The notes under the pieces: generated by a model
The model's database searches: none
The model's input: the letters and a program-made list of their open reading frames with translations, nothing else
Told to the model about the DNA's origin: nothing
Program-made: the position numbers and the translations under genes
Shown here: piece by piece, positions 1-32,000 of the stretch
Position numbering within the stretch: the first letter of the stretch is position 1
Layout: every line of letters starts with the position of its first letter
Origin: an uncultured Methanoregulaceae archaeon
GTDB taxonomy: Archaea > Halobacteriota > Methanomicrobia > Methanomicrobiales > Methanospirillaceae
DNA length: 32,000 nucleotides
NCBI GenBank assembly: GCA_963808285.1
Contig: CAWEFI010000013.1
Location: 187-32,186, forward strand
Reading direction: 5' to 3'

Positions 1-1
1 G

Positions 2-579
2 AAGCGGACCCGAATCGGGATCTACGGGCCACCCAACGCTGGCAAGACCACGCTTGCAAACCGGATCGCCAGGGACTGGACCGGCGATGCGGTCGGGCCG
101 GTGAGCGAGATCCCGCATGAGACAAGAAGGGCACGCAAGCGCGAGGATATCGTGATCTCGGGGGCAAACGGGCACACGGTGACGATCGACATCGTGGATA
201 CCCCGGGTGTTACGACCAAGATCGATTATCACGAGTTCCTGGATTTCGGGATGGAGAAAGACGAGGCGATCATCCGGGCCCGGGAAGCGACTGAAGGCGT
301 GGCCGAGGCGATGCACTGGCTGCGCGAGGATATCGACGGTGTCATCTACATGCTGGACTCGACGCTTGACCCCTTCATGCAGGTCAATATCATGATGGTG
401 GGGATCATCGAGAGCCGGAAGCTGCCGGTGATCATTGTCGCCAACAAGATCGATCTGCCCGAGGCTGCCCGTCCCGGATCCGGAGTGCCTTCCCCCAGCA
501 CCCTGTTGTCGCGATCTCGGGGCTTGAAGGCAGGAACACGGAAGAACTGTACGAGAAAATGATCCACAACTTTGCCTGA
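2..579 (+). CDS. P-loop small GTPase; 5' end lies outside the window; reading frame broken near 473-478
   Basis: Frame +2 from nt 2 reads KRTRIGIYGPPNAGKTTLANRIA (G1), DTPG (G3) and NKID (G4). After NKIDLPEAARPG the track ORF turns into PSPSTLLSRSRGLK and stops at 562. Frame +1 from 478 reads IRSAFPQHPVVAISGLEGRNTEELYEKMIHNFA*, a normal GTPase C-terminus, ending at 579. The length 2..579 is 3n+2, consistent with one missing nt in the ccc/gg run. Confidence 0.75.
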
Positions 580-593
580 TCACGGGGGGAATC

Positions 594-1007
594 ATGCCAC
601 ACAAGTGCACCAAATGCGGCAGGGAATACAAGGACGGGTCAACCGAGATCCTCAAAGGCTGCGCAAGCTGCGGCGGCAAGAAGTTCCTCTACGTAAAGGA
701 GTCCGAGATCAACAAGGACGTGTTTGAAGAGAAGTCTATAGAGCAGATCGCAGGCGATTCAAAGGAAGAAGTCCTCGAGATCATCGAACCCAAGGTCAGG
801 GGCAAAGCCAAAAAGGAAGTTGAAATGTTCGACCGGGTCGAGACGATCCGGATCGTAGGCCCGGGTTCCTATGAGCTCAATATCGACAAGATGGCAAAGA
901 GCGACGAGAGGATCGTGAGTGTGGGCGGAGAAGAGGGCAGTTACATCATCGATCTCATGTCCATGGCAAAGGACACACCAAAGAAGAAGAGGTCAAAGAA
1001 GCGGTAA
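594..1007 (+). CDS. Archaeal Zn-ribbon protein (DUF2072/COG3364-like, family name from memory)
   Basis: 137-aa ORF with an N-terminal CxxC-x16-CxxC motif (MPHKCTKCGREYKDGSTEILKGCASCGGKKF), an acidic middle and a basic tail KKKRSKKR. It starts 15 nt after the GTPase gene, matching the conserved GTPase plus Zn-ribbon pair seen in archaea. Confidence 0.8.
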   Translation: MPHKCTKCGREYKDGSTEILKGCASCGGKKFLYVKESEINKDVFEEKSIEQIAGDSKEEVLEIIEPKVRGKAKKEVEMFDRVETIRIVGPGSYELNIDKMAKSDERIVSVGGEEGSYIIDLMSMAKDTPKKKRSKKR

Positions 1008-1288
1008 ATATCCCCGTAATATTCCACTGATGACTCTTTTTCGGGTCTGCAGAAATCTTCATAAACACTCTTTTAACACTTCTTCTGGGACTTTTGTAAG
1101 TATTGTCTTTTACCCCCCACGCTTGTGGCATCCCTTGTCTGGCGATAACTCCGGGGAGATTACAATAGTCAGTGCAAAGCACGAGAATGCGGTTCTGGGG
1201 GACAGGCACGGTTCCTGCCGTCAAGATATGTTTTGTCTTTTTGCTGAAAACAAGGTTTTATCCAAAACCCAAAAATGAAAAACGAACA

Positions 1289-1360
1289 TGGACCCGGCGG
1301 GAATTGAACCCGCGGCCTTTACGTTGCGAACGTAACGATCTACCCCTGATCTACGAGCCC
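1289..1360 (-). tRNA. tRNA-Ala (anticodon CGC)
   Basis: The reverse complement is GGGCTCGTAGATCAGGGGTAGATCGTTACGTTCGCAACGTAAAGGCCGCGGGTTCAATTCCCGCCGGGTCCA. All four stems fold by hand, the anticodon loop TTCGCAA gives CGC, and the G3:U70 Ala identity pair is present. CCA is not encoded. An oligo-T tract follows on the minus strand (about 1262-1288). Confidence 0.92.
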
Positions 1361-1384
1361 GAGAATTGTGGTATTACAATTCTC
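1361..1384. promoter_or_regulatory. Perfect 9-bp inverted repeat (gagaattgt-ggtatt-acaattctc) abutting the 5' end of tRNA-Ala
   Basis: Read directly: 1361-1369 is the exact reverse complement of 1376-1384, with a 6-nt spacer. It lies between the tfb stop (1441) and tRNA position 1 (1360). Confidence 0.3.
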
Positions 1385-1440
1385 CCGCGTATGGAATATA
1401 GTTGTTGCTATGTGGGGGGCGAAACTCGGCAAAAAAATGA

Positions 1441-2445
1441 TCAGAGTATGATCTCGATATCGAGCTTCTCTGCCAGTTCCTTGTACCGGTTCCTGATCGT
1501 GACTTCCGTGACCCCTGCCACTTCTGCCACTTCACGCTGGGTGCGCCGCTCGCCACCCAGGATCGAGGAGATGTAGATGGCGGCCGCTGCGACCCCGGTC
1601 GGGCCCCTGCCGCTTGTCAACTCCCGTTCCCCGGCCTGGCGCAGGATCTCGACCGCACGGCTCTGAACCTCACCTTTGAGCGTGAGCCCGGAGCAGAAAC
1701 GCGGTACATAGTCGATCGGGGAGGTCGGGAGGAGCTTTAAGCCGAGTTCCCGGGAGATGAACCGGTACGTCCTGCCGATCTCTTTTCTGGAGACACGGGA
1801 TACTTCGGCGATCTCATCAAGCGTGCGGGGCACGCTGCACTGCCGGCAGGCCGCGTAAAGCGCCGCAGCCGCGACGCCTTCGATGCTCCGGCCCCGGATC
1901 AGGTTCTTGTCCACCGCGTCACGGTAGACCACGGCCGCAGTCTCCCGCACGTTTCTGGGAAGGCCGAGAGCCGAGGCCATACGGTCCAGTTCCGAAAGCG
2001 CAAAGGCGAGATTTCTCTCTGTCGCATTGCTGACACGGATCCGGCGCTGCCACTTGCGAAGACGGTAGAGCTGGGCGCGGTTCTTCGAGGAGATTGCCCT
2101 CCCGTACGAGTCCCGGTTGCGCCAGTCGATCATCGTGGAAAGACCCTTGTCGTGGATGGTAAAGGTCATCGGGGCGCCGACACGGGAGCGTTTCATCCGC
2201 TGGTCGTGGTCGAACGCCCGCCATTCGGGGCCGCGGTCGATGAAGTCGTCATCGATCACAAGACCGCAGCTCTGGCAGACCAGCTCCGCACGCTCGTAAT
2301 CGTGGACAAGCTGCCTGCTTCCGCACTCCGGACAGACTGTCTCGGTGTGGTTTTCGGCTTTCTTTTCCTGCTCTTTAACTTTTATACGTGATTTGAGCGC
2401 TTCTCTCTCAGTCTGGAGGAGCTTTAATTTCTCAACTTCCTGCAT
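1441..2445 (-). CDS. tfb: Transcription initiation factor IIB (TFB)
   Basis: 334 aa. It has a Zn ribbon ([24 protein letters not shown]), a B-reader/linker ([10 protein letters not shown]...RVGAP) and two cyclin-like repeats ending in an HTH ([23 protein letters not shown]). A 37-aa charged N-terminal extension precedes the ribbon. Confidence 0.95.
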
Positions 2446-2460
2446 CCGGCTTCACCATCA

Positions 2461-2739
2461 TTATCTTGCTGTTGTTCTGATTGATCCTGAACGGGCCGTC
2501 GCGGGGGTGCGGGTTTCCCTCGCGAACACTTTCTCACCCGGTCTGACGCTGCACGGGCCATGGGAGAGGACAAGAGCATAGGGGGATTTCACGTTCCCAA
2601 AGACATCCATGATCTTTCCCACGGGTTTTGTCCTCCGGTCCATCACTTCGCTATACAACCCGGGGAGCTGGGCGGCATCGCACTGGATAATGAGCATTCT
2701 GCGCCCATAGGTGCTCATCGCTCGACCAACAACCTTCAC
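2461..2739 (-). CDS. gar1: H/ACA RNP component Gar1
   Basis: 92 aa with a GTG start and a GAGGT 6 nt upstream. The core VMDRRTKPVGKIMDVFGNVKSPYALV matches the Gar1 barrel signature (VGxIxDVFGPVxxPY). The conserved archaeal gar1-tfb adjacency is present, with a 15-nt gap. Confidence 0.8.
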   Translation of the reverse strand: MKVVGRAMSTYGRRMLIIQCDAAQLPGLYSEVMDRRTKPVGKIMDVFGNVKSPYALVLSHGPCSVRPGEKVFARETRTPATARSGSIRTTAR

Positions 2740-2767
2740 TTAAACGACCTCGGGGGGTAGACAAAGT

Positions 2768-2797
2768 ACTAAATTAATTTAGTAATCTATATATGTG
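2768..2797 (-). promoter_or_regulatory. Putative gar1-tfb promoter: TATA-like atatatagat plus a 16-bp perfect palindrome ACTAAATTAATTTAGT
   Basis: This is an AT-rich intergenic region (2740-2843). The TATA-like element sits about 50 nt upstream of the GTG at 2739. The palindrome 2768-2783 lies between the TATA and the start codon. Confidence 0.4.
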
Positions 2798-2843
2798 AGT
2801 CCTAACAGTATTTAAATATTGCGTGAAAGTATAAATAGAAATT

Positions 2844-3497
2844 TCAGCAACCGAGGAACTGGTCAATATTTAAAGACATAATGCCGGCGGATTCGACAGC
2901 GGTCAGCCCGGCACCTTGCGCTACGATTTCCTTACTCGTTTTGTCCAGCAAATCGTGCGGTGCATGCGCGTCTGAGTCCACCACCATCTGGCACGAAACC
3001 TCCCGGGCGATACGCACCACATGACCATTGGTGCGGTTGTGTCCGCACCGTGAAGTGATCTCGAGAGCAATCCCGTTCTCCAGTGCAAGCCGGGCATCCT
3101 CGTGCGTGATTAGCCCCGGGTGAGCGAGCACGTTCACCTCGCGACAGGCGCAGGCCGCGTGGTTGGTGCCGGGCGCGACCGGCTCAACCGTTGTCTCTCC
3201 ATGGACAATCACGATATCCGCTCCCGCCTCGCGTGACTGCCGGGCGACCGCGGCGATCTGGGAGGGCGGCACGTGCGTGATCTCGACACCGCACAGGAGC
3301 CTGACGCCAAACAGCCAGGCTGATTCCCGAACGTCAAGCAACGACTTTACGACCGATGTGGCATTGGACGTGTCGACATGATCCGTGATGGCGACCGTGG
3401 TATATCCGAGCACGGCCATCCGCCGCACCAGTTCGGAAGGAAGCATCTCGCCATCGGAAAGGATCGTATGGGTGTGGAAATCATACAGGCCGGTCAC
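2844..3497 (-). CDS. PHP-domain metal-dependent phosphoesterase (histidinol-phosphatase-like family)
   Basis: 217 aa. The N-terminal DFHTHTILSDG, then ITDH, HGE and a C-terminal DSDAH are the PHP metal-ligand motifs. The GTG start overlaps the srp19 stop (GTGA at 3494-3497). Confidence 0.8.
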   Translation of the reverse strand: MTGLYDFHTHTILSDGEMLPSELVRRMAVLGYTTVAITDHVDTSNATSVVKSLLDVRESAWLFGVRLLCGVEITHVPPSQIAAVARQSREAGADIVIVHGETTVEPVAPGTNHAACACREVNVLAHPGLITHEDARLALENGIALEITSRCGHNRTNGHVVRIAREVSCQMVVDSDAHAPHDLLDKTSKEIVAQGAGLTAVESAGIMSLNIDQFLGC

Positions 3498-3769
3498 CGT
3501 TTCACCTCCATGTTCCGGGCGACTTTCCTGATGAGCGCCGTTTTTTTCCCGGTATACGTGGCGACGACCCGACCTTCATGCCGGGCCCAGTGGGCCGGGT
3601 GGTGGTGCTCCTCGGCCTGACAGGCGATTCCGAGTCGTTTTAATGCCCGCTCGATGTCGGCTGCCCCCGGTCCTTTCGCGCCGAGCGTGCGCGGGACCCT
3701 GCGTCCCTCATCGCGGGAGAGGGATGCATTAAAATAGCAGGGATAGAGGATGCATTCGCCTTTTTCCAT
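3494..3769 (-). CDS. srp19: Signal recognition particle protein SRP19
   Basis: The track ORF 3494..3994 is trimmed to the ATG at 3769. MEKGECILYPCYFNASLSRDEGRRVPRTLGAKGP...HHPAHWARHEGRVVATYTGKKTALIRKVARNM matches the archaeal SRP19 pattern (IWPxYFDxxxSRxEGRRVP ... GRV). The upstream part of the track ORF is not protein-like and overlaps hypB. Confidence 0.85.
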   Translation of the reverse strand: MEKGECILYPCYFNASLSRDEGRRVPRTLGAKGPGAADIERALKRLGIACQAEEHHHPAHWARHEGRVVATYTGKKTALIRKVARNMEVKR

Positions 3770-3824
3770 TGCATGAAAAGTATGGGGGTCAAGATATAAA
3801 CACTGTCCGCTCAAAAATAATAGT

Positions 3825-4472
3825 ATGCACCACATCGACGTCAGGATGGAGAAGGATGTATACGACGTCAACAACGCGATTGCGGACGGAAACGCCCGGC
3901 ACTTAAAGGAGCACGGAATACGGGCCTTCGACCTTCTCGGCGCGATCGGCTCGGGGAAGACTGCACTCATCGAGCGCCTTGTCCCGCTAATCAAGGCAAA
4001 AGGGCTCCGGGCCGGGGCAATCGCCGGCGACGTGTATGGCGACGACGATTTCCGGCGAATTGTTGCGCAGGGTATCCCTGCCTACAACGCAAACACCGGC
4101 AAGGAATGCCATCTCGATGCGCACCTCGTGGAGCACGCGATCGAGCACCTCCCGCTCGATAAAATTGACATCCTCTTTATCGAGAATGTGGGCAACATGG
4201 TCTGCCCGACCGATTTCCGGCTTGGTGCGGAAAAAAGGATTGTCATCGTCAGCTCGACCGAAGGGGACGACGTGGTAAACAAGCATCCGATGATGTTCAG
4301 GGACTGCACGATCGGGGTCATCAACAAGGTCGACCTCGCACCACTGGTGGGTGCAAACATCGCGAGGATGGAGGCTGACATCCACCGTTACAACCCGAAG
4401 ATGCCGGTCTTTAAGACCAACATGAAGACCGGCGAGAACGTCGCCCCGCTTCTCGATGCCATTCTCGCGTGA
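3825..4472 (+). CDS. hypB: Hydrogenase nickel-incorporation GTPase HypB
   Basis: 215 aa with GAIGSGKT (P-loop), ENVGNMVCP and NKVDL motifs. A TATA-like aagatataaa lies at 3791-3800, about 25-30 nt upstream of the ATG, so the mRNA has little or no leader. Confidence 0.9.
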   Translation: MHHIDVRMEKDVYDVNNAIADGNARHLKEHGIRAFDLLGAIGSGKTALIERLVPLIKAKGLRAGAIAGDVYGDDDFRRIVAQGIPAYNANTGKECHLDAHLVEHAIEHLPLDKIDILFIENVGNMVCPTDFRLGAEKRIVIVSSTEGDDVVNKHPMMFRDCTIGVINKVDLAPLVGANIARMEADIHRYNPKMPVFKTNMKTGENVAPLLDAILA

Positions 4473-4590
4473 AGACCGGCAAAGGACAGTCCTGATCGGG
4501 AAATAGTATAAATAACTCTGAAAGGAATATATAAAGCACCATTTTTTGGAAAGGAATTTTTCCGAAAAAAGATATCAAAGGAGTGACACT

Positions 4591-4968
4591 ATGCTCTGGC
4601 AGGGAGAATCAGTACCAAAGGTAACCGGCGGCAGGCGCCGGCCGGCAGCGGGAAAGCGGAGATTTGAGATCGGGCTTGCGCCCGCCGACACCCATATCGG
4701 GGAAGACCGGACAAAGATGGTTCGTATCATGGGCGGGAACATCAAGGTCCGGTCCATGCGTGCGCAGTATGCAAACGTCACCAAACTCTCCAACGGTGAG
4801 ACCAAAAAAGTGAAGATCGAGAATGTTGAAGAGAACGGGGCAAACCCGAACTATGTCCGGCGGAACCTGCTCACCAAAGGAGCGATCGTCCGGACCGAGA
4901 TCGGACGCGCCCGGATCATGAGCCGCCCCGGCCAGGACGGCATCATCAACGCTGTGTTACTCGAATAA
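4591..4968 (+). CDS. rps8e: 30S ribosomal protein S8e
   Basis: The ATG at 4591 is preceded by aaaggagtga. MLWQGESVPKVTGGRRRPAAGKRRFEIG...NPNYVRRNLLTKGAIV...SRPGQDGIINAVLLE is the S8e signature. The upstream TTG start in the track is unlikely. A TATA-like aatatataaagc lies at 4526-4537. Confidence 0.9.
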   Translation: MLWQGESVPKVTGGRRRPAAGKRRFEIGLAPADTHIGEDRTKMVRIMGGNIKVRSMRAQYANVTKLSNGETKKVKIENVEENGANPNYVRRNLLTKGAIVRTEIGRARIMSRPGQDGIINAVLLE

Positions 4969-4973
4969 ACCGG

Positions 4974-5006
4974 TAAAGGGAATCCCCCCCCTTTTTATCT
5001 TTTTTC
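4974..5006 (+). terminator. Putative rps8e terminator (aaaggg/cccttt stem followed by T5 and T6 tracts)
   Basis: Read directly: gtaaagggaatccccccccttttta tctttttt, immediately after the stop codon. Confidence 0.45.
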
Positions 5007-5103
5007 AGGCAGGTCCGTAACCGCTACGATACCGAGCGGGTTTGAACCCCCGCGAAGGCAGCAGCAATTGTTTTTTTAGGTTAGGCTCTCCCATAGTGTA
5101 TTC

Positions 5104-5527
5104 ATGCGACGGATCTGTTATCGTTACCCGCAACGGGTGGATCTATCGTTTGCGATGGGAATGACGTTTCCCGAAACCCTGAAATATATCGCAGAACTGA
5201 ACGGGCAGGAGTCCACCAAAACCACCGGAAAAGAACTCGTCCGGGTCCGGGTCAAGGTTGAGATCGCGTTAAACCGGGCAGAATTTGGCGATATCACGCC
5301 CGATACCCTGCGCCCCGGGGTTATCACCGAGGCGGTCGATCTTAGGATCTCGGTGCTTGCGCTTGCCCTGCGCGGGACCGGGAAAGTCCCGGTCGCAAAC
5401 GACGTCTTTTACGTACAGGCTCACCGACAAGAACACCTGCACTGACATCGATATCGCAAAGGAAAATGCCGGGGAAGGCCTGGATGCTCTCGATATGAAA
5501 AAGATCCTTCTAGGTACTTCGAATTGA
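5104..5527 (+). CDS. Hypothetical protein; start and 3' frame uncertain (possible frame break about 5400-5425)
   Basis: Frame +1 is protein-like from MGMTFPETLKYIAELNGQES... to ...GKVPVANDVFYV and then stops at 5443-5445. Frame +2 continues with a protein-like LTDKNTCTDIDIAKENAGEGLDALDMKKILLGTSN*, whose stop (5525-5527) overlaps the TTG start of the next gene as TTGA. I recognise no family. Confidence 0.35.
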
Positions 5528-5985
5528 CCCTCCAGATCACGGTGGCTGCACCGTTCAAACACACCCGCAAGACGGGGATGCGCAAGAACGAGCTCGTCTA
5601 TTATTACGCGCTTGACCGCAAGTGGATGAGTACTGACCAGGCGGCTATCCTGCTCAGGCGGGCGGAAGAAGCGGGTCTTATCCGGCAGGAGAACGGAGTT
5701 TTTTCGGTCCTCTTTGACCCGTCGACGATCACCGTCCCCATCGGGTTCAGGCCGACCTCTGCAGTCTTCGAGACAAACGATCCGGCACAGGAGCTGATCG
5801 GCCGGATCGTGAAGGCCCGGGGAGTGCCGGAAACGGATGTGGTCGCCGAGATGAACGCAATTGTCCGGGAACAGTTCGATGGGAATCTGCTGCCCCCGGC
5901 GGCTCTCGTGCTGCTCGCAAAAAAATACCAGGTGCCGTACGAGGACCTGCGCGATGCCCTTTTAGCAGCGTTGAGAAAAGGATAA
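5524..5985 (+). CDS. DUF2240-family archaeal protein
   Basis: 153 aa with a TTG start. LQITVAAPFKHTRKTGMRKNELVYYYALDRKWMSTDQAAILLRRAEEAGLI...FDPSTITVPIGFRP matches my memory of the DUF2240 N-terminal pattern (VAAPFK...EFV..LSLDRxWFSPDQAK). Confidence 0.7.
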   Translation: MTLQITVAAPFKHTRKTGMRKNELVYYYALDRKWMSTDQAAILLRRAEEAGLIRQENGVFSVLFDPSTITVPIGFRPTSAVFETNDPAQELIGRIVKARGVPETDVVAEMNAIVREQFDGNLLPPAALVLLAKKYQVPYEDLRDALLAALRKG

Positions 5986-6095
5986 CGACATCTTTCATTC
6001 TTTTGTTTTTCACAGAGCTTTTTCCGGGTATTTTTTCATTCGGCTCCCGTATTTCCCCAAAAAAGCAATATTAAAGAAAGGTGAAACAGGTACCT

Positions 6096-6635
6096 ATGCG
6101 AACGCATATACATGGGGGCAGGCGGCGCAGGTCGCCCGAGATCCCGTGGCTCCTTATCGCCACGGCGATTGGTATCATCGTGGTTGTGGTTGCCGCACTC
6201 TTTTTCTTCACCGGTACCGGGGGCTCCTCCACTGGATATGCCACTTCTTCAGACATGGTGGTGGTCCCGGCAACGACCTCTGTTCCGGCTCAATCCGGAT
6301 CTTCGGCTGCGGCATCACCGTCACCTGCGATCGTCGTTGCAATAGCCACGCCGGCGACCATCCCCGGTACGGGCGTGTATGTCAGTGTCAATTATCTCGG
6401 CGGTTTCAATGGTACCTATAGTTCAGGGGGTGTCACCACGAATGTTCCCGGGGGCTCAGGTGCCAGGCAGTACCAGGTCGCAAACGCAACCGGGACAGTG
6501 ACGGCAGTCTTCCAGAAAACTGATAGCACCGCCACTCATGCGCTCACGGTGATCATCTACGAGAACGGCAGGCAGCTTGCCACCGAAAGCACGAGCGCGG
6601 CCTACGGCAAGGTCACGGTCACGGCAAACCTGTGA
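6096..6635 (+). CDS. Membrane-anchored hypothetical protein (N-in single TM, Ser/Thr/Pro linker, beta-rich outside domain)
   Basis: Starts at the ATG at 6096. A basic stretch HGGRRRRSPE is followed by the hydrophobic helix IPWLLIATAIGIIVVVVAALFFF, then a low-complexity S/T/A/P stretch and a C-terminal domain (...TVTAVFQKTDSTATHALTVIIYENGRQLATESTSAAYGKVTVTANL). Confidence 0.6.
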   Translation: MRTHIHGGRRRRSPEIPWLLIATAIGIIVVVVAALFFFTGTGGSSTGYATSSDMVVVPATTSVPAQSGSSAAASPSPAIVVAIATPATIPGTGVYVSVNYLGGFNGTYSSGGVTTNVPGGSGARQYQVANATGTVTAVFQKTDSTATHALTVIIYENGRQLATESTSAAYGKVTVTANL

Positions 6636-6660
6636 CCGGTGCCGGTTTTTTTCTTTTTTA
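6635..6660 (+). terminator. Putative terminator (accgg-tg-ccggt stem followed by T7 and T6)
   Basis: Read directly after the stop at 6633-6635: gaccggtgccggtttttttctttttta. Confidence 0.45.
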
Positions 6661-6826
6661 TGGAAGCGCTCTTGAGGGCTTCGGCATACCGTGCCTCTGC
6701 CCCAAAAGCATCATAAAAATGATTTGATATAAGGCCCAAGAAAAAGATCCGGCCGACACGGATGTGTACCAGCAACGCACCACCACAAAAACAATACCAC
6801 GAAAAAAGTATCAGGGGGCCGCGGAA

Positions 6827-7268
6827 TTACTTCCGGGCTTTTCTCTCTTTTGGCTTGTCAGCCTTCTTCTCGCCCTCGGCCTTCTCGGTCTTGGGGAAGA
6901 TTTCGTCAAGGGCTTTCTCCCCGTACGCAGTCACACGGGCGTTGACCTGCACGAACTCGGCCGTGATCTCGTTCGAGCGGATCATCTTTCTCCTGCGCTC
7001 GCCATCCATTCCCGGGTGGAAGCCGACACCTTCCGCGAGCAGAAGTTTCCTCCTTCCCGCGCCCGGCAGGCTCTTCCTCGCAGGAGTGCCGGTCTGGTCC
7101 GAACCCCCGGTGATCAGGATCTTATAGCCTGCAAGCCCGAGGGGGCCGGCGTCAACTTCGTCCCCGATGCGTTTACCGACGATCGCTCCTGCTGCCCCGG
7201 GTACTGGCATCAACATTGTAGGCGCGACCGGTCTTGGGGTCTGATACAACAACCTTTAACTCAACCAT
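6827..7268 (-). CDS. rps6e: 30S ribosomal protein S6e; frame broken at the cccc/ggg run 7195-7201
   Basis: The ATG at 7268 gives MVELKVVVSDPKTGRAYNVDAS, the canonical S6e N-terminus, and then hits a stop. The body AAGAIVGKRIGDEVDAGPLGLAGYKILITGGSDQTGTPARKSLPGAGRRKLLL... is in the track ORF 6827..7252. The span is 442 nt (3n+1), so one nt is extra. Confidence 0.85.
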
Positions 7269-7458
7269 GCTTGATTCTCCATATTGGTTATCCCGGAATG
7301 CACCCGTTGTCGGGAATCCCGTTCACTCTCCGGCTGACAGCGCAACAACGCCTATGCACGTGAAGTACCCATTTAATTATACCAGTACGCTATTAAACCC
7401 TCGCGTCCGTTCAGGCAACCGCGTACGCCGTTCATGACATATCCGGATTCCGATCCGG

Positions 7459-9238
7459 TCACTTGCCCCAAAACGGTTCAGCCTTGCGCCGGATCGCCAC
7501 GAATTCAGCGAGTACTTCCTGCGTACTTACGTTGAGATTTTTAAGCATTTCACGCTCGAGCACCTTCACGTGCCGCTCAGGGAGATCGACCAGCAGGTCG
7601 TCGCCCACGTTCACCTGGCGGCCGACTGTTGCCCCATCGATTGAGATTGCCACTTCGAGGCCGGCGTCCGCCTCCCGGATCGCCTCCTGCCGGGAGCTGC
7701 ATGGACTTCAGGTGCCCGACCTTTTTCCCGTCGAGCCTGACAAGGTCGACGTCGCCCCTGAGTTTTCCGCCCAGCACCCGCACCCCGACCACGGCCGGGT
7801 TGCTCTGCCGGAACACGCAGTCCGGCAGCAGCCGGATCTTTGCCGGCATCATCACATGCTCGAACTGCGCCTTCTCCGCGATCCGTTTCTGCTCGTCGCG
7901 CCACGCGACGTACTGGTCGATGAGCTGGTAGATTACCTGCGCGGAGAATACCTTGACCTGCGTATAGAGCGGGTCTTTGATGATCTCCGCCGCATCGGGA
8001 AGAATGGGGGTATTGAACGACAGGAGCACGCGGAATGCCGGGTTCTTGATCGTCTCGGTGTCGATCAGGTCGTGCCGGCTCACCGGGCCAACCTGTGCCC
8101 GCATCACTTTGATATCTTTACTTTCCAGTTCCTTGCAGAGCGCTTCGAGGGCGCCGATCGTGTCCGCCTTGATCACGATGCCCTCATCGGCAAGGTTGAC
8201 GTGGATCTCCTGCATCTCCTTTCTGATCCGGGCCGCGAGCTCGTCAAAGTTGCCCCGGACGACAAAGAGCGGCGAACCGGCGATCACCTTTTCGAGGCCC
8301 GGGGCGGAGACCTTGATCCCTGCCGCCGCCGCCACGGATCTGACGTGCTCGAACCGGTCCTCAACGAGGATCTCCTTCATCGGATGGGGCTTTAAGAGCG
8401 AGCGGACCTTGGTCACCACTACATCATCCTGCGAGGCCATCGCGATCTCATCGCCAACCGAGAGCGTGCCGTCGTACAGGATTACGTCAAGCGTCGCCCC
8501 GAGGCCCCGCTCCTCTTTTACTTCAAGGACGGTGCCTGCCCCCGGCCCCTCGACCGAAAGCTTGAGTTCCTCGCCAAGATAGCGCTGTGCAAGCCCGATC
8601 ATGACCATCAGGAGGTCGGCAATCCCTTCGCCCGTGTGGGCGCTCACCGGCACGATCGCAAGGTTGCGCCGGAAATCCGAGACTCGATCAAACCGGTCGG
8701 CAGAGAACCCGAGATCCGAGAGGTTGCCCACGATCTCGTAAGTTTTGGTCTCGAGATCTGTTTTAACCCGCTCGTTCTGTTTTGCAAACGTCGACAGGAA
8801 AGACTCGTTCTTGTTGACTCGCCAGCCGTGGATCCGGTCAACTTTTGTCGCCGCGATGACAAACGGCGTCTTGCAGTTCCGGAGGATCTGGAGGGCCTCA
8901 ATCGTCTGGGGCTGGAATCCCTGACTGATATCGACAACAAGGATCGCCATGTCGGCAAGCGCTCCGCCCCGGGCCCGGAGCGTGGTGAACGCGTGGTGTC
9001 CCGGGGTATCGATAAAAAGCAGGCCGGGGATGTTGATCGGGATCTTCTCCATCGACCCGCTCAGATTCCGGATCGCTTCGATGGGAACGATTGTTGCCCC
9101 GATATGCTGGGTGATCGCGCCCACTTCCGAAGAAACCACCGATGAACCGCGAATCCGGTCGAGAAGCGAGGTCTTGCCGTGATCCACATGCCCCATGACG
9201 CACACAATAGGCGTCCTGATCTTCGGGTCTGCCGCCAT
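7459..9238 (-). CDS. infB: Translation initiation factor aIF5B (IF-2 family GTPase); frame broken at ggg 7692-7694
   Basis: The ATG at 9238 gives MAADPKIRTPIVCVMGHVDHGKTSLLD, followed by DTPGH and ATKVD. After ...GHLKSMQL the track ORF becomes Gly/Arg/Pro junk. The true C-terminus QEAIREADAGLEVAISIDGATVGRQVNVGDDLLVDLPERHVKVLE...IRRKAEPFWGK* is in the frame of ORF 7459..7653. The span is 3n+1. Confidence 0.9.
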
Positions 9239-9492
9239 TTCCCACCCCCTCCCGTTCGCACGTGCCCTGAATAGTGGATTAAAAATCATCCGTGGCGCGG
9301 CATATCAGACGCCGCATGCCATCCTTATGAATATCCTGTCAGAGCCACCTGATAACTTAATGGATGCCCGACCCTATTAATAGTCGCTCCCGGACAGCTG
9401 CCAGGGACCGGCCGGTCTTTTCCGTCTCCGGGCCCTCATGAAACAGGGAGTTAAATTAATCAGAGTTCACGACCAAGTTAACAGAAGCATCT

Positions 9493-9566
9493 GCCAGGGT
9501 AGGGTAGTCTGGTTATCCTAAGGGGCTGTGGATCCCTCGACCCGGGTTCAAATCTCGGCCCTGGCC
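9493..9566 (+). tRNA. tRNA-His (anticodon GTG), C73 discriminator, no encoded G-1
   Basis: GCCAGGGTAGGGTAGTCTGGTTATCCTAAGGGGCTGTGGATCCCTCGACCCGGGTTCAAATCTCGGCCCTGGCC has a 7-bp acceptor stem GCCAGGG/CCCTGGC, U8, the anticodon loop CTGTGGA and the T-loop TTCAAAT. The nt before position 1 is T (9492). A TATA-like ttaaattaat lies at 9451-9460, and several oligo-T tracts follow at 9567-9655. Confidence 0.85.
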
Positions 9567-9702
9567 TCGTTTCTGCCCGCTCTTTTCGCTGCTTCTCCCG
9601 GTACGGTTTTCTTTCGCTCCCTGTACCCGTTTCTCTTCCGGTAATTTTCTTATGGTGAAAGGCTGTCTCGTCGTTTTGCAAAAACCTTGAAAAAAGATCA
9701 CG

Positions 9703-10400
9703 TCAGGACAGCACTGCGTGGATGGTCCAGGGGCCGCTTGCATTCACATCGAAGTAATACCTTCCTGCGTTCAGTGTCTGGGTACTGCCCCGGAACTGGT
9801 GCCGATCTTGTTCGCGAGAAGCGCGACCCGGCTGCCCATGCTGTCCGTCAGCCAGACAATGTAATTACTCTGGCCGGAATAGTTCAGGGTAAATGCCCAC
9901 AGGCCGGTTCCGGTTGCGGTGAAGGGGATCACCATGCTCCTGTTCCCGGAAAAGGCCGCCGTAGAAGCACTGGCTGTTCCCTGATAGAGCGAATACATGA
10001 TGCCGGGGGCCGACTGTTTGGTCAGGGTGTTGGAATCCGGGGAGTAGACCCACACCGTTTTATTCCCGTTGTCACCGGTCACGAGATACAGGTTGGTTCC
10101 CGCCGGCTGCCACGTCCCGTTGTACATGACCCCGGGCTGCGTTGCAAAAGTTTCCTGTGTTGTTCCATCCGGGCCAAATACGATCCTGAACTGGTACACG
10201 GGCCCCGGGCTCCTCCAGGCCCCGACGATGGGATCAAGAGAGAGCGACGCCGGCAGGGACCGGGAGGAGGCGATCGATGATGTGACAGGAGTAACCGTCG
10301 GGGCCGGGGCGGGCACAACCGTCCCGGCATTCGTGCACCCTGCGGTAAGAATAACGCTGATGCAGAGTACGATCAGGAAAACAAACCCGGTTTTCTGCAT
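9703..10400 (-). CDS. Secreted lipobox protein, hypothetical; frame broken at the cccc run 9788-9791
   Basis: The ATG at 10400 gives MQKTGFVFLIVLCISVILTAGC (signal peptide plus lipobox-like Cys). After ...LLANKIGTSSG the track ORF stops at 9771. The adjacent frame continues with TQTLNAGRYYFDVNASGPWTIHAVLS* to 9703. The span is 3n+2, so one nt is missing. Confidence 0.6.
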
Positions 10401-10496
10401 GTTCCGGAGCGGGTGCTTCTGTGGTATAGTCATTCCCGGTTCAATCCTCCTGGGTAAGGGGATCTGTTGTCGCCCGGGTTTTGAGTACTTTCCGGT

Positions 10497-10518
10497 GATA
10501 TAACCGCCAGGTTATATC
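10497..10518. promoter_or_regulatory. Perfect 9-bp inverted repeat gatataacc-gcca-ggttatatc in a divergent intergenic region
   Basis: Read directly. Each arm contains a TATA-like element facing outward. About 45 nt downstream there is a GC palindrome plus T6 (ccggccggcctttttt, about 10565-10580). Confidence 0.3.
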
Positions 10519-10644
10519 AATGAATCCGGCCGTTTTCCCCGGGCACGAACAGAGGGGCAGGCACCGGCCGGCCTTTTTTGCTCCCCACCACGGCGCTGTG
10601 CCGTAATGGGCAACCTTTTGTGTTTTCGCCGGTAACAGGAGCTC

Positions 10645-11547
10645 GTGGACTCCCTTACCCATGCGCTGGTTGCCGCGATCCTCGTATACGCGCTTGGTCT
10701 CCCGCAGCTCATGCCGTTTGCCGTGCTCGGAGCCGTTGTTATCGATACCGACATCCTCTTCTCGCTTTTCTCCCGCCACCACCCTTCGCTCTATCTCTTC
10801 ATCCACGGCGGGATCGCCCACAGCCTCACAGGCGCCATCGTGATGTCTGTCCTCGCTTATGCCGGTATCTCCCTGGCCGCTCTTGCTGGTTTTATCTCCC
10901 TGGCCGTCATCACCGGCGCCGGCCCTGCCGGGCTTGCCGCCGTCCTTGCCGGTGCGTTCCTGCACCTCGCCATGGACCTCCCGGCAACCCCGGGCATCCC
11001 GCTGCTCGCACCGTTCTCGGACCGGAAGTACTCACTCGGCATCCACCCCGGCCCCAGCCTGCTTCTCATGGGAATAAGCCTCTTTTTTTTGATCTGGATG
11101 GTGCTGGGCGTCGTCACGCTCGCGGAAGGGATGGTTGCCTACGCGGCAATCTTCGGAGCGTTCCTGCTTGTCAGGGTCGTCGCGTACCTTATGGTACACA
11201 AGCGGGTTCACGGCACCACGCGTGTTGTTCCCTCCATTAATCCCCTGCGGTGGCTGGTCATCAGCGGGACTGCCGTTGAGTGGATGGTGCGGGATTACCG
11301 GATCGGCCACGGGATGACTGACCCGGTCCATTATCCAAAATTCAAAAATACGAGCCCGGAAGAGGCCACCCCATATCTCGCACTACCCGAAATACAGCGA
11401 CTGAAGTACCACTCGTACATCGTGACCGCGGAGAAGGAGGGCAGTGCCATTACGTTTTCCGACCCGCTCCGGGTCTCGGGAAGGATCTTCTATCCCCCGC
11501 ATTTTAAGCAGGTCCGGATCGCAGAGGGAGTACAGGCGGCTGCCTGA
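10645..11547 (+). CDS. Membrane-bound metal-dependent hydrolase (DUF457/YdjM-like) with a soluble C-terminal extension
   Basis: 300 aa with a GTG start. MDSLTHALVAAIL..., HGGIAHSL and LHLAMDL are the typical His/Asp positions of the DUF457 family. Four to five hydrophobic helices are followed by about 100 aa of hydrophilic tail. Confidence 0.7.
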   Translation: MDSLTHALVAAILVYALGLPQLMPFAVLGAVVIDTDILFSLFSRHHPSLYLFIHGGIAHSLTGAIVMSVLAYAGISLAALAGFISLAVITGAGPAGLAAVLAGAFLHLAMDLPATPGIPLLAPFSDRKYSLGIHPGPSLLLMGISLFFLIWMVLGVVTLAEGMVAYAAIFGAFLLVRVVAYLMVHKRVHGTTRVVPSINPLRWLVISGTAVEWMVRDYRIGHGMTDPVHYPKFKNTSPEEATPYLALPEIQRLKYHSYIVTAEKEGSAITFSDPLRVSGRIFYPPHFKQVRIAEGVQAAA

Positions 11548-11643
11548 ATTCCGGGACAAGTGCATAAAAAAGCGCCGGTATCCCGGTTTTTTTGGAAATC
11601 GCCGTGCTTTTATACCGGTAACACCGCACCGGTACCCGGGCAT

Positions 11644-12457
11644 ATGCGCATGGACAGGACAGAATACGTCCACGGATATTCAGAAAAGGAAGCAGACCGG
11701 CTTAGCGACCAGGCCCAGACGCTGACCTCCCTTCTCCATAACGATACCCGGTACCCGGCTAGGAGCAGGGTACTCGAAGCCGGTTGCGGGACCGGCGCCC
11801 AGACGGTTATCCTTGCAAAGAACAGCCCCGAAGCGGAGATCACGTCCATCGACATTTCTCCAGCCTCGATCCGGCGTGCGGAGGAGAGGGTGCGGGCCGG
11901 GGCGATCACCAACGTGACCTTTCTGGCCGGCGATCTCTTCAGCCTCCCGTTTGTACGGGAGAGCTTCGATCATATTTTTGTCTGCTTCGTGCTGGAACAC
12001 CTGGCCGATCCGGGACGGGCGCTCACCATGATCCGCCCTCTTCTCACACCAGGTGGGACGATCACGGTGATCGAAGGCGATCACGGCTCAGCGTATTTCC
12101 ACCCGAAAAGTGCAGCGGCAGACACGGCAATCCGCTGCCTGGTCGATCTCCAGCGGGAGAGCGGGGGAAACGCGCTTGTCGGCCGTGAGCCTCTACCCGC
12201 TCATGATGCAGGCCGGGTACGCGGACATACGCGTATCGCCGAGGATGGTGTATGTCGACGCATCGCGGCCGGCGCTTGTCGATGGATTCACGCGCCAGAC
12301 ATTCGCCGCGATGGTCGCAGGCGTCCGGAATACCGTGCTCGAACGAGGCATGATGACAACAGACGAATGGGAACAGGGGATCGCGGATCTGTACCGCACC
12401 TGTGAGCCGGACGGTGTGTTCTGTTATACGTTTTTCAAGGCGACCGGGACTGTATAG
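11644..12457 (+). CDS. Class I SAM-dependent methyltransferase; frame broken at about 12190
   Basis: The ATG at 11644 is followed by VLEAGCGTGAQT (motif I), ITSIDIS, AGDLFSLPF and FDHIFVCFVLEHL...LLTPGGTITVIE. After ...GGNALVGRE the protein continues in ORF 12110..12457 as LYPLMMQAGYADIRVSPRMVYVDASRPALVDGF...FFKATGTV*. The span is 3n+1, consistent with an extra c in gagcctc. Confidence 0.75.
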
Positions 12458-12643
12458 CACAACTGCCCGGTTACAGCCGGCCCCGAAACTGCAATGGTCC
12501 GGATCACTGGTGGCGGGGCTTTGTTTCGGTCAATTGGCGGGCCAATGCCCGGTGAATGGGGATTTTCTTTTTTAAAACTTTCGCTACCTGCGTGCCCACC
12601 GGTATAAATGAGCGGATATCCAACACCTATGAGAATGAGCGGT

Positions 12644-12898
12644 ATGGACACCATTACGCTGGTCGGTTTTATCGCCGGGACCCTGACGACCGTCGCGTAT
12701 ATCCCCCAGGTCATCCGGAGCTGGAGGCTTAAGGAGACCAAGGACATCTCCCTTACGATGCTCGTGCTCTATGCGGCCGGGGTCTTTCTCTGGCTTGTGT
12801 ACGGGTTCTGGACAAACGCTCTTCCCATCATCGCGGCAAACGGCATTTCGGTCTTTTTGATCCTCATCCTGCTCGGGATCAAGCTCCGGTACCCCTGA
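12644..12898 (+). CDS. SemiSWEET / PQ-loop family small transporter
   Basis: About 84 aa from the ATG at 12644 (the track ORF starts at 12608). There are three hydrophobic helices, with the PQ motif in TVAYIPQVIRSWR after TM1. Confidence 0.7.
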   Translation: MDTITLVGFIAGTLTTVAYIPQVIRSWRLKETKDISLTMLVLYAAGVFLWLVYGFWTNALPIIAANGISVFLILILLGIKLRYP

Positions 12899-13024
12899 TC
12901 GTTCCACTGGTTTTATTCACACCCGGACCCGTACGGGAGCAGTCCGTAAAAAGGTTGTACCGCCAGCACAAACGAGGTTGTCCCTCTCATGCCGGGGCGT
13001 TTTAAAATTCCGGGAAAAAAGAAT

Positions 13025-13639
13025 TTAGTCCTGAAGGAGTACAAGGCAGCCGGCGATCTTGTCGTGGAGCCCCTGGCGCTTTTTGGTGAGGCCGATCATC
13101 AAAAACCCGATGAAGATGATCAGGGTCGAAATGAATTTCCCGAAGAAACGGAGGGTTGCCCTGGCAAAGGAGATCCCGTTGCCGGAAAGATCGGTCACTT
13201 CAAGGCGCATCAGGACTTTGCCGGGTGTTGCATGTCCACGCGAGGACTCGAAACCTGCATAGTAGAGCCAAGGAACGATGATTACCAGAAGACCGATGGC
13301 AGCAACGATCGGGCCGAGGGCCGCGATCGGTGTTCCCGCCTCGGTCAGGGAAGAGATCGGCGCGTGGGCAGCCACGATATAGTAGAGGTACATGATCCCG
13401 TTTGCCAGGTTGAAGAAGGTAACCGCAATAATACCGAACAGGGCGATAAGAATAAAATCAACGATGAATGCGACGAACCGCCGCCCGAGACCGGCATAAA
13501 CCCCGACTTCGGGGCCTTCATCAACCTCGGACGCGGCGATTGCCACCGGTGCCGGGGGGGCCGGTTCGATCGGCGCCCCGCACCACTGGCAGAATTGCCC
13601 GGAAGCGTCAGTCTCTTTCCCACATTTTGGACAGAACAT
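13025..13639 (-). CDS. RDD-family membrane protein with an N-terminal zinc ribbon
   Basis: 204 aa. MFCPKCGKETDASGQFCQWCGAP is a CxxC-x10-CxxC ribbon. This is followed by GLGRRFVAFIVDFILI..., GHATPGKVLMRLEV and a terminal GLHDKIAGCLV, all typical of the RDD domain. Confidence 0.8.
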   Translation of the reverse strand: MFCPKCGKETDASGQFCQWCGAPIEPAPPAPVAIAASEVDEGPEVGVYAGLGRRFVAFIVDFILIALFGIIAVTFFNLANGIMYLYYIVAAHAPISSLTEAGTPIAALGPIVAAIGLLVIIVPWLYYAGFESSRGHATPGKVLMRLEVTDLSGNGISFARATLRFFGKFISTLIIFIGFLMIGLTKKRQGLHDKIAGCLVLLQD

Positions 13640-13846
13640 TCCTCATACTCCTGATAGGTAAAGTTAATCCGGGTGTCCTTTTTAATTTAACTGTTCTTAT
13701 TTTTGAGTTCCGGAGGACTTTTACGGGTTGTCCCAAAAAAATGGCAGGACTTTCCCGTTCTGCACGCAGGCTGCCGGCCGTGTCCCACCCGTTTTTATGG
13801 TCCGTGAACGCAAATCAGAAATATTCACAGGAGGAAAGGGATAATC

Positions 13847-14365
13847 ATGAGATTCCTGATTCCTGCAGCCACCTGTTGCGCACTCCTGCTCTGTGCGCTC
13901 TTTGTCGGGTGCACGAGCCCGACGGAGGCCGGGATCCAGCCGGTCGGGACCACCGTTACGACCCCGGTGGAGACCACCCAGACTGCCACCCCCGCTCCTA
14001 CCTTCGAACCGATCACCACGCTCCCGGCAAGCCAAGCGATCGATTTCACGGTCAACAAGGACCGCCCCACGGGCAAGATCACCCTCCAGTGGACCACTGG
14101 GCCCGGCATGAGCTCTGCCCAGGGCATCGATCTCACGGTCACCCGTGCGGATGGGACACCGGAAGATCAGCAGATTACGAACAATAACGCTCTCGGCCAG
14201 ATAAATGGTTACGACTCGATCACCCTGCCGGGCACGCTCGATGGCATGGATCATGTCCAAGTCCATATCACCATGGGCGGCAAGGTCTACCTGGTCTATG
14301 ACCAGGACGTCGGGTCCACTAACCCCTACTCTAACAAAAATTCTTCCCTCAACTCACTCTCCTGA
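13847..14365 (+). CDS. Secreted lipobox protein, hypothetical; paralogous to the outside domain of the TIR protein at 22129..23253
   Basis: The sequence aggaggaaaggg lies upstream of the ATG. The signal peptide MRFLIPAATCCALLLCALFVGC is followed by a Thr/Pro linker. The domain ...KDRPTGKITLQWTTGPGMSSAQGIDLTVTRADGT...ITLPGTLDGMDHVQVHITMGGKVYLVYDQDV aligns by eye with ...KDPVTLMVNIIFEGGPGQGLVQDNQVILTRSDGT...VKLQGTRGTDRLQVIVTMYSGKTYTIEDELI. Confidence 0.6.
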   Translation: MRFLIPAATCCALLLCALFVGCTSPTEAGIQPVGTTVTTPVETTQTATPAPTFEPITTLPASQAIDFTVNKDRPTGKITLQWTTGPGMSSAQGIDLTVTRADGTPEDQQITNNNALGQINGYDSITLPGTLDGMDHVQVHITMGGKVYLVYDQDVGSTNPYSNKNSSLNSLS

Positions 14366-14386
14366 TCCTTTTTTTACGCAGCCCGG

Positions 14387-15467
14387 CTATTTTCCTGACT
14401 GTGCCCGTCCGATCCGGCCGGCGTACTTCTGCATCCCGTACCCGAGCGCGAGCACGGCAAGGCAGGTGACGGCAAGGACGACCCACTGCATCGCTCCCGC
14501 GGTGCCGACCGAGATCCGGGCAACAAGGTTGAGCGGGTTGTACGGCAGGGCAAGGACCAGCAGCAGGAGCACGACGAGGGCAGTCGAGAAGACGAACTGC
14601 GCCGCCGTCCGCTCCCGGTAGTAGAGGGCGCAGAACGCTCCAAGGAGGATCAGGAGCAGGGTCCCGAGGGTGACGTGGAGCAGGATGAGAAGGGGGTCGG
14701 CGATCGCGATCCGGTTGGCGGAGAGGAGAAGGATCCATGCTCCGGCCTGAACCGGCACGATGACCGTGCAGGTGAGCACCTTGCCCCAGACCATCTCGGC
14801 GAACGTGACCGGGGTTGAGATGAGCGTCTCGAGCGTCCCGTGCTGGTACTCCTCGGTGATGAGGTCGATGACAAGCGCAGCAGAAAGGATCCCCGGCAGG
14901 AACACGAGGAGCGGGACCAGAAGGCCATACACAAACCCGTAGAAATCTCCGATGCCTGATGAGGCCGGGACCTGGAGCGGGACCGGCGCAACGTCGAGAC
15001 GCCCGGCCCGGACCCCCCTCAGATCCTGCTCGGTACTGCAAAAAGACCGCCTTGAGCCTCACGTCCACGACCGCTCCCTGGAGGTCGTCGGTGAGCGTGT
15101 AGAGCGTTATCTTCACCGGGTCATCGGAACCCGCTGCAGTGTCCGGGACGTAGAGGACGGCGGAGAGCCTGCGCTCCTTTAAAAGTTCGACCGCGGTCGA
15201 GAGGTCCATCCGGTGCACCCTGAGGTCGGAGGTACCCTCGAGGTACCCGAGCAGGGGCGTATCGTTTCCCGCGTACGCGATGTCGTACCGGAAATGGGAA
15301 TACCCCGAGAGCGCCGCAGGGTCGTACATGGACGTTAGCCCAACCATCAAAAAGGACGAGAAGAGCGCGATGAAGACCTGCAGCAGGACCGCAAGGAGGA
15401 TCGTCTTTTCGGATGCGAGCCCGAAGAACTCTTTTTTTGCCACCACCGCGACGTGCCGGGCCTTCAT
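14387..15467 (-). CDS. ABC-2 type (NatB-like) transporter permease; frame broken at about 15032
   Basis: The ATG at 15467 overlaps the upstream gene's stop as ATGA. MKARHVAVVAKKEFFGLASEKTILLAVLL... is followed by a large outside loop. After ...RLKAVFLQY the protein continues in another frame (EQDLRGVRAGRLDVAPVPLQVPASSGIGDFYGFVYGLLVPLLVF...ITEEYQHGTLETLISTPV...), which is ORF 14387..14932. The span is 3n+1. Confidence 0.75.
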
Positions 15468-17271
15468 TTCATCCACCCCAAAATGAAGTACAGGTTATAG
15501 CAGCAGTGGAGCACGGTCGCGGCAATAAGGCCGGGGATGAACCATTTCCTTCCCCCGACCTTGAGCGAGCAGGCAACAATGAGGATGCAGGCGAAGTGGA
15601 GCAGGAGGGGCATCCAGAGCACGCCGAGCGACAGAAAGAGGACGCTTCCGAAGACCGATTTGGTGATCTGGGCAAGCGTGGCAAAGAGGAGGAGTTTCTC
15701 GCCCACAAGAAACCCGACCGCGGTGGCGGCGCAGGCGAGCACGAGGTGCTTCCACGAGAAGAACGCGGGGTCCCGCATGAAGAACGTGTAGATGCCCAGT
15801 GCCTTTGCCATCTCCTCGATGAGTGCCGCGAGCACGAGCAGGAGCACGAGCGAGTACGGCATGGGCAGGTTGAAGAAGACAACAAGGCCCATCATCTGGG
15901 CCATGAAGACGAACGGGATCGAGAAGACCGCGAGCAGGAACAGCGCCGCGTACGGGTGCTCCTGCGGGAGGAGCCCGGAAAGGAACTCGCGGATCCGGGG
16001 GAGGAGCTTCTTTTCCGAGAAGAGGCGCTCCTCGTTAAAATTTTTTGCCGCGATGTAGAAGAGGACGGCGGCAGTCAGCCAGAAAAGTGCCGTGGCATAG
16101 ACATAGTCCGACACTGTCCACGCGGTTCCCTGGATGGTGAGCACGATCAGCGTGAGCGGTGAGACGAGGCTGATCACGTGGACGTTGGCAAAGATGGAAG
16201 GGAAAAAGAGGTACGACGTAGCGACCGTCGAGAAGAAGATGGAGATGAACGAGAGCTCCTTGAAGCTCCGGGCGAGCATCCCGATGACGAGAGCGTTTGC
16301 GAGAAAGAAGATGATGATCGGGACAAGGGGCAGGAGGACGAGCGGGGACGCCTGGATGTAGACCGTGATCCCGGTGCAGATCGCAAGCATCCCGAGGAAG
16401 TACGGGAGCATCTTTCCGATAATGATCGACGAGGTCTTCACCGGCAGGGAGAGGAGGGGCTCGCCCTGCCGCTCAATCCGCTCGTTCATGATGCTCATCA
16501 TGAAAAACTGGGAGGTGAAGTAGAGCGGGAAGATGAAGACAAAGACCAGGATGATCGAATCGAAGGGCAGGGGGGGGAGAGCTGATCCGGGATCATGAAC
16601 GGGCCCATGGCGGCTTCGCCAGGAGAGAGCACATCCGTGTACCGGGCGACCTGCGAATTCTCCTGAGACGATACAGCCAGTTCCTGCCGGATCTCGTCCT
16701 GCGTGATGCCAAGCGTGGCCGAAGGTGTCGGGACGTTCTCGACCTGGCCTGACGGGACCGGCGGTCCCCTTCCGGGGGCAACCTGCACGTACTGGCCGTT
16801 CTGGTTGGCGGAGAAGTTGAGCTCGCTCTTGACTGACTGGGTATCGATCCAGAGCGGGAACGCGGCAAAGAGGTCGCTTTCGTTCGCATAGACGCTGTTT
16901 TTGTACTGCGCATAGTCCCGTTCGAGAGCGTTTTCCCCCGACTTCCCCTTCCCGGTCGGGCTTGCGGAGACGACCCCCTTGCTGATGACGAGATCGTACG
17001 CCCCATTGTCGGCGGCGAGCACATGGTCGCTCTCCTGGTAAACCGTGAACCGTGCATCGGGCGTAAAGAGAGCGGCGACCTTCGGGTCGTCGACCCCGAT
17101 CCGGTACATCCCGTCCTGGATGTGCAGGCCGCTCTCTGCGGCAAAACCGGTGACAAGGATAAGGAGGACGAAGAGGACGATCGCGACCGGCAGGAGGTTA
17201 CGCGACATGACCGAGAAGGTCTTTTTCACTTCCCAGCGTGCGATGGTCGCGATATCCCTGCCTGCACTCAA
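15464..17271 (-). CDS. Fusion protein: NatB-like ABC-2 permease plus a C-terminal PrsW-like intramembrane protease domain; frame broken at the G8 run 16570-16577
   Basis: A probable TTG start at 17271 gives (M)SAGRDIATIARWEVKKTFSVMSRNLLPVAIVLFVLLIL. About 190 aa of outside loop follow. After ...FMIPDQLSPP the protein continues in ORF 15464..16501 (LPFDSIILVFVFIFPLYFTSQFFMMSIMNERIERQGEPLLSLPV...). The last roughly 150 aa carry EEMAK, FLVGE and HCCYN, matching my memory of the PrsW motifs EExxK, FxxxE and HxxxN/D. Confidence 0.7.
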
Positions 17272-17440
17272 GGCTGCATCTCCGGAAAAACACCGTGGAT
17301 AGCCAATAGGTGTGGGTACCGGGGTCAAATACTGATCGGTGCTGACACGCCGGGGACCGCCGGCCTGCACCTATCCTAACGTATATGTCCCCCACCCCAC
17401 CACAGTACAGCAAAGGCCCGGCCCTTCCGGAGCACCTGCC

Positions 17441-18331
17441 GTGATCACCGCAGACCACCTCTCCAAGCGCTACGATGGATTTACCGCTCTTGACGACGTG
17501 AGCTTCTCGTTTCCCGGCGCCGGGATCTTCGGGATCGTGGGGCACAACGGGGCGGGCAAGACCACGCTTTTAAAGATTATCTCGGGCCTGATCACCCCCA
17601 CGTCCGGCGACCTTTCCGTGAACGGGATCGATGTCGTCCGCGACCCGGTGACGCTCAAGGAGACGCTGGGCTACCTTCCCGAGGAGTCCCGGCTCTACGA
17701 GACGATGACCGCGGAGGACTACCTCGCGTTCTTCGGCGAGATCTACGGGATCGACAAGGAAGAGATCACCCTCCGGACCCGCCAACTCTTTGCTGCCCTC
17801 TCGCTTGAGACCGGCGGGAAGAAACTGGGCGAGTTCAGTAAGGGCATGAAACGCAAGGCCGCGATCGCCCGCTCCCTCATCCACGACCCGAAATTCCTGG
17901 TCTACGATGAGCCGACAAGCGGCCTCGACCCGATGACCTCCCGGTTCATCGCCGGGTACTTGCGCAGGCTCAAGGGAGAGGGCCGGACCATCGTGCTCTC
18001 GGCCCACAACCTGTTCCAGGTCGAGGCGATCTGCGACCGGGTGATGATCCTCCGGCGCGGGAAAGTGGTGGCGCTGGGCACCATGGACGAGCTCCGCGAG
18101 CAGTTCGGCTCGATCACGTACACGATCTGGTTTGCCCACGCCTATCCGTCACGCATCGACCGGCACACGGTACCCTACAGGCAGGATGACCGGGGACTTG
18201 CCTGCGATGCCGGGGACTTGGCGGCCTTAAACGCGTGCTCTGCCGCGATCGCGGCCGCAGGCGGGAGGGTGGAGCGGATCGAGTCCCGGTACCCGTCGCT
18301 CGAAGAGATGCTCGTTGCGATCGGCGAGTAA
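17441..18331 (+). CDS. ABC transporter ATP-binding protein (NatA-like)
   Basis: A GTG at 17441 gives (M)ITADHLSKRYDGFTALDDVSF. The Walker A motif GHNGAGKTT, the signature FSKGMKRK (LSGGQ-type position), the Walker B motif FLVYDEPTSGLD and the H-loop LSAHN are all present, followed by an extra C-terminal domain of about 75 aa. The gene is divergent from the two permease genes. Confidence 0.9.
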   Translation: MITADHLSKRYDGFTALDDVSFSFPGAGIFGIVGHNGAGKTTLLKIISGLITPTSGDLSVNGIDVVRDPVTLKETLGYLPEESRLYETMTAEDYLAFFGEIYGIDKEEITLRTRQLFAALSLETGGKKLGEFSKGMKRKAAIARSLIHDPKFLVYDEPTSGLDPMTSRFIAGYLRRLKGEGRTIVLSAHNLFQVEAICDRVMILRRGKVVALGTMDELREQFGSITYTIWFAHAYPSRIDRHTVPYRQDDRGLACDAGDLAALNACSAAIAAAGGRVERIESRYPSLEEMLVAIGE

Positions 18332-18666
18332 GAAAAAGGCTGGTGATGAGGCAATGATCAGCCCCAAATAGGAAAGATGACTCCCTCTTTTTTTGGTCGG
18401 TAAAGGACCATTCTCATTTGTTATAATTGCCCCCCTTTTCGCGCCACCTGTCCCCCGAGAAGGACGGGGCGCTATTAGCGATGACAGCAGAACAGGTAAT
18501 ACAGCATTATCGCAATGTAGGGACGCCACAGCGGCGGGGACGAGCCAGAGGCCCAGTCCCCGGGAGCGTCAGAGTGAGCAGGCATTATTCAACAAATTCA
18601 ACATTTTGGTCGCTGGAATGAGACCATACCCTAATGAAAAAAAGATTTTGTCCACGGGCCAGGGTG

Positions 18667-20214
18667 TCACGCGATCCTTACCGCCGCGCCGCTGTTTCGG
18701 GCGGAGGTGATTATCGTGGTTCCTCCCCCGATTTCCTGCATGAACGCCTTCGCTGCCCGTTCAATCTCCTGCATCCCCGTATCGGTTATGGCATATACGG
18801 TCGGGCCAAACGAACTCATGCCGGCCCCGGCTGCCCCGGCCGCACGCATCGTGTCAAGTAGACCAGTGACCTCCCGGGGCTGGATGGCGAGTTCAACCTT
18901 TTTGAAACCAAGCTCCTGAATGGCATTGACCGAGGTGCCGAACAAGTCGAGATCCCGTTCCGCGAGCCCGGGAAGCATCCGCATCAGGACCTCATGGCAG
19001 AGTGTCCTGACCTCGTCAACCGGCAGCGGGCAGCAGGTACGGAAAATCTCTTGCTCCCTCATTCCGCTCGCCCCTTCCGGGAGTGCCGGGATCGCAAGCA
19101 GGATGCGCCAGTCGCCGGGAAAATCGTGATGGATAAGCACCGGCGGCGGCTGTACGCCCTTTGACGCGGATGATGGCGCAAAGCCGGTTTTTTCGCAGCC
19201 CGGCCCGAACCGATGCCCGCCGTCAACGATGAAACCCCCATGCTCAAACGCGGCAGTACCGATACCGGAGGTCCCGCCGCGCCCGACCATCCGTGCGAGT
19301 GCTCCCGTGGTCAGGGCTTTTCCGTACAGCTCGCAGCAGGCCCGGGCCGTAGCAAGCGCTAGCTGGGAACCACCCCCGAGGCCGATGTGGGTCGGGAAGT
19401 GTTCCCGCACCGTGAGCGACACGCTCCCCCCCGCATGGATCCGGGCGAGCACGCTTTTTGCACTATCCCGGACCAGTGCCGCAGTCCGGCTGTCACAGCC
19501 ATGGACTTCAAGCGAAGGGCTTGCCTGTGCCTCGAGAAGGATCGAGGGAGCGTCAAGGGCAATCCCGATCCCGCCGTCAACTCTGCCAAGGCCGCCGTTC
19601 ATATCGAGCAGGGTAATATGGATGCGCGACGGTGTCCCTACAATCACCCTGCGCTCGTCAAGGAATTTGTTGTACGGGAACTGCTCTTCAATGAAGATGA
19701 GCGGCTCCCCGCCATGGATAATCTGGTACTGCCGTATCAGCAGCGGTTCGTTTTTGCAGATCGAAAAGATCCCGCTCACGTCATCCTTCGCGGAGGTTAC
19801 CCGGGCGGTGAGGATCTCCCTCCGGGCCTCGATATGGTGGCGCTCTATGATCCTGCCAATAGGTATGTCGGCCTTCATGAGGTCGTCCCGGAACTCCGTT
19901 GCAAGCCGGGCAACAGGGGTCTGCGATGTCGCGTAGACGAGCACGTCCCCGGTTGTAGCGTCCAGGAGTTCCACGATCCGGTGATTCACCGCATCGCCCT
20001 GGGCAATGTTGAGGCGTTCTGCTGCGAGGGTATCGGCTTTAACGATTTCCTGTTCGCGGGTCCGGACCGATACCGGGTGACCGGTGATCGACTCCAGCAG
20101 CTGCGTGACCGACCCGTCAGTACCCAGAAGAATTTTCTGCACGGGAGAGAGCCTGCCCACATACTCTTCAATCTCTTTGAGACGGTGTGCGATATCCATC
20201 CACACAACCTCCAT
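18667..20214 (-). CDS. mptG: Fusion of a chorismate-lyase-like (DUF98) domain and beta-ribofuranosyl(amino/hydroxy)benzene 5'-phosphate synthase (GHMP-kinase fold)
   Basis: ATG candidates lie at 20214 and 20199; the track start at 20250 is a TTG. The N-terminal roughly 190 aa contain LSPVQKILLGTDGSVTQLLESITGHPVSV, the hallmark of the DUF98/UbiC-like lyase fold. From RRVIVGTPSRIHITLLDMNGGLGRVDGGIGIAL onward the sequence matches RFAP synthase, including the GHMP motif GLGGGSQLALA. Confidence 0.85.
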   Translation of the reverse strand: MEVVWMDIAHRLKEIEEYVGRLSPVQKILLGTDGSVTQLLESITGHPVSVRTREQEIVKADTLAAERLNIAQGDAVNHRIVELLDATTGDVLVYATSQTPVARLATEFRDDLMKADIPIGRIIERHHIEARREILTARVTSAKDDVSGIFSICKNEPLLIRQYQIIHGGEPLIFIEEQFPYNKFLDERRVIVGTPSRIHITLLDMNGGLGRVDGGIGIALDAPSILLEAQASPSLEVHGCDSRTAALVRDSAKSVLARIHAGGSVSLTVREHFPTHIGLGGGSQLALATARACCELYGKALTTGALARMVGRGGTSGIGTAAFEHGGFIVDGGHRFGPGCEKTGFAPSSASKGVQPPPVLIHHDFPGDWRILLAIPALPEGASGMREQEIFRTCCPLPVDEVRTLCHEVLMRMLPGLAERDLDLFGTSVNAIQELGFKKVELAIQPREVTGLLDTMRAAGAAGAGMSSFGPTVYAITDTGMQEIERAAKAFMQEIGGGTTIITSARNSGAAVRIA

Positions 20215-20269
20215 GCCGGAAATATTAAGGTTGCTGATCCAGCCGAACAATCATCGAAAAAAACGGCAT

Positions 20270-20650
20270 TCACCCTTTCCGGGGGCCTCGGTGAACACCC
20301 TTCCGGTTTTTTGGGGGGTACAACGGCTGTGGCACCTGTGTGGTGATCGTATTGATGGCATCTGTCGTGAGCCGGCCCTTGAGGCCGATCACGTCGCCTG
20401 ACCGGATCACGTTGACCTTTGCGGTGAGGACAAAACTTTCGCTGAAGAGATCGAGGCCCCCCTCGCTAAAATCGTCAAGCCCGAGCGGGATGCTGGGGGC
20501 ACCGGACGGGGGTTTGCTGCTGACCGGGCAGACGCAGACATCCCCGTTTTCCCGTGCCGAAACGACCACGGCGGGCCGGGTCTTTGTGTCGCGCCGCTCA
20601 TCAAAGGGAACCGGGGCAAGGATCACATCACCCCGCACAAAACGTCCCAT
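20270..20650 (-). CDS. PemK/MazF-like toxin-fold protein, with no recognisable antitoxin gene
   Basis: The ATG at 20650 gives MGRFVRGDVILAPVPFDERRDTKTRPAVVVSARENGDVCVCPVSSKPPSGAPSIPL...SFVLTAKVNVIRSGDVIGLKGRLT. This fits the PemK pattern (RGDI..v.f......K.RPavVvS......v.v.PiTS....... ...S.v....v.ti....i....G.l). It ends 20-55 nt upstream of the RFAP synthase start. Confidence 0.6.
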   Translation of the reverse strand: MGRFVRGDVILAPVPFDERRDTKTRPAVVVSARENGDVCVCPVSSKPPSGAPSIPLGLDDFSEGGLDLFSESFVLTAKVNVIRSGDVIGLKGRLTTDAINTITTQVPQPLYPPKNRKGVHRGPRKG

Positions 20651-20814
20651 ACCCGGATAATCCGGCTTTTCAAGAGCATAAGGCAATTGATCAGTTTTTC
20701 AGTGTGGGCTCCTTTTTCCGGTCGCACAACACAGGTAAGACGCGCCACACGGCCATGAGAAACCCTTTACATCCGGGCGGTGGATGATCGCATCAGTACA
20801 CGGTGGTGAAAACA

Positions 20815-21414
20815 ATGCAGTTTGCAGAATGCGTGATGCAGCGGTATGCGACAAAGAAGTTTGACGGCAGGACAATTCCCGCAGCAAAGGTAAACGAACT
20901 GCTGGAGCTGGTGCGGTTTGCACCCTCGGCCCTGAACCTCCAGCCCTGGAAGATCAAGGTGATTGCGGACAAGGCAACCAAAGCGGCGCTCCGCCCGGTT
21001 TCCAACGACCAGGAGCAGATCACGACCTGTTCGCACCTGCTCGTCTTCTGCGCAGATGTGGATTACGACAGCCTGAACAAACGGCTCAGTGAGCTGATGA
21101 AGAAGAACCACGTACCGGACGAGATTATCAAGATGGTTACCGGAATGGCGGCAGGGTTTGTCGCGGGGATGTCCCCGGAGCAGCGGGCCGCATGGTCGCA
21201 GGCGCAGACCTACCTGGCGCTCGGAAACGCCCTCAACGGCGCAAAGTCTCTCGGCTTTGACTCCTGCCCTATGGGCGGGTTCGACCCCAGGGAATATTCC
21301 CGGATCCTCAAGATCCCGGCGCATCTCACCCCGGTGATGCTCTGCCCGATCGGGTACGCGGCAGACAAGCCGGGGCCGAAGATCCGGCATTCCCGGGACG
21401 AGATCGTTTTCTGA
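20815..21414 (+). CDS. Nitroreductase-family NAD(P)H:FMN oxidoreductase
   Basis: The ATG at 20815 gives MQFAECVMQRYATKKFDGRTIPAAKVNELLELVRFAPSALNLQPWKIKVI. The C-terminal CPMGGFD and PIGYAADKPGPKIRHSRDEIV are also classic nitroreductase motifs. Confidence 0.85.
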   Translation: MQFAECVMQRYATKKFDGRTIPAAKVNELLELVRFAPSALNLQPWKIKVIADKATKAALRPVSNDQEQITTCSHLLVFCADVDYDSLNKRLSELMKKNHVPDEIIKMVTGMAAGFVAGMSPEQRAAWSQAQTYLALGNALNGAKSLGFDSCPMGGFDPREYSRILKIPAHLTPVMLCPIGYAADKPGPKIRHSRDEIVF

Positions 21415-21441
21415 AGCGGGTGCGGTCCTGTCCACAACTCG

Positions 21442-22020
21442 TCATTTTTTTGATATCGATGAAAGCCAGGCACGGGGGCCTTCAGCCCGGGTGCGGCTCT
21501 CGAAGACCGCCGGCCTGATGTAATTGATAGACCACCCCTCCCGGAAGCTGTCCTGTATCTCTCTCTTTGTTATCCTCCTCGGGCCGTATACGCCGGGTTC
21601 CAGTTCGGAAAAGCAGAGCATGAAGTATTTCCCGGCCGTGGACAGGATGGCTGCAAGGTTATCCACGAAGACCGGGCGGTCTTCATCGGACAGGGTATGG
21701 AAGAGCCCTGAATCGGTGGCGGTATCGAATTTCCTGTTGAGCCTTGCGAGGTCCAGTGCGTTCAGGACAAGAAAATGCACCGGGAGTCCTCTTCCGGCAG
21801 CCTTCTCCTTTGCCTTCTGGATCGCGAGGGGGGCGGAGTCGATCCCCCACACCTCATGTCCTTCCCCTGCAAAGAAGAGGGCATGCTCCCCGGTCCCGCA
21901 TCCTATGTCCAGGACGGATCCCATTATCTCTCCCCTCCGGGCCAGCTCAACGAATTCCTTCTGGGGCCGGCCGATGTCCCAGGGAGGGGTGCCCTGGTAT
22001 GCCGCGTCAAAGAAATCCAT
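21442..22020 (-). CDS. Class I SAM-dependent methyltransferase
   Basis: 192 aa with TPPWDIGRPQKEF, motif I VLDIGCGTGEHALFFA, VWGIDSAPLAI and FDTATDSGLFHTL. Confidence 0.85.
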   Translation of the reverse strand: MDFFDAAYQGTPPWDIGRPQKEFVELARRGEIMGSVLDIGCGTGEHALFFAGEGHEVWGIDSAPLAIQKAKEKAAGRGLPVHFLVLNALDLARLNRKFDTATDSGLFHTLSDEDRPVFVDNLAAILSTAGKYFMLCFSELEPGVYGPRRITKREIQDSFREGWSINYIRPAVFESRTRAEGPRAWLSSISKK

Positions 22021-22128
22021 ACTTCCCCATGGTTTCTGATATGCTTATCATTATTTCTTCACGACACGGCAGCTTACCGGGGTGTCCGGAGTTTTCCGGT
22101 CGTTGCCAGCCGGTCCGGGTTGCCCGTC

Positions 22129-23253
22129 TCACCTCAGGTTACCACCGGGTATCAATTCATCCTCAATAGTGTACGTTTTTCCCGAGTACATGGTGACGAT
22201 GACCTGAAGCCGATCAGTTCCGCGGGTACCCTGCAGTTTCACCTCAGATCCCATGTGGTTGAAGTCAAGTTTTCCCGTGGTGACTGTGCCATCGGATCTC
22301 GTCAGGATCACCTGGTTATCCTGCACGAGTCCCTGCCCGGGACCCCCTTCGAATATGATATTTACCATCAGGGTGACAGGATCCTTATCAGCGACGACAA
22401 TGAGCTGGGTAGTATTCGGCAGCGCCTGTGTCGGGCCAGCTGTGAGGACTACCGTATTTATCGGGGCATTTGAACTCCGGTAATCCACCGCGGTCGTGGG
22501 GATCGGGGCCGGTGCCCCAATACCCCAACCGCCGTGGATGCCTACGGGGTTGAGTAACTGGGTGGGGATAATCGGGAGGACGAGGTACAGTGCAGCGAGG
22601 ATGAGGATCACAATAACCGCACCGATAATCCTCCTCCTCTTGACCCGAGAGGATGGCGGGGTTGCCGCAACGGATTGTTGTGTCGGGGTCCGTCCGGCCT
22701 CTGGCGGCGGAGGAGATATTGGATTCAAAGACACCGGTGCCCCGCATTTTTCACAGAACCTGGCGATTGGTGAGAGGGGGGTGCTGCATACAGCGCAGAC
22801 TACCATGTCCTCGCGCGGTAAAAGAATATCCCCGATGATCCCGACAAGTTCATCGATATGCTTTTCAAGGGGAGGCGTAAAGGCGTCCAGCCAGTTCGGG
22901 ACGCTGATCAGGTACTCCATCGATTTCGAAGGCTGGATATCTTCAATGCGGAACGGAACGATAATGCGCCCCTTATTCACGGCATTCGTCAATTCCCTGA
23001 GCACGTGAGGGGAATCGTTTGAATGGGATGAAAAGATGAGCACCATCGCACCGCTCCTTTCGATCCCTTCGATAATTGCCTTCGGAAATTCCGTGCCCGG
23101 CGGCGCATCCCGGGGGGCAATCCAGCACCTGAATTCATGGGATTCCAGCGCTGCGCACACGGCATCGGCTACTCGCTTATCCGGCTTGGCATAGCTGATG
23201 AAGACATCGTAGAGGATACGACGGGACCCGGAAAATTCATCAGAATCTGGCAT
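22129..23253 (-). CDS. TIR-domain membrane protein: cytoplasmic TIR, zinc ribbon, single TM, outside beta-rich domain
   Basis: Starts at the ATG at 23253 (the track start at 23298 is a GTG). The TIR signature is YDVFISYAKPDKRVADAVCAALESHEFRCWIAPRDAPPGTEFPKAIIEGIERSGAMVLIFSSHSNDSPHVLRELTNAV, with the Glu codon at 22993-22995. The ribbon is CAVC-x10-CEKC. RVKRRR is followed by IIGAVIVILILAALYLVLPII (22567-22629). The C-terminal roughly 145 aa are paralogous to the protein at 13847..14365. Confidence 0.8.
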   Translation of the reverse strand: MPDSDEFSGSRRILYDVFISYAKPDKRVADAVCAALESHEFRCWIAPRDAPPGTEFPKAIIEGIERSGAMVLIFSSHSNDSPHVLRELTNAVNKGRIIVPFRIEDIQPSKSMEYLISVPNWLDAFTPPLEKHIDELVGIIGDILLPREDMVVCAVCSTPLSPIARFCEKCGAPVSLNPISPPPPEAGRTPTQQSVAATPPSSRVKRRRIIGAVIVILILAALYLVLPIIPTQLLNPVGIHGGWGIGAPAPIPTTAVDYRSSNAPINTVVLTAGPTQALPNTTQLIVVADKDPVTLMVNIIFEGGPGQGLVQDNQVILTRSDGTVTTGKLDFNHMGSEVKLQGTRGTDRLQVIVTMYSGKTYTIEDELIPGGNLR

Positions 23254-23335
23254 GCACTGTCCGAACCCGTAACATGTGGATCCGGAATCTCCATTCACTG
23301 TTTCTTGGTCATTTCCGGACTATTATCTTTTACGT

Positions 23336-24430
23336 TCACCCGAAACGCACAATTTTAAGTTGAACCTTTGCAAGGATCCCCGGCAGCGTCCGTATGGCGT
23401 TACGGTCTTTCTCTTTCTGCTGCTCAGGGAGCGGTTCCCATGGCATCAGGCAATCATGCGTCCTGAGTTTTTCGTTCGTCTCAGGGCCCTGCACCCAACC
23501 TCTTTTCAGGTGCTCGTCCATCCAGCGCTCGTGTTCCATCTGTGCGAGCATTTCAATCTCGGCCGGCGTGAATTCAAACAATGTTTCATTGGCATCGGTG
23601 GAAATCCCGATTGCGCAGTGGATCACCTGCAGTTTTTTACAGATGTCATCCGCTTGTTTGAGGTTTGCTTCCTGCAAATGATGGGAGAGCTCGTTCCAGG
23701 GGCGCATGGACGGTTTTGTTTGCGGGGTCAACCCAGCATTTTGCTGCTGTGCGCTGTATTCTTCGTGGATTGCGCGTGCCACCAGTTCGTGCGTCCCTCT
23801 GACGCCAACGTCATAATATTTTTTCAACATCATCCTGATCTTTTCTGAATCAATCCAGCCTTTATCGATCTGAGCTACAATCCGATCTATCTCTTTTCCC
23901 TGCCTGATGATCTTGTGGGAGACTGCTTTGTCATCCAGCATATCGCAGAGCCCGATAATAATCGCAACAGGGTTGCGAAGGTGATCCCCCAGTGTCGCGA
24001 ACTGTTCGATATTTTTCTCAATCTGTTCGTATGCATCCTGTCTCAACCGGTTCATCTCGACCTGGTCGGTTACGTCGAGGGCAAAGATCATAACCCGGGA
24101 ATTTTTCTCTTTCCTGTCCTTGCAGGGGATGATGCAAAATTTCAGGCTCTTTGCGCCCGAATGAGGCGTATCAATCCTGCGGATGATCCCGTTCTTTGTC
24201 TCGCCGGATGAGATGGCGAGGCGGATATCGTGGAAAAAATCCTCCCTGTCATCCGGAAACAGATCGCCGATTGTTCGCTTACCGGAAGGGGTTCCGGCAG
24301 GTGCCAGGAGATCCGTGCATGATCTGTTTTCCCAGAATATGGTGCCGCCGGCATCAGTAAAAAAAACCAGCACCGGCAGCGAATTTAAAACCTGTTCGAA
24401 ATCGACATTTTCGTCTTCTGATGGTTTCAT
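23336..24430 (-). CDS. PAS sensor / DHp-like helix with degenerate H-box / C-terminal RyR-domain protein (no HATPase domain)
   Basis: Starts at the ATG at 24430 (the track start at 24574 is a TTG). A TATA-like atatacgatatta lies about 60-70 nt upstream. The PAS domain is LPVLVFFTDAGGTIFWENRSCTDLL...KFCIIPCKD...VMIFALDVTDQVEM. The helix carries FATLGDHLRNPVAIIIG. The RyR-like repeats are LVARAIHEEYS...RPWNELSHHLQEANLKQADDICKKL and EIEMLAQMEHERWMDEHLKRGWVQGPETNEKLRTHDCLMPWEPLPEQQKEKDRNAIRTLPGIL. Confidence 0.75.
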   Translation of the reverse strand: MKPSEDENVDFEQVLNSLPVLVFFTDAGGTIFWENRSCTDLLAPAGTPSGKRTIGDLFPDDREDFFHDIRLAISSGETKNGIIRRIDTPHSGAKSLKFCIIPCKDRKEKNSRVMIFALDVTDQVEMNRLRQDAYEQIEKNIEQFATLGDHLRNPVAIIIGLCDMLDDKAVSHKIIRQGKEIDRIVAQIDKGWIDSEKIRMMLKKYYDVGVRGTHELVARAIHEEYSAQQQNAGLTPQTKPSMRPWNELSHHLQEANLKQADDICKKLQVIHCAIGISTDANETLFEFTPAEIEMLAQMEHERWMDEHLKRGWVQGPETNEKLRTHDCLMPWEPLPEQQKEKDRNAIRTLPGILAKVQLKIVRFG

Positions 24431-24834
24431 ACCCTGATTCGCACCTGCTATCGTAATTATTGGTACTATGCAGATGTCCTGGTTAATATCGTATATGCAT
24501 GACAAAACCCGGACCTGGTCCTTCGACTGATGATCAAGATCGGCCGGAATATTTTTCCTGGCCACAATCAACAAGGGTTACGTTGTTTACGAGGGGTGAC
24601 CACAATTTCACCACGTTAAAATTCTCGAGATAACTGCAAGTGCACCAGAACTAAAAAACCACTGCAGTTGCCTAAATCGTAAGCCTCAGGTATAGCCCCT
24701 ACCACTATGCATAATTTTAGTTTGAAATTTGGGGGGTGAGATCCCGTATCACGCACGCTTAACCCGGGACCGGGTATCGACGCTATTTTACCATACCTGT
24801 GCCTGCTTTCCGGCGCACGCGATCAATAGGAGAA

Positions 24835-25029
24835 ATGATGGAAAATTTGACATCTAAACCTGACGCGTGTACGCTCTGGACGTCCTATGCTTGCTCTGCA
24901 CAAGGATCTTTGGCTTGCTCAAATCAGTACCTGCGCATTGGTGCCTGGCTGCAGGATTTCCGATGCGGTAATTCTGTTCGGCCAAAGACGGCCGGGGAGA
25001 CCTCACAACATTTTTTGGATTCTTTTTAG
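24835..25029 (+). CDS. Speculative small Cys-rich ORF (64 aa)
   Basis: An ATG is preceded by ataggagaa. MMENLTSKPDACTLWTSYACSAQGSLACSNQYLRIGAWLQDFRCGNSVRPKTAGETSQHFLDSF has four Cys. I recognise no family, and it sits in an otherwise stop-rich AT-richer spacer. Confidence 0.15.
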   Translation: MMENLTSKPDACTLWTSYACSAQGSLACSNQYLRIGAWLQDFRCGNSVRPKTAGETSQHFLDSF

Positions 25030-25127
25030 CTATGTTAAGAGGCAGGGCCGATGAGGGCTAAAGAAAACCTGTACTGTCCGGTTCACCGGAGCCCTTATGG
25101 GATCCCTCGCGAGAATGAAGAAGAGAA

Positions 25128-25466
25128 ATGCCACGCTGCGATATCTGCGGGAAAAATGTCTCGCTCCCGTTCCACTGCCAGTACTGCGGAAAAAACTTCT
25201 GCGATGAGCACCGGCTGCCGCCCAACCATGCATGCGCCGGCCTTGCGGAATGGAAAAAGACCCCGGCGCCCGGTGTGGGCATCCGGTACGGGCCGGGCGG
25301 TGCTACTCCGTACGGGGGCGGATATGCAACGGTACCACCCGGTAAAAAACCCGGCCGGCTTTCGGGCGGGTGCATCCCTTTCCTGAAAATCGCCGTAACG
25401 GTTATCGTGATCATCTTCATTGTACTTCTCTTCCTGGGCCTGAGCGGGCATCTGCTCTCCGGGTAA
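25128..25466 (+). CDS. AN1-type zinc-finger protein with a C-terminal membrane anchor
   Basis: MPRCDICGKNVSLPFHCQYCGKNFCDEHRLPPNHAC fits the AN1 pattern Cx2Cx9-12Cx2Cx4Cx2Hx5HxC. A Gly/Pro-rich linker and the hydrophobic helix FLKIAVTVIVIIFIVLLFLGL follow. Confidence 0.8.
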   Translation: MPRCDICGKNVSLPFHCQYCGKNFCDEHRLPPNHACAGLAEWKKTPAPGVGIRYGPGGATPYGGGYATVPPGKKPGRLSGGCIPFLKIAVTVIVIIFIVLLFLGLSGHLLSG

Positions 25467-25543
25467 AAAGGACCGGCCCCGGGACCTCCCGGTTCTGCCT
25501 CCCAAACCTTCAAAGAAGATCAAGAGCCAACCCTGTATCCGGT

Positions 25544-26287
25544 ATGCCAGCCGCACATTCCCGCACATTCCGGGATGGAAAAACGCTTGCCGGGGAACTC
25601 CTTGCCGCGATGCACCGGGTCGGGGTGCTCGGGGTCACGTACCCTGAGAATTACTATGAGGAGCTCATCGCGAAGTACGAAAAGGGTGGCGTCCCCTACC
25701 CACACATTCTTTCGATCCTTGGCGAGCCGCGGATCAGGGGGCATTTTTTTTATCCCCGTATGCTCCGGCACACCGGCCCGTTTCTCGATTACGGCTGCGG
25801 GACCGGCGACAATATCCGGCAGCTCTTCCGTGACGGTTTTTCCCGGGAACTGATCACCGCTTTTGATCTCACGTGGGAGAGCATCAGCCTCGGGTTCGCC
25901 CTGTACCGTGACGAGGATGCGATCCGGGATCTCTTCGTGGTGAACGATTCGTTCCCGTTTGGGGAAGAGACATTTGATACGATCTATTCCGGGTCCGTTA
26001 TCCACGTGATATCAGATACGGATGAACTCGAGAACTACCTGAAAAATGCTGCGAAAGCCCTCAGGCCCGGCGGGGTATTCTTTGGCTCAACGCTCGGGAT
26101 CGAGGATGGCGGATCCTGCGAACCGGATGAGAGAGGGCCTCCGCGGGTGATGCCCCGGACGGAGCTGATCCGGCACCTGGTAGCCGCCGGGTTTGTACAC
26201 CCGGATATGGTAAAGCGGCTCCATGAGGCGCACACGCCGGGGGACCAAAAGTGCGTGTTTGAGTTTTGTACAAAAAAAGAAGGATGA
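25544..26287 (+). CDS. Class I SAM-dependent methyltransferase
   Basis: Starts at the ATG at 25544. Motif I is FLDYGCGTGDNIRQL, followed by FDLTWESI, FDTIYSGSVIHV and LRPGGVFFGST. Codons 3-9 overlap a 10-bp tandem duplication. Confidence 0.8.
   Translation: MPAAHSRTFRDGKTLAGELLAAMHRVGVLGVTYPENYYEELIAKYEKGGVPYPHILSILGEPRIRGHFFYPRMLRHTGPFLDYGCGTGDNIRQLFRDGFSRELITAFDLTWESISLGFALYRDEDAIRDLFVVNDSFPFGEETFDTIYSGSVIHVISDTDELENYLKNAAKALRPGGVFFGSTLGIEDGGSCEPDERGPPRVMPRTELIRHLVAAGFVHPDMVKRLHEAHTPGDQKCVFEFCTKKEG
25551..25570. repeat. Exact tandem duplication of a 10-mer (ccgcacattc x2)
   Basis: Read directly: 25551-25560 is identical to 25561-25570. Confidence 0.9.
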
Positions 26288-26492
26288 CCTAGAGAATCTG
26301 CGGGTTCGTCCCGTATTTCGGCTGTCCTGCCTGACTCCCTGTTTGGATGACAGGCAATTGTTCTTGCAGGGTATGAATATTGGGAACCGTTCATCGGGGT
26401 GATGGTGCAGGATGCGGACGTGGATGCTCTCTTCCCATCCCCTCATATTCTTTCCCGCCCAATGTCAGATACACAAAGGAGCCACGCCAACC

Positions 26493-27161
26493 ATGAAGAT
26501 CCTCGCCATCCACGGGAGCCCCCGGACGATCCGGAGTACCACGCGCAGACTGGCCGGTTTTGTCCTCGAAGGGGCAGCGGACGCCGGTGCGGAGACCGAG
26601 ATGATCGACCTTGCCGATTACCGTATCATTCCCTGCACCGCGTGCGAGGCATGTACCCTCAACGGCATCTGTGTCAACGACGACGATCTCCCGGCCCTCT
26701 TTGTCCGGATGAAAGAGGCGGATGCAATCGTCTTTGGCTCACCGGTGTATATCGACAATATCACCGGCCAGATGAAGGTTTTCTTCGACCGGCTCGCGGA
26801 CGCGATCCATTACCAGCAGTTCGCCGGGAAAGTTGGCTGTTCCGTTGCGACCACCTCTGAATCCGGAGGTAACGATGTGGTCGCGTACCTCAGCCACGTT
26901 CTCAACTACCTGGGGATCATTTCGGTGGGGGGCATCAGCGTTGCCACGGGGGGAAAACCGGAACCCGTTGACGCGGCGGAACCTGCTGCCCGGGCGCTCG
27001 GGAAAAAACTTGTCGGAGCGATCCGGGACGGGTACTCAGATCCGGCGCAGGATGCGATCCTTGCGGACAACCGTGCATACTTCAGGTTACTTGTGGAAGA
27101 GAACAAGGATCTCCGCCCCAATGAGTACGACCGCTGGGTGCGGATGGGCTGGATCCGGTGA
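26493..27161 (+). CDS. Iron-sulfur flavoprotein (Isf-type, NADPH-dependent FMN reductase fold)
   Basis: The ATG at 26493 is preceded by aaaggag. MKILAIHGSPR is followed by a compact Cys motif, CTACEACTLNGIC (Cx2Cx2Cx5C), then ADAIVFGSPVYIDNITGQMKVFFDR. Confidence 0.85.
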   Translation: MKILAIHGSPRTIRSTTRRLAGFVLEGAADAGAETEMIDLADYRIIPCTACEACTLNGICVNDDDLPALFVRMKEADAIVFGSPVYIDNITGQMKVFFDRLADAIHYQQFAGKVGCSVATTSESGGNDVVAYLSHVLNYLGIISVGGISVATGGKPEPVDAAEPAARALGKKLVGAIRDGYSDPAQDAILADNRAYFRLLVEENKDLRPNEYDRWVRMGWIR

Positions 27162-27212
27162 GTGCATCTCGCCGTGAATTGGCCCGGGATAAAAATAAGT
27201 AAACGTCTGGTC

Positions 27213-27785
27213 TCAGAAATTCTCCGCGTAGATCTCAAAATACGCCTGCGGGTGGCCGCATGCCGGGCATTTTGCCGGCGCAGTCGTTCCCTCATACACG
27301 TACCCGCACTCCCGGCAGTACCATTTGACCGGTGTATCGCGCCGGAAAACCATTCCCTTTTCCAGGTTTGCGAGGAGCCGGTTGTACCTCTGCTCGTGGT
27401 ACTTCTCAACATTTGCCACCTGCCGGAAGAGATTTGCGATCGGGATAAACCCTTCATCTTTTGCCGTCCCGGCAAAGGTCGGGTAGAGCGTGCCCCACTC
27501 CATCATCTCGCCGTCAGCAGCTGCTTTGAGATTCTGCTGTGTGGTACCAATCACCCCTGCGGGATATCCTGCCGTGATCTCCACCGTGCCCCCGTTCAGG
27601 CACTTGAAGAACAGTTTCGCGTGCTCTTTCTCCTCTTCCGCGGTCTGTAAGAAAATGGCGGAGATCTGCTCGTACCCTTCCTGCTTTGCAACCTTGCCAA
27701 AATAGCTGTACCGGTTCCGGGCCTGTGATTCCCCGGCGAATGCCGCGAGGACATTCCTCTCCGTTTTACTGCCAACAAATTCCAT
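27213..27785 (-). CDS. rbr: Rubrerythrin
   Basis: The ATG at 27785 gives MEFVGSKTERNVLAAFAGESQARNRYSYF. The ExxH motifs (EEKEHAKLF, VEKYHEQRY) are present, as is a C-terminal rubredoxin-like CRECGYVYEG...CPACGHP. Confidence 0.9.
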   Translation of the reverse strand: MEFVGSKTERNVLAAFAGESQARNRYSYFGKVAKQEGYEQISAIFLQTAEEEKEHAKLFFKCLNGGTVEITAGYPAGVIGTTQQNLKAAADGEMMEWGTLYPTFAGTAKDEGFIPIANLFRQVANVEKYHEQRYNRLLANLEKGMVFRRDTPVKWYCRECGYVYEGTTAPAKCPACGHPQAYFEIYAENF

Positions 27786-28026
27786 TATCCTTGCCTCACC
27801 GTTCCGACGAACTTTCTTTTGGGAACGAATACCCCGGTGCGTCCGTGAAGGTCCGCTACGGTTTTTTCCTGCAGCAGCCCCTTTTAAACAATGATGGAGG
27901 TCTGCCGCAATCAAGATTCCGGTGCAGGGCTTGCCCGGCGTGAGAGAAAACTGTCCGGGTTAAAACAGGAAAAACATCGCGGGCTCCGATGATACAGATA
28001 ACTACAGGAAAAAAATACAGGAAAAG

Positions 28027-28101
28027 CGGGCCTGAAGGGATTTGAACCCTTGACCTGCGGATTAAGAGTCCGCCGCTATGCCGAACTAAGCTGACAGACC
28101 C
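28027..28101 (-). tRNA. tRNA-Lys (anticodon CTT)
   Basis: The reverse complement is GGGTCTGTCAGCTTAGTTCGGCATAGCGGCGGACTCTTAATCCGCAGGTCAAGGGTTCAAATCCCTTCAGGCCCG. The acceptor, anticodon (loop CTCTTAA) and T arms fold cleanly. As read, the D arm gives only 3 good pairs, with 3 nt (TCA) instead of 2 between the acceptor and D stems. Confidence 0.85.
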
Positions 28102-28210
28102 ACGTAGCCTAATAATGTGGCCGGTACAGCCGAATAAATGTTTGGGAACCCGGCTCCCCGGATCCCCAGTGAATCCCTTTATACGTGGGCGTGGCACATC
28201 TTCTTCTAAC

Positions 28211-29680
28211 ATGCCTGACACCGCCGCGTTTGAGTCAGCAGCCCCGATAAAATACTGCATCTTCGGGTGCGGGACAAACGGGTACAACATCATCCTCGAG
28301 CTCGCGAAGGAAAACGAGCGCGTGATCGTCGTTGACCGCGACGAGTCGCGCGTCCGTCACCTCCGCGACCAGAAGTATGACGCGTACGTGCGGGATATCA
28401 CCTCATCCGAACTGCTCGCCGGACTCCCGGCATTTGAGATAGCCTTCGTGATGACCGGTGATGCGGACGCCAACCTCGCCGCCGTCCTTGCCGTAAAAAA
28501 ACGGTACCCGTCCGTGCAGGTGATCGCACGGGCGGTCGACCCGGTGACCGGCGGCAAACTTACGGCGGCCGGTGCAGACCTCGTCATATACCCCCAGGAA
28601 GTGGTCGCTAAGACCGCGGTCTTCCAGATCAAAAAGCAGCATGCGAGCAGGATCTCGCAGAAACTTTTTTCGCTCCTTGCCGGCTGGGACGGCATCCTTG
28701 GGATCATCACCCACAAGAACCCGGACCCGGACGCGATCGCGAGCGCCATGGCCCTCGCCGAGATCGCGCGCCACGCGAACTCAAAGACGCTCACCACACG
28801 GATCTTCTACGAAGGCAACATCGGACACCAGGAGAACCGGACGTTTGTAAACCTCCTCGACATCAAGATGGAGCACCTGACGCCCGATGCGCTCCAGAAG
28901 TGCTCCTATATCGCCCTCGTAGACTGCTCGGGCCCGGGTGCCAACAACGACATACCACCCCAGACAAAGATCCAGATCATCATCGACCATCACAAGGATG
29001 GCAACCACCTGTCCGGGCAGGGTGCATTCACCGATATCCGGCCCGGTATCGGGGCGACCGCGAGCATCATGACCCAGTACCTGCAGGAGCTCGATATCCC
29101 GGTGGACAAAAGGGTGGCGACCGCGCTCCTCTACGGCATCAGGACCGACACAAAGGAGTTCAAGAGGAACGTCACCCCGCAGGATCTCGGCAACGCCGGC
29201 TTCCTCCTCCCGCTCACGGACGCGGATCTCCTCGACAAGATCATGTCGCCGTCCATGTCGCAGGAAACGATCGATGTGATTGGAAAAGCGATCCAGAACC
29301 GGAAGATCCAGAGCGGCTACCTCTTCTCGAACGTCGGCTACGTGATGAACCGGGACGCACTGCCGCAGGCAGCCGACCTGCTCATCACGCTCGAAGGGGT
29401 AAATACTGCCCTCGTGTATGGGATCACTGATACCGCGATCGTGATCTCGGCCCGGAACCGGGACATACGGCTGCATATCGGGAATGCACTTGCCGAGGCA
29501 TTCGGGGACATGGGAGATGCGGGAGGCCATCCGAACATGGCAGCGGCAAACCTCCCGCTCCACTATTTCGGCAATGTATCCGACAAGGTAGGACTCCTGA
29601 GCATCACCATCGAGCCAATCCTCCAGAGGTTCAAGAACCTCGTCGGCATCGAGAACGAGGAAAATAAAAACGGGGAATGA
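28211..29680 (+). CDS. TrkA-N (NAD-binding) domain fused to a DHH/DHHA1 phosphoesterase
   Basis: Starts at the ATG at 28211, with a TATA-like ctttatac about 30 nt upstream. The Rossmann motif is CIFGCGTNGYNI...VVDRD. The DHH motifs are ITHKNPDPDAIAS, LVDCS and IIIDHH. The DHHA1 motif is GGHPNMAAA. Confidence 0.85.
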   Translation: MPDTAAFESAAPIKYCIFGCGTNGYNIILELAKENERVIVVDRDESRVRHLRDQKYDAYVRDITSSELLAGLPAFEIAFVMTGDADANLAAVLAVKKRYPSVQVIARAVDPVTGGKLTAAGADLVIYPQEVVAKTAVFQIKKQHASRISQKLFSLLAGWDGILGIITHKNPDPDAIASAMALAEIARHANSKTLTTRIFYEGNIGHQENRTFVNLLDIKMEHLTPDALQKCSYIALVDCSGPGANNDIPPQTKIQIIIDHHKDGNHLSGQGAFTDIRPGIGATASIMTQYLQELDIPVDKRVATALLYGIRTDTKEFKRNVTPQDLGNAGFLLPLTDADLLDKIMSPSMSQETIDVIGKAIQNRKIQSGYLFSNVGYVMNRDALPQAADLLITLEGVNTALVYGITDTAIVISARNRDIRLHIGNALAEAFGDMGDAGGHPNMAAANLPLHYFGNVSDKVGLLSITIEPILQRFKNLVGIENEENKNGE

Positions 29681-29723
29681 AGCCATGCCGGCTCCCTGCC
29701 TCCCCGTCATATGCTGGTGATTC

Positions 29724-30350
29724 ATGGATTTTGCCGTATGGGAGCCGCATTACCTTGAGATTCTCGCTTCTTTTGGATTCTCTCGCGAAGAGGATGAGAG
29801 GGCAGCTGCCCTGCTTGCAACCCTCGTCGGCCGTGATGACCTCCCCGCACTCTCCCGGCTGGTAAAGGGACGCGATATCGTGGTCTGCGGCAACGCCCCC
29901 TGCCTTGAAAGGGAACTCGGCCGCATTCCCGGCGGCAGTGTGGTCTTTGCCGCCGATGCAGCAGCCGATGTCCTCTTCTCGCACGGCATCCGGCCCGATG
30001 CGGTCTTTACGGACCTTGACGGGGCGACCGATCTGCTCGCGGAGATGAATGCGGCGGGGACCATTGTGGTGATCCATGCGCACGGCGATAATATACCGCT
30101 CCTCCGGCACTGGGTGAAAAAACTGGCCGGCCCTCTCGTAGCCACGACCCAGAGCACGCCGCTCCCGCATGTCCACAACTTCGGCGGGTTTTCAGACGGC
30201 GACCGGGCGGTTTTTGCCGCCGACGCGCTCGGTGCAAAAACGATCATGTTGATCGGCTTCGATCTCGATGACAGGAATGTCGACCCGTTCAAGCGCGGAA
30301 AACTTATGTGGGCAAAAAAACTGCTTGCCCTGATCGGCCATGACCGCTGA
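29724..30350 (+). CDS. mptE: 6-hydroxymethyl-7,8-dihydropterin diphosphokinase, MptE-like (DUF115)
   Basis: 208 aa with VVCGNAPCL, AADAAADVL...PDAVFTDLDG, VIHAHGDN and GGFSDGDRAVFAADALGAKTIMLIGFD, matching the MptE/DUF115 pattern as I remember it. Confidence 0.8.
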   Translation: MDFAVWEPHYLEILASFGFSREEDERAAALLATLVGRDDLPALSRLVKGRDIVVCGNAPCLERELGRIPGGSVVFAADAAADVLFSHGIRPDAVFTDLDGATDLLAEMNAAGTIVVIHAHGDNIPLLRHWVKKLAGPLVATTQSTPLPHVHNFGGFSDGDRAVFAADALGAKTIMLIGFDLDDRNVDPFKRGKLMWAKKLLALIGHDR

Positions 30351-32000
30351 TACAGGCCGGGGCACAACGGCTGTCATTCTCGACGGGTACGTGGATGAGC
30401 CCGCATGCCTCGGCGTGCCACCCTATATCTCGCCGTACATCCGGACGGTCGCAGGAGCGCTTGCCTCCCGCGGCTTTGCCGTCCATTACCTCACCATTGA
30501 CCAGCTCAGGAACGATCCGCAACGGATGCAGGAGATGAACCGGGCCGGGCTTCTTGTCATGATCGCCGGCGTCACGGTCCCGGGCAAATACCTTGGCGGT
30601 ACTCCTGCTACCCTTACCGAGATCCAGCAGGTGGGTCACCTTATCCGGGGCCCGAAAAAACTGATCGGAGGCCCCATCGGCTTCGGGTATGCCGGGGAGG
30701 GCGGGAAAAAAGCGATCCGGCAGCTGATCACCGGGTTTGATGCGCTGCTGATCGGTGAGCCGGCCGTGGCGCTTGACCGGTACCTTGACGGAAACGAGCC
30801 TGCCGGCACCTTCGATTATTCGCTGACCGACCCGTGGAGTGTCGCGGGGGCCGGAATCATCGTGCAGCACCCGGACTTCCCGTACGTGATGTGCGAGCTC
30901 GAGACCGCCCGGGGCTGCTCCCACGGGGCGACCGGCGGCTGCTCGTTCTGCACTGAGCCTTTCTACGGCCGGCCCCGGTACCGTTCCGTGGCCGGGGTCG
31001 CTTCTGAAGTTGTAGCGCTTGCGGAACAGGGGGCCCGGCACTTCAGGGTCGGCCGGCAGCCGGACATCCTCGCCTATGGTTCCGGGGAGGGCGAGTACCC
31101 GGCCCCGCGCCCGGACTTAATCGAAGCGCTCTTCTCCGCAATCCGCACCGCCGCACCGGATCTCAGGACGCTCCATATCGATAACACGAACCCGGCCACT
31201 ATCGCCCGGCATGAGGAGAAGAGCCGGGAGGCACTGGCAACAATCGTCCGGCACCACACGCCCGGGGATGTGGCCGCTTTTGGCATGGAGACCGCCGACC
31301 CGGCCGTGATCGCGGCGAACAATCTCAAGGCACAGCCGGACGAGGTTTTCCGGGCCATTGAGATCGTGAACGAAACCGGGGGGAGCGCCGGGACGGGATC
31401 CCCGAACTGCTGCCCGGCCTCAACTTTGTCTGCGGGCTTGCGGGCGAGACGGCGGCGACGTACGATAAGAACGAGCAGTTCCTTGCCCGGGTGCTCGCGG
31501 CCGGGCTCATGGTCCGGCGTGTCAACATCCGGCAGGTGATGCCCTTTGAAGGGACACCGGTATACACGGACAACACGCTCGGGAAGAACGAACGTCGTTT
31601 CGGGGCCTTCAAGGAGTTTGTCCGGCAGAAGATCGATCTCCCCATGCTCCAGCGGGTATTCCCGGTCGGCACCGTTCTCCGCGATGTGCGGATCGAGATT
31701 TCGGGAGAACTCTCGTTTGGCCGGCAGCCGGGCTCGTACCCGATCCTCGCGGGTATCCCGGTGCACCTTCCTGTCCGTACCGTGATCGATGCCGTCGTGG
31801 TTGACTGGGGGATGCGTTCCGTGACCGCACTGCCCCTGCCGCTCAACGTCAACAGGATGCCGGCGTCTGCCCTCCGCTGGCTGCCCGGCGTCGGGAAGAA
31901 ACGGGTTGCTGCCGTGCTCGCAGGACGCCCGTTTTCAGATGTTACGGCATTTAAAAAGATCGCGGGGAGCTCGGCGCTGGACCGGTTTTTAGAGGTTTAA
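30340..32000 (+). CDS. Radical SAM-type Fe-S protein (COG1031-like) with a C-terminal helix-hairpin-helix; frame broken at the G6 run 31378-31383
   Basis: The ATG at 30340 overlaps the mptE 3' end by 11 nt. The cluster motif is ARGCSHGATGGCSFCTEP (30916-30951). After ...EIVNETGG the protein continues in the frame of ORF 31491..32000 (ERRDGIPELLPGLNFVCGLAGETAATYDKNEQFLARVLAAGLMVRRVNIRQVMPFEGTP...LPGVGKKRVAAVLAGRPF...*). The stop is at 31998-32000. Confidence 0.8.

Follow-up and report, generated by a model that had tools for sequence, protein, structure and literature searches.

A membrane-anchored TIR protein with a conserved ectodomain

The window, a 32,000-nt stretch of a contig from an uncultured Methanoregulaceae archaeon, carries two adjacent genes on its minus strand, on which all features given below with coordinates lie. 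The downstream gene (22129–23253, stop codon included) encodes a 374-aa protein with a TIR domain, a zinc ribbon, a transmembrane (TM) helix and a beta-sandwich. The upstream gene (23336–24574, frame open from 24574) encodes a PAS domain, DHp (HisKA-like) helices and tandem RyR repeats, as identified with Pfam. Between them lies an 82-nt spacer (23254–23335) in which we read an A/T-rich box (taaaagataata). The frame around the TIR gene is open across 22129–23298, and Met1 is invariant in all 27 aligned homologues, so the ATG at 23253, which the original prediction had taken as the start, is the conserved one. A look-up of the exact protein sequence gave no match. More than 115 full-length homologues were found at 43–98% identity, and all that are named come from Methanoregula or Methanomicrobiales; the window itself encodes an archaeal TFIIB and an aIF5B-type IF-2, consistent with the methanogen host proposed earlier. 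The product is a single-pass membrane protein with a TIR domain bearing a putative catalytic Glu inside and a conserved FN3-like sandwich outside.

The cytoplasmic TIR domain (residues 15–144, 22822–23211) was delimited with Pfam, AlphaFold2 (AF2) and Foldseek. Pfam TIR_2 (PF13676) matched residues 17–135 (E 2.7e-22, 79.9 bits against a cut-off of 28), and PF01582 also matched the N terminus (E 4.6e-7). The AF2 model had pLDDT values of 80–94 across the domain, and Foldseek paired it with the TIR structures of SARM1, PdTIR, BtpA, RPS4, RUN1 and AbTir (E 1e-6 to 1e-4), bearing out the assignment of the N terminus as TIR. Used as a profile against the PDB, the family alignment matched the TIR core only. 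Within the family, mean pairwise identity of the domain is 77%. SARM1, plant TNL TIRs and AbTir/BtpA/PdTIR share both the fold and the Glu of helix alphaC with the window TIR, but identity to these enzymatic TIRs is only ~20% and their fusion partners differ.

The putative catalytic residue is Glu87 (codon GAA, 22993–22995), in helix alphaC. HMMER aligned the segment SPHVLRELT Glu-on-Glu with SKWCLMELA of flax L7 (PDB 7vu8), and likewise with the Glu of SEWSKFEM in oyster TIR-STING. Glu87 is invariant (27/27 aligned homologues), as is the surrounding motif FSSxxNxSPHVxRE throughout the family, so a Glu does occupy the catalytic position, as had been predicted. The Glu of the SxWxxxE motif is catalytic in plant TIRs and SARM1 (PMC7075850). 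By this alignment, the window TIR domain is putatively of the NAD-cleaving enzyme type.

Next comes a CxxC-x10-CxxC zinc ribbon (CAVC-x10-CEKC, residues 153–170, 22744–22797). The ribbon is real, with 24.0 bits to Pfam Zn_Ribbon_1 (slightly below the cut-off of 25) and 20 bits to DZR, but the element singled out in the original prediction is not conserved: it is missing from 11 of the 27 aligned homologues and is therefore a dispensable, variable accessory. It is followed by a basic cluster, RVKRRR (residues 203–208), and the TM helix (residues 209–229; together 22567–22647), defined by hydropathy. This is the sole strongly hydrophobic segment, with a KD19 maximum of 2.96, and the N-terminal 190 residues never rise above 1.41. 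Across the family, one to five K/R residues occur in the 15 positions before the helix and almost always none in the 15 after it, with one exception (locus L020), in line with the earlier placement of the TIR domain inside the cell. A predicted topology with TIR in and C-terminal domain (CTD) out is well supported by the positive-inside rule and by comparison of relatives. Short relatives of the CTD bear lipobox signal peptides of the lipoprotein type, which indicates that the domain works outside the membrane. A single TM helix separates ectodomain from cytoplasmic TIR, with the N terminus inside.

The extracytoplasmic part (residues 255–370, 22144–22491) comprises a linker and an FN3/Ig-like beta-sandwich in an AF2 model of the CTD alone, with core pLDDT above 90. 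The folded sandwich spans residues ~268–368 (pLDDT mostly >90) and is preceded by ~40 disordered residues. The beta-rich outside domain of the original prediction thus stands, but its size is ~100–115 aa and not ~145. Structural matches were generic FN3/Ig folds only (E ~5e-3, TM-score 0.4–0.5), and a named domain was rejected because Pfam, NCBIfam and the PDB gave nothing past such sandwiches. Mean identity of the CTD is 63%, with 13 invariant residues (T275, K290, G303, G304, G306, R319, S320, D321, Q341, G342, R344, T346 and D347), a sign of strong purifying selection.

In all 300 representative relatives, the CTD is C-terminal. Uncharacterised Methanomicrobiales proteins with a zinc ribbon-linker-TM-CTD layout, together with CTD lipoproteins, share the ribbon, the Pro-rich linker, the TM helix and the sandwich with the window protein but, unlike it, have no TIR domain. 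The zinc ribbon of the TIR protein is inherited from this scaffold family, and the protein as a whole looks like a TIR domain grafted onto the scaffold. The TIR subfamily to which it belongs is single-pass and membrane-anchored across bacteria and archaea, and relatives carry bona fide ligand-binding modules as ectodomains (Peripla_BP_6, PPC, DUF1080, Stig1), which agrees with the proposed logic of an outside sensor joined through the membrane to an inside TIR. Some archaeal paralogues (the L023–L042 type) even have true Toll-like receptor polarity, with signal anchor, ectodomain, TM helix and C-terminal TIR, which strengthens that logic. The window ectodomain would, by this comparison, sense an external cue.

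A co-inherited PAS-DHp-RyR partner gene

Homologues of the partner are 359–378 aa long, from which we place its likely start at ATG 24430 (Met49), giving a protein of 364 aa (23336–24430). Its PAS domain covers residues 58–172 of the 412-aa open reading frame (24059–24403; PAS_4 E 2.3e-5, PAS E 4.1e-5). DHp/HisKA-like dimerisation helices follow (23825–24022), with a HisKA score of 26.9 bits that equals the cut-off exactly, and no HATPase_c comes after them. In the H-box GDHLRNP, D197, R200, N201 and P202 are kept in 47/47 homologues and His198 in 36/47, the remaining 11 having Q, N, S or R. A histidine kinase was therefore rejected, given the missing HATPase_c and the unconserved His198. The partner has no recognisable effector domain and the DHp His is replaced in those 11 homologues, so nothing in it points to a particular output, which counts against a signalling module.

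The tandem RyR repeats (23345–23803) were recognised by Pfam RyR (PF02026, E 5e-16, 59.2 bits against a cut-off of 27.4) and by phmmer against the PDB, where the partner matched RyR Repeat12 constructs (E 8e-19). Repeat 1 is degenerate (AIHEEY...PW) and repeat 2 canonical. The pocket residues of repeat 2 are H348 (23531–23533), W351 (23522–23524), H373 (23456–23458) and K389/D390 (23405–23410); H348, W351 and H373 are kept in 47/47 homologues each and D390 in 46/47, so that the pocket is invariant but for one sequence. Two 2026 preprints describe phage RyR-domain proteins that bind or cleave 2'cADPR/3'cADPR and cADPR via an H-W-H-(K)D set, and both noted an unexplained likeness to animal ryanodine receptors (PMC13232231; 10.64898/2026.06.04.730250). 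The spacing of the window residues (3/22/17) is identical to that of the ligand/catalytic residues H75/W78/H100/D117 of RyDEP (PMC13232231) and H129/W132/H154/D171 of RyR Tad (10.64898/2026.06.04.730250). In animal channels (RyR3), Repeat12 binds ATP/adenine ligands (PMC13232231; 10.64898/2026.06.04.730250), and the ligand of the window RyR therefore need not be a TIR product.

The two genes travel together. A PAS-DHp-RyR gene lies directly upstream of the TIR gene in ~20 genome loci (L001-5, 7-9, 11-17, 19, 20, 22, 25, 27 and 35), with L006 the one true exception. In the reverse direction, a metagenome scan with a 7-sequence RyR alignment as query gave 41 PAS-DHp-RyR loci, among them 33 with a TIR gene downstream, 4 cut by contig ends and 4 exceptions, hence 33 of 37 evaluable loci. 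Elsewhere the gap between the genes is ~15–290 nt, on the same strand. When the window was compared with 21 related loci, the TIR gene and its partner were the only genes in common, and the distance matrices of TIR, RyR and CTD correlate (rho 0.67–0.71). The TIR and PAS-DHp-RyR genes are thus co-inherited as a conserved two-gene module. The original prediction missed this module, the conserved RyR pocket of its PAS-DHp-RyR member, and the spread through bacteria and archaea of the membrane-anchored TIR subfamily, which is paired elsewhere with RCK/K+-channel-RyR, RelA/SpoT-SLOG-RyR, STAND/AAA-RyR or SLATT-like proteins; its reading of the TIR protein was incomplete rather than wrong, and the evidence supports the two-gene module as the functional unit.

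TIR-RyR pairs elsewhere and the proposed pathway

TIR genes stand next to RyR genes in at least three unrelated architectures and in several phyla. We found TPR-TIR with a K+-channel-RCK-RyR protein (L042); TM-ectodomain-TM-TIR with RCK-RyR (L023-34, L131, L136, L146, L163); TIR-TM-Peripla_BP_6 with RyR and RCK-RyR (L133); TIR-TM-DUF1080 with RCK-RyR in Chloroflexi (L045/58/64); TIR with AAA-RyR (L046); and TIR near RelA/SpoT-SLOG-RyR (L037). Bacterial members of the TIR subfamily adjoin SLATT-like proteins, SLATT being a known CBASS/Thoeris effector fold. Not every RCK-RyR protein is a K+ channel: only L042 and L152 combine a Pfam pore with a TVGYG filter, most of the others have two N-terminal hydrophobic segments and no recognisable filter, and some are soluble, so that 'channel' fits a subset. 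RyR and TIR are also not obligate partners outside the window's family, as ~12 of 20 evaluable RCK-RyR loci have no nearby TIR and, in bacteria, the majority of the TIR subfamily lacks an adjacent RyR gene.

The sister modules fuse RyR to domains with an evident output (K+-channel/RCK, RelA/SpoT-SLOG, STAND/AAA, nucleotide cyclase), and we therefore take RyR to be the receptor for what the TIR makes. TIR domains can serve as pure adaptors, and the window TIR could on that ground lack enzymatic activity and act as a protein-protein scaffold, like the TIRs of animal TLR/IL-1R signalling, its RyR neighbour having no nucleotide meaning. We regard this as highly improbable, because it accounts neither for the invariant Glu and its motif, nor for the invariant RyR ligand pocket, nor for the recurrence of TIR-RyR adjacency across phyla.

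The product of the window TIR gene is probably one half, sensor and signal generator in one, of a conserved TIR-to-RyR nucleotide signalling module that resembles Thoeris but has a transmembrane sensor, and whose enzymology, ligand and output we infer. An extracytoplasmic event at the ectodomain (ligand binding, an envelope change or clustering) would bring the cytoplasmic TIR domains together. To our knowledge, no characterised TIR enzyme is active unless it self-associates. The TIR would then turn NAD+ into a nucleotide derived from ADP-ribose, most probably a cADPR isomer, and RyR repeat 2 would either bind or hydrolyse this nucleotide in its H348/W351/H373/D390 pocket. The PAS-DHp dimer may relay the signal to some target or terminate it, as the phage glycosidase RyDEP does, and PAS may add a second, intracellular input.

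The TIR could instead be an executioner that brings on dormancy or abortive infection by depleting NAD+, like TIR-SAVED, SPARTA and TIR-STING, with the partner as a safety catch that sequesters or hydrolyses products of leaky activity or keeps the TIR switched off. The partner has no effector domain, which would leave the TIR as the only enzyme of the module; the His/Asp dyad of the RyDEP glycosidase is present in its RyR pocket; and the best, though weak, PADLOC match of the TIR is a SAVED-TIR effector model. We nevertheless consider an executioner unlikely. The fusion of RyR to effectors (channel, RelA/SpoT, cyclase, STAND) fits a receptor better than an antidote, the SLATT-like effectors beside bacterial relatives are typical of signalling TIRs, and it would be odd for a suicide enzyme to be core, syntenic and vertically inherited and to carry an extracellular domain.

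A TIR-to-RyR signalling module finds a close counterpart in Thoeris, likewise a two-gene system in which a catalytic-Glu TIR sits beside a protein with a domain for TIR-made ADPR derivatives, whose binding is here predicted from sequence. Upstream of the TIR gene, in the same orientation and 82 nt away, is the gene of the partner, whose predicted nucleotide pocket is conserved. The Yirmiya et al. bioRxiv preprint, in its main text and part of its supplement, sorts Thoeris into types I–XI, with SLATT-like effectors in type VII, as in the neighbours of bacterial TIR-subfamily members, and channel-like effectors in type X, as in the window's sister modules; in the same portion of that source, an RyR-domain partner is absent from the 29 predicted effector types (10.64898/2025.12.03.692087). 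ThsB of Thoeris is soluble, whereas the window TIR is of the TIR_2 type and membrane-anchored with an ectodomain. Thoeris effectors carry a cell-killing or growth-arresting domain; in the window partner, PAS, DHp and RyR are the only domains recognised and none is toxic, while sister modules have K+-channel/RCK, RelA/SpoT, STAND/AAA, cyclase or SLATT-like domains. The window TIR matched no curated Thoeris model (NCBIfam ThcB4, 16.4 bits against a cut-off of 220). PADLOC gave weak domain-level matches for the TIR protein (ThsB1, E 6.5e-4, TIR core only) and none for the RyR partner. The architecture, which the original prediction did not recognise as a described system, also occurs beyond this archaeon.

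RyDEP (PMC13232231) and RyR Tad (10.64898/2026.06.04.730250) share with the partner the PF02026 fold and the H-x2-W-x21-H-x16-D set with its preceding Lys, and a dimeric organisation is expected in common. They are small viral anti-defence sponges or glycosidases, whereas the window RyR is a C-terminal tandem on a cellular PAS-DHp protein. Being cellular and encoded beside a TIR gene, it belongs to the host's part of the pathway.

Animal Toll-like/IL-1 receptors also cross the membrane once, joining a cytoplasmic TIR to an ectodomain that is Ig/FN3-like or of another kind. They are N-out/C-in, as are the L023–L042 type paralogues, whereas the window protein is reversed (N-in); the latter also keeps the enzyme-type Glu, and no adaptor TIRs are evident. 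Beyond a generic beta-sandwich, the window ectodomain has no homology to LRR/Ig receptor ectodomains. The Toll-like receptor likeness is one of logic, not of demonstrated descent. By analogy, the eukaryotic cADPR-ryanodine receptor axis may have its two elements, a cADPR-like producer and a Repeat12-type domain, in the window module too. In sister loci L042 and L152, the Repeat12-type domain sits on an ion channel with RCK, as in the RyR axis, but these prokaryotic channels are 2-TM and K+-channel-like rather than RyR channels, and the window RyR protein is soluble.

Tentatively, and with less confidence than in the module itself, the window protein could represent, in archaea, a widespread class of prokaryotic transmembrane TIR receptors that has yet to be described, in which an external cue is turned into a cADPR-type messenger for cellular RyR readers, among them the RCK/K+-channel-RyR fusions of the sister loci. 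The outside-sensor, inside-TIR receptor logic and the link from cADPR to RyR in animal calcium signalling would then both have prokaryotic antecedents, and the phage RyR sponges and glycosidases would be captured copies of a host domain. Our literature search found no cellular TIR-RyR operon and no prokaryotic transmembrane TIR receptor, which does not prove their absence.

TIR-derived nucleotides are a cross-kingdom signalling language. A conserved cellular TIR-RyR pair would supply the missing host-side context for viral RyR-type domains, especially where RyR sits on RCK/K+-channel proteins, and the RyR domain would, if this holds, be a native receptor of TIR products. We know of no proof that cADPR binds animal R12 directly; whether cADPR acts through RyR Repeat12 is an old question that small prokaryotic proteins would make testable. 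The characterised prokaryotic TIR systems known to us all sense intracellular events, and coupling of a TIR enzyme to an extracellular domain would provide the first case of Toll-like, outside-in TIR signalling in prokaryotes.

Genomic neighbourhood and role of the module

In four Methanoregula genomes, the pair is flanked by TFIIB on one side and AIRS/DUF460/Rio2 on the other, in a region of ribosomal and RNA-processing genes. Other Methanoregula conserve this housekeeping neighbourhood, which the window genome has in rearranged form. Scans of IMG/VR viral contigs, each with no more than two peptide patterns, gave no relatives. A defence-island or mobile-element context was rejected on the strength of the housekeeping synteny and the lack of relatives in these two-pattern viral scans, and in this respect the pair differs from Thoeris, with its defence-island or mobile-element location. 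The missing defence island, curated Thoeris match and viral-contig relatives count against a TIR-to-RyR signalling module.

The module might serve antiviral defence or physiological envelope/contact signalling. Housekeeping synteny and a non-variable ectodomain make us lean towards a domesticated or physiological sensor. TIR signalling may, by the same synteny, serve non-immune physiology in methanogens.

Information might also flow the other way, with the PAS-DHp-RyR dimer acting as a cytoplasmic metabolic or redox sensor that binds ATP/ADP/NAD-type adenine nucleotides and regulates the membrane TIR by contact, the ectodomain serving as an anchor. PAS domains are classic intracellular sensors, the Repeat12 of RyR3 takes ATP/adenine ligands (PMC13232231; 10.64898/2026.06.04.730250), the CTD is a common Methanomicrobiales envelope module with no known ligand, and oxidative-stress genes surround the window pair. 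We think such a reversed flow quite improbable, however, since that gene context is not kept in other genomes, 63% mean identity and 13 invariant residues exceed what an anchor would need, and relatives carry real ligand-binding ectodomains.

Two further observations concern the surroundings of the pair. The oxidative-stress genes in the window encode a nitroreductase, an FMN reductase and a rubrerythrin. A transposase and extra TIR genes are present in some of the loci.

The TIR protein, its topology and its family

The TIR gene is open from 22129 to 23298 on the reverse strand and encodes 374 aa from the ATG at 23253. This ATG, the one chosen in the original prediction, is the family-wide start, since all 27 aligned homologues share Met1. 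The TIR domain proposed for the N-terminus is borne out by a Pfam TIR_2 match at residues 17–135 (E 2.7e-22; 79.9 bits against a cut-off of 28), by PF01582 (TIR), and by structure. In an AlphaFold2 model based on the family alignment, the TIR domain reaches pLDDT 80–94, and Foldseek matches the model to the TIR structures SARM1, RPS4, PdTIR, BtpA, RUN1 and AbTir (E 1e-6 to 1e-4). In plant TIRs and SARM1, the catalytic residue is the motif glutamate. Glu87 (GAA, 22993–22995, reverse strand), previously placed at this position, indeed falls on it in the HMMER alignment of the window's 'SHSNDSPHVLRELTNAV' with flax L7 'SGYADSKWCLMELAEIV' (7vu8) and oyster TIR-STING '...SEWSKFEM', and it is invariant across the 27-homologue alignment. 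A purely scaffolding role for the TIR is, beside this invariant glutamate, very improbable.

The predicted zinc ribbon, CAVC-x10-CEKC, is present at residues 153–170 (Pfam 24.0 bits, just under the threshold of 25) but missing from 11 of the 27 homologues, and is therefore an accessory rather than a defining feature of the family. The RVKRRR cluster (203–208) directly precedes residues 209–229, the sole strongly hydrophobic segment by hydropathy, as had been read from the sequence. The C-terminus is a beta-sandwich with core pLDDT >90 (AlphaFold2); the beta-rich fold was correctly anticipated, but the folded part spans ~100–115 aa, not ~145. Apart from this length, the earlier description of the TIR protein is accurate.

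The proposed orientation, TIR inside and C-terminus outside, agrees with the charge distribution: across the family, the 15 residues N-terminal to the TM helix hold 1–5 K/R and the 15 C-terminal to it almost always none (single exception, L020; L-numbers denote surveyed genome or metagenome loci). Stronger evidence comes from relatives of the C-terminal domain (CTD). A CTD-only phmmer search of 1.84 billion representative proteins returned 300 relatives (111 at E <= 1e-10), and the CTD is C-terminal in all of them. Of the 90 that were scanned, 42 have the layout double zinc ribbon–linker–TM–CTD, and none carries a TIR domain. Short forms (~150 aa) carry a lipoprotein-type signal peptide, a lipobox Cys and a Pro/Thr linker before the CTD. 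These two forms argue that the CTD is an extracytoplasmic module, common in Methanomicrobiales, and the window protein has the look of a zinc ribbon–linker–TM–CTD scaffold with a TIR grafted on. The CTD fold, an FN3/Ig-like sandwich, is generic, and no specific structural relative was found in the PDB. One Methanoregulaceae genome encodes both a TIR-less double-zinc-ribbon–TM–CTD protein (L021:12508–13533, reverse strand) and a TIR–Zn ribbon–TM–Stig1 protein with a Cys-rich ectodomain (L021:7980–9635), which shows modular swapping of both ends.

Searching 5.8 billion proteins yielded >115 full-length clusters of the TIR–TM–CTD family (43–98% identity, 350–440 aa). All named homologues come from Methanoregula, Methanoregulaceae or Methanomicrobiales, and their annotation goes no further than 'TIR domain-containing protein'. 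Conservation in the family alignment is uneven, with mean pairwise identities of 77% in the TIR domain, 63% in the CTD (13 invariant residues) and ~30% in the linker and TM helix.

The PAS-DHp-RyR partner and its predicted ligand pocket

Directly upstream, on the same strand, lies a gene (23336–24574; likely start ATG 24430) for a protein with PAS, HisKA-like DHp and RyR domains (Pfam RyR 59.2 bits against a cut-off of 27.4). It also precedes the TIR homologue in another Methanoregula genome with a different distal context. Across 80 genome loci retrieved via the TIR protein and examined by tblastn and phmmer, the partner is directly upstream of all full-length TIR–TM–CTD genes except three, one a true exception (L006) and two cut by contig ends. 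Conversely, when metagenome contigs were scanned with the RyR module, a TIR gene lay downstream in 33 of 41 PAS-DHp-RyR loci; four were cut by contig ends, and two of the four exceptions hold another TIR + RCK-RyR pair 3 kb away. The window shares only these two genes with 21 related loci, and the distance matrices of TIR, RyR and CTD correlate (rho 0.67–0.71), as expected under co-inheritance.

Four other Methanoregula genomes carry the pair within one conserved housekeeping block, where it is preceded by S8e–CobW–SRP19–RNase P p30–Gar1–TFIIB and followed by a 147-aa ORF–AIRS–DUF460–Rio2–TtuA–(K+ channel)–NAD synthase–GPI. In the window, the TFIIB-to-IF-2 part of this block is at 1.4–9.3 kb and the pair ~20 kb away, between a methyltransferase gene and a zf-AN1 gene. 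The TIR gene does not belong to a defence island; extra paralogues of it sometimes adjoin the pair, as does one transposase. A pattern scan of 2.9 million viral contigs found no relatives within its limits. The extra paralogues lack TM and CTD (L007:6650–7381, L012:6689–7810, L003:3671–4549, L106, L108, L109, L120) and sit between the RyR and TIR–TM–CTD genes, as a three-gene variant, or close by; a DDE transposase separates the extra TIR gene from the pair in L003/L004. A few genes from the pair, ~6–8 kb downstream, the conserved block of L165, L166, L167 and L003 also holds NAD synthase (NadE) and a TrkA-type K+ channel. This closeness is possibly coincidental, but the pair may consume NAD+.

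Pfam finds no ATPase domain in the partner, and 11 of 47 PAS-DHp-RyR proteins have another residue in place of the DHp 'phospho-acceptor' His198; the partner is therefore not a histidine kinase. Two 2026 preprints describe phage RyR-domain proteins that act on nucleotides produced by TIRs, either binding or cleaving them. RyDEP is a 2'cADPR/3'cADPR glycosidase (ligand and catalytic residues H75, W78, H100 and D117) whose homologues are nanomolar sponges (PMC13232231), and 'RyR Tad' binds 3'cADPR (Kd 43 nM), 2'cADPR and canonical cADPR through H129/W132, H154 and K170/D171 (10.64898/2026.06.04.730250). Neither mentions archaea or host TIR–RyR operons. The window partner has a tandem RyR unit with a degenerate repeat 1; repeat 2 carries H348, W351, H373 and K389/D390, with a spacing (3, 22, 17) identical to that of both phage proteins. 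H348, W351 and H373 are each present in 47/47 non-identical PAS-DHp-RyR proteins and D390 in 46/47, so that the predicted ligand pocket is intact.

The analysis shows how the TIR protein is built, gives evidence on its topology, and establishes that Glu87 is invariant and that a RyR partner with an intact pocket is co-inherited. Beyond this, we consider it probable that a TIR-made, ADPR-derived nucleotide is read or cleaved by the partner RyR. An external event on the ectodomain would drive TIR self-association, the TIR would produce the nucleotide, the RyR pocket would bind or hydrolyse it, and the PAS-DHp dimer would relay or end the signal. The same two proteins could instead be an NAD+-depleting TIR executioner and its RyR safety catch, which we regard as unlikely.

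The messenger reading likens the module to Thoeris, which also works by TIR nucleotide signalling. Unlike Thoeris, the pair matches no curated Thoeris or PADLOC family and lies outside defence islands, its partner lacks a toxic effector domain, and its TIR is membrane-anchored. A systematic Thoeris survey of December 2025 lists 29 predicted effector types, as well as a type X effector that is an ion channel and works with a ThsB-type TIR; neither its text nor the supplement parts consulted mention RyR, PF02026 or TrkA (10.64898/2025.12.03.692087). In the literature searched, neither cellular TIR–RyR operons nor prokaryotic transmembrane TIR receptors are described, which is not proof of absence; the original view, too, did not recognise this architecture as a described system. 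The module would be a variation on TIR nucleotide signalling, with an unusually interesting link to the cADPR–ryanodine receptor question.

The wider TIR subfamily and other TIR–RyR pairings

The window TIR belongs to a subfamily with the motifs FSSxxNxSPH and PFRxEDxxP, whose members, 50–73% identical to it, occur in several bacterial phyla and other archaeal architectures. A single TM helix follows 20–100 residues past the TIR in 62 of 69 subfamily proteins with an N-terminal TIR; C-terminal parts include PPC, choline-binding, DUF1080/3-keto-disaccharide hydrolase, Stig1, DUF4189 and the Peripla_BP_6 ligand-binding domain. A second archaeal type (signal anchor, ~230 aa, TM, C-terminal TIR) has true TLR polarity.

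Adjacency of TIR and RyR recurs in unrelated architectures and is not universal. TPR-TIR precedes a K+-channel (Ion_trans_2, TVGYG)–RCK–RyR protein (L042); TM–ectodomain–TM–TIR precedes RCK-RyR (L023–L034, L131, L136, L146, L163); TIR–TM–Peripla_BP_6 precedes RyR and RCK-RyR (L133); Chloroflexi TIR–TM–DUF1080 is convergent with RCK-RyR (L045/58/64); and TIR occurs with AAA-RyR (L046), near RelA/SpoT–SLOG–RyR (L037) and adjoining RyR–TPR-S–cyclase (L083). No TIR gene is nearby in ~12 of 20 evaluable RCK-RyR loci.

The RCK-RyR family is large (~600 aa; two N-terminal hydrophobic segments, TrkA_N/RCK, C-terminal tandem RyR; L042:8926–10782, L152:1605–3338, also L045, L058, L064, L126–L162). A Pfam Ion_trans_2 pore and TVGYG filter are found in two members (L042, L152), a TIR gene adjoins ~40% of evaluable loci, and in several loci two or three RyR paralogues are neighbours. 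Among the loci surveyed, L133:1504–6456 shows most clearly an arrangement of the type 'extracellular ligand-binding domain -> TIR -> RyR', with genes for TIR–TM–Peripla_BP_6–DUF1080 (814 aa), a stand-alone RyR (154 aa) and RCK-RyR (615 aa).

RyR is also fused to RelA/SpoT + TPR + SLOG (LSDAT_prok), TPR-S + adenylate/guanylate cyclase and STAND/AAA NTPases (L037:4633–7653, L154:624–3215, L083:9447–11774, L046:2675–5329, L147:2–2446, L138:1548–4430), and thus appears to be a portable sensor that many different output domains carry. For the window pair, a reversed flow of signal, from a PAS/RyR metabolic sensor to the TIR, is in our view quite unlikely.

Bacterial subfamily members mostly have other partners, notably SLATT_1/DUF4231-like proteins in 14 loci. 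SLATT is a known effector fold of CBASS and type VII Thoeris, and this company supports a signal-generating role for the TIR subfamily. At these loci (L063:6156–7949, L032, L048, L050, L051, L054, L057, L059–L061, L065, L068, L070, L080), a membrane-anchored TIR from Dadabacteria, Deltaproteobacteria or Planctomycetaceae is flanked by one or two ~595-aa SLATT_1/DUF4231-like genes, a pairing that resembles Thoeris type VII with a transmembrane TIR.

Other genes in the window

A PemK/MazF-type toxin gene (20270–20686, reverse strand; Pfam E 3e-8) lies 1.4 kb downstream of the TIR gene, with no obvious antitoxin ORF called beside it. Three consecutive ORFs (14349–17370, reverse strand; 375, 345 and 290 aa), none with a Pfam match, adjoin an ABC-transporter ATPase (17339–18331). 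At 25128–26287 (forward strand), the zf-AN1 (25128–25466) and methyltransferase (25370–26287) ORFs overlap in different frames; they are called as one 377-aa gene in the 98%-identical contig L001 and as three fragments in L002, and the discrepancy is a frameshift or assembly difference. Conversely, the window's 527-aa GHMP-kinase fusion gene (18667–20250) is split in L001. A TrkA_N (RCK)–DHH–DHHA1 protein, a nucleotide phosphoesterase with an RCK domain, is encoded at 28115–29680 (forward strand), and its gene is also found beside tRNA-Lys in L001.

Follow-up and report, generated by a model that had tools for sequence, protein, structure and literature searches.

A candidate two-gene TIR–RyR signaling module in a methanogenic archaeon

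Bacterial, plant and animal immunity all depend heavily on TIR enzymes and on the signals that these derive from NAD; the bacterial receivers known so far use SLOG, Macro or one of a small number of further domains. In Thoeris, for which types I to XI and further predicted types are distinguished, the TIR protein ThsB is combined with a ligand-gated effector (bioRxiv 10.64898/2025.12.03.692087). The main text of that paper mentions neither 'RyR' nor 'PAS', and the supplements searched contain neither 'RyR' nor 'PF02026'. RyR-domain proteins (PF02026) bind 2'cADPR and 3'cADPR at nanomolar affinity, and the phage protein RyDEP cleaves 2'/3'cADPR via H75 and D117, with W78 and H100, according to an un-reviewed 2026 preprint on phage proteins (PMC13232231). 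The four pocket residues are also retained in non-catalytic sponge homologs and in animal RyR (PMC13232231).

Here we describe a pair of genes in which a TIR domain and an RyR domain occur side by side in a cellular genome, that of an uncultured Methanoregulaceae archaeon (GCA_963808285.1, CAWEFI010000013.1:187-32186; these 32,000 nucleotides are referred to as the window). The locus comprises the following features:

21442-22020: flanking methyltransferase gene, confirmed by Pfam
22129..23253, minus strand: gene A, encoding a TIR protein that crosses the membrane once, 374 aa with the stop codon counted, with a homolog-supported ATG at 23253
22129-23298: longer ORF of gene A, 389 aa, with a possible GTG extension to 23298 that lacks homolog support
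23254..23335, minus strand: spacer between gene B and gene A, exactly 82 nt given the homolog-supported starts
23336..24430, minus strand: gene B, encoding a 364-aa cytoplasmic protein with PAS, DHp-like and tandem RyR (R12-like) modules but no HATPase, with a homolog-supported ATG at 24430
23336-24574: longer ORF of gene B, from the ORF call
24431..25127, no strand assigned: non-coding stretch of 697 nt that separates gene B from the zf-AN1 gene, which is transcribed divergently; GC 0.479
25128-25466: flanking zf-AN1 ORF, confirmed by Pfam

Thus, ORF calls and Pfam searches bear out the basic map of an earlier note on this DNA, which had placed two genes 82 nt apart between a methyltransferase and an AN1 finger gene. 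The start of gene A is supported by at least 120 full-length homologs (43-98% identity) that begin at an MPDSDEF-type N-terminus, and by P0001, a protein 98% identical to gene A that is annotated as 374 aa. The homologs of gene B are 343-386 aa long and start near the ATG at 24430. Both genes are on the minus strand, gene B being the upstream and gene A the downstream member. In orthologous loci, the spacer between them is 15-223 nt long, in many cases 33-82 nt and in some just 15-35 nt; the shortest of these leave no space for a separate promoter, which implies co-transcription rather than the TATA-like element in front of each gene that the earlier note had mentioned. We put at roughly even odds the proposition that the two genes form an operon encoding a two-part TIR signaling module. 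The operon promoter is presumably located within the 697-nt spacer, which is not conserved beyond the species and contains no homolog-supported ORF, credible Rfam family or repeats; an RNA element at this position was dropped accordingly. A scan with bacterial promoter and terminator models, which are not applicable to archaea, gave signal at the level of shuffled sequence. The pair is surrounded in the window by genes for methyltransferases, nitroreductase and rubrerythrin, a nearby PemK toxin gene being the sole defense-type neighbor.

The predicted domains of gene A, all encoded on the minus strand, are as follows:

22819..23211, minus strand: TIR domain, cytoplasmic (Pfam TIR_2, 3e-22; confident AlphaFold model)
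22993-22995, minus strand: codon of the TIR catalytic Glu, which lies in the motif 'LRELT' and is E102 when numbered along the 389-aa ORF
22732..22797, minus strand: zinc ribbon of the form CxxC...CxxC, with a Pro-rich linker after it (Pfam Zn_Ribbon_1, 3e-5; DZR)
22573..22629, minus strand: single transmembrane helix, IIGAVIVILILAALYLVLP, with KRRR just before it (hydropathy 2.96 over 19 aa)
22132..22488, minus strand: C-terminal beta-sandwich of about 119 aa, predicted to be extracellular (pLDDT 82-92, 8-9 strands)

The best Foldseek matches of the TIR model are SPARTA, SARM1, AbTir, BtpA and the TIR domains of TLRs. In the flax L6-type TIR motif 'LMEL', it is the Glu that E102 aligns to. 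E102 is invariant across 23 homologs of gene A and is also present in 10 of 10 related TIRs that were aligned, so that the NADase site described in the earlier note as apparently intact does appear to be so, and the alignments do not point to a catalytically dead domain. The predicted-structure model includes a helix at residues 220-240, and the basic residues N-terminal of the transmembrane segment suggest, by the positive-inside rule, that the TIR domain is cytoplasmic and the C-terminal domain extracellular. The zinc ribbon is variable, being present in some homologs and absent from others. The beta-sandwich shows a mean column identity of 70% among 11 homologs; it has no match in Pfam or, by sequence, in PDB, and a Foldseek search with the whole gene A model retrieved TIR matches only. 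The beta-sandwich thus belongs to no described family.

Gene B consists of the following modules:

24074..24373, minus strand: PAS domain, residues 20-119 (Pfam PAS_4, 2e-5; PAS, 4e-5)
23858..24070, minus strand: DHp-like helical hairpin, residues 121-191 (Pfam HisKA, 26.9 bits, exactly at the cut-off)
23981-23983, minus strand: codon of His150 of the H-box 'GDHLRNP' in the DHp-like hairpin
23345..23803, minus strand: tandem RyR (Repeat12-like) module, residues 210-362 (Pfam RyR, 5e-16, above the cut-off)
23531-23533, 23522-23524, 23456-23458 and 23405-23407, minus strand: codons of the RyR repeat 2 pocket residues H300, W303, H325 and D342, respectively

No transmembrane helix was predicted in gene B, and apart from the PAS, DHp-like and RyR modules, no effector, killing or output domain was recognizable. 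The succession of a PAS domain and a HisKA/DHp hairpin with the H-box 'DHLRNP' is shared with PAS sensor histidine kinases; the gene B model matches the PAS domain of Rv1364c (E 2e-8), and Foldseek aligns its PAS and DHp modules to LOV-histidine-kinase chimeras. However, gene B has RyR where the ATPase would stand: no HATPase domain follows DHp according to Pfam, the model and Foldseek, and the RyR module ends the protein. Moreover, the H-box His, although present as H150 in the window protein, is not invariant: 5 of the 27 homologs have Q, S or N in its place. Gene B was therefore ruled out as a genuine sensor histidine kinase.

The RyR module was recovered by sequence and by structure. A phmmer search against PDB matched gene B to the repeats of RyR1, RyR2 and RyR3 and to a Bacteroides 'putative ryanodine receptor' (2.5e-20 to 1e-9), and Foldseek aligned about 187 columns of the model to human RyR3 Repeat12. 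The predicted structure also matches phage RyR proteins. Repeat 1 is degenerate (H222, Y225, W245 and N256), with two of the four pocket residues lost. In repeat 2, H300, W303, H325 and D342 are invariant in 27 gene B homologs, align with the H..W..H..D of a Ruegeria phage RyR protein and of animal repeats, and are spaced (+3/+22/+17) identically to H75/W78/H100/D117 of RyDEP (PMC13232231). The earlier suggestion that this module might bind nucleotides gains support from the 2026 RyDEP work. Given that Repeat12 domains also bind ATP or ADP (by PDB title, structures 6uhh, 9l9b and 9ls7 are RyR3 Repeat12 with ATP, ADP or AMP-PCP), gene B may have a ligand that does not come from a TIR enzyme.

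Gene B and phage RyDEP share PF02026, the His-Trp-His-Asp residues at identical spacing and a similar predicted structure. In contrast to RyDEP, gene B is cellular, and its RyR module is a tandem repeat in one chain, where RyDEP forms a homodimer, each subunit having a single repeat. The module is joined to PAS and to a DHp-like hairpin, and gene B adjoins a TIR gene, whereas RyDEP is encoded in a phage NAD+-salvage operon; the expected role of gene B would be to receive a signal made by the cell itself, or to keep that signal in check, rather than immune evasion. The comparison with Thoeris yields a similar mixture. Both are compact operons in which a TIR with an intact catalytic Glu accompanies a partner whose domain is of a kind experimentally linked to the binding of TIR-made cADPR isomers. 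However, the partner domain here is RyR/R12, not SLOG, Macro, DUF2270, DUF6650, SLATT or any of the others listed for Thoeris; gene A is predicted to be a transmembrane receptor with an ectodomain, unlike the soluble ThsB; gene B carries no cell-killing module; and the pair belongs to a methanogenic archaeon and occupies a conserved core site rather than a defense island. On the best reading, the pair would be a Thoeris-like variant, of which we found no description in the literature.

The two genes are rarely separated. Gene B was located directly upstream of gene A, on the same strand, in 18 of the 19 TIR-anchored genome loci, and the TIR gene lies downstream in 37 of 41 evaluable metagenome loci anchored on gene B. 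The single exception among the genome loci (L002) retains a 39-aa remnant of the PAS-RyR C-terminus beside an intact TIR gene. The pairwise divergences of the two proteins are correlated (Mantel r = 0.875, p <= 0.0005, 37 distinct pairs), and in three lineages (the window, L001 and L011), the pair of about 2.5 kb is all that is held in common with other genomes. Taken together, the linkage, the co-divergence and the pair-only sharing indicate that the pairing is not due to chance, which upholds the two-gene module proposed in the earlier note. The apparent similarity of the flanks in the window and L011 amounts to scattered low-identity paralog matches rather than synteny. A subclade of PAS-DHp-RyR proteins (L103, L106, L108 and L123) has no TIR gene nearby.

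The earlier note had also taken the AT-richness of the upstream half to suggest lateral acquisition. The five hand counts of G+C behind this proposal (22, 31, 26, 36 and about 34 per 60 nt) are all exact on recomputation; the segment from PAS-RyR through the upstream spacer is the 1.1 kb with the lowest GC in the window, at 0.476-0.505 where the mean is 0.578 (sd 0.033), and the GC3 values of the pair, 0.59 and 0.62, are the two lowest among 32 ORFs (0.725 +/- 0.064). Nevertheless, lateral acquisition is unsupported. The GC content of the pair follows that of the host genome in every lineage, from 0.38 in a genome of 41% GC to 0.60 in a genome of 60%, and its GC3 is below that of the flanking genes even where the site is conserved and vertically inherited, so that low GC3 is a trait of the family. 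A comparison of 17 loci from Methanoregulaceae placed the pair in one syntenic context in at least 14 of them; this canonical Methanoregula site is located beside TFB and other housekeeping genes. The window lineage has the pair at a different, non-canonical site, which implies relocation as a unit. With the two genes nearly always together, the TIR catalytic Glu intact and the pair moving as a unit, none of the three findings that the earlier note had named as refuting the module holds. A sister strain with 98.2% identity has the same context around the pair. In agreement with the earlier note, which had seen no mobility markers, no repeats, integrase, adjacent tRNA or tRNA-derived att sites were found around the pair, and, with host-tracking GC and family-wide low GC3, we rejected recent lateral acquisition or a genomic island as unsupported. 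No relatives of the pair were found in viral contigs, and viral origin or carriage was rejected as well.

The location of the pair at a conserved housekeeping site, rather than in a defense island, in most Methanoregula genomes argues somewhat against a role in abortive infection or defense. PADLOC, a check that was expected to be negative for a novel system, gave only weak matches to the TIR domain (SAVED-TIR, Ago-TIR and ThsB models) and none to gene B, and assignment to a known defense system was rejected.

Similar neighborhoods occur in other archaea and in bacteria. Among the 80 closest TIR loci, 32 include a gene with an RyR domain, and in all 32 cases it is no more than about 4 kb away from the TIR gene. 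The partner architectures include TrkA_N-RyR, Ion_trans_2-TrkA_N-RyR, AAA-RyR, RelA_SpoT-SLOG-RyR and RyR-TPR-S-guanylate cyclase, and the adjacent TIR proteins are all single-pass membrane proteins with a non-cytoplasmic sensor-type domain. One TrkA_N-RyR protein, found by RyR similarity alone, is followed by a TIR-TM-WD40 gene, with an overlap of 4 nt. When RyR proteins were taken as the starting point, no TIR neighbor was seen in two of the four TrkA_N-RyR contexts sampled or in any of three stand-alone RyR contexts, which rules out a universal RyR-TIR linkage. A search with the RyR profile for TIR-RyR fusions returned, among the best 120 matches, short stand-alone RyR proteins only.

These observations are compatible with a scheme, which we rate at about one chance in two, in which the TIR protein, acting like a receptor, produces a nucleotide from NAD, and the RyR protein then binds this nucleotide or breaks it down. 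Gene A, with its beta-sandwich outside, one helix, and the zinc ribbon and TIR in the cytoplasm, would self-associate in response to a cell-surface cue, switching on the TIR active site with its intact Glu. The TIR domain would then convert NAD+ to an ADP-ribose-derived nucleotide, for example, a cADPR isomer, to be received by RyR repeat 2 of gene B, with its complete His-Trp-His-Asp pocket. Gene B, probably a dimer through the DHp-like hairpin and with PAS as a second input, would relay the signal to partners or destroy it, thereby resetting the system. We infer both the identity of the nucleotide and the direction of signaling. The earlier note had the latter running from a PAS-RyR sensor to a TIR effector; the evidence fits the reverse, and sensing and signal generation are more likely the task of the membrane TIR, with the RyR protein as the receiver. 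For the role of the pair, we favor envelope or virus surveillance.

A different division of labor, in which the TIR is itself the effector and gene B acts as its brake, appears unlikely but survives best among the alternatives. The TIR would be an NADase, triggered at the membrane, whose activity exhausts NAD+ or fills the cell with products of the cADPR type, and PAS-RyR a PAS-tuned glycosidase or sponge that clears these products in unstimulated cells, comparable to the ring nucleases of type III CRISPR or to phage RyDEP. The invariance of H300 and D342, the equivalents of the RyDEP catalytic dyad, would fit this role, as would the lack of an effector domain in gene B, its upstream position in the operon, such that it is made first, and the loss of gene B from L002 with the TIR gene intact. 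However, the four residues also occur in non-catalytic sponges and animal RyR, so that catalysis cannot be read from sequence; hydrolysis of cADPR alone would not restore NAD+; and in the paralogous systems, RyR is the C-terminal module of channel- or enzyme-like proteins, resembling the ligand sensor of an effector, not a scavenger.

The direction proposed in the earlier note, with PAS-RyR as an intracellular sensor (PAS for a metabolite or viral cue, RyR for ATP/ADP or another adenine nucleotide) that activates the membrane TIR as an abortive-infection NADase, is somewhat less probable still. In its favor, sensing is the classic function of PAS domains, many defense systems use TIR NADases as effectors, the RyR3 Repeat12 structures contain adenine nucleotides (ATP, ADP and AMP-PCP), and the weak PADLOC matches are to defense TIRs. 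Nonetheless, every TIR of the clade has its own extracytoplasmic sensor-type domain, which marks the TIR as the sensing part, the RyR partners in sister systems bear effector-like modules (K+ channel pore, AAA and RelA/SpoT), and there is no evident contact surface between the two proteins. The least probable reading, a non-enzymatic pair for envelope signaling without an NAD-derived messenger, in which the TIR is an interaction scaffold as in animal TLR adaptors, accords with additional Foldseek matches to the scaffold TIRs MAL, MyD88 and TLR1/2 and with the conserved core-genome site in Methanoregula, but is at odds with a Glu that is invariant in 23 orthologs and all paralogs examined, as expected of an enzyme, and with a partner that keeps a complete predicted nucleotide pocket.

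If the scheme of a TIR generator and an RyR receiver is correct, a cellular RyR receiver beside a TIR generator would constitute a new receptor class, phage RyDEP would gain a cellular counterpart and possible source, and the long-debated sensing of cADPR-type molecules by RyR repeats would become testable. Candidates for TIR signaling in methanogenic archaea are rare, and the pair would be one of them, apparently with a stable place in the core genome; the layout of ectodomain, helix and TIR would be the first prokaryotic analog of Toll-like topology tied to a defined downstream partner.

The likeness to animals extends further. Like Toll-like receptors, gene A combines an ectodomain, one helix and a cytoplasmic TIR; as in the SARM1/CD38-cADPR-RyR axis, an R12-type RyR is found on the receiving side, and in some sister systems, RyR is part of the same protein as TrkA_N and a K+ channel pore. 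Homology is limited to the TIR and RyR domains, there is no Ca2+ channel, and the likeness of the pathways is conjectural. More speculatively, and in our estimate with the odds against it, transmembrane TIR receptors of Toll-like topology, a cADPR-family messenger and RyR/R12 readers might form an ancient, widespread prokaryotic trans-membrane route, an antecedent of the animal link between cADPR and the ryanodine receptor. Its outputs would be K+ channel/RCK, AAA and RelA/SpoT modules and, in Methanoregulaceae, a PAS-DHp adaptor possibly feeding phosphorelays, and the window pair would be a conserved second-messenger system of methanogens that is physiological and not only antiviral. The ectodomain of gene A also occurs in another setting: at one locus (L017), the same beta-sandwich is carried by a Zn-ribbon-TM protein without TIR.

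Two adjacent genes on the minus strand of the window (G+C about 58%) encode a membrane TIR protein and a PAS-RyR protein:

22129-23253, minus: gene A, membrane TIR protein, 374 aa counted from the homologue-supported ATG
23336-24430, minus: gene B, PAS-RyR protein, 364 aa

That the two genes are a unit is the firmest result of this analysis, and we consider it very probable that this unit is a functional one. A TIR-anchored survey, with one genome per species, yielded 19 orthologous loci with upstream sequence; in 18 of these, the gene directly upstream, on the same strand, is PAS-RyR. The sole exception is the syntenic site of a Methanomicrobiales MAG (locus L002, 8880-10015), where two tRNA-like genes and a small antisense ORF replace the PAS-RyR gene; the TIR gene is intact and a 39-aa C-terminal remnant of PAS-RyR is left upstream, so that the loss is secondary. 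When metagenome loci were anchored on PAS-RyR instead, a TIR gene was found downstream in 37 of the 41 evaluable cases, and at some of these loci an additional TIR-only gene intervenes. The four exceptions without TIR make up a subclade of their own, at about 50% identity and in another neighbourhood. The divergences of the two proteins are correlated (Mantel r = 0.875, p <= 0.0005; 37 distinct pairs). The observation in the earlier note is confirmed and the two-gene module proposed there is strongly supported; the 82-nt gap given there is exact.

Close homologues all come from Methanoregula or other Methanoregulaceae, and a metagenomic contig 98.2% identical over 13 kb has the same gene order as the window. 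In most Methanoregula genomes the pair has the same surroundings, with conserved synteny over +/-10 kb. With these syntenic loci, the window and loci L001 and L011 have only the roughly 2.5-kb pair in common, which implies that the two genes have relocated together on three or more occasions. The spacers between the orthologous genes can be as short as 15-35 nt, which suggests co-transcription.

Variants of this arrangement were also observed. A short TIR-only gene (183 aa, TIR_2 9e-23) is located between the PAS-RyR and membrane TIR genes in some orthologous operons (L003 8650-9200; L008 about 8692-9117; metagenome loci L104, L105, L111, L118 and L129). In another near-identical assembly (proteins P0128 and P0317, one 40,297-nt ENA contig), PAS-RyR is called in two pieces of 243 aa (99% identity) and 113 aa (100%), suggesting a frameshift, pseudogene or assembly error in that strain. 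Loci L103 and L106 (gene at 4968-6080) represent a PAS-DHp-RyR subclade without a TIR neighbour; by reading of the sequences, the flanking genes encode a 681-aa zinc-ribbon protein, a PP2C-like phosphatase and coiled-coil PspA/ESCRT-III-like ORFs.

The AT-richness of the region had been taken as a sign of lateral transfer. All five hand counts of G+C behind that proposal were exact on recount: the PAS-RyR gene with its upstream spacer is the lowest-GC stretch of the window, and the GC3 values of genes A and B are the two lowest among its 32 ORFs. The inference itself is unsupported. The GC of the pair follows the host genome in every lineage (0.38 where the genome has 41%, 0.60 where it has 60%), and its GC3 is typically 0-1.7 sd under that of its neighbours even where the pair is inherited vertically at the conserved site, so that low GC is no sign of recent foreign origin; the deficit of about -2 sd in the window is the strong end of a family-wide tendency. 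A search of the window locus for an integrase, repeats of the att or other type, or an adjacent tRNA found none, in agreement with the first reading.

Gene A encodes, in this order, a TIR domain (Pfam TIR_2 3e-22), a zinc ribbon, a Pro-rich linker and a single strongly hydrophobic helix preceded by KRRR. The C-terminal domain of about 119 aa is a confident beta-sandwich in the AlphaFold model (pLDDT 82-92), for which neither a Pfam family nor a PDB sequence match was found.

In gene B, Pfam detects a PAS domain, HisKA exactly at the cut-off and RyR (5e-16). Foldseek aligned the model with PAS domains, with LOV-histidine-kinase chimeras in their PAS-DHp portion, and with the complete tandem Repeat12 domain of human RyR3 (about 187 columns). 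A role as a kinase is ruled out because neither Pfam nor Foldseek of the model detects an ATPase domain and the H-box His is substituted in 5 of 27 homologues.

The second RyR repeat of gene B contains H300, W303, H325 and D342, invariant in 27 homologues; animal RyR repeats, a Bacteroides RyR protein and a Ruegeria phage RyR protein have the same residues at the aligned positions. Two of the four pocket residues are lost from the first repeat. The spacing is identical to that of H75, W78, H100 and D117, the ligand contacts of the phage RyR-domain protein RyDEP, a PF02026 member and glycosidase that cleaves 2'/3'cADPR and whose catalytic dyad is H75 and D117 (May 2026 preprint, PMC13232231). 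Most tested phage homologues of RyDEP bind 2'/3'cADPR, and the two characterised do so with nanomolar affinity and without cleavage (PMC13232231). Since sponge-type and catalytic homologues have the same residues (PMC13232231), relay and hydrolysis by gene B cannot be told apart from sequence.

The association extends to other lineages. Among 80 loci with the TIR domains most similar to that of gene A, 32 have an RyR-domain gene, in each case no more than about 4 kb away from the TIR gene. Non-orthologues of the window pair make up 14 of the 32 and belong to other Methanomicrobiales, Chloroflexi, a planctomycete and a Terriglobales (Acidobacteriota) genome. The RyR partners at non-orthologous TIR loci have the following architectures:

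TrkA_N-RyR
Ion_trans_2 (K+ channel pore)-TrkA_N-RyR
AAA-RyR
RelA_SpoT-SLOG-RyR
RyR-TPR-S-guanylate cyclase

Each partner TIR protein has one membrane helix between the TIR domain and a sensor-type domain, arranged either as TIR-TM-X (X being a LamG-like domain, choline-binding/PPC repeats or WD40) or as signal peptide-X-TM-TIR (X being TPR or PPC), and alignment shows the catalytic Glu to be kept in all of them. Viewed from the RyR side, the link to TIR is partial. One TrkA_N-RyR protein, found by RyR similarity alone, has a TIR-TM-WD40 gene downstream of it, overlapping by 4 nt; in front of a second lies a WD40 protein truncated by the contig end. No TIR gene is present in the other two TrkA_N-RyR contexts examined or in three contexts of stand-alone RyR proteins.

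We propose a scheme in which the membrane TIR protein would be both sensor and generator: a surface cue would cluster gene A products and switch on NAD+ conversion, and the RyR module of gene B would bind the product. The original assignment of PAS-RyR as sensor and TIR as effector is probably reversed, with the RyR protein as receiver. That the two proteins are linked by a nucleotide which TIR makes and the RyR pocket reads has, in our view, roughly even odds. Relay by gene B could run via its dimeric DHp-like hairpin, and PAS would then supply a second input. A live alternative is that gene B is a brake that hydrolyses the signal, with which its lack of any output domain agrees; the sister systems, whose channel-like or enzyme-like proteins end in RyR as their C-terminal module, favour a receptor role instead.

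We would class the system as a variant of TIR (Thoeris-like) signalling that is set apart by its RyR-domain partner and its receptor-type transmembrane TIR. A December 2025 survey of Thoeris predicts 29 system types; 'RyR' and 'PAS' are absent from its main text, as are 'RyR' and 'PF02026' from the supplements examined (10.64898/2025.12.03.692087). Our literature search found no other paper linking cellular RyR-domain proteins with TIR. A role in defence is plausible by analogy with Thoeris. The location lends this role no support because the pair occupies a conserved core site, and neither PADLOC on the window nor a search for viral association of the pair supported it.

Related proteins occur in other settings. 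Stand-alone tandem-RyR proteins of about 162 aa on Acidobacteriota-like contigs (L175-L179, gene at 4001-4489) adjoin type VI secretion genes (VasE/TssK, DotU, IcmF), not TIR genes. The MAG holding L001 encodes two related proteins (L017, 9980-11635, plus strand, and 14508-15533, minus strand), namely, a TIR-Zn-ribbon-TM protein with a Cys-rich repeat ectodomain, and a double-zinc-ribbon-TM protein that has the beta-sandwich ectodomain of gene A without TIR, indicating domain shuffling on a common membrane scaffold.

Elsewhere in the window, a PemK/MazF-type toxin ORF (20270-20686, minus strand; Pfam 3e-8) is found some 1.5 kb away from the pair; no neighbouring ORF stood out as an antitoxin. 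Between PAS-RyR and the divergent zf-AN1 gene is an unusually long, 697-nt AT-rich non-coding spacer (24431-25127, GC 0.479), which has no Rfam match or repeats and is not conserved beyond the species. The zf-AN1 ORF (25128-25466) and a methyltransferase ORF (25370-26287) overlap in different frames on the plus strand (25128-26287). In the 98.2%-identical sister contig (L081), which differs from the window by 1-nt indels near 25183 and 25423, they are called as a single 377-aa gene, so that a frameshift or sequencing error is present in one of the two sequences.
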